In this document: piece after piece, positions 1-8,797 of the stretch
How the letters are laid out: each line of letters starts with the position of its first letter
How positions within the stretch are numbered: the stretch's first letter is position 1
Origin: Candidatus Woesearchaeota archaeon
Lineage (GTDB): Archaea; Nanobdellota; Nanobdellia; SCGC-AAA011-G17; JACQNH01
Length of the DNA: 8,797 nucleotides
Assembly (NCBI GenBank): GCA_964363105.1
Contig: CAYIHC010000036.1
Span: 1-8,797, forward strand
Direction: 5' to 3'
Notes under the pieces: model-generated
Databases searched by the model: none
Told to the model about the DNA's origin: nothing
The model's input: only the letters and a program-made list of their open reading frames with translations
Program-made: the position numbers and the translations under genes

Positions 1-1
1 A

Positions 2-661
2 ATGAAAATTTTGTTTATTCCGACATACGTGAAATTAGATATTTTGCCTAGTTTGAAGAAGGTTAAAATTAAAGAAGAAAGAGTAGGTGTAATAACAACT
101 GCGCAATTTATTGATCAATTGGATTTAATTTGTTCTAATTTGAAAGGGAGTGTTAAAGGCGGGCAGATATTAGGTTGTAATGTTGAAAGTGCCAAAAAAA
201 TTTTAAGTAAAATTGATGCTTTTTTGTATATTGGGTTAGGAATGTTTCATCCTTGGGCTTTGACTGTTTTAAATAAGCCTGTTTATATCTTGAATCCTGA
301 GGCAAAGGAATTTAAAAAAATAAGTGAGAAAGAGATTGAAAAGTATAGGAAAGAGAGAAAAGGTAAAATTTTGAGATTTATGCATGCTGAAACTGTAGGT
401 GTAATTGTAAGCACAAAGCCATTGCAGTATAATATGGAAAAAGCTTTAGAATTAAGAGAGAATATTAAAGGGAAGAAGGTTTATATCTTTGTTTCTGATA
501 ATATAAATGAAGGTCAGTTGGAGAACTTTAAAGGCATTGGTTGTTGGGTTAATACTGCCTGCCCTAGGATTGAAATGGGAAAAATGTTGAATTATTCTGA
601 AATACCTGAAGAATATTTAAAGAAAAAAATTAGTTATAGTTATTTGGAAGGAAGTAAGTGA
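2..661 (+). CDS. dph2: Diphthamide synthase Dph2 (2-(3-amino-3-carboxypropyl)histidine synthase), C-terminal roughly two-thirds; the 5' end is very likely cut by the window edge
   Basis: The translation carries archaeal Dph2 domain-2/3 hallmarks: VGVITTAQF, GQILGCN (cluster Cys), FLYIGLGMFHP, VGVIVSTKP and VNTACPRIE (cluster Cys). Domain 1 with the first cluster Cys is absent and the frame is open to position 2, so the ATG at 2-4 is probably internal. Confidence 0.8.
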   Translation: MKILFIPTYVKLDILPSLKKVKIKEERVGVITTAQFIDQLDLICSNLKGSVKGGQILGCNVESAKKILSKIDAFLYIGLGMFHPWALTVLNKPVYILNPEAKEFKKISEKEIEKYRKERKGKILRFMHAETVGVIVSTKPLQYNMEKALELRENIKGKKVYIFVSDNINEGQLENFKGIGCWVNTACPRIEMGKMLNYSEIPEEYLKKKISYSYLEGSK

Positions 662-1349
662 ACTTAACTTTAAATATTAATCCAGCTATAATTAAAGATA
701 TTAAACTACCGATAATTATTTCATTAAAGGTGTTTGTTTTTAAAAGAATTAAAATTGTGGTTAATAAAAAATAATAAAATATTGTTGAATTCTTTTCTAA
801 AAATTTTACTTTTTTGTAGTTTTCATCAAATTTACTAATTGTTTTGATCTTTCCTTTAATTTTGAAATTTAAAGGATAAAGCCATTTTATCCCTGCAACT
901 GTGAATGAATCCTGCAATAAATGCAAAAAACAACCTAAAAATATTCCAAAACTGAAAAACAATATTGAATTTCTGAAGTAAACTGAGAATATTAAAGTGA
1001 GGATAAACCAGCTTAGAGAGATTATCAAAATACCTAAAAGAGAGTGCCAGAGACCCCTGTGAGAAATGTTTAACTTCCAGAAGAATAATTTTAAAACCAG
1101 AGAGAAAGGCCTCAGAATAAATCTTGTTAATTTCCCTGAGAATCTCAAAATAAAAAAAATAAATTTTTTTAATGGTTTTTTTGATTTAAGGTTTAGTAGA
1201 TAACTGTCATTAGCATCAACTGTGTCGGGCAATAAAGAACCAACAATTAAACCTAAAACTAATAACAACAATGATAGATTTAAGTTGAGAAATTTTATAA
1301 AAGGTGAAACTAATAGTAAAGTGATTAGTATATGATATTTGCCTAGCAT
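630..1349 (-). CDS. Polytopic membrane protein, DUF457/YdjM-like membrane-bound metal-dependent hydrolase
   Basis: 239-aa ORF with an ATG start (cat at 1347-1349 on the + strand). It has several hydrophobic helices. The motifs HRGLWHSLLG and FLHLLQDSFTVAGIKWLYP resemble the His/Asp motifs of the DUF457 family. A TATA-like box lies about 27 nt upstream. Confidence 0.6.
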   Translation of the reverse strand: MLGKYHILITLLLVSPFIKFLNLNLSLLLLVLGLIVGSLLPDTVDANDSYLLNLKSKKPLKKFIFFILRFSGKLTRFILRPFSLVLKLFFWKLNISHRGLWHSLLGILIISLSWFILTLIFSVYFRNSILFFSFGIFLGCFLHLLQDSFTVAGIKWLYPLNFKIKGKIKTISKFDENYKKVKFLEKNSTIFYYFLLTTILILLKTNTFNEIIIGSLISLIIAGLIFKVKFTYFLPNNYN

Positions 1350-1368
1350 TTTGACCTCTTTTTAATGA

Positions 1369-1381
1369 GATAAATTTAAAA
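1369..1381. promoter_or_regulatory. Central A/T box (ataaatttaaaaa) in the 55-nt divergent spacer; candidate shared TATA box for the 1349(-) and 1405(+) genes
   Basis: The box is centred near 1376, about 27 nt from the minus-strand ATG (1349) and about 29 nt from the plus-strand ATG (1405). The same spacing recurs at the other gene starts in this window. Confidence 0.4.
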
Positions 1382-1404
1382 ACTCTTTATATTTAAAGTA
1401 TTTT

Positions 1405-2907
1405 ATGCAAAAAGAGAATAATCTATATACTGAGGTATTAGAGTTAGCATCTAGAAAAAGCATATTTTATCCTTCAAATGAGATTTACAATGCTCCTGCC
1501 GGGTTTTGGAGTTTTGGGCCTATAGGGGAAAGCATAAGAAGGAGAGTGATTGATTTCTGGAGGAAGGAATTTGTTCAAGAAAATGAGATGCTTGAGATAG
1601 ATGGAAGCATTACAATGCCTGAAGAAGTTTTTAAGGCATCTGGACATTTAAGCTCTTTTGTTGATCCTGAAGTTGTATGCAAGAATTGTAAATCAAGATT
1701 TAGGGCTGATAAATTGTTAAGCGAGAAATTAAACAAGATAGTTCCTGAATCTTTAAGTGTAGATGAATTTAATGCAATGATGAAGAAAAATAATATTAAA
1801 TGTTCTTCTTGCAAGGGTGATTTAAGCGATGTTAAAAAGAGCTCTTTAATGGTGCAGAGCAATATACGTGGTGAAAAAAACTTCTATTTAAGACCTGAAG
1901 CGTGTCAATCAATATTTTTAGAGTTTTTGAGAATGACTAAAACAATGAGAGTTACCTTACCTAAAGGAATTGCACAGATTGGAAAAGCATTTAGAAATGA
2001 AATTTCTCCAAGACAATCAATTTTAAGATCTATAGAATTTTCCCAGATGGAAGCTGAGATATTTTTTAATCCTGAAAAAATAAATGATATAGAAGATTTT
2101 AAATTAATTGAGAATTATAAATTAAGAATATTAAGAGTTGATAAAAAAGAGATAGAAGAAATAAACTGTAAGGATTTAGTTCAGAAAAAAATTATCTCTG
2201 GGGAACTACCTTGTTATTTTTTAGCTAAAGAGCAACAATTTTATGAAAAACTTGGGATACCTAAAGATAAAATGAGATTCAGGGAACTAAACAAAGATGA
2301 CAGGGCTTTTTATTCGAAAGAAAGCTTTGACTTTGAGGTTTTAACTTCTGTTGGATGGCTGGAGTTAAGTGCTAATAACAATAGGCAAGATCACGATCTA
2401 AAGGGGCATTCGGATGGAAGTAAGCAGGACTTAAGTTTTAGTGATGATGGGAAGAAATTTATTCCTCACATATTTGAGGTTTCTATCGGTGTGGATAGAA
2501 GCTTGTATGCTATTTTAGAATTAAGCTTTATCAAGGAAAAAGAAAGAAATGTTTTAAAATTAAATCCAAGATTAAGCCCTTATGATTGTGCTGTATTTCC
2601 TTTGGTGAATAAGGACGGAATGGATTTAGAGGCTAAGAAACTTGTTAAAATACTAAGAGACAATTTGTATGAGGTTTTTTATGATGATAGTGGAAGTGTA
2701 GGAAGAAGATACAGAAGAATGGATGAGGTAGGTGTTAAGGTTTGTGTTACTGTTGATGGTGAAACTTTAAAAGATAAAACAGTTACTCTTAGAGATAGAG
2801 ATTCAATGAAACAAGTAAGAATTAAAATTGATGAGTTAAGCTGCGTATTGAATCAGATGATTTGTTTTGATAAAGAATTAAAAGAATTTGGAAAGGTGAT
2901 TAATTGA
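1405..2907 (+). CDS. glyS: Glycyl-tRNA synthetase, archaeal/eukaryotic alpha2 type (class II)
   Basis: N-terminal SIFYPSNEIYNAPAGFWSFGPIGE, class II motif 2 region YLRPEACQSIFLEF...GKAFRNEISPR, motif 3 region SIGVDRSLYAILE, and an anticodon-binding domain (LSPYDCAVFPLV...YDDSGSVGRRYRRMDEVGV). A CxxC...CxxC insertion (CKNCKSRFRADKL...CSSCKG) is present. At 500 aa it is compact. Confidence 0.95.
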   Translation: MQKENNLYTEVLELASRKSIFYPSNEIYNAPAGFWSFGPIGESIRRRVIDFWRKEFVQENEMLEIDGSITMPEEVFKASGHLSSFVDPEVVCKNCKSRFRADKLLSEKLNKIVPESLSVDEFNAMMKKNNIKCSSCKGDLSDVKKSSLMVQSNIRGEKNFYLRPEACQSIFLEFLRMTKTMRVTLPKGIAQIGKAFRNEISPRQSILRSIEFSQMEAEIFFNPEKINDIEDFKLIENYKLRILRVDKKEIEEINCKDLVQKKIISGELPCYFLAKEQQFYEKLGIPKDKMRFRELNKDDRAFYSKESFDFEVLTSVGWLELSANNNRQDHDLKGHSDGSKQDLSFSDDGKKFIPHIFEVSIGVDRSLYAILELSFIKEKERNVLKLNPRLSPYDCAVFPLVNKDGMDLEAKKLVKILRDNLYEVFYDDSGSVGRRYRRMDEVGVKVCVTVDGETLKDKTVTLRDRDSMKQVRIKIDELSCVLNQMICFDKELKEFGKVIN

Positions 2908-4016
2908 CTGTAAACTGGAAATTGATTTTAGGTATCTTGTTTTTGGTTATTATTTTAATATTTATTCTTACCTTTAAATCCAATAAAGAGGTTGTGAAAA
3001 TCGGTGCGGTTTTACCATTAACTGGGAAAGGGGCCCCTTACGGAGAAGAGTGGGGGAATGCAATTTTAATGGCTGTTGAGGATCTTAATGCTGATGGGGG
3101 TGTTAATGGTAAACTCTTGGAGGTTGTTATAGATGACAGCAAAACTGAAAATGCAGTTGCTGTGACCTCTATGACTAAATTGGTAAATGTAGATAATGTT
3201 AAGATTGTTTTTAGTGGCTTAAGCGGTCCTGTTGCAGCAGTAGCACCTGTCGCTGAAGAGAATAAGGTTATATTATTTGGGGTAACTACTGCAACCAATT
3301 GGGCTTTGGAAAATGAGTATTCTTTTAAGGATTACACAGATATAGCTTTGGAATGTAAATTTTTAGGGGAGAAAGTAAAGGGTAAAAAAATTGCTTTTAT
3401 CGGTGTCAATGTTGATACAACTTTGGATTGTATAAATAGCCTGAAGAATGAGGGTGTAGACTTAGTCTATGAACTGTATACAAAGGAGGATAATGATTTT
3501 CGAAGCCAGATTACGAAGGTAAAGGATAGTGGGGCAGATTTCATAATGATAAGACCCCTTAAGGCTGAGTTTTTGATATTAATAAAACAAATGAAGGAAT
3601 TAGAATTTACTCGACCGTTGATTTGCCCGACTTTACGGCTTACTGGTTGCGATACTAAGGAGTTTATAGAAATAGGAAAAGAGTTTTTAAACGGAGGGAT
3701 AGCAAGCGGATTTTATGTAGATAGAGATAATCCAAAAGTAAGCCAATTTTTTAATAGATATAAAGAGAAATTTGGCAAGGAATTAACAGGAGATGGGATA
3801 TTCGTTTATGATGATGTTAAACTCCTAGGAAAAGTTTTAGAGATTTGTGATAAGACGGGAAATATAGCTGATACGACTTGCCTTAAAGAGGAAATAAAAG
3901 GGCATAGTTTTGATTCTATTGCTGGAAAAGAAAAGCTAAAGTTTGATGATAAAGGTGTAGCAAGTCGAGAAGTAGCCTTATTTAAATTTGAAAACGGTAG
4001 TTGGGTAATAAATTAA
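2904..4016 (+). CDS. Type-1 periplasmic-binding-fold solute-binding protein (LivK/branched-chain amino acid ABC substrate-binding-like) with an N-terminal membrane anchor
   Basis: N-terminal hydrophobic helix (LILGILFLVIILIFILTF), followed by the typical VKIGAVLPLTGKGAPYGEEWGNAILMAVEDLNADGGVNGKLLEVVIDDSKT signature of Peripla_BP_6-type proteins. The only in-frame start before the anchor is TTG at 2904, which overlaps the glyS TGA (TTGA). Confidence 0.8.
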   Translation: MTVNWKLILGILFLVIILIFILTFKSNKEVVKIGAVLPLTGKGAPYGEEWGNAILMAVEDLNADGGVNGKLLEVVIDDSKTENAVAVTSMTKLVNVDNVKIVFSGLSGPVAAVAPVAEENKVILFGVTTATNWALENEYSFKDYTDIALECKFLGEKVKGKKIAFIGVNVDTTLDCINSLKNEGVDLVYELYTKEDNDFRSQITKVKDSGADFIMIRPLKAEFLILIKQMKELEFTRPLICPTLRLTGCDTKEFIEIGKEFLNGGIASGFYVDRDNPKVSQFFNRYKEKFGKELTGDGIFVYDDVKLLGKVLEICDKTGNIADTTCLKEEIKGHSFDSIAGKEKLKFDDKGVASREVALFKFENGSWVIN

Positions 4017-4285
4017 ATTTGTATTAATTGTTTTTTTCTTATCTTGTATAAGCCTTCAATGAAATCGGTTCCTGCATAGCCTGCTAATAAGGATAATTTT
4101 AAATCTGTTGGGAAGAATAAACCTGCAAATAAGCCAATAATTCCCGATGCTATTAATGTGAATAAAATTGCTTGAAGTTTAAAACCTTTAATTTTAGGAT
4201 CTAATTTATATTTTAAGAAGCCGACACAAGCACGTGCTAAACCACCAATAAAACCGAATAAGGCTGCTTGTAAATAAGGTTCCAT
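4013..4285 (-). CDS. Small hydrophobic membrane protein (2-3 predicted helices), function unknown
   Basis: 90-aa ORF with an ATG start (cat 4283-4285). It has Gly/Ala-rich hydrophobic segments (ALFGFIGGLARACVGFL, ILFTLIASGIIGLFAGLFF). An A/T box at 4304-4315 lies about 25 nt upstream. Its stop codon overlaps the stop of the convergent gene (TTAA, 4013-4016). Confidence 0.55.
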   Translation of the reverse strand: MEPYLQAALFGFIGGLARACVGFLKYKLDPKIKGFKLQAILFTLIASGIIGLFAGLFFPTDLKLSLLAGYAGTDFIEGLYKIRKKQLIQI

Positions 4286-4303
4286 AAATTTGGTTGTTTT
4301 TGA

Positions 4304-4315
4304 ATATTAATAAAG
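4304..4315 (-). promoter_or_regulatory. TATA-like box for the minus-strand gene starting at 4285
   Basis: atattaataaag on the + strand, centred about 25 nt upstream of the minus-strand ATG. Confidence 0.35.
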
Positions 4316-4333
4316 ATTTTGATGATACAGAAG

Positions 4334-4342
4334 TTTTATAAA
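4334..4342 (+). promoter_or_regulatory. TATA box (ttttataaa) for the ORF starting at ATG 4365
   Basis: Centred about 27 nt upstream of ATG 4365. The motif is near-identical to the boxes upstream of tRNA-Ala (4863-4871) and the 6920 gene (6890-6897). Confidence 0.5.
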
Positions 4343-4364
4343 TTTCTGCTTTTTGTTTTTGTTT

Positions 4365-4862
4365 ATGTCACAAGGTAAACCGGGAAGGCTCGAGATGGAG
4401 TTTATGCAAAGGCCATTTATGACTCATAGGGTGCAAAAAGAAAACTTTTCTTTGTATAATGATGGTTATTTTAATTATGATCGTCTGGATTTTGAATTAC
4501 AACTTGCGAGGGCCGTTGCTTTTAAAGAACTAAGGGGGAAGAAGGGGTGGGTGGAAACAATGGCAATGTTTTTTCTTGATACTGCAGACAGCGATGATGG
4601 GTCATGGAAGAAATTTTTGGGTGGTAAAGGTGAGAAAAAACTAATTGAATATGGTAATAATTATAATGCTGTTGAAACTTATTTGATGAGGGTTATGGGT
4701 GGGAGAAATCCTGAAAAATTTACCAGTCTTACAATAGGGAACTTGGGAAACATAGTTTATGTTCCTTTCGGGAGACCAAGAGATTTCCCTGTTGCTGATT
4801 TTGAGCTTCTTGTTGGAAAAGTATGCGCTAGTGTTACAGGATATGCGCTTTTTATTAGATGA
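4365..4862 (+). CDS. Hypothetical soluble protein (165 aa), no family recognised
   Basis: Long open frame with coding-like composition. I prefer ATG 4365 (MSQGKPGRLEMEF...) over the track's TTG 4353, because the TATA box sits 27 nt upstream of 4365. Confidence 0.6.
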   Translation: MSQGKPGRLEMEFMQRPFMTHRVQKENFSLYNDGYFNYDRLDFELQLARAVAFKELRGKKGWVETMAMFFLDTADSDDGSWKKFLGGKGEKKLIEYGNNYNAVETYLMRVMGGRNPEKFTSLTIGNLGNIVYVPFGRPRDFPVADFELLVGKVCASVTGYALFIR

Positions 4863-4871
4863 TTTTATAAA
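4863..4871 (+). promoter_or_regulatory. TATA box (ttttataaa) for tRNA-Ala
   Basis: Centred about 28 nt upstream of tRNA position 1 (4895). It begins 1 nt after the upstream stop codon. Confidence 0.5.
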
Positions 4872-4954
4872 CACAATAACTTTTTCTTTTTTATGGGCCG
4901 GTAATTCAGTCCGGTAGAATGCTCGGCTGGCAGTCGAGATGCCTCGGGTTCAAA

Positions 4955-5043
4955 AGAGTTTTCTTTTAAGAAAAGAAACCTCGTAAAGAAAAAAGAAATT
5001 TCTTTTTCCGTGTTTTTCTTTTTGAAAGAAAAAGCTCTGAAAG
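4955..5043 (+). other. tRNA-Ala intron (89 nt), bulge-helix-bulge bounded, position 59/60
   Basis: The central 4-bp helix is ttca (4949-4952) with tgaa (5038-5041). It is flanked by the 3-nt bulges aaa (4953-4955) and agt (5042-5044). The outer helix is the T-stem. The inner helix pairs gagtttt (4956-4962) with aaagctc (5031-5037), read 5'-3'. Cutting after the second bulge nucleotide on each side gives 4954|4955 and 5043|5044. Confidence 0.8.
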
Positions 5044-5045
5044 TC
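5012..5045 (+). repeat. 34-nt stretch identical to 6778-6811 (3' end of the intron plus the first two 3'-exon nucleotides)
   Basis: gtttttctttttgaaagaaaaagctctgaaagtc occurs at both loci. The upstream 12-mer tttctttttccg (4999-5010 and 6764-6775) is also shared. So is tttcttttRAGaaaagaaa (4960-4978 and 6728-6746). Confidence 0.95.
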
Positions 5046-5062
5046 CCGACCGGTCCACAACC

Positions 5063-5070
5063 TTTTTTTT
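5063..5070 (+). terminator. T8 tract, likely archaeal transcription terminator for tRNA-Ala
   Basis: tttttttt begins 6 nt after the discriminator base. Oligo-T tracts act as archaeal termination signals. Confidence 0.5.
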
Positions 5071-5199
5071 AACAAAGAAACTCGAATGGCTTCTGTTCCA
5101 ATACACAGGAAACCTTGAGAAAAGAAAAAGCGTTGAAAAATGGGTTTGGTCATTCATAAGGCTTTTAATTCAAATTTAACTGGTAATTTTTGATGAAAT

Positions 5200-5541
5200 A
5201 TGAGTAAATGGTTTAAGAATTATACTGGAGATTATCTTGGAACTTATGTTCTTTCAGGTTTGACAATAATATATTTTTCAGCTGCGGCTAGCTTGTTCTT
5301 GTCGGGTTGTAAACTTTATCAGAACAATAGCGAGCAAAGACCTATTCCTGTTAAGTCAATCCCAATTAGGGAAAGAAATAAATCCAATTTAATAGAACAA
5401 ATGCCTACACCTATTGAAGAACCTAAGCAATGGGAAAATAAACCAGTTCCACGAAAATCAGTTCCTGTAGATGATGATTTTGAAGAATCTGTTGAACCTG
5501 CTTTCGCAAAAAATGGTTTTAGACTCGAGTTTAGGATTTGA
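5200..5541 (+). CDS. Hypothetical lipobox-containing, membrane-anchored protein with a Pro-rich tail
   Basis: ATG start. A hydrophobic segment ends in LFLSGC (lipobox-like L-S-G-C). The repeated motif P-[IV]-P-x-K-S-[IV]-P appears as PIPVKSIP and PVPRKSVP. An A/T box (aaatttaa, 5172-5179) lies about 25 nt upstream. Confidence 0.5.
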   Translation: MSKWFKNYTGDYLGTYVLSGLTIIYFSAAASLFLSGCKLYQNNSEQRPIPVKSIPIRERNKSNLIEQMPTPIEEPKQWENKPVPRKSVPVDDDFEESVEPAFAKNGFRLEFRI

Positions 5542-5548
5542 TAGAAAC

Positions 5549-5556
5549 TTATTTAA
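5549..5556 (+). promoter_or_regulatory. TATA-like box (ttatttaa) for the HIT gene
   Basis: Centred about 27 nt upstream of ATG 5580. Confidence 0.4.
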
Positions 5557-5579
5557 GTTGACTTAATTTGAATTTTTGT

Positions 5580-5975
5580 ATGGAAGATTGTATCTTTTGT
5601 AGGATTGTGAAAGGAGAAATACCTGCTGAAAAGATATATGAAGATAAAGATGTTTTTGTTTTTTTGGATATAAATCCTGTTAATTATGGACACTCTTTAG
5701 TTATTCCAAAAGAACATTATAAAATGATGATAGATACGCCTGATAGTGTTTTAAGTAAGGTTTTTTTGAAGTCAAAAGAATTAATGAAAGTGATTAAAGA
5801 AACTATGAAGTCAGATTATGTTGCTGTATCTGTAATTGGTATAGATGTGCCTCATTTTCATGTTCATTTAGTGCCAAGATATTTTAATGACGGAATGGCT
5901 ACTTTTTGGCCTACTAAGAAATATAAAGATAACGAAATAAAAGAAACAGCTGAAAAGATAAGAAAAGCTGTTTAA
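5580..5975 (+). CDS. HIT-family (histidine triad) nucleotide hydrolase/transferase
   Basis: MEDCIFCRIVKGEIPAEKIYEDKDVFVFLDINPVNYGHSLVIPKEH plus the histidine triad HFHVHLVPR. ATG 5580 is preferred over the track's TTG 5568. It gives the family-typical N-terminus, and the TATA box lies 27 nt upstream. Confidence 0.9.
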   Translation: MEDCIFCRIVKGEIPAEKIYEDKDVFVFLDINPVNYGHSLVIPKEHYKMMIDTPDSVLSKVFLKSKELMKVIKETMKSDYVAVSVIGIDVPHFHVHLVPRYFNDGMATFWPTKKYKDNEIKETAEKIRKAV

Positions 5976-5976
5976 T

Positions 5977-6339
5977 TTATTCTAATTTTCTTATTCTATA
6001 CCGACCAAGTTTAACAATTGCCAATGATTGTTCTAGATCTTTGATATTAATAGACATTAAAAACTCCATTAATACATTTGCGAATTGAAATGCGTTGAAG
6101 GAAGATGGTAGTCTTAGAATTACAATTCCACAATGTGGTTTAGTTTGTGAAGTTATAAAATATCCAAACTCTAAATCTTTTGTTACAAGAATGCTTTTAC
6201 TCCTTATTGCATATTCCAGTATCTTTTTATCAGTAGCTTGCCCTAAGCCGATATCTCTTGCATGTATAACCTCCAAGTTAATCTTTTTGAAAATATTTAA
6301 AGTAGAATAAGGTATGTTTGCATCAAGAAAGAATTTCAT
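5977..6339 (-). CDS. DUF5615 / Mut7-C PIN-like domain protein (putative toxin nuclease)
   Basis: FFLDANIP (N-terminal acidic residue), ATDKKILEYA and ILVTKDLEF match the PIN-like DUF5615 pattern. There is a 4-nt ATGA overlap with the upstream DUF433 gene. Confidence 0.75.
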   Translation of the reverse strand: MKFFLDANIPYSTLNIFKKINLEVIHARDIGLGQATDKKILEYAIRSKSILVTKDLEFGYFITSQTKPHCGIVILRLPSSFNAFQFANVLMEFLMSINIKDLEQSLAIVKLGRYRIRKLE

Positions 6340-6560
6340 CTTTTAATTTTTAATAAACCAACTTGTTCCTCAGAAACTATTTCTGTGGCATATTTTAGGG
6401 CAGATAGTATGCTGTTCTTATCGACACCATATTCCTTTTCAATTTCTTCAAAGGTCATATCACTGGCTAAAGCCCCTATAATCTCATCTACAGTTATCCT
6501 AGTTCCTTTGATTATGGGTTTACCAAATCTTACATTTTCATCGATTATTACTTCTGCCAT
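6336..6560 (-). CDS. DUF433 domain protein (putative antitoxin / HTH partner of DUF5615)
   Basis: The 74-aa ORF has RFGKPIIKGTRITVDEIIGALASDMTFEEIEKEYGVDKNSILSALKYA, the classic DUF433 pattern. It lies upstream of and overlaps the PIN-like gene. Confidence 0.8.
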   Translation of the reverse strand: MAEVIIDENVRFGKPIIKGTRITVDEIIGALASDMTFEEIEKEYGVDKNSILSALKYATEIVSEEQVGLLKIKR

Positions 6561-6580
6561 TTTATGTTTAACATACCATT

Positions 6581-6592
6581 TTATTTATAAAA
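6581..6592 (-). promoter_or_regulatory. TATA-like box for the DUF433-DUF5615 operon
   Basis: ttatttataaaa on the + strand, centred about 27 nt upstream of the minus-strand ATG at 6560. Confidence 0.4.
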
Positions 6593-6627
6593 CTATCGTT
6601 GTTATTTCAATTTTCAAAAACCTAATA

Positions 6628-6636
6628 TTTTTTAAA
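6628..6636 (+). promoter_or_regulatory. TATA-like box (ttttttaaa) for tRNA-Met
   Basis: Centred about 29 nt upstream of tRNA position 1 (6661). Confidence 0.4.
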
Positions 6637-6721
6637 TGCTATTAATTTAAAGATTTATAAGTCTCGGTAGCTCAGCCTGGCTAGAGCACGGGTTTCATAA
6701 GCCCGGGGTCGAGAGTTCAAA

Positions 6722-6809
6722 ACAGCCTTTCTTTTGAGAAAAGAAAGCTTGGGGAAAGAAAACTTTCTTTTTCCGAGGTTTTTCTTTTTGAAAGAAAAAG
6801 CTCTGAAAG
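6722..6809 (+). other. tRNA-Met intron (88 nt), BHB-like, position 59/60; paralogue of the tRNA-Ala intron
   Basis: The central helix is ttca (6716-6719) with tgaa (6804-6807). The bulges are aaa (6720-6722) and agt (6808-6810). The inner helix is weaker than in tRNA-Ala: c6723 opposite c6803 is a mismatch, followed by pairs a6724-t6802, g6725-c6801 and c6726-g6800. Confidence 0.78.
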
Positions 6810-6811
6810 TC
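6778..6811 (+). repeat. 34-nt stretch identical to 5012-5045
   Basis: Direct comparison of the two loci; see the 5012-5045 entry. Confidence 0.95.
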
Positions 6812-6851
6812 TCTCCCGAGACACTTAAATTTACTGAGATTATTACTACGA

Positions 6852-6858
6852 TTTTTTT
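6852..6858 (+). terminator. T7 tract, possible terminator downstream of tRNA-Met
   Basis: ttttttt lies 29 nt after the discriminator base. It is the first oligo-T run after the tRNA. Confidence 0.35.
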
Positions 6859-6889
6859 GATGTAGTATCCTGATATTTTTGACTAAAGA

Positions 6890-6897
6890 TTTATAAA
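6890..6897 (+). promoter_or_regulatory. TATA box (tttataaa) for the 6920 gene
   Basis: Centred about 26-27 nt upstream of ATG 6920. It is part of the 13-mer taaagatttataa, which also occurs at 6648-6660. Confidence 0.5.
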
Positions 6898-6919
6898 CAG
6901 CATTGATCTTGAATTTTAC

Positions 6920-7957
6920 ATGGTTGATTTTACTGCTCCAAATGCGGGAACAATACAAAGAGCTGGACCTATGAATCCTATAAAGATGATTATCAACAGC
7001 ATTGTCGGGGTTATAATTGGAGTTTTATTTATTTTGTTGTTAGCTCCTACTGTTTTGTGGTTCGCTGAAAGCCAGAATACTGCTAAGATATTTTCATTTA
7101 CAAAAGAGGTTTCTTCAACAAGCGGGGCTTCGGGTTATATACGAACTACTGAAATAGCCAACGCAAATACACCTATTGTTTGTTATGAAAACAAGATACA
7201 AGGAAATTGTCTTTATTATGATTACAAATTGGAAGAGTTAAAATATACTCTAAAAGACTATTGTGGAAACTTAGGGAAAAATCAACAGGTTATAGAAACT
7301 AAAGGGCAAAAATGCAGCAGAAATAATAAGGGCGAGGAAAAATGTAGACAGTGTTATCTTGTAAATGAGAGTAACTGGGTAAACATAAAATCTGAAACAA
7401 GATTCCAGCCTTTTTCAATTGGTAATTTTAAAGTTGATTATCCGAATAGCGCTAAGATAATTGGAGCAGAGAATTACAATAAGCAGATTGATACAATACA
7501 TAGGGAGAGCATGAGATATATTAAAGATAATAGTAATTTATTAGTTGGCGGTAATTCTAATGGACAAGTGATCAGTCATGGAGGTGATAAGAAATATCTT
7601 TTAATCTCAACAAAAGACTATCAATCAACTTATGATACACTTAAAGCACAAGATAGAATACTTGCGTGGATATTAAGAATAATTACTTTAGTTGTTTTGA
7701 TATTTGGTTATAATCTTATTTTCGGACCAATCTCATTAATGTCTAGTTTTGTTGGAAAGATACCAATTATTGGGAGATGGATTGATGGTGCTGTCGGCGG
7801 TGTTATTTTTATTGTAAGTCTTTTACTTGCTATAGTCCACTTTATTATATTGTGGATTTTGATTATGATAATAAAAAATATTTTATATATTGCAATTCTT
7901 TTAGCTGTTATTGGATTAATCTTCTATCTTTATGCATACTTTAAAAAACAAAATTAA
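6920..7957 (+). CDS. Membrane protein, TMEM43/DUF1625-like topology (N-terminal helix, large ectodomain, C-terminal helix bundle)
   Basis: 345-aa ORF. The N-terminal helix ends in APTVLWFAESQ, comparable to the LWWNEG motif of DUF1625. A roughly 200-aa hydrophilic Cys-containing domain follows. Several C-terminal helices contain GPISLMSSFVGKIPIIGRWIDGAVGG. The family assignment is tentative. Confidence 0.65.
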   Translation: MVDFTAPNAGTIQRAGPMNPIKMIINSIVGVIIGVLFILLLAPTVLWFAESQNTAKIFSFTKEVSSTSGASGYIRTTEIANANTPIVCYENKIQGNCLYYDYKLEELKYTLKDYCGNLGKNQQVIETKGQKCSRNNKGEEKCRQCYLVNESNWVNIKSETRFQPFSIGNFKVDYPNSAKIIGAENYNKQIDTIHRESMRYIKDNSNLLVGGNSNGQVISHGGDKKYLLISTKDYQSTYDTLKAQDRILAWILRIITLVVLIFGYNLIFGPISLMSSFVGKIPIIGRWIDGAVGGVIFIVSLLLAIVHFIILWILIMIIKNILYIAILLAVIGLIFYLYAYFKKQN

Positions 7958-7958
7958 A

Positions 7959-8270
7959 TTATTTTCTTTTGATTGTTATTTCTAGAGTTGAAACTCTAAC
8001 ATTTCTGCCTTCTTGATTCTTAAACTCTTCACTGTTAATTTTTATGTCTTTTACTTCTGTTTGCCCTTCTAAGAATCTTTTTGTAGCTACTTCTGCTACA
8101 TCTATTGCACGGCTCATGAATTTCCCTCTTGATTTTATTATAACTTCATTTGTATTTTGAGTAGTAAACTGCATAACCACTCCTGTTATATAATTCATAA
8201 AGGGTTTTCCACCAATAAACACCACATTGTCGTCTTTGTTTGTTTTTTCTTTTTTATTTTCTTCTGTCAT
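7959..8270 (-). CDS. albA: DNA/RNA-binding chromatin protein Alba (Sac10b family)
   Basis: VVFIGGKPFMNYITGVVMQF...EVIIKSRGKFMSRAIDVAEVATKRFL...RNVRVSTLEITIKRK aligns with the canonical Alba fold sequence. It has a short Lys/Glu-rich N-terminal extension. Its ATG overlaps the rps17e stop (ATGA). Confidence 0.92.
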   Translation of the reverse strand: MTEENKKEKTNKDDNVVFIGGKPFMNYITGVVMQFTTQNTNEVIIKSRGKFMSRAIDVAEVATKRFLEGQTEVKDIKINSEEFKNQEGRNVRVSTLEITIKRK

Positions 8271-8569
8271 CTTCTTTCCTGATCTCCCCTTCTCATTCTA
8301 GGTCTTCTTCTTGTATCAGAGCTTTCTGTCTTGATTTTTGGTTTTCTTTCAGGCAATTCGCCTCTTAGAATCTTCTCTTCTATAATCTGCATTTTCTTAA
8401 GCCTTACCAAATAACCTGCAACAATATTCCTTATTTTCTTTGAAGGAACCTCTGCAAATTCTCTTACAAGCCTTTTGTTTTCAATAAAATCTGTTGTTAG
8501 TTTATCACTATGAAGCTTTAATACGCTATTTGCCGATCTTTTTATTTTAGCTGTTTTTATTCTACCCAT
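8267..8569 (-). CDS. rps17e: 30S ribosomal protein eS17 (S17e) with an extended basic C-terminal tail
   Basis: MGRIKTAKIKRSANSVLKLHSDKLTTDFIENKRLVREFAEVPSKKIRNIVAGYLVRLKK matches eS17. ATG 8569 is preferred over the track's TTG 8587. It gives the family-typical MGRI N-terminus, and a TATA box sits about 26 nt upstream. Confidence 0.9.
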   Translation of the reverse strand: MGRIKTAKIKRSANSVLKLHSDKLTTDFIENKRLVREFAEVPSKKIRNIVAGYLVRLKKMQIIEEKILRGELPERKPKIKTESSDTRRRPRMRRGDQERR

Positions 8570-8590
8570 TCTTTTAGGGCATTTCAAAAC

Positions 8591-8600
8591 ATATTTAAAG
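8591..8600. promoter_or_regulatory. Single central TATA box (atatttaaag) in the 51-nt divergent spacer; candidate bidirectional promoter for rps17e-albA and the 8621 ORF
   Basis: Centred at about 8595.5. This is about 26.5 nt from the minus-strand ATG (8569) and about 25.5 nt from the plus-strand ATG (8621). Confidence 0.45.
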
Positions 8601-8620
8601 CTTTCCCCCTTTTTAAACAG

Positions 8621-8797
8621 ATGAAAAAGCTGGTGTTAGTTTTGTTATCTTTGTTTTTAATAGGCTGGAACTGGGATACGCATCAAGGCTTTGTCGAGAG
8701 TAGTTTCAATGGATTTCCTGATGAATTAAAAGAGAAATTATCTTTACCTTTAATGCAGGATGGAGCAATAATCCCTGACAGGGATTTTCAGGATTTT
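8621..8797 (+). CDS. Secreted protein, N-terminal fragment (runs off the window); possible zinc-dependent phospholipase C / S1-P1 nuclease superfamily member
   Basis: ATG at 8621, open for 59 codons to the window end. It is absent from the ORF track because it is partial. It has a signal-peptide-like MKKLVLVLLSLFLIG. WNWDTH follows, with the Trp1...His6 spacing seen at the mature N-terminus of P1 nuclease (WGALGH). An acidic IPDRDFQD segment is also present. Confidence 0.45.
   Translation, partial: MKKLVLVLLSLFLIGWNWDTHQGFVESSFNGFPDELKEKLSLPLMQDGAIIPDRDFQDF

Follow-up and report, generated by a model that had tools for sequence, protein, structure and literature searches.

Archaeal EndA, the splicing endonuclease, cuts as a rule after the second bulge nucleotide of the bulge-helix-bulge (BHB) motif. 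The euryarchaeal tRNA-Trp intron, which is long and is removed through a BHB at the canonical position, carries a C/D-box guide RNA inside. Recurrent non-canonical sites of archaeal tRNA introns include position 59/60, and the mechanism by which such introns are gained is still unknown (PMC4090602). In the DPANN archaeon ARMAN-2 (Candidatus Micrarchaeum acidiphilum), 59/60 introns interrupt tRNA-Cys(GCA) and tRNA-Pro(GGG) (Fujishima et al. 2011, PMC3239211), and a 59/60 intron of this organism was cleaved in vitro by its own EndA (PMC3239211). A preliminary description of the locus studied here had placed T-loop introns mainly in Thermoproteales and called them rare; this view could not be maintained, since 59/60 is listed as a recurrent site (PMC4090602) and its occurrence in ARMAN-2 (PMC3239211) means that such introns are not mainly a curiosity of Thermoproteales. 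In a survey of DPANN genomes, a Woesearchaeota included, several lineages proved to have alpha4 EndAs bearing an L3 loop, which accompany more disrupted tRNA genes, and Kaneta et al. suspected that some disrupted tRNA genes of DPANN genomes had escaped identification (PMC5829648).

We analyzed a stretch of DNA of 8,797 nt (the window; coordinates are window positions on the + strand unless stated) and interpret positions 4895-5057 as a tRNA-Ala(GGC) gene that contains an intron and is functional, a reading to which we assign a probability of roughly 0.9. The host is a member of Candidatus Woesearchaeota (DPANN) from Hainich groundwater: a diphthamide-synthesis protein, Alba and S17e, all encoded within the window, identify it as archaeal, groundwater contigs from the Hainich 0.1-um fraction carry the identical GlyRS, and the name Candidatus Woesearchaeota is attached to GlyRS homologues as well as to tRNA matches. 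Introns of this type and at this site are already in the literature, as is intron transposition; known biology is extended to a new lineage and nothing is overturned. Because 59/60 introns and similar introns in different tRNAs are documented, the Ala intron adds a member to a known class, and its locus preserves a clean record of recent gain and recombination.

The Ala intron resembles those of ARMAN-2 in its DPANN host and its 59/60 site, and the tRNA-Pro(GGG) of ARMAN-2 also has a strict hBHBh' motif. Host tRNAs and intron sequences differ, as do the lengths (13 nt for the tRNA-Cys intron tested in vitro versus 89 nt in the window) and the enzymes, the ARMAN-2 EndA being a three-unit epsilon2 protein of 387 aa, whereas that of the window's relatives is a single-unit protein of 195 aa. 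With canonical 37/38 introns the Ala intron shares both motif and cut rule, and the two sites are equivalent in position, 59/60 in the T-loop and 37/38 in the anticodon loop each falling at the sixth/seventh nucleotide of a loop of 7 nt on a 5-bp stem. The host arm, however, is the T-arm, so that the 3' tetramer of the intron must pair with the invariant UUCA and not with the anticodon loop. The tRNA-Trp intron is likewise long and BHB-removed, but the Ala intron occupies a non-canonical site and has no C/D boxes.

In Thermoproteales, very similar introns in different isoacceptor tRNAs have been read as gain by transposition (Sugahara 2008, Fujishima 2010, as relayed in PMC4090602). As that source relays them, these introns share with the family described below their non-canonical positions, 59/60 included, and the presence of similar introns at both canonical and non-canonical sites; their hosts are hyperthermophilic Crenarchaeota with an (alpha-beta)2 EndA that bears a Crenarchaea-specific loop, and thus belong to another phylum than the window's host. 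Unlike the Thermoproteales introns, the window family is A/U-rich, hairpin-like and also present in tRNA trailers, and it includes chimeric copies, which suggest that paralogues have recombined.

Exons and bulge-helix-bulge of the tRNA-Ala(GGC) locus

Exon 1 (4895-4954), recognized by ARAGORN on the spliced sequence and as a partial tRNA by Rfam, spans tRNA positions 1-59 and comprises the 5' strand of the acceptor stem, the D-arm, the anticodon arm, the variable loop, the 5' strand of the T-stem and T-loop nucleotides 54-59. Exon 2 (5044-5057; positions 60-73) supplies T60, the 3' strands of the T-stem and acceptor stem, and A73; the CCA end is not encoded in the DNA. The acceptor stem, GGGCCGG/CCGGTCC, holds the G3:U70 pair, A73 is position 5057, the anticodon GGC lies at 4929-4931, and the T-stem is formed by TCGGG (4944-4948) and CCCGA (5045-5049). 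Excision of 4955-5043 fuses the exons into a product of 74 nt with the T-loop TTCAAAT, which ARAGORN calls tRNA-Ala(ggc). Upstream, the TATA-box-like element TTTATAAA (4864-4871), a putative promoter, is centered ~27 nt 5' of the tRNA start, and TTATAAA is found at a similar distance before the orthologous tRNA-Ala genes of four related loci (L012, L019, L022 and L024). A run of eight T residues (T8, 5063-5070), 6 nt past A73, is a likely archaeal transcription terminator.

The junctions of the intron (4955-5043; 89 nt, 27% G+C) have strict hBHBh' form, with two 3-nt bulges, a 4-bp helix between them and helices on either side. The outer helix h is the T-stem itself (4944-4948, positions 49-53, with 5045-5049, positions 61-65), and the central helix H pairs the T-loop UUCA (4949-4952, positions 54-57) with UGAA (5038-5041). 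The 5' bulge AAA (4953-4955) and the 3' bulge AGU (5042-5044) contain the predicted cuts, 4954/4955 and 5043/5044, and the inner helix h' joins 4956-4962 to 5031-5037 in 7 bp, including one G.U. This 3-4-3 BHB stacked on the T-stem is the geometric equivalent of the canonical 37/38 motif on the anticodon stem. The preliminary description had given the same ttca/tgaa pairing, aaa and agt bulges and 7-bp inner helix, with correct coordinates, and all that it stated of the sequence of a tRNA-Ala(GGC) with G3:U70 and A73, obtained by removal of 4955-5043, was accurate.

The enforced BHB fold of the pre-tRNA lies 2.9 kcal/mol above the unconstrained minimum free energy, and the central 4-bp helix is absent from the unconstrained fold. 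The intron itself folds either as a long imperfect A/U-rich hairpin or as three short hairpins. Group I and group II introns had no Rfam match at the gathering threshold and did not appear among the relaxed-threshold matches; an insert of 89 nt is too short for the core of either ribozyme.

In the ARAGORN check named in the preliminary description, the spliced sequence was recognized and no tRNA was found in the unspliced window; an Rfam scan of the unspliced window at the gathering threshold gave no match, and at a relaxed threshold the tRNA model covered only 4895-4952 of the Ala locus (22.6 bits). The intron mode of ARAGORN did not find the split genes of the window and gave wrong anticodons for other disrupted genes (tRNA-Pro(UGG) of L019, for example, became Ser(tga)). 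We therefore used a BHB-guided scan of compatible excisions, which tried 34,917 excisions, with both strands of the window and of L012 included, and then 316,638 across all loci. Within tRNA bodies, junction-spanning tRNAs arose only from genuine tRNA loci, and two excisions qualified in the window, that of tRNA-Ala and one at 6721/6810. The other matches, many with junctions at tRNA positions 5-8 or 65-72, arose artificially where the acceptor stem of an intact tRNA ends, and an 84-nt 'intron' in the tRNA-Met of L030 was discarded as an end artefact of an intact tRNA. Exact-protein look-ups with the two ORFs flanking tRNA-Ala gave no match, probably owing to differing start codons. Since neither tRNA of the window is seen by ARAGORN or Rfam, Woesearchaeota genomes with standard annotation would seem to be without tRNA-Ala(GGC) and a tRNA-Met, and such introns give rise to false ORF calls, of which the window has examples. 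The locus provides a concrete example of the disrupted tRNA genes suspected in DPANN by Kaneta et al.

Orthologues in relatives and the length of the intron

Intronless tRNA-Ala(GGC) genes of Woesearchaeota, which score 57-63 bits against the Rfam tRNA model (cut-off 29), are identical to the predicted spliced product at 70/74 positions and carry exactly GGGTTCAAATCCCGA at the predicted junction. The TTCAAAT T-loop, which had been proposed from a cut after the second bulge nucleotide, is thereby matched by the orthologues, and the 89-nt intron at 59/60 in a strict BHB, which can be read directly from the DNA, agrees with the orthologue junctions and with the homologous introns of L012 and L022. 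In L006 and L017 the exons are identical, and the sole difference between the two genes is an 18-nt insert at 59/60.

L012 is syntenic with the window (GlyRS 92% identical in amino acids), and its tRNA-Ala has a 53-nt intron at the same 59/60 site, diverged with indels; in L022, a homologous 59-nt intron is found at 59/60. At 89 nt the window intron is thus unusual locally, as its homologues measure 49-59 nt, and the tRNA-Ala gene displays five different intron arrangements across five closely related genomes of one gene order. The introns of L012 and L022, together with that of the tRNA-Met gene described below, have relaxed BHB motifs only, with a mismatch beside the 5' bulge, which is C x C in the pre-tRNA-Met, or with 5-nt bulges.

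This length could be taken as selected, with the Ala intron carrying a functional RNA, such as a C/D-box guide RNA or an RNA that persists as a stable circle. The orthologues of the intron are shorter by 30-40 nt, the two long copies of this genome are near-identical in their 3' halves, and the fold is stabler than that of shuffled sequences (z = -2.6 for the intron alone, -4.65 for the pre-tRNA). We nevertheless consider such a cargo very unlikely. The intron contains no C box (RUGAUGA) even at one mismatch, and its sole CUGA (D box) lies in the BHB helix; it has no credible Rfam match, all but the partial tRNA matches falling far below gathering scores. Relaxed matches of the intron to miRNA precursors, hveRNA and a Leptospira sRNA, also far below those scores, were rejected because the intron is a generic A/U-rich hairpin. 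Moreover, close relatives differ freely in the sequence of the intron and in its length (49-89 nt), which speaks against a conserved cargo.

A split tRNA-Met(CAU) and the intron family

The second gene is of the elongator-type tRNA(CAU), assigned to Met by ARAGORN, and was located by the BHB-splice scan. Exon 1 (6661-6721; partial Rfam match at 6668-6731, 26.3 bits) and exon 2 (6810-6823) are separated by an 88-nt intron at 59/60 (6722-6809), a paralogue of the Ala intron, and the spliced product is identical to the intronless L022 orthologue at 74/75 positions. A TATA-like element, TTTTAAAT (6630-6637), lies ~27 nt 5' of this tRNA and may act as its promoter; TTTTAAA is conserved upstream of the tRNA-Met orthologues in L012, L019 and L022. 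The preliminary description had passed over both this second 59/60-split tRNA (6661-6823) and the paralogy of the two introns.

The 3' 46 nt of the Met intron are 95.7% identical to the Ala intron, and its 5' 41 nt match the 37/38 intron of the L019 tRNA-Pro at 36/39 positions (z = 17). tRNA-Pro(UGG) holds the same intron family at 37/38 in L019, L022 and L024, and in the L019 gene the tetramer equivalent to UGAA is UAAG, matching CUUG of the anticodon loop. Pairs of introns from Ala, Met and Pro hosts reached z = 4-37 against shuffles (z = 37 for the Ala and Met introns of the window), with the exception of L022 Ala versus L022 Pro (z 0.9); two unrelated introns gave z of about 0. Two introns considered as members, one of 18 nt at 59/60 in L006 and one of 16 nt at 37/38 in the L019 tRNA-Ala, are unrelated. 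In the 3' trailer of tRNA-Ala, an intron-like remnant, TTGAGAAAAGAAAAAGCGTTGAAA (5115-5138), gives local alignments to both introns, with a score reached by at most 1/500 shuffles; the L012 trailer has a fuller intron-like copy (z about 12), and more family-like copies occur in the L030 trailer and at an intergenic site. An interpretation of the window's trailer copy as a decayed duplicate comprising both intron and exon 2 was not retained, as the intron-like part is supported and the exon-2-like part is too weak.

Copies outside tRNA bodies, in the trailers of the window, L012 and L030 and at the intergenic site, show that the sequence behaves like a repeat element, and with the low complexity of the Ala intron (27% G+C) they could suggest a tRNA-Ala inactivated by a small hairpin repeat that landed in its T-loop, the BHB-like pairing being incidental and the RNA never spliced. 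We find such a pseudogene highly improbable. Between the window and L012 the exons are nearly unchanged (one difference, in the D-loop), while the intron and the flanks (~73% identical) have diverged. The insert lies exactly at 59/60 in three species and two genes, in every case with UUCA/UGAA pairing and with 3-nt bulges so located that UUCAAAU is restored upon excision; the promoter element and T-run are kept, and in the locus of each relative no tRNA-Ala(GGC) is seen apart from the one at the syntenic position. A negligible chance is left for a minus-strand protein-coding locus with a coincidental tRNA-like fold: the two overlapping ORFs that had been reported do exist (4950-5153 and 4966-5157; 67 and 63 aa), but they have no Pfam match, their translations are of low complexity, indels of 36 and 31 nt, the latter not a multiple of three, distinguish the region from L012, and the tRNA gene fully explains the plus strand.

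We thus return to the Ala intron as part of a functional tRNA gene. Judged by its alignments, it belongs to a small family of A/U-rich hairpins that also occupies tRNA-Met(CAU) at 59/60, tRNA-Pro(UGG) at 37/38 and some trailers. The presence of one family in neighbouring tRNA genes looks like recent copying from gene to gene, and the most likely history is that the intron was recently copied from one loop site to another of equivalent structure and that copies later recombined; direction and mechanism are read from parsimony and from a neighbour-joining tree of a single protein, which does not resolve L019 and L022. The tRNA-Met intron is seen only in the window and L012, the genes of the outgroups L019, L022, L024, L029 and L030 being intronless, and this distribution among close relatives indicates, with the polarity given by the single-protein tree, that it was gained after speciation. 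The tRNA-Ala locus and this gained, paralogous tRNA-Met intron form a compact record of intron turnover.

More tentatively, and with somewhat less than even odds in our estimation, the family may represent a small, A/U-rich hairpin element of recent activity, with DNA-level copying into and beside the tRNA genes of this Woesearchaeota lineage. A copy within a tRNA would survive only where the end of the element finds a 7-nt loop with which to pair into a BHB, at 37/38 in the anticodon loop or at 59/60 in the T-loop; other copies would persist as trailer or intergenic hairpins, and recombining copies would yield chimeric introns and the length changes that the two introns of a genome have in common. 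Were this so, it would offer a natural system for the birth of archaeal tRNA introns, in a DPANN archaeon with a single-unit EndA and with before/after gene pairs whose exons are identical.

Proposed splicing pathway and endonuclease

From its sequence, the tRNA-Ala gene is expected to be transcribed, cleaved and ligated in vivo. Transcription would start from the TATA-box promoter ~27 nt upstream and end at the T8 run. In the pre-tRNA, T-loop nucleotides 54-57 are predicted to pair with the intron-terminal UGAA, as the sequence allows, to give the strict 3-4-3 BHB on the T-stem. EndA would then cut at 4954/4955 and 5043/5044, after the second nucleotide of each bulge, an RtcB-type ligase would join the exons into the T-loop UUCAAAU, and the CCA-adding enzyme would finish the 3' end.

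A classical alpha4 enzyme is not expected to cleave the relaxed motifs of the Met, L012 and L022 introns; these motifs point to an enzyme of broader specificity. In L019, L022 and L024, whose gene order is that of the window, the gene for a 195-aa EndA (PF02778 + PF01974) lies downstream of HIT at a distance of 2.4-3.8 kb, in L019 at 15835-16422 on the minus strand, and the window ends before the position at which this gene would be expected. Its occurrence in the relatives speaks for the intron reading of the tRNA-Ala locus. Among solved structures, the 195-aa EndA is best matched by the catalytic subunit of N. equitans (3IEY_A, 4.5e-38) and by the M. jannaschii enzyme (1A79, 2.4e-30). Smaller EndA genes, of 170 and 177 aa, are present in L029 and L030.

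A split tRNA-Ala(GGC) gene and its splice motif

The preliminary description had proposed a tRNA-Ala(GGC) gene with an 89-nt T-loop intron at window positions 4895-5057 (+), and re-reading of the sequence showed it to be exact. G3:U70 is present in the acceptor stem (GGGCCGG/CCGGTCC), the T-stem is TCGGG/CCCGA, discriminator A73 lies at 5057, and the anticodon loop CUGGCAG yields the anticodon GGC. ARAGORN detected no tRNA in the intact window, and a Rfam scan at gathering threshold gave no match; at a relaxed threshold, the Rfam tRNA model match for tRNA-Ala was confined to 4895-4952 (22.6 bits). Upon removal of the intron (4955-5043), ARAGORN called a tRNA-Ala(ggc) of 74 nt whose T-loop reads TTCAAAT; the observation is confirmed.

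A strict 3-4-3 bulge-helix-bulge (BHB) motif encloses both splice junctions; in it the T-stem (4944-48/5045-49) provides the outer helix, ttca (4949-52) and tgaa (5038-41) form the central helix between bulges aaa (4953-55) and agt (5042-44), and the inner helix spans 4956-62/5031-37. This geometry is identical to that of a canonical 37/38 intron, transferred to the T-arm: both have a 7-nt loop, a 5-bp closing stem and a cut between nucleotides 6 and 7. The 4-bp central helix is left open in the unconstrained fold, and enforcing the BHB on the precursor costs only 2.9 kcal/mol. A TTTATAAA element, centred ~27 nt upstream of the gene and with a similar element upstream of each orthologue, is a putative promoter, and a T8 run downstream of A73 a putative terminator.

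In order to evaluate chance, all 10-200 nt excisions with a 4-bp central helix and two outer pairs were made and the products submitted to ARAGORN (34,917 from the window together with its syntenic close relative L012; 316,638 from the full set of loci scanned). Within tRNA bodies, junction-spanning tRNAs came solely from excisions at genuine tRNA loci, and this BHB-guided scan gave exactly two qualifying excisions in the window. The split tRNA-Ala is thus more than a chance arrangement. The remaining matches, positioned at the acceptor ends of intact tRNA genes, were artefacts.

Scanning GTDB genomes and JGI metagenomes for the 5'-exon signature yielded tRNA-Ala(GGC) genes of Woesearchaeota, several of them intronless, with the junction reading exactly GGGTTCAAATCCCGA. 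Such intronless orthologues score 57-63 bits with the Rfam tRNA model, and two of them (L010 and L011) are identical to the predicted spliced tRNA-Ala at 70 of 74 positions. Two further loci, L006 and L017, share the same exon sequences, an 18-nt insert at 59/60 being the sole difference between them. L012, whose GlyRS is 92% identical to that of the window, differs by one base in the tRNA-Ala exons; the intron at this site is 53 nt long and has diverged, indels included, and identity in the flanks is ~73%. Near-constant exons with a diverged intron and flanks are the pattern expected of a spliced, and not a decaying, gene, and the comparison supports the earlier reading of a BHB-spliced intron at 59/60. 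The 5'-exon pattern also matched archaeal-type tRNA-Lys(UUU) genes (L005, L015, L018), one of which lies on a contig assigned, probably by a binning error, to a bacterium of the Thermodesulfobacteriota.

A second split gene and a shared intron family

The relaxed Rfam scan gave a partial tRNA match at 6668-6731. This region carries an elongator-type tRNA(CAU) gene (6661-6823, +), called Met by ARAGORN after excision and undetected by both ARAGORN and Rfam when unspliced. Exon 1 (6661-6721) and exon 2 (6810-6823) flank an 88-nt intron at 59/60 (6722-6809), and the spliced product is identical to the intronless orthologue of relative L022 at 74 of 75 positions. Its BHB is relaxed, since the inner helix begins with a C x C mismatch.

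The two window introns are paralogues: identity over the final 46 nt is 95.7%, and their overall alignment has a z of 37. Over its 5' 41 nt, the tRNA-Met intron is instead similar to the introns at 37/38 of tRNA-Pro(UGG) in relatives L019 (36/39 matching) and L024. In L019 the 3' tetramer of the tRNA-Pro intron, UAAG, pairs with anticodon-loop CUUG, and in T-loop hosts UGAA pairs with UUCA, so that the helix-forming end has adapted to each host. Family introns of 46-52 nt occupy the canonical 37/38 site of tRNA-Pro(UGG) in L019 (257-377), L024 (4863-4988) and L022 (~6290-6415), in genes located between those for L11 and L37ae; ARAGORN intron mode wrongly assigns these split genes to Ser(tga) or Thr(tgt), and the L022 copy seemingly has another interruption in its 5' part. 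Free-standing LAGLIDADG-domain genes were observed in L019 (370-1152, -) and the more distant locus L030 (7727-8575, +), one of which directly adjoins the intron-containing tRNA-Pro gene of L019. An intein is present in the FtsZ/tubulin gene of another such locus, L029 (2849-5080).

Family-like sequences were also found outside tRNA bodies. One lies directly 3' of tRNA-Ala A73 in L012 (4795-4830; z ~12), and a weaker one in the window trailer (5115-5138); the L022 tRNA-Ala locus lacks a trailer copy. In L030, copies lie immediately 3' of an intronless tRNA-Met (14651-14690; nhmmer E 4.6e-5) and in an intergenic region (14108-14145; E 4.3e-4). Some trailer copies begin 2-3 nt past A73, and those outside tRNA bodies carry T-runs on both strands. 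They could serve as terminator hairpins as well, or they may be the signature of a small mobile element; their occurrence suggests that the family may be a small hairpin element copied around tRNA genes.

Intron turnover among relatives

Syntenic loci were collected via GlyRS homologues, and identities refer to GlyRS versus the window. L012 (92%) carries 59/60 introns in both tRNA-Ala(GGC) (53 nt) and tRNA-Met(CAU) (49 nt). In L022 (82-83%), L019 (83%) and L024 (79%) tRNA-Met is intronless, and tRNA-Ala carries, respectively, a 59-nt intron at 59/60, an unrelated 16-nt intron at 37/38, and two introns, at 23/24 and ~44/45. At greater distance, L028 (60%) has a 13-nt 37/38 intron in tRNA-Ala, its tRNA-Met not being recovered, and both genes are intronless in L029 (58-59%) and L030 (57%). 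The simplest explanation of the tRNA-Met intron is that an ancestor shared by the window and L012 gained it.

Each window intron exceeds its L012 orthologue in length by ~36-40 nt. The 5' half of the tRNA-Ala intron resembles the L012 and L022 tRNA-Ala introns, and that of the tRNA-Met intron resembles the tRNA-Pro introns. The extra length, together with near-identical 3' and unlike 5' halves, suggests recombination between the tRNA-Ala and tRNA-Met intron copies in the window lineage.

The L024 tRNA-Ala gene (12943-13051), mis-called Pro(ggg) by ARAGORN and also carried by L025, L026 and L027, has introns of ~16 nt at 23/24 and ~20 nt near 44/45 and none at 59/60. Other Woesearchaeota tRNA genes carry 53/54 and variable-region introns (L004 ~7300-7322; L014 ~1640-1760; L007, L016, L009), the 53/54 inserts having the form TCGGG|AAA...CGAGAA|TTCAAAT; in the L014 tRNA-Ala, inserts flank the anticodon loop on both sides. 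Non-canonical introns appear common in this group.

Splicing enzyme, published introns and genomic setting

In L019, L022 and L024, with gene order as in the window, a gene 2.4-3.8 kb downstream of HIT specifies a protein of 195 aa that contains both tRNA-intron-endonuclease domains; the window stops short of the expected position. Among solved structures, this splicing endonuclease (EndA) best matches the catalytic subunit from N. equitans and the homotetrameric enzyme from M. jannaschii. The strict 3-4-3 motif suits even EndAs of the alpha4 and alpha2 types (PMC3239211), so that the strict hBHBh' motif of tRNA-Ala should be cut by every type of archaeal EndA. The window tRNA-Met, L012 and L022 introns have relaxed motifs, which would fit a published association, in multiple DPANN lineages, between L3-loop-bearing alpha4 EndAs and increased disruption of tRNA genes (PMC5829648). 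The tRNA-Ala precursor would be cleaved, its exons joined by an RtcB-type ligase, and CCA added.

The preliminary description had considered T-loop introns rare, which is outdated: 59/60 is listed among recurrent non-canonical intron sites (PMC4090602), and ARMAN-2, likewise a DPANN archaeon, has 59/60 introns, one a strict hBHBh' and one of 13 nt that is cleaved in vitro (PMC3239211). The tRNA-Ala intron is therefore of an already known kind. tRNAscan-SE 2.0 counted 673 non-canonical introns in 217 archaeal genomes, with BHB models trained on Crenarchaeota, Euryarchaeota and Thaumarchaeota (PMC8450103). Similar introns in different tRNAs of Thermoproteales, at canonical and non-canonical sites, were read as large-scale transposition, according to the account of Fujishima 2010 in PMC4090602. 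A full-text literature search for Woesearchaeota and tRNA introns returned no paper on the present family. The local interest of this family is that its paralogous introns occupy loop sites of equivalent structure and visibly record a recent gain and, probably, recombination.

The window (G+C ~30%) encodes a diphthamide-synthesis protein, GlyRS, a HIT protein, a DUF5615/DUF433 pair, Alba and ribosomal protein S17e. Contigs of the 0.1-um Hainich groundwater fraction carry an identical GlyRS, and the GlyRS homologues, like the tRNA matches, bear the label Candidatus Woesearchaeota, identifying the host as a DPANN archaeon. Compared with its syntenic relatives, the window has three extra segments, which look like insertions adjoining tRNA genes: a periplasmic-binding-protein gene 3' of GlyRS (2904-4016), between HIT and tRNA-Met, the DUF5615/DUF433 pair (5977-6560), which is likely a PIN-like toxin-antitoxin, and a gene for a 345-aa membrane protein between tRNA-Met and Alba (6920-7957).

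Follow-up and report, generated by a model that had tools for sequence, protein, structure and literature searches.

Introns in the T loop of tRNA genes from groundwater Woesearchaeota very probably belong to a bulge-helix-bulge family that spread recently among unrelated tRNAs

The window analyzed in this study is an entire contig of 8,797 nt from the genome bin of a groundwater member of the Woesearchaeota (DPANN). It encodes Alba, S17e, Dph2, and an archaeal GlyRS whose relatives are annotated as Woesearchaeota. No exact match on record turned up for Alba or for a 345-aa protein that the window also encodes. Neither ARAGORN nor an Rfam search at gathering thresholds reports a tRNA in the raw window sequence, and an Rfam search at E <= 1 adds only chance matches to miRNA hairpins and one partial tRNA match (6668-6731) in the region of tRNA-Met exon 1. 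When nucleotides 4955-5043 and 6722-6809 are cut out, however, ARAGORN calls a clean tRNA-Ala(GGC) and a clean tRNA-Met(CAT), which bears out the intron coordinates proposed in a first-pass annotation of this DNA. The corresponding genes span 4895-5057 and 6661-6823 (Table 1), and each is preceded by a TATA-like box. The distance between this box and the tRNA-Ala gene is consistent with archaeal promoter spacing, and the box upstream of tRNA-Met is located in a segment (6618-6721) that is 90.6% identical by BLASTN to the related contig L028.

Table 1. Features of the two tRNA loci and of related contigs, as read from the sequences (a slash within a bulge marks the predicted cut)
Feature	Contig	Position	Strand	Remarks
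TATA-like box TTTATAAA	window	4864..4871	+	About 27 nt 5' of the tRNA-Ala start
tRNA-Ala(GGC) exon 1	window	4895..4954	+	tRNA positions 1-59; G3:U70 pair present; called by ARAGORN after intron removal; T stem 5/5
tRNA-Ala BHB intron, 89 nt, site 59/60	window	4955..5043	+	T stem UCGGG:CCCGA; helix UUCA:UGAA 4/4; bulges AA/A and AG/U; h' GAGUUUU:AAAAGCUC paired at 7 of the first 8 positions
34-mer shared by both loci	window	5012..5045	+	Equals 6778-6811; intron part of 32 nt (5012-5043) invariant in six of six long copies
tRNA-Ala exon 2	window	5044..5057	+	tRNA positions 60-73; followed by a terminator-like T8 run, 5063-5070
TATA-like box TTTTTTAAA	window	6628..6636	+	25-33 nt 5' of tRNA-Met; conserved in the relative L028
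tRNA-Met(CAU) exon 1	window	6661..6721	+	Met by ARAGORN after intron removal; Ile2 also possible
tRNA-Met BHB intron, 88 nt, site 59/60	window	6722..6809	+	T stem GAGAG:CUCUC 5/5; helix UUCA:UGAA 4/4; bulges AA/A and AG/U; h' AGC:GCU adjoins a C.C mismatch
43-nt stretch of the tRNA-Met intron	window	6762..6804	+	Reverse complement (42/43) of CDS nt +12 to +54 in L022 and L023
tRNA-Met exon 2	window	6810..6823	+	Followed by a T7 run, 6852-6858
T-loop copy in tRNA-Ser(UGA)	L008, L016			
T-loop copies in tRNA-Ser(GGA) and tRNA-Leu(GAG)	L018			
T-loop copy in tRNA-Ser(GCU)	L020			
T-loop copy in tRNA-Ala(GGC)	L028			
Related intron at 37/38 of tRNA-Pro(UGG)	L025, L028, L030			
Intron-less tRNA-Met	L025	13492-13567		
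Intron-less tRNA-Met	L028	13916-13990		
Intron-less tRNA-Met	L030	13533-13607		
Intron-less tRNA-Met	L036	12142-12217		Outgroup

Judged by their sequences, both inserts are archaeal bulge-helix-bulge (BHB) introns that interrupt the T loop between positions 59 and 60. Two 3-nt bulges lie on opposite strands at the exon-intron junctions and are separated by a 4-bp helix. Including copies from related genomes, eight T-loop introns could be scored, and all eight are positioned exactly at 59/60 with the complete T stem (5/5), the central helix UUCA:UGAA (4/4), and the bulges AA/A and AG/U. The arrangement corresponds to the strict hBHBh' form, wherein helix h is the T stem. Helix h' has at least 3 bp after one mismatch in the Met and Ser copies and is weak in both short introns (L028 Ala and L018 Leu). 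Excision of the intron yields a canonical tRNA by ARAGORN for Ala(ggc), Met(cat), Ser(gct), and Leu(gag), none of which is called from the raw sequence.

The first-pass annotation pictured each intron as three hairpins. In our folding calculations, however, the minimum-energy structure is a single rod (-32.5 versus -28.5 kcal/mol for three hairpins). The three-hairpin fold is thus about 4 kcal/mol worse and lacks h', whereas the rod completes the splice motif. The rod is 98% paired across the intron copies, and the fold of the tRNA-Ala intron has a z score of -4.65. Covariation is scarce and, because 23 of the 34 intron pairs never vary, it cannot decide between the two folds. We prefer the rod on the basis of the modeled energies, and the three-hairpin fold may still form.

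The Ala and Met introns match at 76 of 91 columns (83.5%) in a global alignment, close to the roughly 80% over their full length (76 of about 93) estimated earlier by hand, and BLASTN aligns them at 85% identity over 100 columns. In contrast, the exons of the two tRNAs are only 58% identical (46/79), as expected from the claim that the hosts are unrelated. We also recovered the other shared elements of that description, namely the identical 34-mer, a 12-mer, the hairpin core TTTCTTTT-NNN-AAAAGAAA, and the peptide GRDFQSFFFQKEK common to minus-strand ORFs at 4950-5153 and 6695-6958. Differences cluster, as had been observed, and they fall at positions i2/i5-6, in the first hairpin loop, in both linkers, and in the tip loop.

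It is almost inconceivable that this likeness reflects an assembly or chimera artefact, or the chance similarity of low-complexity DNA. The introns do consist of alternating T/C-rich and A/G-rich runs, and shuffled versions still align at 52%. However, 1,000 dinucleotide-preserving shuffles were 52.4% identical on average and never surpassed 67%, so the observed 83.5% exceeds all of them. The loci also recur in five independent assemblies, with four other data sets represented. Contigs from other Hainich H43 assemblies (ERZ1292629, ERZ1292635, and Logan ERR3858116) match the window at 99.8-100% identity, and such contigs repeat the Met locus base for base three times and the Ala locus once. 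Copies are likewise present in genomes from California groundwater and from a JGI metagenome. On these grounds we reject an artefactual or chance origin, including the assembly duplication that had been named as a possible pitfall.

Six further T-loop copies were identified, in tRNA-Ser(UGA) of two genomes and in tRNA-Ser(GGA), tRNA-Ser(GCU), tRNA-Leu(GAG), and the orthologous tRNA-Ala. The Ser copies reside on contigs of related Woesearchaeota, and the Leu and orthologous Ala copies are shorter than the 88-nt form. Introns that are 83.5-99% alike are found in Ala, Met, Ser (UGA, GGA, and GCU), and Leu hosts. Among themselves the 88-nt copies are 92-99% identical, and they are 82-87% identical to the Ala copy of the window. 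The introns of L008 and L016 are 99% identical, whereas their flanks are 89.7% identical. Because alignable genomic DNA of the window and its sisters is only 76-79% identical, the conservation of the 88-nt sequence above the genomic background would imply either selection or recent transfer. The orthologous tRNA-Pro introns are only 72% identical.

These tRNA-Pro(UGG) introns extend the family to a second tRNA position, 37/38. They contain the 5' module of the family, AGAGCCUUUCUUUU-AGA-AAAGAAAGCUU (nhmmer E = 4.6e-6), followed by a changed 3' end whose UAAG is complementary to CUUG in the anticodon loop. The Pro intron would thus be a family relative with a re-tailored 3' end. Further copies had been predicted beforehand as a test of mobility, and the prediction succeeded both in other tRNAs of related contigs and at 37/38. 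Broader searches were less productive: a 20-mer scan of a genome collection that does not contain the window's own genome gave eight matches, seven of which are due to chance (bacteria and one Marsarchaeote), and six-frame translations of the intron used as a protein query gave 8,000 low-complexity candidates with none at E <= 1.

Other classes of intron can be dismissed. Group I and group II introns are several hundred nucleotides long and have a catalytic core that is recognizable by covariance models. The inserts measure 88-89 nt and match no Rfam family at gathering thresholds, and we reject this assignment. We similarly reject a C/D-box sRNA intron, since neither insert contains TGATGA or matches an Rfam snoRNA family. 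The sequence CUGA occurs in the introns only within the 3' junction of the BHB motif.

The direction of change can be read from orthologous tRNA genes. Intron-less tRNA-Met orthologs are present in three sister genomes and one outgroup, all four in the same HIT-tRNA-Met context, which confirms the expectation of intron-less alleles in relatives. The filled site GTTCAAA[intron]TCTCTC differs from the empty L028 site, GTTCAAATCTCTC, by a precise insertion with no duplicated bases, and the exons of the window tRNA-Met equal those of the L028 ortholog except for one D-loop base. The window is nested among the intron-less sisters in a tree of GlyRS, although this is a neighbor-joining tree of one gene without support values, and the case for gain leans mainly on the outgroups L034 and L036. 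Because the syntenic gene is empty in three sisters and an outgroup, the Met intron appears to be a recent and precise gain. It would have entered once the lineage of the window had separated from its sisters, and no target site was duplicated in the process. For tRNA-Ala(GGC), both outgroups are without a T-loop intron, and each of the four genomes in the clade has an intron configuration of its own. The Ala copy, common to the window and one sister, seems to be older than the Met copy. Presence and absence thus differ at orthologous tRNA genes of close relatives, and the family has apparently been gained and lost quickly within one genus-level clade.

These sites bear on the idea that the introns have occupied 59/60 of many tRNAs since ancient times and are merely kept alike by conversion between copies, with no new insertions. 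The Ala intron of the window does have a mosaic look. Its 5' 37 nt resemble the L028 Ala intron, including the same CCTCGTAAAGAAA linker, and its 3' 46 nt hardly differ from the Met/Ser type. However, the precisely empty tRNA-Met genes, together with outgroup Ala(GGC) genes that have no T-loop intron, indicate that at least the Met copy is a new insertion. Moreover, conversion within a genome cannot produce 94% identity between genomes that are 76% alike in alignable DNA. Concerted evolution is therefore rejected as the sole explanation, and we find it improbable in that form, but it might contribute.

The same comparisons argue against a miniature DNA transposon, a MITE-like palindrome that disables tRNA genes and leaves pseudogenes. 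Each insert is a near-perfect palindrome, such that the nhmmer profile of the family matches the reverse strand of each copy (E ~1e-8), and intron fragments occur outside tRNAs at the 5' end of a gene and in an intergenic spacer. Nevertheless, insertion is precise and the target-site duplication expected of a MITE or IS-type transposon is absent at the Met intron relative to the empty site, which leads us to reject such an element. In addition, eight of eight copies are at 59/60 with a complete BHB motif, the exons are unchanged relative to the intron-less ortholog, the promoter is conserved, and the syntenic, single-copy tRNA-Met is presumably essential. Thus, this explanation is very unlikely.

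We consider it very probable that the T-loop introns are a BHB family that has spread recently among the tRNA genes of a small group of related genomes. The first-pass proposal of paralogous introns from a mobile or gene-converting family in unrelated tRNAs is thereby supported, with every check that was run pointing in its favor. In the precursor, the T stem would serve as the outer helix, and U54-A57 (UUCA) of the T loop would pair with UGAA of the intron to create the 4-bp central helix. Cut sites would lie in the two 3-nt bulges, A58 A59/A and A G/U60, and the inner helix would be the base of the ~37-bp rod made by the remainder of the intron. The tRNA splicing endonuclease would cleave both bulges and an RtcB-type ligase would join the exons, restoring the T loop UUCAAAU; it is from the motif that we predict excision, the precise points of cleavage, and what becomes of the intron. 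A candidate endonuclease gene, EndA (194-195 aa, PF02778 and PF01974), is syntenic in three of three sister genomes and in outgroup L036, and the window contig stops short of its syntenic position. The 194-aa EndA of L028 is encoded at 17710-18294. Among solved structures, EndA matches the catalytic subunit from N. equitans best (3iey_A, E = 5.5e-38).

Because the exon bases of the motif are all universal features of the T arm, the intron should be spliceable from almost any tRNA. This is most likely why a single family occupies 59/60 in tRNA-Ala, tRNA-Met, three kinds of tRNA-Ser, and tRNA-Leu. Copying might proceed by transposition, reverse splicing, or gene conversion. Given that the homology of the host tRNAs next to the intron is limited to GTTCAAA and, at the opposite end, TC, ordinary homologous conversion seems less plausible than reverse splicing into the T loop with recombination of the cDNA, or than a BHB-guided process at the DNA level. 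The identical 3' halves may nevertheless stem from conversion between introns already in place. We saw neither a reverse transcriptase nor any other protein of mobility, the window's own genome yielded no donor copy, and scans of viral contigs found no intron modules and no sign of a viral vector.

There is a minor possibility that the intron is instead kept for an RNA function of its own, such as pairing with mRNAs or binding a protein through the rod, and that its spread is secondary. The final 32 nt do not vary among the six long copies, which represent three genomes or more, and the L008 and L016 introns are more conserved than their flanks. Furthermore, a 43-nt stretch of the Met intron could pair continuously with nt +12 to +54 of two paralogous membrane-protein genes, L022 and L023, that come from the same Hainich samples as the window. 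The sole mismatch would be a G.U pair (42 Watson-Crick plus 1 G.U), and the predicted duplex has an energy of -71.7 kcal/mol, versus -22.4 for shuffled targets. When the N-terminus of the L022 protein served as a query, a single protein, P0121, was retrieved. Free or circular intron RNA could, for example, bind mRNAs of Cys-rich membrane proteins at the start of the coding region and make them less stable or less well translated, and the account available for yeast reports that free tRNA introns lower complementary mRNAs (bioRxiv 10.1101/2025.11.19.689297).

Several observations dampen the case for such a function. The L028 Ala intron has lost the pairing region and its gene looks intact, so the region is dispensable for splicing and tRNA function, and in the intact intron the region is locked within the rod. 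The two target genes are from one sample set and may belong to a different genome. Also, the protein motif LFLSKRKTSE recurs in a more distant homologue, and thus the shared DNA could be merely a copied fragment. We assign a low probability to the specific proposal that the invariant 3' half is conserved because it acts in trans, with the excised and probably circular intron serving as an antisense RNA whose targets are the first ~50 coding nucleotides of a family of Cys-rich membrane or surface proteins. If it were true, tRNA genes would have a second role as hosts of a regulatory RNA that spreads from one to another, and yeast fitRNAs would have their first counterpart in archaea. The match is in any case a cheaply testable lead for intron-derived regulation in archaea.

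To our knowledge, recent entry of one intron family into different tRNAs had earlier been described only for Thermoproteales, whose transposed BHB tRNA introns were reportedly the subject of work by Fujishima et al. in 2010 (Mol Biol Evol 27:2233). The Met locus appears to be an unusually clean example of archaeal tRNA intron gain, because closely related genomes offer both the filled and the empty orthologous site for comparison at every base. With such sites, the mechanism by which BHB introns spread, an open question since 2010, becomes testable. The rule suggested by the motif is a simple one, in that a splice site made only from universal T-arm bases renders the intron movable to almost any tRNA. 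A practical consequence is that ARAGORN and Rfam miss all of these genes, and so these DPANN bins will be credited with too few tRNAs and with quality scores that are too low wherever tRNA counts enter into them.

Among known systems, other DPANN archaea have multiple and non-canonical tRNA introns. A survey that includes a Woesearchaeota genome describes increased tRNA gene disruption in this group (PMC5829648). As far as the available accounts extend (PMC5829648, PMC3239211), disrupted tRNAs of ARMAN-2, N. equitans, Woesearchaeota, and Pacearchaeota are likewise missed by standard finders, and the EndA enzymes of the surveyed DPANN tolerate introns outside 37/38. What the survey gives, in the portions we draw on, are counts and endonuclease types (PMC5829648), whereas here an intron family is shared across tRNAs and genomes. 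The tRNA-Trp intron of Haloferax volcanii is also long and conserved, but there the conservation is explained by the function of the intron RNA, a C/D-box guide carried in a BHB intron (PMC4090602, as excerpted); our introns have no C box (RUGAUGA) and no Rfam family. Yeast fitRNAs resemble the Met intron in the long complementarity between an excised tRNA intron and mRNAs, although those described are eukaryotic 37/38 introns and the case here is one of sequence complementarity alone (bioRxiv 10.1101/2025.11.19.689297, in the part available).

The nearest parallel is with Thermoproteales, where similar introns in different tRNAs have been interpreted as transposition (PMC4033280, PMC4090602). 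In the sections of these reports on which we rely, the introns are likewise near-identical BHB introns in unrelated tRNA bodies, occupy canonical and non-canonical positions, and were gained after species divergence. The host there is a hyperthermophilic crenarchaeon, whereas ours is a mesophilic groundwater DPANN archaeon of the Woesearchaeota. The family described here is further distinguished by an intron of 88 nt with a rod fold, by long copies that are all at 59/60 with a motif drawn from universal T-arm bases only, by fragments that also occur outside tRNA genes, and by empty orthologous sites that are documented directly.

The window, a complete MAG contig, carries genes for Dph2, a HIT protein, Alba, S17e, a DUF433/DUF5615 toxin-antitoxin pair, and an archaeal-type GlyRS whose closest named relatives are annotated as Candidatus Woesearchaeota. 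Neither ARAGORN nor Rfam reports a tRNA in the raw window; when the two T-loop introns are excised, ARAGORN reports tRNA-Ala(GGC) and tRNA-Met(CAT). Aligned to each other, the introns (89 and 88 nt) match at 76 of 91 columns (83.5%); 1,000 dinucleotide-preserving shuffles average 52.4% and peak at 67%. Both loci contain an identical 34-mer, their minus-strand ORFs share a peptide, and the exons of the two tRNAs are only 58% identical. Thus, the resemblance described in the first-pass annotation holds in every element. Other assemblies of Hainich groundwater (well H43) contain contigs that match the window at 99.8-100% identity and reproduce both tRNA loci, which excludes an assembly artefact.

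Positions of features in the window and in the contigs compared with it
Feature	Contig	Positions	Detail
tRNA-Ala(GGC) gene	window	4895-5057	span read from sequence
tRNA-Ala(GGC) T-loop intron	window	4955-5043	
Identical 34-mer	window	5012-5045, 6778-6811	
Toxin-antitoxin pair	window	5977-6560	
tRNA-Met(CAT) gene	window	6661-6823	span read from sequence
tRNA-Met T-loop intron	window	6722-6809	
Antisense match, intron side	window	6762-6804	
Membrane-protein gene	window	6920-7957	
Antisense match	L022	335-377	
Antisense match	L023	1614-1654	
Locus grouped with these matches	L019	2852-2876	
Solo copy	L008	1300-1335	
Solo copy	L016	420-455	
tRNA-Leu(GAG) T-loop intron	L018	1227-1266	
tRNA-Ser(UGA)	L008	2090-2290	introns assigned by hand; good BHB motif at 29/30
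tRNA-Ser(GGA)	L018	4300-4525	introns apparently at 29/30, 37/38 and 59/60, assigned by hand
LAGLIDADG ORF	L025	370-1152	minus strand
tRNA-Ala(GGC)	L025	12914-13003	
tRNA-Ala(GGC)	L030	12942-13052	
tRNA-Pro	L034	7024-7150	
FtsZ with intein	L036	2849-5080	

The geometry of the bulge-helix-bulge (BHB) splice motif was scored in every T-loop intron copy. The outer helix is the T stem (5/5 paired), and the central helix pairs T-loop bases 54-57 (UUCA) with intron UGAA (4/4). The bulges are A58 A59/A and A G/U60, with predicted cuts at the slashes. The inner helix (h') is supplied by the base of the intron hairpin, with 7 of the first 8 positions paired in the Ala intron and at least 3 bp beyond one mismatch in the Met and Ser copies. 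The canonical archaeal motif is cut after the second bulge base, and such cuts would give back the T loop UUCAAAU. The remainder of the intron consists of pyrimidine tracts alternating with purine tracts, which can fold into three hairpins or into one rod. For the Met intron, the rod has the lowest energy (-32.5 versus -28.5 kcal/mol); it is also the RNAalifold consensus (98% paired across copies) and the fold that supplies h'. Covariation leaves the choice undecided because most pairs are invariant across copies.

The proposal that these introns are paralogues of a mobile or gene-converting family in unrelated tRNAs is supported by further copies and by empty orthologous sites. Scanning one genome per species with a 20-mer recovered one true extra copy, in L008, from a Woesearchaeota MAG of Californian groundwater, and a scan of metagenome contigs added three more contigs, all from one JGI metagenome (L016, L018, L020). 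Host tRNAs were assigned once introns had been excised and those that remained had been read by hand. They are tRNA-Ser(UGA) in L008 and L016 (59/60 intron and a second at 29/30), tRNA-Ser(GGA) in L018 (three introns), and tRNA-Ser(GCU) in L020 (T-loop intron and a 13-nt canonical intron). A profile search, together with a T-loop scan written for this purpose, revealed a 40-nt relative at 59/60 of tRNA-Leu(GAG) in L018. The 88-nt copies are mutually 92-99% identical. Across ~46 kb (the window, L008, L016, L018, L020, L022, and L023), each tRNA gene identified has an intron at 59/60, and ARAGORN detects no intron-less tRNA. Standard finders (ARAGORN, the Rfam tRNA model) overlook every T-loop-intron tRNA in the window and all clade loci, and tRNA counts of MAGs carrying them will be underestimates. 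ARAGORN mislabels tRNA-Ser(GGA) and tRNA-Ser(UGA) as Stop(tta) and Arg(tcg).

Sister loci were found by synteny, via GlyRS homologues at 79-83% identity, in L025 (GCA_053533235.1), L028 (GCA_023246445.1), and L030 (GCA_016203175.1, the same assembly as L008). The tRNA-Met gene after HIT is intron-less in all three, and a single D-loop base separates its L028 exons from those of the window. The window reads GTTCAAA[88 nt]TCTCTC at the filled site, and the empty site reads GTTCAAATCTCTC; insertion was thus precise, without target-site duplication. The intron configuration of tRNA-Ala(GGC) differs in each genome. At 59/60, where the window has its 89-nt intron, L028 has a homologous one of 59 nt that shares the 5' part and the CCTCGTAAAGAAA linker. 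L025 has only a 16-nt intron at 37/38, and L030 has two other introns and no T-loop intron. Two outgroups (L034 and L036, GlyRS ~59-61% identical) keep the order GlyRS, tRNA-Ala(GGC), tRNA-Ala(CGC), HIT, and one more tRNA gene, which in L036 is read as tRNA-Met. L036 has no intron in any of the three tRNAs, and tRNA-Ala(GGC) of L034 has only a 13-nt canonical intron. In a neighbour-joining tree of the single gene GlyRS, the window is nested among intron-less sisters. This nesting, with outgroups that lack the T-loop intron, indicates that the T-loop introns are derived gains; the Met intron gain is specific to the window lineage.

Upstream of the window tRNA-Met is the inserted toxin-antitoxin pair, and downstream of it is a gene for a 345-aa membrane protein. 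HIT and Alba directly border tRNA-Met in the sister genomes, and thus the window locus gained three insertions, the intron included. By manual reading, the spliced tRNA-Ala(GGC) anticodon loop of L025 and L030 would be UCGGCAU, with C at position 33, where U is nearly universal. The L034 tRNA-Pro has an unrelated intron at ~53/54 (between the T-stem 5' strand and the T loop) and an insert in the D-arm region, so heavy tRNA gene disruption reaches beyond the clade with the T-loop family. L036 encodes a 743-aa FtsZ with an intein (PF14890) inside its tubulin domain.

A related intron occupies a second position. In L025, L028, and L030, tRNA-Pro(UGG), located between the L11 and L37ae genes, has an intron at 37/38. 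The 5' module of this intron, AGAGCCUUUCUUUU-AGA-AAAGAAAGCUU..., shows homology to the T-loop family, and its 3' end UAAG-AA pairs with CUUG of the anticodon loop. The orthologous L025 and L030 introns are ~72% identical, which calibrates intron drift in the clade. In L025, a 260-aa LAGLIDADG ORF abuts the tRNA-Pro(UGG) 3' end with a 7-8 nt overlap; it is absent at that site in L028 and L030.

Alignable DNA of the window and its sisters is 76-79% identical, and the window Met intron matches the L008 Ser(UGA) intron at 94%. Between L008 and L016, flanks are 89.7% and the T-loop intron 99% identical. These values suggest that the 88-nt form is either under selection or recently moved between lineages. 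Loss of the invariant 3' region from the L028 Ala intron indicates that this region is dispensable for predicted splicing. The window Ala intron resembles the Ala lineage in its 5' 37 nt and the Met/Ser type in its 3' 46 nt. This mosaic is compatible with partial conversion between introns, and a deletion in L028 explains it equally well.

Matches also occur outside tRNA genes. A 43-nt stretch of the Met intron is the reverse complement of coding nucleotides +12 to +54 of two paralogous genes (L022 and L023, same Hainich samples) for Cys-rich membrane proteins of 411/420 aa. The match is 42/43 in L022, where the mismatch would be a G.U pair, and 40/41 in L023. The predicted duplex has -71.7 kcal/mol, compared to -22.4 for shuffled targets. 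The complementary coding stretch encodes ELFLSKRKTSEKES; a more distant protein (P0121) begins DLFLSKRKTSE. In addition, a 31-nt piece of the short Leu-type intron lies in an intergenic spacer of L008 and L016. This solo copy, AGCTTTCTTAGGAAGAAACCTTGGAAAGAA, sits in a 45-nt spacer from stop codon to next ATG, and its position is kept in these two genomes, which are 90% identical. The L016 copy matches the 40-nt tRNA-Leu(GAG) intron at 96.7% over 30 nt (BLASTN). Across 112 kb of loci from the clade, the hairpin motif is almost confined to these places. The outside matches would represent either intron DNA copied elsewhere or intron RNA with antisense targets. Yeast offers a precedent for antisense targets of intron RNA, as outlined in a preprint (bioRxiv 10.1101/2025.11.19.689297), but we consider it improbable that the mRNAs of protein genes are such targets here.

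The finding is real and well documented. The splice motif, canonical tRNAs upon excision, and the gain/loss pattern are all shown. Sister genomes carry an EndA (splicing endonuclease) gene, with the N. equitans catalytic subunit as its closest structural relative. EndA would cleave the precursor and an RtcB-type ligase would join the exons. The intron may be portable between tRNAs because its motif is built on universal T-arm bases. Host tRNAs share only GTTCAAA and TC as flanks, and therefore ordinary homologous conversion between different tRNA genes seems unlikely. Candidate routes are reverse splicing with subsequent cDNA recombination, or a process at the DNA level that the BHB site directs (suggested in PMC4090602). 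No reverse transcriptase was observed.

Our literature search yielded no earlier description of a conserved family of intron sequences in Woesearchaeota. PMC5829648 describes incomplete tRNA sets and increased disruption of tRNA genes in DPANN, a Woesearchaeota genome among them. Similar introns in diverse Thermoproteales tRNAs were termed intron transposition by Fujishima et al. 2010, according to PMC4033280 and PMC4090602. Our family likewise places similar introns in diverse tRNAs, but in a DPANN host. It extends this known phenomenon to DPANN with direct empty-site evidence.

Follow-up and report, generated by a model that had tools for sequence, protein, structure and literature searches.

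In the window, by which we mean the whole stretch of 8,797 nucleotides of archaeal DNA analysed here, positions 6661-6823 of the forward strand carry a tRNA gene with the anticodon CAU, whose T-loop is interrupted between tRNA positions 59 and 60 by an insert of 88 nt (6722-6809). Judging from its sequence, this is very probably a functional archaeal gene for either the elongator tRNA-Met or the AUA-reading tRNA-Ile2, and its transcript would be matured by splicing at a BHB junction. When the insert was removed in silico, a 75-nt tRNA was obtained that ARAGORN called tRNA-Met(cat), with a standard cloverleaf. RNAfold likewise gave a cloverleaf-like minimum-energy structure for this 75-mer (-34.0 kcal/mol, z = -4.44), and the spliced sequence contains the universal tRNA nucleotides U8, A14, G18, G19, A21, U33, G53, T54, T55, C56, A58 and C61. 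The unspliced gene gave neither an ARAGORN match nor an Rfam match at the gathering score; the only Rfam tRNA match was partial (6668-6731, 26.3 bits). The gene does not have an intron in the anticodon loop, and CCA is not encoded at its 3' end. A previous sequence-only reading had proposed that a BHB intron interrupts the T-loop of a CAU tRNA and had suggested a tRNA-finder check of the spliced form; all of its coordinates agree with the sequence, and ARAGORN accepted the spliced molecule. The features of this gene, and those of a second interrupted tRNA gene present in the window, are listed in Table 1.

Table 1. Positions of the features of the two interrupted tRNA genes in the window.
Feature	Position	Strand	Content or basis
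tRNA-CAU gene			
5' exon, tRNA positions 1-59	6661-6721	+	acceptor 5' strand, D-arm, anticodon arm, variable loop, T-stem 5' strand, T-loop 54-59; ARAGORN on spliced sequence, partial Rfam match
3' exon	6810-6823	+	T-loop nucleotide 60, T-stem 3' strand, acceptor 3' strand, discriminator A73
Acceptor stem GTCTCGG / CCGAGAC	6661-6667 / 6816-6822	+	read from sequence
Discriminator A	6823	+	read from sequence
Anticodon loop TTCATAA	6694-6700	+	anticodon CAT 6696-6698
BHB intron, 88 nt, site 59/60	6722-6809	+	in-silico splicing, family alignment, pair counts
Outer helix (T-stem) GAGAG / CTCTC	6711-6715 / 6811-6815	+	tRNA positions 49-53/61-65
Central 4-bp helix TTCA (T-loop 54-57) / TGAA	6716-6719 / 6804-6807	+	invariant in 6/6 copies
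5' bulge AAA	6720-6722	+	predicted cut between 6721 and 6722
3' bulge AGT	6808-6810	+	predicted cut between 6809 and 6810
Mismatch C / C	6723 / 6803	+	precedes inner helix; adjoins 5' bulge
Inner helix, 3 bp, AGC / GCT	6724-6726 / 6800-6802	+	continues into long rod
3' block (GCT, C6803, TGAA)	6800-6807	+	inside 33-nt stretch invariant in all long copies
Predicted polypurine/polypyrimidine rod	6728-6797	+	above inner helix
TATA-like box TTTTAAAT	6630-6637	+	putative archaeal promoter, centred ~27 nt before the first tRNA nucleotide
Run of 7 T	6852-6858	+	~29 nt past discriminator; putative archaeal transcription stop
tRNA-Ala(GGC) gene			
tRNA-Ala(GGC), G3:U70	4895-5057	+	exons 4895-4954, 5044-5057
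Intron, 89 nt, site 59/60	4955-5043	+	same family; BHB fully paired (strict)
TATA-like box TTTTATAAA	4863-4871	+	same distance from gene as tRNA-CAU box; putative promoter
Run of 8 T	5063-5070	+	putative transcription stop

The window is archaeal according to its markers (Alba, ribosomal protein S17e and a diphthamide-synthesis protein). It also encodes a class II glycyl-tRNA-synthetase-like protein, assigned from two Pfam domains, and the nearest relatives of its proteins are labelled Pacearchaeota. The host is a tiny groundwater archaeon of the DPANN, of the Woese-/Pacearchaeota type. A second Hainich sample, assembled independently, yielded an identical intergenic region of 359 nt that includes the interrupted tRNA-CAU gene, which excludes an assembly artefact. 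This copy was recovered by a synteny search with homologues of the TMEM43-like gene that lies downstream of tRNA-CAU, and it was the only one to turn up; upstream of the homologues in loci L024-L026 and L028-L030 no tRNA was found, so these loci offer no diverged tRNA-CAU orthologue for comparison.

The BHB junction of the tRNA-CAU intron

The T-arm and the ends of the insert can be arranged in a BHB of 3-4-3 geometry, that is, two 3-nt bulges on opposite strands with a 4-bp helix between them. According to the cut rule for this motif, cleavage occurs after the second nucleotide of a bulge, and the cuts predicted in this way take out 88 nt and restore the 7-nt T-loop TTCAAAT. The strict form of the motif (hBHBh'), which is the substrate of the strictly specific alpha4 and alpha'2 enzymes and in which both flanking helices are paired up to the bulges, is seen in the tRNA-Ala copy, and it is broken in tRNA-CAU by C6723 facing C6803. 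Because the inner helix opens with this C/C mismatch, the 5' bulge in effect turns into an internal loop of 4x1, and an enzyme of strict specificity might reject the junction. The sequence-only reading had also described the mismatch as a relaxation of the motif. The mismatch is indeed there, but it is not peculiar to tRNA-CAU: among the six long copies of the intron family described below, the position beside the 5' bulge is unpaired in five (C/C, or U/C in Ser-UGA) and forms a G-C pair in Ala alone.

The tRNA-CAU precursor folds far better than its shuffles (z = -4.6), and for the T-arm plus insert a fold constrained to form the BHB costs 0.4 kcal/mol relative to the minimum-energy fold. Against the arrangement, the 4-bp central helix is missing from the unconstrained minimum-energy fold of the precursor. 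When the insert was shuffled 200,000 times at the mononucleotide level, a BHB in the exact register appeared in 0.4% of the cases under the same relaxed criterion, and a chance origin of the arrangement is unlikely. As for the intron body, a model with three hairpins and a model with a single rod both fit, and the minimum-energy fold is the rod; the variable positions of the body (GAG, AAG or AGG) are few and are compatible with either model.

From these features, a splicing pathway may be proposed. The gene would be transcribed into a precursor of 163 nt, the likely signals being the TATA-like box ~27 nt upstream and the downstream T-run. In this precursor, T-loop nucleotides 54-57 (UUCA) would pair with the UGAA located near the 3' end of the intron, and this helix would form the BHB between the T-stem on the outside and the base of the intron on the inside. 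The host EndA would then cut both 3-nt bulges behind their second nucleotide, at the two places given in Table 1, and an RtcB-type ligase would seal the exons, generating the T-loop UUCAAAU with the predicted junction ...GAGAGUUCAAA/UCUCUC.... The freed intron would probably be circular. CCA would be added post-transcriptionally, since the gene does not encode it. Because the intron sits in the T-arm, neither the T-loop/D-loop elbow nor the T-loop modifications can form until it has been removed.

A conserved intron family at site 59/60

As the sequence-only reading had noticed, the tRNA-Ala(GGC) gene of the window has the same architecture as tRNA-CAU, and the two introns, both at 59/60, belong to one family. 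Further members at this site were found in related contigs of the Woese-/Pacearchaeota type: Ser(UGA) in L005 (a Woesearchaeota MAG) and in L011 (a metagenome contig), Ser(GGA) in L015 and Ser(GCU) in L016. This gives six long copies of about 84-89 nt, of which the five besides tRNA-CAU cover four other kinds of tRNA; a short relative of 40 nt interrupts tRNA-Leu(GAG) in L015. Pairwise BLAST matches between the long introns (Met/CAU, Ala, Ser-UGA, Ser-GGA and Ser-GCU), which span the intron plus a few flanking bases of the T-arm, show 84-96% identity, and over the 33 nt at the 3' end of the intron the six long copies do not differ at all.

All the tRNA genes found in these loci are interrupted precisely at 59/60 (by the six long copies and the short one, representing six isoacceptors), and each of them shows the complementary TGAA and a cut register that restores the 7-nt T-loop. 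The Ser-GGA gene of L015 contains three introns. Since neither the window nor the four related loci yielded an uninterrupted tRNA, the interrupted genes appear to be working copies. The outer helix covaries across the family, with four of the five T-stem pairs changing on both sides, which is expected anyway because these T-stems belong to different tRNAs; for the structure of the intron itself there is hardly any covariation, given how little the copies differ. The two Ser-UGA loci are orthologous and diverge by 10.3% over 3.9 kb, against a single change in the 88 intron positions, and their exons are identical.

An intron-like hairpin (CTTTCTTAGGAAGAAACCTTGGAAAGAA) was also detected in a non-tRNA intergenic spacer of L005 (1304-1331) and L011 (422-451). 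In a scan of the window and 13 lineage-related loci (~120 kb), the motif was otherwise confined to introns; for this reason, a dispersed repeat was rejected. The other matches returned by two scans of sequence collections were attributed to chance, and most of them fell in sequence that is labelled bacterial or looks coding.

Because the members share one site, 59/60, in different tRNA species, the family would have spread between tRNA genes and reached at least five tRNA species of this DPANN (Woese-/Pacearchaeota-type) lineage. A further-reading possibility, which we regard as doubtful and put forward tentatively, is that these introns of groundwater Woese-/Pacearchaeota form a mobile BHB family specific to the T-loop, whose 3' UGAA targets the universal TTCAAAT and whose sequence is itself under selection. 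This idea is left open by the 3' 33 nt that are invariant in six copies from several sites, by the change of 1/88 intron positions against a divergence of about 10%, and by the solo hairpin in the spacer. In one form of it, the RNA released by splicing, rod-shaped and probably circular, could either serve a function or propagate selfishly; in another, compatible with the former, the endonuclease of the lineage could require a long inner helix.

Alternative readings of the gene and its insert

The identity of the tRNA is the point on which a different assignment is most conceivable. The splicing mechanism would be the same, and the product would be the AUA-decoding tRNA-Ile2, with C34 converted to agmatidine, instead of the elongator tRNA-Met. 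The Met label of ARAGORN rests on the anticodon alone, and CAU is common to initiator Met, elongator Met and Ile2, which have to be separated by isotype-specific models (PMC8450103). Moreover, AUA accounts for 107 of the 244 Ile codons in the window, compared with 60 AUG codons, and because this codon is so common its decoder must be abundant. Against this, Nanoarchaeum equitans, also a member of the DPANN, reads AUA by tRNA-Ile(UAU), without Ile2 (PMC8450103). A literature search on archaeal TiaS/Ile2 determinants yielded no usable rule. Taken alone, the Ile2 assignment seems possible and rather unlikely. An initiator tRNA was excluded because the gene has a G1:C72 pair (not A1:U72) and because its positions 29-31/39-41 form only two G-C pairs, plus a U-G, instead of three G-C pairs.

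Other readings question the splicing itself. The gene could be a dead tRNA into which a small repetitive hairpin, or an element of the MITE kind, has inserted, the BHB-like pairing being incidental. The failure of standard finders to call it (ARAGORN, and Rfam at the gathering score) agrees with this view, as does the spacer hairpin of L005/L011, from which it is clear that the sequence exists outside tRNA genes. However, such a pseudogene is very improbable when it is considered that the inserts occupy exactly 59/60 in six isoacceptors, each with the TGAA and the register that restores the T-loop; that the tRNA-CAU exons are intact and keep every universal nucleotide; and that orthologous loci with a divergence of ~10% in the rest of their sequence share the same exons. 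In addition, the window and four related loci are without an uninterrupted tRNA, and outside introns the hairpin occurs in a single spacer across the window and 13 loci (~120 kb).

We give even less credence to the idea that the insert is a self-splicing group I/II intron or the host of a C/D-box guide RNA, and not a plain endonuclease-dependent intron. Group I introns are known from archaea, according to the title of PMC6125680, the tRNA-Trp intron of Haloferax volcanii guides 2'-O-methylation of that same tRNA (PMC4090602), and the present intron ends in CUGA, which is similar to a D box. Nevertheless, 88 nt is far below the size of a group I/II ribozyme, and even at E <= 10 Rfam gave no match of this kind, with weak hairpin matches (microRNA-precursor-like) as the only result. 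A C box is also absent; the candidate UUGAGAA varies among the copies (GAG, AAG or AGG). For these reasons of size, Rfam and C box, both readings were rejected in favor of an endonuclease-dependent BHB intron.

Splicing endonuclease, precedents and implications

The position of the intron had been taken as a sign that an enzyme of broad specificity is needed, but position alone does not require one. Archaeal EndA reads the BHB itself rather than the mature tRNA body, as summarised in PMC3239211, and 59/60 is the geometric twin of the canonical site 37/38. In both cases a 5-bp stem closes a 7-nt loop, four loop nucleotides enter the central helix, and the cut falls past the sixth; the difference is that the canonical intron lies in the anticodon loop and that of tRNA-CAU in the T-arm. 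The related prediction, which limited the host to an EndA of the (alpha-beta)2 or epsilon2 type, proved too narrow, because alpha4-type EndAs with an extra loop (L3) have been described in multiple DPANN lineages, in association with disrupted tRNA genes (Kaneta et al. 2018, PMC5829648). The same authors conclude that the subunit type of EndA matters least. They predicted tRNA genes for one Pacearchaeota and one Woesearchaeota genome, and they suspected that disrupted tRNA genes remained unidentified in these DPANN lineages (PMC5829648).

A tblastn search revealed no EndA gene in the window or the related loci; related DPANN lineages do encode EndA. Public EndA homologues labelled Nanoarchaeota/Woesearchaeota consist of a single unit, have about 170-240 aa and retain the catalytic Tyr/His/Lys. 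In this they are similar to the L3 enzymes that are tied to disrupted tRNA genes; they differ in that 10 aligned homologues show no obvious C-terminal insertion relative to the EndA of M. jannaschii, and only have Lys-rich N-terminal tails. Together with the work of Kaneta et al. (2018), these single-unit homologues imply that finding an alpha-type EndA alone would not refute splicing.

The closest precedents are the pre-tRNA-Cys(GCA) and pre-tRNA-Pro(GGG) of ARMAN-2 (Candidatus Micrarchaeum), which are also DPANN tRNAs with 59/60 introns and BHB-type junctions (PMC3239211). The Cys junction is relaxed and the Pro junction strict, both genes are missed by ordinary tRNA finders, and the Cys intron was cut in vitro by the host EndA (Fujishima et al. 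2011). The Cys intron differs in that it has 13 nt and an hBH type lacking one bulge, whereas that of tRNA-CAU has 88 nt and both bulges, the mismatch being its sole relaxation. ARMAN-2 also belongs to a DPANN lineage other than that of the present host (Woese-/Pacearchaeota type), and the consulted text of PMC3239211 describes no sequence-conserved intron family. Such families are known from the Thermoproteales, where similar introns in different tRNAs have been interpreted as intron transposition (Fujishima et al. 2010, as cited in PMC4033280 and PMC4090602). As relayed there, nearly alike introns occur across isoacceptors and one tRNA may contain several, as Ser-GGA does in L015. The Thermoproteales families belong to Crenarchaeota with an (alpha-beta)2 EndA and have introns at many positions, in contrast to the present family, which is found in DPANN at the single site 59/60, with 84-89 nt and an invariant 33-nt 3' block.

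The intron of tRNA-CAU is thus well supported and has precedents, both 59/60 BHB introns and the spread of introns among tRNAs being already known. Both tRNA genes of the window were missed by ARAGORN and by Rfam at the gathering score, and neither ARAGORN nor a permissive Rfam scan (E <= 1) detected any of the six interrupted tRNA genes found in related loci. Because these tools miss the interrupted genes, the tRNA complements of such DPANN genomes will look incomplete unless T-loop introns are sought. The strict junction of tRNA-Ala and the one-mismatch junctions of the Met and Ser genes represent natural paired substrates for the tolerance of the single-unit EndA of DPANN, and a clean family defined by its sequence provides a means of studying the movement of BHB introns. 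A single conserved intron that occupies the same site in six or more isoacceptors would extend intron spread from the Thermoproteales to a DPANN lineage and, if the family is indeed mobile, this would be a second, independent large-scale spread of tRNA introns, outside the Thermoproteales.

The interrupted tRNA-CAU gene

The sequence-only reading held that a tRNA with a CAU anticodon is split in its T-loop by an 88-nt insert, and this was confirmed: after removal of 6722-6809, the remaining 75 nt form a textbook cloverleaf that ARAGORN accepted and labelled tRNA-Met(cat). All the universal nucleotides are present in the spliced form (U8, A14, G18, G19, A21, U33, G53, T54, T55, C56, A58, C61), and its minimum-energy structure (RNAfold) is cloverleaf-like (-34.0 kcal/mol, z = -4.44). 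With the insert left in the genomic sequence, ARAGORN made no call and no Rfam match reached the gathering score; a permissive Rfam scan gave only a partial tRNA match (6668-6731, 26.3 bits, threshold 29), together with weak long-hairpin, microRNA-like matches in the insert. CCA is not encoded at the 3' end.

The elements previously proposed for the bulge-helix-bulge (BHB) junction, that is, the central helix, the bulges, the outer helix and a C/C mismatch, were all found in place, and the predicted cuts at 6721/6722 and 6809/6810, two nucleotides into each bulge, do restore TTCAAAT. The layout is exactly that of a canonical anticodon-loop intron, transferred to the T-arm: a 5-bp stem, loop nucleotides 1-4 as the central helix and a cut after the sixth; therefore, site 59/60 is the counterpart of 37/38. 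Folded without constraints, the precursor has a minimum-energy structure that retains its acceptor, D, anticodon and T stems and leaves the 4-bp central helix open; the intron becomes a single extended, almost perfect polypurine/polypyrimidine rod (z = -4.6). Forcing the BHB costs 0.4 kcal/mol in tRNA-CAU and 2.3 kcal/mol in tRNA-Ala. Shuffling the insert 200,000 times produced an exact-register BHB in 0.4% of cases under the relaxed criterion and in 0.14% under the strict one.

Features of the two interrupted tRNA genes of the window and of related loci (tRNA-CAU elements were read from the sequence; window positions unless a locus is named)
Feature	Position (strand)	Sequence or detail
TATA-like box, tRNA-CAU	6630-6637	TTTTAAAT; centre ~27 nt upstream of position 1; putative promoter signal
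Acceptor stem	6661-6667 x 6816-6822 (+)	GTCTCGG x CCGAGAC
D-arm	(+)	GCTC / AGCCTGGCTA / GAGC
Anticodon arm	anticodon 6696-6698 (+)	CGGGT / TTCATAA / GCCCG; anticodon CAT
Variable loop	(+)	GGGTC
T-stem (BHB outer helix)	6711-6715 x 6811-6815 (+)	GAGAG x CTCTC
T-loop	(+)	TTCAAA + 88 nt + T, flanked by both T-stem strands
BHB central helix	6716-6719 x 6804-6807 (+)	TTCA x TGAA
BHB bulges	6720-6722, 6808-6810 (+)	AAA, AGT
Mismatch	6723, 6803 (+)	C vs C
BHB inner helix	6724-6726 x 6800-6802 (+)	AGC x GCT
Discriminator	6823 (+)	A
7-T run, tRNA-CAU	6852-6858	putative transcription signal
TATA-like box, tRNA-Ala	4863-4871	TTTTATAAA; distance as in tRNA-CAU; putative
tRNA-Ala(GGC)	4895-5057 (+)	G3:U70; 89-nt intron 4955-5043 at 59/60
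8-T run, tRNA-Ala	5063-5070	putative
tRNA-Ser(UGA)	L005 2087-2289	JACQNH010000058, Candidatus Woesearchaeota groundwater MAG; GTDB scan; T-loop intron at 59/60
tRNA-Ser(UGA)	L011 1252-1453	Ga0209541; T-loop intron
tRNA-Ser(GGA)	L015 4313-4522	Ga0209541; T-loop intron
tRNA-Ser(GCU)	L016 3819-4004	Ga0209541; T-loop intron
tRNA-Leu(GAG)	L015 1157-1280	40-nt intron at 59/60, AGAGCTTTCTTAGGAAGAAACCTTTGAAAGAAACTGAAAG; from 59/60-intron search
Solo intron-like hairpin	L005 1304-1331; L011 422-451	CTTTCTTAGGAAGAAACCTTGGAAAGAA; intergenic spacer between two protein genes, no tRNA

The window is AT-rich (G+C ~31%) and archaeal, and its genes include those for Alba, ribosomal protein S17e, a diphthamide-synthesis protein and a HIT protein. 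A further product, assigned from two Pfam domains, is probably a class II glycyl-tRNA-synthetase-like protein, whose gene also occurs on contigs of Hainich groundwater collected on 0.1-um filters; the downstream TMEM43-like protein has its nearest relatives among entries labelled Pacearchaeota. A second, independent assembly, of a different Hainich sample, contains the identical 359-nt spacer with the interrupted tRNA-CAU. Immediately upstream of tRNA-CAU lies a DUF433 (6336-6560) and DUF5615/PIN-like (5977-6339) pair (5977-6560, minus strand), in an arrangement typical of toxin-antitoxin modules with overlapping stop and start codons. The 169-aa (4353-4862, +) and 113-aa (5200-5541, +) ORFs flanking tRNA-Ala, and a 90-aa ORF further upstream (4013-4285, -), gave no Pfam match.

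A conserved intron family at site 59/60

As the sequence-only reading had proposed, tRNA-Ala is interrupted at the same site; the two introns are homologous and share their last 33 nt. When GTDB genomes were scanned for a 20-mer taken from the 3' end of the intron, one relevant match was found; a metagenome scan gave three more, on contigs of a single sample. A dedicated search for 59/60 introns, with spliced candidates checked by ARAGORN, recovered all known family cases and added tRNA-Leu(GAG), whose intron is apparently a shortened form of those in the 88-nt family (AGAGCTTTCTTAGGAAGAAACC... then ...TTTGAAAGAAACTGAAAG). Its poor inner helix makes the motif resemble the hBH type.

The six long copies (Met, Ala, two Ser-UGA, Ser-GGA and Ser-GCU) represent at least three sampling sites. 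Their T-stems vary in sequence and show covariation, all retain an intact central helix, and their introns share an identical final 33 nt (GTTTTTCTTTTTGAAAGAAAAAGCTCTGAAAG); substitutions and indels sit in the middle of the rod. The orthologous Ser-UGA loci are 89.7% identical over 3.9 kb with identical exons, and their T-loop introns differ by 1 change in 88 nt versus roughly nine expected at the background divergence. The intron sequence is conserved far beyond what recognition by the splicing endonuclease (EndA) should need. The equivalent of C6803 faces C in Met, Ser-GGA and Ser-GCU and U in Ser-UGA; only in Ala does it face G, and there the BHB is fully paired (G4956-C5037), in contrast to tRNA-CAU. 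The relaxed first inner pair is thus a trait of the intron family and not of this gene.

By our reading, Ser-UGA and Ser-GGA carry an extra anticodon-stem intron at 29/30; a short one sits directly past the anticodon loop in Ser-GGA and Ser-GCU, which would bring Ser-GGA to three introns. ARAGORN disagrees even with the T-loop intron removed, calling the Ser genes of L005 and L011 Arg(tcg) and that of L015 a stop-anticodon tRNA.

Nature and proposed removal of the insert

A self-splicing intron or a C/D-box guide fails to account for the insert, given its size (88 nt) and the lack of Rfam matches and of a C box. Another rival reading is a pseudogene struck by a repeat. One solo intron-like hairpin does lie in an intergenic spacer, matching the intron of tRNA-Leu at 96-97% identity across 28-30 nt. 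This hairpin speaks more to mobility than to decay, and may be a relic of intron movement or an intron source. The pseudogene explanation is contradicted by the intact and conserved exons, by the exact register of the insert in six isoacceptors, and by the finding of no uninterrupted tRNA in the window or the four related loci; ordinary tRNAs (Thr-GGT, Gln-CTG, Ser-CGA) occur in more distant Pacearchaeota loci.

The observed architecture, recurrence and conservation make an endonuclease-dependent BHB intron the most likely identity of the insert. By analogy with the known pathway, T-loop nucleotides 54-57 of the precursor would be held by the UGAA of the intron, EndA would cut both bulges, and an RtcB-type ligase would join the exons and probably circularise the intron; the T-loop could then make its tertiary contacts and receive modifications, and CCA would be added. 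A direct precedent is ARMAN-2 pre-tRNA-Cys(GCA), whose relaxed-motif intron at 59/60 is cleaved in vitro by ARMAN-2 EndA; in pre-tRNA-Pro(GGG), both 53/54 and 59/60 are intron sites (PMC3239211). For Thermoproteales, different isoacceptors were described as sharing near-identical introns, which were read as intron transposition (Fujishima 2010, as relayed in PMC4033280 and PMC4090602).

Endonuclease type and decoding

Archaeal EndA reads the BHB, so position 59/60 alone requires no special enzyme. Only the mismatch, with its effective 4x1 loop, makes the tRNA-CAU junction a 'relaxed' one by the definition of PMC3239211. The earlier expectation of an (alpha-beta)2 or epsilon2 EndA is weakened by Kaneta et al. 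2018 (PMC5829648), who predicted tRNA genes for one Pacearchaeota and one Woesearchaeota genome. Their paper links alpha4-type EndAs bearing an additional loop (L3), present in multiple DPANN lineages, to large numbers of disrupted tRNA genes, and states that substrate range depends least on subunit type.

Using M. jannaschii EndA as query (sequence verified against PDB 1a79), we found homologues labelled Nanoarchaeota or Woesearchaeota that are single-unit proteins of ~170-240 aa with both EndA domains, none assigned to the window's organism. In an alignment of ten (A1), Tyr115, His125 and Lys156 are invariant and no C-terminal insertion is obvious. Many homologues (P0118, P0119, P0112, P0125, P0122 and others) carry 20-50 additional N-terminal residues rich in Lys; this tail, absent from M. 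jannaschii EndA, could be an extra RNA-binding element. A diverged beta subunit may exist beside the single-unit EndA. Two Woesearchaeota MAGs (L027 1693-3636; L032 1004-2624) have EndA in divergent orientation beside a Lactamase_B_2 gene, which, from its Pfam family, we presume could be RNase Z-like; if so, the two genes would make up a small cluster for tRNA processing.

An initiator identity of tRNA-CAU was rejected on G1:C72 and on pairs 29-31/39-41 (G-C, G-C, U-G); elongator Met and Ile2, which isotype-specific models are needed to tell apart (PMC8450103), are both candidate identities. The 13 main ORFs of the window use 107 AUA, 111 AUU and 26 AUC among 244 Ile codons, and 60 AUG, so that Met and Ile2 decoders are both in heavy demand; with AUA at 44% of Ile codons, the genome relies heavily on its AUA decoder. 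Splicing of tRNA-CAU would be important under either identity. Overall, the sequence-only observation stands, and its interpretation is supported in part. Its intron belongs to a type already known, a 59/60 BHB intron, here in a DPANN archaeon; what is added is a sequence-conserved intron family, confined to one site, across many tRNAs.
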